A stretch of 12,005 nt of DNA from an archaeon. Its GTDB lineage: Archaea > EX4484-52 > B79-G9. Under the pieces are notes generated by a model. It saw nothing but the letters and a program-made list of their open reading frames with translations. It made no database searches and was not told where the DNA came from. Positions 1 through 12,005 of the stretch are shown in pieces (within the stretch, counting starts at the first letter, position 1; each line of letters starts with the position of its first letter). The stretch covers positions 1 to 12,005 of the forward strand of contig JBDRKP010000081.1 in NCBI GenBank assembly GCA_043813875.1, read 5' to 3'. Position numbers and translations under genes: made by a program.

Positions 1-81
1 AGAATATAACAGCATTATAAAGACACCAAAAAAATACAACACAAACAAAACACAATATAACCATAAAAAGGCACATGACAC

Positions 82-130
82 ATATCTAAATATATAAATA
101 CGCCGATATCTCGATATCTCAATATATAAA
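82..130 (+). promoter_or_regulatory. Tandem TATA-containing direct repeats upstream of ORF 186
   Basis: ATATCTAAATATATAAA (82-98) and ATATCTCAATATATAAA (114-130) match at 16/17 positions. Each contains TATATAAA (91-98, 123-130). CGATATCT occurs twice at 104-119. Confidence 0.45.
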
Positions 131-185
131 CAAACTCAAAGTATATATAGTACAAGACACATAAATTCTAACAGAGTGATATGAA

Positions 186-620
186 ATGATTGTAGGAATA
201 AATCTCGATTTTATAATGGCAAAAAAATACAACCAGCCTAAAGGCAACATAAGGATAGACAACAAGACCAAAATAACAGACGTAAAACAAATAGACGTAC
301 CATATTTCAAAGAAAAGGCGACAAAAATAGAATTCATGTTCCAGACAACATACAATGCAGAAAAAGAACCCATAGGCGAAATACAAATCGGCGGAAATGT
401 CATATACCGCGGCCAAAAAGAAAAGTTACACGAAACATGGCTGAATGAAAAAAAATTACCTGAAGACATCGCGCTCCACATCATGAACAACATCCTCAGA
501 AAATCAATAACAAGAGTGATAGACCTATCAGAGCAGCTTATGCTCCCACCACCGATAAACCTGCCACTGATCCACCCGAAGAAAGAAAAGAAAGAACAAA
601 ACATAGAGTACATAGGATAA
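186..620 (+). CDS. Conserved hypothetical protein, possibly SecB-like fold
   Basis: 144-aa ORF with plus-strand-typical A/C-ending codons. Beta-strand-like N-terminal two thirds (MIVGINLDFIMAKK...IEFMFQTTY...IQIGGNVIY), then a helix and an LPPPINLP tail. Resembles a family I associate with DPANN archaea; the SecB-like fold is inference. Confidence 0.7.
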   Translation: MIVGINLDFIMAKKYNQPKGNIRIDNKTKITDVKQIDVPYFKEKATKIEFMFQTTYNAEKEPIGEIQIGGNVIYRGQKEKLHETWLNEKKLPEDIALHIMNNILRKSITRVIDLSEQLMLPPPINLPLIHPKKEKKEQNIEYIG

Positions 621-657
621 TCATACAGGATGACAGATAATACCGGCAGAATATATA

Positions 658-671
658 GAAAACTATATAAA
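658..671 (+). promoter_or_regulatory. Putative BRE/TATA promoter for the wHTH gene at 728
   Basis: GAAAAC followed by TATATAAA (664-671) in the intergenic gap. Confidence 0.45.
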
Positions 672-727
672 CATCAAAAAACAACCATCATACTATAGAA
701 AACAAAATTTAAAATTAAAGACAGAGG

Positions 728-1039
728 ATGAGGCATATGAACCGCAAAAAATCAATATTAGACGATATCTTTCTTCATGACAAGCCGGTAAAGATACTTA
801 TCGGCCTCAAAGCAGACAACAGCAGAAGCTATGCATCCACGCTGGCAAAAACAGCTGACTGCACATATTCGCACACAGTAAAAATATTGGAATACTTCAA
901 AAAAATAGGCCTTGTAGCGTTCGAAAAAAAAGGCAGGGTAAAATACATAAAACTGACAAAACTAGGCGAAGACATAGCAAGTGATTTGGAAAACATATGT
1001 CGCAAATTCTCAAAAGTAGATTTAGCAGAAAAAAAATAA
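728..1039 (+). CDS. Winged helix-turn-helix DNA-binding protein (MarR/ArsR-like fold)
   Basis: YASTLAKTADCTYSHTVKILEYFKKIGLV HTH followed by the wing FEKKGRVKYIKLTKLG. Alternative start ATG at 737. Confidence 0.85.
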   Translation: MRHMNRKKSILDDIFLHDKPVKILIGLKADNSRSYASTLAKTADCTYSHTVKILEYFKKIGLVAFEKKGRVKYIKLTKLGEDIASDLENICRKFSKVDLAEKK

Positions 1040-1055
1040 AATAATCGCACTGAAA

Positions 1056-1469
1056 TCAATCAGAAGACCCAGCAACATCTTTAGGCGGAACATATTGCTC
1101 TTTCTTTGCCATGAAAGCATTTACCGAACCTACAATCGCTGAAAAGAATCTCTCACATCGATTAGAAAGCTTATAATAATCCCTGTCAATAACCTCAATA
1201 AGCCCAATCCCAAGCAACTTATTCACCATAGTATAATACGTAGTTCTCGAAATATTATGCGCTTCACAATACTTGTCCCAGTTTGACCTCTCAAAACGCC
1301 CCTGAGATCCTAAAGCCCTCAACTCCTTCAAAAAAGCCAGGGCATGATCCGGAAGATCAAGATTCTTCGGCCCATGATATAAAAGCTGCAGCAACAGTTC
1401 AAAATCAGCAGCCACTAATGGCTTTACAAGAATAGTTGTCTGATAGCGGGCAGATATCTTGCGTCCCAT
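1056..1469 (-). CDS. Hypothetical protein with winged helix-turn-helix motif
   Basis: WDKYCEAHNISRTTYYTMVNKLLGIGLIEVIDRDYYKLS is an HTH-plus-wing pattern. Start moved to the ATG at 1469 (MGRKISAR), which lies ~25 nt downstream of a minus-strand TTTATA (1492-1497). Confidence 0.75.
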   Translation of the reverse strand: MGRKISARYQTTILVKPLVAADFELLLQLLYHGPKNLDLPDHALAFLKELRALGSQGRFERSNWDKYCEAHNISRTTYYTMVNKLLGIGLIEVIDRDYYKLSNRCERFFSAIVGSVNAFMAKKEQYVPPKDVAGSSD

Positions 1470-1491
1470 ATAATCAATAAAGACATACAAC

Positions 1492-1497
1492 TATAAA
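1492..1497 (-). promoter_or_regulatory. Putative TATA box for the leaderless minus-strand wHTH gene
   Basis: TTTATA on the minus strand, 23-28 nt upstream of ATG 1469. Confidence 0.45.
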
Positions 1498-1499
1498 TA

Positions 1500-3118
1500 C
1501 CTGCGCACTGATAACAAAATCGATACGCTTCAACCCAATAAAATGAAAATAAAACACAAATCAAAAAAAATGATACCGATGATTAAAAATGACAAAATAA
1601 AGAAAAAAACAGAATATTAAGAAAAATAAAGATAAAAAAACATATAAAATAGATAAATATGAACAAAAAAGACATATTTCAATAAAAGAAGACATTATAA
1701 GTGCCAAATAAAATACAAAAACCATAAAAAAATGAATAAATAAATCAATATACAGACGACATAAATGGGAAAATAATACCGAAAAAATAAAAAAGAACAA
1801 AAAAATAAATAAGCACAACTTCCCAAATACACCCATATATCGGAAAATATTCCCAGAAAAAAACAGGGAAAAACTCAAAATATGGCCTCAAACCATATTC
1901 AAAAAACGATATGCTGCGAACAATCAAATCAACACTTCAACGGAGTGTGTTTTTTCTACAATAAAAACACCATTCAGATATATTCCAGAATAAAATAACC
2001 CATTCTATTATTTTCAGGCATATTTGGCATAGAATCAAGAGTATACATTGACAGAAATGCATATTCACATACTATCTAAAACAAAGTTGTTGACAGGATC
2101 GCCCAGGAAAACAAGATATTCCAGTAGATATATGAATAGACAAAATCCAGGAAAACCCCCAATCTCAAGCAAAGTATATACCCCCATAGAAGATAATAGG
2201 GCAAAAACCTCATTGAAAAAAACATAAAAACATAGAGAGATTTTACCAGGAGCTTAAAATAATGCCAGCAAAAAGAAAACAAAACAAAATATATATGACC
2301 CAAAAAACAGCACCAAACCGCACCGGATCGGTCTGCAACCCAAAGACACACCCCTCTGATTCCAGTAAAAGAACCAAAAAGCGAATTTGAAATTTTGTGA
2401 GAGTTAAGATATTTACACACCATAAATCAGGCCATTTTTCTTCCAAAAAGAAGCCAAAAAATTGCTTCTTTCAGCCAAAATCCAATATTTTGCCCTAAAT
2501 CAGCCAAGTAATCTATATACTCCAGACAAGAAAACCCATAAAAAATAGATTAGATAATCAGCACAGGACACAGAATCAGCAGCAAAATAAATATCATGAG
2601 ACTGTATCGCACAGAAATCTGCAAGACAGGTACACACAATGAAGGCAGATATGATATAACCAGCATGATAAATGGGAAAAATTACCTGAAAAACAGGATA
2701 ATTGGGAAGAAACGACCAATAAAATAAATGGGAAACGTAGACCAGAAATAAATAGAATACTTAAATATACATATAATACTAAATACTACAGATTGTATCT
2801 TGACATAACAAAATAATATAATAAGAATATAAAACAATAAAAACACATAAATACAATAATATAGTAATACCTCAAGATAAAACCATGCCAACATATATCC
2901 AAACATAAAAATGTGAGACCACATAAAAATATATATTCGAAAATATATTACACAAACCAACAATTGAAAAGTGATTCCGTCAAAATAAAAACGACAACAA
3001 GTGAACACAAAAACAAAAACATACAAATAACACCCAAAATTTATCCGAAAAAAATGAGATAGATAGAAGTTTAAACTTCAAACATATAAAGGAGTTATAA
3101 TAAAGTCATATAATATAG
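1500..3118. other. Long AT-rich non-coding region with motif clusters and short inverted repeats
   Basis: No credible ORF. A-rich flanks at ~1540-1810 and ~2745-3050. Repeated ATAAATGGGAAA, CCAG-A-run and AATCAG motifs. Inverted repeats at 1947-1970 and 2447-2471. Confidence 0.7.
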
Positions 3119-3148
3119 TTGACCAAGACAAAAATAAAACATAAAAAA

Positions 3149-3688
3149 GTGAATTCATTGAACGAAATAATTCTATGGATAATCCAGGCGCTCTGGTTCA
3201 TCCTGCCCGCATACATCGCAAATCCGACACCAGTAATAGTCGGCGGCAAGACCCCGCTCGACTTCAACAGGAAATTCTTCGACAACAACCCCATATTCGG
3301 CAAAGGAAAGACATGGCGCGGCACGTTTTTCGGCATCCTCGCAGGAACCGCAGCAGCATACATCCAGATACAAATCCAGTCAAGCTACGACCTTGGCGCA
3401 TTCAGCCTCACAGAAATGACCCTGCCCCTCGGCTTCCTCCTGTCATCAGGCGCAATAATCGGCGACATAACAAAAAGCTTCCTGAAAAGGCGCATCAACA
3501 TAAAACGAGGCAGCGAACTGCCGCTCTTCGACCAGCTGGACTTCATAATAGGCGCCCTCATCTTCGCATCATTCGTCACAGAAATAACCCTAAGAACAAT
3601 AATCATCCTGGTAATCATCACCCCCGTAATCCACCGCCTCGCAAATATCCTCGCATACAGGCTGAAACTCAAAAATGTTCCATGGTAA
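3149..3688 (+). CDS. carS: CDP-2,3-bis-(O-geranylgeranyl)-sn-glycerol synthase (CDP-archaeol synthase)
   Basis: Family motifs LPAYIANPTPV..GG..PLD, FGKGKTWRG, GDITKSFLKRRINIKRG, PLFDQLDF and a C-terminal KLKNVPW. Start uncertain: GTG 3149, or TTG 3119/3158. Confidence 0.95.
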   Translation: MNSLNEIILWIIQALWFILPAYIANPTPVIVGGKTPLDFNRKFFDNNPIFGKGKTWRGTFFGILAGTAAAYIQIQIQSSYDLGAFSLTEMTLPLGFLLSSGAIIGDITKSFLKRRINIKRGSELPLFDQLDFIIGALIFASFVTEITLRTIIILVIITPVIHRLANILAYRLKLKNVPW

Positions 3689-3785
3689 TGTGAGAGTTAA
3701 CCAGGAAAACACCTCAAATTATACAGATCTCAAGGCATCCGATGCCCGGCCCATAAATCACCAAGCTAGACAACCAAGTGACAAC

Positions 3786-4343
3786 ATGACCAACATACTC
3801 AACACCATCCAAAAGAGAATGCAGGCACTGATAAAAAAAATACCCCCGGAACTATCACTCAGCCTATCCATTCTGTTCTCGATGCTGTCAGGATACCTTT
3901 ACCTGATCGACAACATGATCGCCGCAGCACTAACGCTGTCCCTGAGCAGCTACTTCGCCACCCATGCAAAAGACAATACAGCAGGACAACAAAAACCAAT
4001 CAGACCGCAATCAAAACAGGTAACAGACCGCATCAGGGACGCATTCATATTCACAGGCATCACCTTAAACCCAAATATACCGCTAAACATAGGCCTCATC
4101 ACCATGGCAGCAGTGATATTCGTTCCGCATCTGATATCCCTGAGGCAAACCCTCTCAAAACAAAAGATTGACCCAAAAATATCACGCGCCGACATAGACA
4201 TGATACTGATAACATCAACCATGATCGCAACATTCATCAGGCCCGCACTCTGCTACTCGCTCCTCCTCATAACAGCGCTATGCATCGGGTCATTCATAGA
4301 GATGCAATTCAGGACCTACAAAGACAGGTCAAAAAGAAAATAG
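3786..4343 (+). CDS. Degenerate CDP-alcohol phosphatidyltransferase-family membrane protein (catalytic motif largely lost)
   Basis: 185 aa from ATG 3786, with ~6 hydrophobic segments. DRIRDA and ISRAD.. segments sit where archaeal CDP-alcohol phosphotransferases have DRxxD and xxRxER. The DxxDGxxAR segment reads FATHAKDNTA. Confidence 0.6.
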   Translation: MTNILNTIQKRMQALIKKIPPELSLSLSILFSMLSGYLYLIDNMIAAALTLSLSSYFATHAKDNTAGQQKPIRPQSKQVTDRIRDAFIFTGITLNPNIPLNIGLITMAAVIFVPHLISLRQTLSKQKIDPKISRADIDMILITSTMIATFIRPALCYSLLLITALCIGSFIEMQFRTYKDRSKRK

Positions 4344-4354
4344 ACAACATACAA

Positions 4355-5428
4355 TCACTTCCCAGTCGGACCATCAAAAACAAACTTATCCTTGTTCGCC
4401 TGCATGATCTTCACCAAAGACAGCATCACAGGCACCTCGACCAGCACACCTACAACCGTAGCGAGCGCAGCCCCCGAATTCATGCCGAACAGTATAAGCG
4501 CGACAGCAACCGACAGCTCAAAAAAATTGCTTGCCCCGATAAACGCCGATGGCGCAGCCTCCCTGAACGGTATCTTCATCCTCTTCGCCCCGAAATAGCC
4601 AAGAAAAAAGATAAGATAAGTCTGAAGCACAAGCGGCACAGCGATCAAGATGATATGGAACGGATAATTGATGATCTTATCCCCCTGGAAAACAAAGATC
4701 AGCACAAGCGTGACCAACAGACCGAAAGGCGTAACCCATTCCATTCGCCCGACAAACCTCTCATCAAACCACTTCACACCCTTGCTCTTCACCAGAAGAT
4801 ATCTGGTAGCCGCCGCCAGACTCAAAGGCACCGCCACATAGAACAACACAGAATAAAACAGCGTAGCGAACGGGACAGGAAAATCAGTCGTAAGCCCGAG
4901 AAGAAACTTGCCGAGCGGCGCAAACAGCACAAGGATGATGAGATCATTGACCGAAACCTGCACCAGCGCATAATTGACATTCGCCCGTGCAAGATGCGTC
5001 CACACAAGAACCATCGCAGTACATGGTGCAATCCCAAGAAGGATCATGCCGGCAATATACTCCTTCTGCAAATCAGCCGGCACAAGACCGGAAAACAGAA
5101 CCCCCATAAACAGCCATGCGATAAACGCCATCGTAAAAGGCTTGACAGCCCAGTTCAGGATAATCGTCAGACTGAGCGGCTTGTAATTGCTTTTTACATT
5201 CAGGACATCCTTAAAATCAATCTTCAGCATTATAGGATACATCATCACAAACAGCACAACAGCCACAGGAATAGAAACATTGGCGACCTCAAAACCACCC
5301 AACAGACGCGCGAATTCAGGCAGGAAATACCCTATAGCTGTCCCAAGCAGCATACTGATTGCGACCCACACCGGCAGGTATCTGCTAAAAAAATCAAGCC
5401 CAGTATCATCCACATCCTTAGAACTCAT
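4355..5428 (-). CDS. acr3: ACR3-family arsenite efflux transporter
   Basis: Motifs MMYPIMLKIDF, NWAVKPFTM, GIAPCTAMVLVW, GASNFFELSVAVA and GVLVEVPVML. Start placed at ATG 5428 (MSSKD), preceded by an SD-like GGTG. Confidence 0.96.
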   Translation of the reverse strand: MSSKDVDDTGLDFFSRYLPVWVAISMLLGTAIGYFLPEFARLLGGFEVANVSIPVAVVLFVMMYPIMLKIDFKDVLNVKSNYKPLSLTIILNWAVKPFTMAFIAWLFMGVLFSGLVPADLQKEYIAGMILLGIAPCTAMVLVWTHLARANVNYALVQVSVNDLIILVLFAPLGKFLLGLTTDFPVPFATLFYSVLFYVAVPLSLAAATRYLLVKSKGVKWFDERFVGRMEWVTPFGLLVTLVLIFVFQGDKIINYPFHIILIAVPLVLQTYLIFFLGYFGAKRMKIPFREAAPSAFIGASNFFELSVAVALILFGMNSGAALATVVGVLVEVPVMLSLVKIMQANKDKFVFDGPTGK

Positions 5429-5483
5429 GACACACCACCACATCAAAAATAACAAAATCACAAAAATTATAAAAGTCAGACGA

Positions 5484-5765
5484 CTAACAGCCCCTCACAA
5501 CATCCATTTTCTCTATACCCATCAATTTACACAGCCCAAAAACACGCGCATCCCGGATCTTATAGTACACGTTTCTCCCATCTCTCCTCGACTCCAGTAT
5601 TCCCGCCCGCTCAAGATCATTAAGATGCGCCGACACCGTTGGCTGCGCTCTTTCGGCAACAGGAACAAGCTTACAGGCGCACACTTCGCCACAAAGAAGG
5701 CACTGGATAATCCTTAGCTTCGTCTCATCCCCCAGCATCTTAAGGAATCTCGCTTTTTCCCTCAT
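5484..5765 (-). CDS. arsR: ArsR/SmtB-family metalloregulatory repressor
   Basis: FLKMLGDETKLRII, alpha3 CxC site GEVCACKL, QPTVSAHL and RRDGRNVYY. Directly upstream of acr3. Confidence 0.93.
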   Translation of the reverse strand: MREKARFLKMLGDETKLRIIQCLLCGEVCACKLVPVAERAQPTVSAHLNDLERAGILESRRDGRNVYYKIRDARVFGLCKLMGIEKMDVVRGC

Positions 5766-5770
5766 GGATA

Positions 5771-5797
5771 AAATATAGATCTATTCAAATATATAAA
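5771..5797 (-). promoter_or_regulatory. arsR promoter: TATA box plus palindromic candidate operator
   Basis: Minus-strand TTTATATA at 5790-5797, 25 nt before ATG 5765. Perfect palindrome ATAGATCTAT at 5775-5784, between the TATA box and the start. Confidence 0.6.
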
Positions 5798-5818
5798 TAT
5801 AACTCTGTCAAAACTCGC

Positions 5819-5855
5819 TCAAAAAACACGTCATACAAACATCAAAAAACACGTC
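5819..5855. repeat. 14-bp perfect direct repeat TCAAAAAACACGTC
   Basis: Copies at 5819-5832 and 5842-5855. The second copy is the last 14 nt of the PHP gene, including its stop codon. Both read as T6 tracts on the minus strand. Confidence 0.85.
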
Positions 5856-6492
5856 TTAACCGCTGCCAATACCAGCTCATGATAGACAAAAGAGGCGTCA
5901 GCCGGCAAACAATCTCAGTCCTGCCCTCGCGTATCTCAGAAAGGACCGAATCAGCATCCTTCCTGCAATCAACAACAGTATAAGAATTACCAATCTCACC
6001 CACAAGATGCGCATCACTAGACGCAGTCATAGGAATGCCTGCCCTCTTCGCCGCATCATAACCCATGCGATTGCTGAAATACGTCCTCGAATTGAACACC
6101 TCGACAGCATCAAAACCCGCAGTCCTTACCTCACCCCTCACACCGTTCGGATGGAATATGACCGAATATGGATGCGCTGCAACCGCAATGCCGCCAAGCT
6201 TATGAATCCTCCGCACAGTCTCGGCAGCAGGAAGGCCGCGCGGGACAACAGAAGTGATACCAAGCCCCAAAATATCACCATGCCTGGACTTCACCTCAAC
6301 CCCGGGAATCACTAAAAAATCCTCCTCCTTACCAGCCTTCAACGCCAAAGGAAGCGCATCAACACAATTATGATCAGTGATAGCGACCCCGGAAAGCCCG
6401 ACCGACTTGGCCCTCTGTATAATCTCAAGAATCTCCATGAACCCGTCAGGAGAATGCCTCGTATGCATATGCAGATCAAGCTTCATCTTCAT
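5842..6492 (-). CDS. PHP-domain metal-dependent phosphoesterase
   Basis: PHP metal-binding motifs DLHMHT..SPDG, AITDHN, GVEV, AAHP and SSDAH. Confidence 0.93.
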   Translation of the reverse strand: MKMKLDLHMHTRHSPDGFMEILEIIQRAKSVGLSGVAITDHNCVDALPLALKAGKEEDFLVIPGVEVKSRHGDILGLGITSVVPRGLPAAETVRRIHKLGGIAVAAHPYSVIFHPNGVRGEVRTAGFDAVEVFNSRTYFSNRMGYDAAKRAGIPMTASSDAHLVGEIGNSYTVVDCRKDADSVLSEIREGRTEIVCRLTPLLSIMSWYWQRLRRVF

Positions 6493-6520
6493 TAAAACAC
6501 CATATCAAAATATGACAATC

Positions 6521-6535
6521 ATAAATATATAAAAA
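6521..6535. promoter_or_regulatory. Putative shared/bidirectional TATA element between the divergent PHP and pgsA-like genes
   Basis: ATAAATATATAAAAA sits centrally in a 60-bp divergent gap and reads as a TATA box on both strands. Confidence 0.5.
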
Positions 6536-6552
6536 CAAGACCAATAAATAGC

Positions 6553-7152
6553 ATGGTCGACAAAAATGCCATCCCGTTCTTCAACATGGCAAACAGCACA
6601 TCCATAATCCGCATCCTGCTCCTCCCGCTATACACAACACTCATCATCTACGGCGACACGACCCAAAAAAAAGCAGCGATAATACTATGCATAGTCATCT
6701 TCCTCATGGACTACCTTGACGGCTGGATCGCAAAAAAGATGGACATAAAAACAAAAATCGGAAGCCACTTAGACGTCATTGCAGACAGGATCACAGAACT
6801 GTTCCTATGGCTGACATTCCTCTCATTCGGACTCGTCCCATTATGGGCGCCATTGATACTCCTCTCAAGAAGCATGATCACCGACCTCATACGTTCACAG
6901 GCCATCACAAAACAGATCGGCACCTACGACATGATCAAAAGCGATACAGGCAGATTCATAGTAAACTCCCGCACAATGAGAGGACTATACGGCGGCCTGA
7001 AGATGCTATTATTCACATTGCTGACAGCAAGCTTCACAACCCACACACAAGACATCCTCGCAATAACCCCCGCACTGATAGCGATAGTAGTCCTGATTGG
7101 CATAATAAGAGGCCTCCCGGTCATCCACGAAGGCATAAAATACCTCAAATAA
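6553..7152 (+). CDS. CDP-alcohol phosphatidyltransferase, PgsA-like
   Basis: Complete signature DYLDGWIAKK...IGSHLDVIADR. N-terminal ANSTSIIRILLLP resembles the PgsA N..T..R helix. Alternative start ATG 6586. Substrate not determinable from sequence. Confidence 0.9.
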   Translation: MVDKNAIPFFNMANSTSIIRILLLPLYTTLIIYGDTTQKKAAIILCIVIFLMDYLDGWIAKKMDIKTKIGSHLDVIADRITELFLWLTFLSFGLVPLWAPLILLSRSMITDLIRSQAITKQIGTYDMIKSDTGRFIVNSRTMRGLYGGLKMLLFTLLTASFTTHTQDILAITPALIAIVVLIGIIRGLPVIHEGIKYLK

Positions 7153-7270
7153 TGTGAGAACTGACAGATTCAAAACACAGGCATCCATCATCCACCAAAC
7201 CATTTAAAAAATCCTCACAACCATACAAGCATATATCCACCCATACCCAAAAACCATCCAAGTGACAGAC

Positions 7271-7609
7271 ATGAAACAAGCAATAATAATCCGCTCCGAC
7301 CTGAAGATGGGCAAAGGAAAAGCAGCAGCTCAAGTAGCCCACGCATCACTCGATGCCTACAAGAACTCACCCTTCATCAGCAAAAAACAGTGGGAACTGA
7401 CCGGCCAGAAAAAAGTGGTCTTAAAAACAGAAGACCTGAAAAGCCTCACAGAGCTCTTCATGCACGCAAAAAGAGAAAAAATACCCTTATCCCTCATAAA
7501 AGACGCAGGCAGGACACAAGTCCCCGCAGGCACCATAACCTGTCTCGCCCTCGGCCCCGCAGAAGACCAGAAAATAGACAGGATCACAAAAGACCTCAAA
7601 CTATACTAA
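7271..7609 (+). CDS. pth2: Peptidyl-tRNA hydrolase, archaeal/eukaryotic Pth2 type
   Basis: MKQAIIIRSDLKMGKGKAAAQVAHAS, GQKKVVLK, DAGRTQVPAGTITCLALGP and IDRITKDLKLY. Start at ATG 7271. Confidence 0.97.
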   Translation: MKQAIIIRSDLKMGKGKAAAQVAHASLDAYKNSPFISKKQWELTGQKKVVLKTEDLKSLTELFMHAKREKIPLSLIKDAGRTQVPAGTITCLALGPAEDQKIDRITKDLKLY

Positions 7610-7631
7610 ACACGCTAAACAGGCGTCTAAA

Positions 7632-8897
7632 ATGATAATCCACGTAACAGACATCATCTTCTGGTTCATATACATAATATCGCTTTACACAACCATATTC
7701 ATAATAATAACGCTCATCGAGCACAAAAAGACTGCGCCCAAAAAACAACAGATATCCCCCCTGCCCCGCGTATCCGTCATCGTCCCTGCCCACAACGAAG
7801 AACAGACAATAAGAGGCACAATAACATCCCTCCTGTCACTCGACTATCCCAGAAAACTGCTGGACATAATAATCGTAAACGACGGCTCGACAGACAACAC
7901 AAGAAAGATAATAGAACAATTCAAAAACAGCCAGATAACAATCATCAACCAGGAAAACCAGGGCAAAGGCGCCGCCTTGAACAACGGCCTGAAAACCGCA
8001 AAAGGCGAACTGGTCGCATGCCTTGACGCAGACTCCTTCGTAGAAAAAGACACATTAAGGCTGATGCTCCCCCACTTCATCGACCCCGAAATATCAGCAG
8101 TATGCCCCATGATGAAAGTAAAGAACCCGAAAAACCTCATCGAAAAATCCCAGTGGCTCGAATATCTCCTATACGCATTCATAAAAATGATAATGGCGCA
8201 GATCCACTGCATAAACGTCACGCCAGGCCCGTTCACCATCTACAGGAAAAAAGCCATCACAGACATAGGCGGATTCGACGAAAAATCAATAGTAGAAGAC
8301 CAGGAAATCGCCTACCGCCTCCAGAAAGCCCACCGCAGGATCGCGCAATCAACACAAGGCAACGTCTACACAGTAAGCCCGAAAACACTAAAAGAGTTAT
8401 ACATCCAGCGCAAGCGCTGGTACAAAGGCACCCTCATCACCTTCTACCAGTACCGCCACATGCTCTTCAACAAAAGATACGGCGACTTCGGCATGTTCCA
8501 GCTGCCGGCACTCGCAGCAGGCATGCTCACACTCCCCCTCGTAGTCCTCCTCTTCCTGAACTACACAATAATCCCATTTACAAAAGACCTCTACCACCTA
8601 TACCTCATAGGCTTCGACATAATGCCATACCTCACCCTCCAAAGATTCAACCTCGGACTATTCCTCACAACAAGATGGCTCTCGACAGACTTCGCCAAAT
8701 TATTTATAGTTATCAGCCTATTCATAATTAGCGTGGCGCTAATGATAAAAGCACACAAAGAGACATACGAAAAGCTAGGCGTAAAAGACATCATCCCTGT
8801 CATATTCTTCTTCATGATATACTACATCATCCTAAGCTTCATGTGGGTCGGCTCCATGATAGAACTCGCCCGCGGCAAAAAAAGCAAATGGTCTTGA
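7632..8897 (+). CDS. Membrane-bound processive GT2 glycosyltransferase (cellulose synthase/PgaC-IcaA-like)
   Basis: N-terminal TM, VSVIVPAHNE, NDGSTD, GKGAALN, DAD, VED, QRKRW (QxxRW) and C-terminal TM helices. Confidence 0.92.
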   Translation: MIIHVTDIIFWFIYIISLYTTIFIIITLIEHKKTAPKKQQISPLPRVSVIVPAHNEEQTIRGTITSLLSLDYPRKLLDIIIVNDGSTDNTRKIIEQFKNSQITIINQENQGKGAALNNGLKTAKGELVACLDADSFVEKDTLRLMLPHFIDPEISAVCPMMKVKNPKNLIEKSQWLEYLLYAFIKMIMAQIHCINVTPGPFTIYRKKAITDIGGFDEKSIVEDQEIAYRLQKAHRRIAQSTQGNVYTVSPKTLKELYIQRKRWYKGTLITFYQYRHMLFNKRYGDFGMFQLPALAAGMLTLPLVVLLFLNYTIIPFTKDLYHLYLIGFDIMPYLTLQRFNLGLFLTTRWLSTDFAKLFIVISLFIISVALMIKAHKETYEKLGVKDIIPVIFFFMIYYIILSFMWVGSMIELARGKKSKWS

Positions 8898-8898
8898 C

Positions 8899-9603
8899 AT
8901 GAGAACACTGAACAAAAACAAATACATCATTGTAGGAATCCTGACAGTCATAATATTCAGCCTCGGCCTGCTCTTAGGAATAGTAGTAAACGAATACAAG
9001 ATAAAATACATGGAACAGGTCGCAAAAGAGCAGGAAGTCGAATTCTCAAGCCTCCAGTTCCAATACCTGTATCTGGACACGCTAAAAGACTACGATCGAT
9101 GCGCAGTCGTCTCAAAGACACTTGAAAACAACTTAAAGACACTCTCCCCCATCCTCGAAGAGCTTGAAAGATACGAACAGGATGGCGACCTAAAAGATCC
9201 CATATACATAACCCTCAAACGGAAATACATCCTCGCCAACTTAAGATACTGGCTGCTCGCACAGGCAAGCAAACAATCATGCCAGAACGAAATCGTGACA
9301 ATATTCTACTTCTACTCCCCGGAATGCAAAAACTGCCCCGACCAGGGCTTCACCCTCACCCACCTGAAACAGATATTCGACGACCGCCTCCTGATATACC
9401 CCATAGACTCCACGTTCGAAAAAGAACCCATGATATCGATACTGAACGCCAAATACAACATCACGCAATACCCCACACTGGTGATAGAAAAAGAGATTCA
9501 TCCGGGCTTCATGTCAAAAGACGAACTGCTAAAAGAGATCTGTAGCCTGTACAATACCCCCCAGCCGGAATGCTCTGAAGTAAGAGACACAGAATCCCCG
9601 TGA
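8899..9603 (+). CDS. Membrane-anchored protein with helical stalk and C-terminal thioredoxin-like CxxC domain
   Basis: N-terminal TM (YIIVGILTVIIFSLGLLLGIVV), FYFYSPECKNCPDQG, YPTLVI (cis-Pro-loop-like) and four extra Cys. Starts 1 nt after the GT2 stop. Confidence 0.8.
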   Translation: MRTLNKNKYIIVGILTVIIFSLGLLLGIVVNEYKIKYMEQVAKEQEVEFSSLQFQYLYLDTLKDYDRCAVVSKTLENNLKTLSPILEELERYEQDGDLKDPIYITLKRKYILANLRYWLLAQASKQSCQNEIVTIFYFYSPECKNCPDQGFTLTHLKQIFDDRLLIYPIDSTFEKEPMISILNAKYNITQYPTLVIEKEIHPGFMSKDELLKEICSLYNTPQPECSEVRDTESP

Positions 9604-9609
9604 TAGACA

Positions 9610-12005
9610 ATGGAAAAATCCAGACAATACATCCTATACATCCTTATTTTTTCACTCGCAATCCGCCTGGCTCTCATATCACTGCCGGTCGAGATATGGT
9701 GGGACGAAGCGACATACATAGGCATCGGAAAATACCTCCTATCTGGCGGAACATCAGGATTCATAGAATACCTGCGCCCGCTCCTGCTCCCGGCAATATT
9801 AGGCATCGCATGGAAAATCAACATAGACCCGATAACCACAGGAAGACTATTTGCAATACTCTCAAGCATCGCAACAATATACATGACATACCTCATCACA
9901 AAAAAGATCGATAACGAAAAATCAGGCATAATAGCAGCCGCAATACTAAGCGTCACCTACTACTTCATCAACTTCTCAACAAAAATCATAACAGACATAC
10001 CATCCATCTTATTCATCCTCATAGCAACCAACGAGCTCCTGAACAAGAATCTCACCAAAAAGAACATAATCACCGCAGGAATCTCGAGCGCCCTCGCAAT
10101 CCTTATGAGATACACATCAATGACACTCATCATTCCCATAATACTAGGCATAACAATAATCAGCCTCAAAAGAAAAGAAAAAGAAAAATACATACAGGCA
10201 ATATCCGATCTGGCGACATTCCTCGCCTCATTCGGGATGACACTGACCCCTTACTTCATATACATGTACATGAAATACAACGACCCATTTTTCTCAATGT
10301 CACAGGCAATGGATGCCGTAAACATCACAAAAATATACTACGGCACATCCATCATAAACATAATACAAGAATTAATCACGCAAAACCCACTGCTAATATT
10401 CTCAATACTCGGAATATACCTTTATGCAAAAAACATAGACAACAAAAAAGCCATAATCCTTGCAGAACTGGCAATGACAGCCATTTCACTCTACGTGATA
10501 CCTATAAAGATACTGCGCTACACCCTCATGATACTCCCTTTCCTATGCATCACAGCCGGCACAGGCATCCACGAGCTCAGCAAGAGAACACAGGCATCAA
10601 AATCAACCGAAAGGTTAAAAAACATCAACATAACCGCCATATTCATAGCAACCCTGGTACTGTTGACAATGATATTAGCATACCAAAACATCGAAACAGA
10701 CACCGTCTCCAAAACATCAAAAGAAACCATCTACAACTATCCTGCAACACACAACATCACAGATCCCATCATAACAAACAACCCGGCAATAGCAGCATAT
10801 ATAGACAACCAGATAATACCCCTCGGATGGCCCGTCTACGCAAAAAAAGCATACCAGGAAAACAAAAAAGACGGCGCCCTCATCCTCATAAGCACATGCG
10901 ATCTTCTCTGCACAGAATCAGACACAGAATGCCAAAACAACAGAAAAGAATTCATAAAACTGATAGAACAGGAAAACAAAAAACTAAAAGAGGCCACAAT
11001 AGACAACTGCACATACACAATATACCAAAGCGGTTTCTATGAAAAAAAAGAGAAACAGGATAAACCAAAAATAAACCCGCTCTGGTGGGACGAAGCAGTA
11101 TACATGGGCCTCGCAGAAAACCTATACATGAACAGGACATACTCATTCAACACAAACGACCAGGAAAAATTCAGGCCCCCCCTCTACCCCGCAATACTTG
11201 CAGCATTATTCCTCATAACAGGTCCAAGCGAAACATCACCCATCCTGCTGAACATAATCATCGCCCTCCTGACAGCGCTCGCCACATACATCCTCGCAAA
11301 AGAGCTCTTCCACGACAAAAAGACATCAATCGCATCAGCAATACTCATCGTCACATCACAGCAATACATATTCTGGTCATCAAAGATCCTGACAGAACCG
11401 CTCGCGATCCTCATGGCAACCCTATCCCTCCTCATATTCACCAGCATAACCAAAAACAAAAAAACAAACCTCTACCCCATTCTCGGATTCATCCTCGCCC
11501 TGTCATTCCTCACAAGATACCCGCTCGGCCTCCTGCCGATATACTTCACAATATATCTCATGGCAACAGACAGGGCCCACATAAAAAAGAACATAAAAAT
11601 GATAGCATACGCTGCAATCATATTCACAGTGACTCTGCTCCCATGGATGTACAACAGCTACACGACATATAATCACCCCTTAGGATCAGCCCTATTCAAC
11701 ATAGAGCAGGTAAATGATCTCTACAAGCCGGACCCGAAAACATATTACATCTCAACATTCTACACATACCTGCCATTCCTCGGTCTCCTCTTCACAGCAG
11801 GAATACTCCTGGCGTTACTCAACAGAAAACCAGCCGCAAAAAAAGATCAATACTTCCTCATAGGCTGGTTCATGATCGTACTCCTCCTCCTCTCTCTCGG
11901 CATCGGCCAGAAATTCTACAGATACCTGCTGATAGCGCTCCCCTCCATCGCGATAATAGGCGCAAGAACACTGTCAACAATATCAGAAAAAATAACAAAA
12001 AAACA
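9610..12005 (+). CDS. Tandem double GT-C glycosyltransferase (ArnT/PMT_2, GT39/GT83-like); 3' end outside the window
   Basis: Manually translated from ATG 9610 (MEKSRQYILYILIFSLAIRLAL...), with no stop through 12003 (>=798 codons). Two WWDEA.Y motifs at 9697 and 11083, each followed by a multi-TM body with RP, TD/TE, RY and K..RY...LP motifs. Presumably absent from the ORF track because it has no stop in the window. Confidence 0.9.
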   Translation, partial: MEKSRQYILYILIFSLAIRLALISLPVEIWWDEATYIGIGKYLLSGGTSGFIEYLRPLLLPAILGIAWKINIDPITTGRLFAILSSIATIYMTYLITKKIDNEKSGIIAAAILSVTYYFINFSTKIITDIPSILFILIATNELLNKNLTKKNIITAGISSALAILMRYTSMTLIIPIILGITIISLKRKEKEKYIQAISDLATFLASFGMTLTPYFIYMYMKYNDPFFSMSQAMDAVNITKIYYGTSIINIIQELITQNPLLIFSILGIYLYAKNIDNKKAIILAELAMTAISLYVIPIKILRYTLMILPFLCITAGTGIHELSKRTQASKSTERLKNINITAIFIATLVLLTMILAYQNIETDTVSKTSKETIYNYPATHNITDPIITNNPAIAAYIDNQIIPLGWPVYAKKAYQENKKDGALILISTCDLLCTESDTECQNNRKEFIKLIEQENKKLKEATIDNCTYTIYQSGFYEKKEKQDKPKINPLWWDEAVYMGLAENLYMNRTYSFNTNDQEKFRPPLYPAILAALFLITGPSETSPILLNIIIALLTALATYILAKELFHDKKTSIASAILIVTSQQYIFWSSKILTEPLAILMATLSLLIFTSITKNKKTNLYPILGFILALSFLTRYPLGLLPIYFTIYLMATDRAHIKKNIKMIAYAAIIFTVTLLPWMYNSYTTYNHPLGSALFNIEQVNDLYKPDPKTYYISTFYTYLPFLGLLFTAGILLALLNRKPAAKKDQYFLIGWFMIVLLLLSLGIGQKFYRYLLIALPSIAIIGARTLSTISEKITKK

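Follow-up and report, generated by a model that had tools for sequence, protein, structure and literature searches.

To our knowledge, the GT-C glycosyltransferases described so far, among them OST, PMT, ArnT, Emb and the ALG/PIG transferases, carry one catalytic module per chain. Several GT-C enzymes function as dimers of separate chains. ArnT is the undecaprenyl-phosphate-L-Ara4N:lipid A transferase (PDB 5f15/5ezm); it has one module per chain, and TM1 is always present. The PMT enzymes are described as GT-C proteins that cross the membrane with 11 helices and carry a DE motif in loop 1, the first luminal loop; this motif, a lysine of EL3 and an arginine of EL5 are given as required for activity and Dol-P-Man binding (PMC6801728). 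PMTs are stated to function only as dimers, each made of two GT-C protomers (PMC12705809). In GtrABC-like three-component systems, an outer-face GT-C decorates a surface glycan with a lipid-linked sugar (PMC11127046, PMC8035078).

In the window (the whole stretch of DNA analysed, 12,005 nucleotides), which is an entire contig from an assembly of 90 contigs, we found an open reading frame that probably encodes, in one natural chain, a tandem of polyprenyl-phosphate-sugar-dependent GT-C glycosyltransferases, two in number and both of the PMT_2 type (ArnT/PMT-like); the product is predicted to be bifunctional. ArnT shares with it the PMT_2 family and an acidic residue in outer loop 1, and the polyprenyl-phosphate-sugar donor known for ArnT is presumed here. 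In the PMTs, each protomer is a chain of its own that has TM1 and a luminal MIR domain, whereas in the fused protein two protomer-like units are covalently joined and a MIR domain was undetected (no Pfam match at E<=1 in the window protein). With the GtrABC-like systems, the proposed role of the fused protein shares the logic of outer-face decoration. However, the GT2 of the fused locus resembles a processive PgaC/NodC-type synthase and not a GtrB-type lipid-sugar synthase, the cassette showed no GtrA-like flippase, and each chain has two GT-C units. We found no account of a two-module GT-C chain in the non-subscription literature searched, and the one-chain double arrangement seems to have been undescribed until now. 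The novelty is limited, the fold, motifs and chemistry being of known type and the fusion occurring in one genus only among the genomes searched.

The fused gene

The frame starts with an ATG at 9610 and continues for 798 stop-free codons to 12003 on the + strand, where its 3' end is the contig end. Because the 3' end is open, the contig ending at 12005, the frame is missing from the ORF track, and it appears in the ORF list only when open-ended frames are permitted; in this way we recovered the single frame of at least 798 codons that the preliminary description had reported as absent from the track. Homologues extend ~125 residues past the window protein, with one further helix and a soluble domain, and tblastn gave no convincing match to their last ~140 residues in the 90 contigs (best E 0.30). 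The 3' end of the gene is not assembled. A look for RNA evidence yielded no listed record for the stretch. The features of the gene are as follows.

9610..12003, + strand: fused double GT-C gene, 798 codons, 3' truncated by the contig end
9631..9693, + strand: TM1 of module 1 (aa 8-28) by hydropathy; helix 2-23 in the P0002 models
9697..9708, + strand: WWDE of module 1 (aa 30-33) with the acidic D and E of outer loop 1, both unchanged in 5/5 fused proteins
9775..10212, + strand: PMT_2 match of module 1 (aa 56-201; Pfam)
10696..11034, + strand: C-terminal soluble domain of module 1 (aa ~363-475) from the models; boundaries approximate
11035..11082, + strand: inter-module linker (aa 476-491), polar, K/E/P-rich; no hydrophobic segment, low model confidence
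11083..11094, + strand: WWDE of module 2 (aa 492-495), invariant in 16/16 rows of alignment A3
11173..11646, + strand: PMT_2 match of module 2 (aa 522-679; Pfam)

The two WWDE motifs stand at residues 30 and 492 of the window protein with a spacing of 462 codons, and every motif pair of the two collinear sets that had been noticed earlier is present in the translation. The linker YEKKEKQDKPKINPL sits ahead of the second WWDE, and the stretch between the modules holds cysteines at 430, 434, 441 and 467 and N-x-T sequons at 382 and 466, in agreement with the polar linker, four cysteines and sequons of the earlier account. The four cysteines of the module 1 soluble domain are invariant across five fused proteins. 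Pfam gave the two non-overlapping GT-C matches that had been expected of a profile search, both to PMT_2 and both above the gathering cut-off of 26.1 bits (residues 56-201, E 6.6e-15, 56.1 bits; residues 522-679, E 1.2e-18, 68.3 bits), and the Pfam PMT model also matches the window protein, with 38.8 bits. None of the named GT-C families of NCBIfam, the ArnT/GT83 equivalogs included, reached its curated cut-off for the window protein; the best matches were LA3751_2_3_fam with 54 bits (cut-off 200) and archaeo_STT3 with 19 bits (cut-off 450). BLASTP of the two halves aligned 314 columns with 31% identity (E 4e-17), and as sequences the modules resemble each other far above chance level.

Fold and topology

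Module 1 follows the GT-C rule of an own TM1 ahead of the DE loop and module 2 does not; the TM1 of module 1 is the only predicted N-in to out helix immediately ahead of a DE loop. As a TM1 for module 2, no hydrophobic segment was found at aa 363-528 with all frames inspected. A hidden TM1 or start for this module was rejected, the other two frames at 10500-11200 being rich in Arg/His, ridden with stops and free of any hydrophobic helix.

Structure models were made for the homologue P0002 (full-length, 64-66% identical) and not for the truncated window protein. P0002 was folded twice, with one alignment per module, because no single alignment served both: MAFFT put stand-alone module-2 proteins on module 1 in alignment A2 and, in A3, lined up a stand-alone protein of the module-1 type with module 2. 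In each model, only one module is predicted with confidence (mean pLDDT 83.7 and 73.7; pTM 0.64 and 0.53). All 27 of the 27 Foldseek matches of the models with E<=0.001 were GT-C enzymes, and the link to solved structures is through fold comparison only, the P0002 sequence having 0 matches to them at E<=0.01. ArnT is the best structural match to module 2 and among the tied best for module 1, C-terminal periplasmic domain included, at 9-12% sequence identity to the models: P0002 residues 1-472 superpose on residues 26-571 of ArnT 5f15 (Z 27.7, rmsd 4.3, 434 aligned) and residues 485-923 on ArnT residues 53-570 (Z 29.9, rmsd 3.6, 415 aligned). Modelled module 1 reaches Z 27-29 against STT3, Pmt4 and ArnT, and the membrane part of Pmt1-Pmt2 and Pmt4 (PDB 6p25, 9i5k, 9e61) matches both modules with Z 26.6-28.6. 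The N-terminal offset of module 2 relative to module 1 is 23-41 residues, also against Pmt4, Pmt2, AglB, STT3, PglB and ALG12. Since module 2 of P0002 superposes on ArnT only from residue 53, module 2 as modelled is a GT-C without TM1. Each of the two modelled modules has the GT-C fold, a multi-helix membrane core with an outer C-terminal domain. The late start of the alignments, together with the N-terminal helix of the stand-alone relatives, bears out the missing TM1 of the preliminary description.

Loop sidedness and the helix count (11 + 10) were derived from lists of helices, from homology to enzymes of solved structure and from the positive-inside rule, and 11 helices were counted in module 1 of the P0002 models. 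In the window protein, 38 K+R fall within the 137 residues of loops placed inside and 15 within the 217 residues of loops placed outside; the inside/outside alternation is unbroken across both modules and the 21-helix path fits the positive-inside rule. The C-terminal soluble domain of each module aligns with the ArnT periplasmic domain in the P0002 models, and that of module 1 would lie on the outer side of the membrane. The fit of the soluble domains and of the charges agrees with the earlier idea that module 2 starts on the outer face by way of module 1, and both DE loops are predicted to face outside in the 21-helix topology. A predicted complex of module 1 with module 2, made without controls, had a score of 0.00 and a mark of 0.32, and speaks neither for nor against a contact of the two.

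Conservation, distribution and origin

Fused frames were present in 5/8 genomes of the DPANN genus g1. The fused form occurred in 5/42 genomes of its phylum, all from one genus, and in 0/78 of two other archaeal phyla; outside g1, no frame holding both modules was seen among the genomes searched. In the ESM Atlas (clusters of at least 50 members), the matches listed (of 30) were all single-module proteins of 465-534 aa. Compared pairwise, the five fused proteins are on average 66% identical in the membrane part of module 1, 76% in that of module 2 and 58% in the linker, the end of which, I-N-x-L-WWDE, is kept in 5/5. All five share the D/E of the two WWDE motifs, the lysines K125/K585 and the arginines R297/R763 (P0002 numbering), and both modules have a conserved Lys in the STK/SSK loop and a conserved Arg in the K-x-x-RY loop. 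By their position in the module, the conserved DE, Lys and Arg appear to match the POMT sites cited above, and by analogy both modules may use a polyprenyl-phosphate-sugar donor.

The module-1 and module-2 families split at 100/100 in the tree. The sister of fused module 1 is P0018, a stand-alone protein 48% identical to it (100/100); for fused module 2, the sister branch consists of two stand-alone proteins, P0007 and P0008 (100/100), with P0007 58-60% identical to module 2. Among the stand-alone DPANN relatives, P0018 and P0009 are of the module-1 type and P0007, P0008 and P0010 of the module-2 type; they are single modules of 450-530 aa with an own N-terminal helix, as found in all 10 module-2 relatives examined, and in other genera they take the corresponding place after the GT2 and Trx-like genes. 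Judged from the tree, the fused gene is a joining of two distinct GT-C families and not a duplication, and the earlier remark that the modules are too diverged for a recent duplication was well founded. The fused gene has a single origin, in the ancestor of one DPANN genus, where a module-1-type gene became joined to a module-2-type gene. One deletion may have taken out the stop codon, the spacer and the TM1 of module 2; a single deletion that included TM1 is suggested because a kept TM1 would have inverted module 2. P0006 (genome G003) is a lone module 2 nested within the fused clade (100/98), with an N-terminal helix similar to the TM1 of module 1. This protein may have retained an in-to-out helix upon the loss of module 1, a natural deletion that fits the model.

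The gene cassette

Upstream of the fused gene the window holds the following genes.

7262..7609, + strand: PTH2 peptidyl-tRNA hydrolase, syntenic left neighbour of the cassette
7632..8897, + strand: PgaC/IcaA/NodC-like membrane GT2 with QRKRW motif (TIGR03937), conserved cassette
8899..9603, + strand: membrane-anchored thioredoxin-like protein with CxxC (CKNC), conserved cassette, directly upstream of the fused gene

The order PTH2, GT2, Trx-like gene and fused gene is identical in the loci examined. The GT2 is PgaC-like by a sub-cut-off match to TIGR03937 (E 8.2e-54, 183 bits, under the 422-bit equivalog cut-off). The Trx-like protein matches Pfam Thioredoxin only weakly (E 0.0036, under the cut-off), and its CxxC is kept in 12/12 orthologues; its dedication to the four-Cys domain was considered and rejected, the protein being equally conserved in genera with module 2 only. 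We identified no Dol-P-sugar synthase in the cassette and no flippase, GtrA-like ones included.

At the same slot behind the GT2/Trx-like pair, other genera carry either module 1 or module 2 alone, and therefore the two modules are separable and their coupling is not required. In sister genera (g3 loci L012-L014), two adjacent separate GT-C genes stand behind the same cassette. As far as gene content can tell, the separability favours two activities that run in parallel or serve as alternatives no less than it favours a two-step relay. In one genome of the genus module 1 has been lost, so the fusion is dispensable there.

Proposed function and alternative explanations

In the arrangement that we propose, module 1 (aa 1-475) would be complete, with TM1, the DE loop, ~11 membrane helices and a Cys-containing outer C-terminal domain. 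A short polar linker runs directly into the DE loop of module 2. This module has no TM1; it would contribute the other ~10 helices and a second outer C-terminal domain. Because module 1 ends outside, module 2 would begin outside, and thus both catalytic loops and both soluble domains would face the exterior (~21 helices). We infer a bifunctional enzyme because both modules keep the expected catalytic and donor-binding residues. It may add two glycosyl modifications to an extracellular acceptor, the likeliest of which would be a polymer or glycoconjugate from the conserved upstream PgaC-like GT2.

A more far-reaching and quite tentative idea is that the protein is a covalent GT-C pseudo-heterodimer, in which the last in-to-out helix and the outer domain of module 1 replace the topogenic, perhaps structural, role of TM1 and both outward sites cooperate on one acceptor, the extruded polymer of the neighbouring PgaC-like synthase. 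If true, it would be the first two-site GT-C machine on a single polypeptide and a natural proof of TM1 dispensability for the GT-C core. The fused tandem itself offers a compact, genetically fixed two-module system for the structural study of GT-C protomer arrangement, and a natural experiment on TM1 being dispensable or replaceable in the GT-C core. It also makes a Rosetta-stone link of two DPANN GT-C families with a cassette of PgaC-like GT2 and thioredoxin-like protein, and bears on surface-glycan assembly by reduced, host-dependent archaea.

The fused frame is no assembly artefact. An assembly or sequencing error that merged two genes could be suspected from the fragmented source assembly (90 contigs), in which the contig stops inside the gene, and we give it practically no chance. 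The preliminary description had proposed mapping over 11030-11090, and three short contig pieces from three other public runs, X1 (10970-11203), X3 (11018-11378) and X4 (10996-11156), cross the junction with 0 gaps and without an indel over that interval, though at a depth of only 2-3.5. A further contig, X2 (981 letters, depth 102), was rejected as junction evidence; it is unrelated and touches the stretch by two pieces of ~20-28 letters. The continuous frame recurs at full length and with unchanged gene order in four other assemblies (923-943 aa, 58-65% identity, 97-100% coverage) and is found in 5/8 genomes of the genus, and a separate module 2 would be without a start codon, a ribosome-entry spacer or a TM1 in all frames. 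Two PMT_2 matches, four further assemblies and indel-free junction contigs together uphold the earlier claim of one chain with two GT-C modules.

The fusion may also be real but neutral, with neighbouring GT-C genes joined by a deletion and halves that are independent or cleaved at the linker after insertion, the only gains being co-expression and the outer-face delivery of module 2. We consider this unlikely. It would suit the two adjacent separate genes of the sister genera (g3 L012-L014), the sufficiency of one module type in other genera and the return of one genus member to a single module 2, as well as a linker that is polar, has pLDDT <50 at 476-484 and, at 58% identity, falls below module 2. 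However, the fusion is kept at 58-65% identity to the window protein with both modules conserved, the I-N-x-L-WWDE end of the linker persists in 5/5 fused proteins, and a cleaved module 2 would have no N-terminal helix, unlike all 10 stand-alone module-2 proteins examined. It is still much less probable that one module is a catalytically dead scaffold or an acceptor-binding subunit, leaving a single active site per chain. Such a role could be read from the somewhat lower conservation of module 1 than of module 2 (66% vs 76%), or from the want in module 2 of TM1, an element of the conserved GT-C core in the solved enzymes with which the module aligns, but the DE pair, an EL3-type Lys and an EL5-type Arg are found in both modules of 5/5 fused proteins, both modules lie above the PMT_2 gathering score, and each module type is the sole, presumably active, GT-C of the cassette in other genera.

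Other GT-C fusions

Besides the double GT-C tandem, we found a GT2+GT-C fusion (1354-aa ORF, G020) and fusions of GT-C with polysaccharide deacetylase (P0056, P0117 and others). A polysaccharide-deacetylase-type C-terminal domain was present in 9/9 long module-1 relatives scanned. At the level of predicted domains, these proteins show that PMT_2-type enzymes in these lineages readily acquire extra catalytic domains at either end. They differ from the tandem in that the added domain is soluble (cytoplasmic GT2 or deacetylase) and not a second GT-C, and in that TM1 is retained.

The fused frame

The fused gene, at 9610-12003 (+), starts with an ATG 7 bases past the stop of the upstream gene and runs for 798 codons up to the contig end. 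The frame is retrieved only when open-ended frames are included in the ORF listing, which accounts for its being called hidden in the preliminary description. The six motif pairs quoted there, including two WWDE, are all present in the translation, with WWDE at residues 30 and 492. The observation of one frame with two GT-C motif sets is also confirmed by two Pfam PMT_2 matches, at residues 56-201 (E 6.6e-15) and 522-679 (E 1.2e-18), which are accompanied by weaker PMT and Alg9-like matches. The NCBIfam search of the protein gave no named family at its cut-off. The two modules share 31% identity over 314 columns (E 4e-17), a similarity well above chance. Judging from the homologues, the 3' part absent from the window encodes one further helix plus a soluble domain some 100 residues long; this piece was not found elsewhere in the assembly. 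The source genome (1.64 Mb in 90 contigs, estimated completeness 91.5%) contains the window as the entire contig C81. Because three of the four related loci in the species-representative genome collection are labelled 'Candidatus Nanohalarchaeota archaeon' MAG, the source organism is taken to be a DPANN-type archaeon.

An assembly artefact can be discounted as the origin of the frame on the comparisons made here. A word-indexed search of 5.8 billion proteins recovered four full-length homologues of 923-943 aa, with 58-65% identity over 97-100% of the query. The four related loci hold a complete fused ORF in three cases and one cut by a contig end in the fourth, and the order PTH2, GT2 (421 aa), Trx-like gene (231-242 aa) and fused gene is identical in all three complete loci. 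Contigs from three other public runs (two studies), at low depth, cover the junction at 10970-11203, 11018-11378 and 10996-11156 with substitutions only and 0 gaps; the indel or misjoin that had been considered there was not encountered in them. In the other two frames across the junction there is neither a helix nor a start from which a second gene could be read separately.

Distribution

Of 42 genomes of the phylum, five have a frame with two PMT_2 matches; all are in the window's genus, g1, where they represent five of eight genomes (G000, G001, G002, G005 and G007, that of G001 being cut by a contig end). G003 has module 2 alone, and G004 and G006 gave weak matches only, to other GT-C open frames (one of 766 aa in G004). 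Searches of 17 genomes from a second archaeal phylum (PF13231, E<=1e-12), of 61 from a third (query the full-length fused homologue P0002, E<=1e-15; four single-module matches only) and of 19 'same domain' genomes gave no fused frame; these are samples of incomplete MAGs, and absence means that none turned up in the genomes searched. The searchable literature yielded no account of a chain with two GT-C modules, and the sequence and genome searches run gave none beyond homologues of the fused gene.

Origin of the two modules

Two similar modules in one chain might have arisen by duplication or by the joining of two families, and the relationships of the stand-alone proteins identify the latter as the origin. 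An exhaustive HMMER pass over 1.84 billion cluster representatives gave 6347 matches at E<=0.001. Among the best 150 of these 6347, P0005 alone spans the two modules. Two short pieces, P0017 (359 aa, 98% identical) and P0019 (266 aa, 63% identical), hold just the start of module 1, and the remainder match either module 1 alone (about 1-475, with its Cys domain) or module 2 alone (about 485-798). A tree was made of 38 rows: 10 halves of five fused proteins, 10 stand-alone module-2 proteins (all those in hand) and 18 of module-1 type, namely P0012 and P0013 from the word-indexed search and 16 of the more than 130 from the best 150 of 6347 matches, mostly higher-scoring ones. It separates the two families at 100/100, which bears out the earlier claim that the modules are not a recent duplication. 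The stand-alone P0018 branches as sister to fused module 1, and the stand-alone P0007/P0008 as sister to fused module 2, both at 100/100.

The five stand-alone module-2 proteins whose sequences were inspected (P0006, P0007, P0008, P0010 and P0011) have their own hydrophobic N-terminal helix. P0006 (L006 1104-2702 in G003; 532 aa, a single module 2) lies within the fused clade (100/98), its N-terminal helix is like module 1's TM1, and no GT2 or Trx-like gene lies in the 1.1 kb ahead of it. In this protein module 1 appears to have been lost secondarily, with one in-to-out helix retained. A roughly 40-residue insertion ahead of its last helices is common to the G002 copy.

Fold and topology

Fold models were made on P0002, which is 64-66% identical to the window protein. 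Two separate foldings were run, since MAFFT gave no one alignment in which the stand-alone relatives of both kinds were correctly placed. The module-1-rich alignment gave a mean pLDDT of 83.7 (module 1 mostly >90, module 2 about 55-92) and the module-2-rich alignment 73.7 (module 2 about 70-96); the helix lists are concordant. All 27 Foldseek matches at E<=0.001 are GT-C enzymes.

VIA-align superpositions of the P0002 modules on solved chains (model range; chain range or start)
ArnT 5f15: module 1, 1-472 (Z 27.7) on 26-571; module 2, 485-923 (Z 29.9) on 53-570
Pmt4 9i5k_A: module 1, 1-357, from 53; module 2, 484-821, from 81
Pmt2 6p25_B: module 1, 1-358, from 61; module 2, 484-821, from 89
AglB 5gmy_A: module 1, 1-469, from 10; module 2, 485-923, from 45
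STT3 8age_A: module 1, 1-469, from 14; module 2, 485-923, from 45
PglB 5ogl_A: module 1, 1-469, from 13; module 2, 485-921, from 54
ALG12 9s6t_A: module 1, 6-470, from 10; module 2, 485-923, from 33

Since the chains start later in the module 2 superpositions, module 2 is, in the models, a complete GT-C enzyme less one N-terminal helix. In both modules the modelled soluble C-terminal domain is the counterpart of the solved enzymes' periplasmic or luminal domain. The membrane helices counted in the models are 11 in module 1 and 10 in module 2; along this path in the window protein, K and R make up 38 of 137 loop residues on the assigned inner side and 15 of 217 on the assigned outer side, with unbroken alternation. 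Models, superpositions and loop counts together support the predicted architecture and topology of the preliminary description, in which module 2 lacks a TM1 and is delivered to the outer face by the external domain of module 1. According to PMC6801728, POMT-type enzymes have 11 helices, the acidic motif, which is essential for activity, follows soon after TM1 within the first luminal loop, and an EL3 Lys and an EL5 Arg bind Dol-P-Man. Among the five fused proteins, the residues at the matching positions do not vary in either module.

The conserved cassette and likely role

The fused gene is the last of four genes:
7262..7609 (+), PTH2
7632..8897 (+), PgaC-like GT2
8899..9603 (+), Trx-like protein
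9610-12003 (+), fused GT-C gene

The GT2 aligns with the PgaC/IcaA model over its full length (E 8.2e-54, short of the equivalog cut-off) and has a QRKRW motif, which we take to be the Q-x-x-R-W signature that marks processive membrane synthases. The protein encoded next combines an N-terminal helix with a thioredoxin-like domain, whose CxxC is kept in 12/12 orthologues. PTH2, a PgaC/NodC-like GT2 with QRKRW, a membrane-anchored CxxC Trx-like protein and a PMT_2-type GT-C form a cassette in several genera of the order (window 7262-9603; L012-L021). In all 11 of the stand-alone loci retrieved from other genera (L011-L021) the GT-C gene lies downstream of the Trx-like gene; in L016 the two are separated by a 3-kb gap and an additional GT-C-like stretch on the opposite strand. 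The GT2 was seen in nine of the 11, because L011 and L018 reach the contig end within the Trx-like gene. Six loci (genera g3 and g10) carry a module-1-type GT-C and five (g2 and g5) one of module-2 type; in the three g3 loci that extend far enough, the GT-C is followed by a second module-1-like gene. Within g1, the cassette is missing at L006 (P0006) and L007, the latter being a second, stop-containing module-1 copy in G002.

Because either type follows the cassette according to genus, the module types are alternative partners of one conserved cassette, both combined in g1. This pattern supports a bifunctional enzyme that modifies surface glycans, and it argues against an obligatory two-step relay between the modules; sequential transfers, as proposed earlier, may occur. 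A Pfam scan of nine long matches of 711-843 aa (P0056, P0073, P0099, P0117, P0118, P0137, P0140, P0153 and P0160) found a module-1-type GT-C followed by a C-terminal DUF2334 or polysaccharide-deacetylase domain in all nine and a second GT-C in none. These deacetylase domains, together with the PgaC-like neighbour, hint at a GlcNAc-polymer pathway.

Other GT-C genes and the rest of the window

A 1354-aa ORF in genome G020 (L009 1667-5731 (-)) has an N-terminal GT2 domain fused to a PMT_2 GT-C module, possibly a lipid-sugar synthase and its transferase in one chain. The window's genome has a second glycosylation cluster (L008; G000:C13:6000-19000) that encodes a PMT_2 protein of 548 aa, one of 914 aa whose PMT_2 match falls below threshold, and an AglB/STT3 oligosaccharyltransferase of 788 aa.

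A lipid-synthesis neighbourhood (3119-3688, 3675-4343 and 6553-7152) includes a CDP-archaeol synthase (CarS-like, E 3.8e-54), a weak archaetidylinositol-phosphate-synthase-like ORF and a CDP-alcohol phosphatidyltransferase. The ATG frame 3175-3693 in the ORF list was rejected as CarS, being the wrong frame; the CarS frame begins with TTG at 3119. Scans for tRNAs and Rfam families gave no match along the whole window. Positions 1-3100 are A-rich on the + strand, with a G+C of 0.30-0.375 vs 0.41-0.485 elsewhere, and hold few convincing ORFs, with small winged-helix candidates at 728-1039 (+) and 1056-1490 (-). Apart from a PHP-domain gene at 5842-6492 (-), every gene with a clear family match is on the + strand, and strand asymmetry is strong and uniform across the window (GC skew -0.11 to -0.37, AT skew +0.18 to +0.43).
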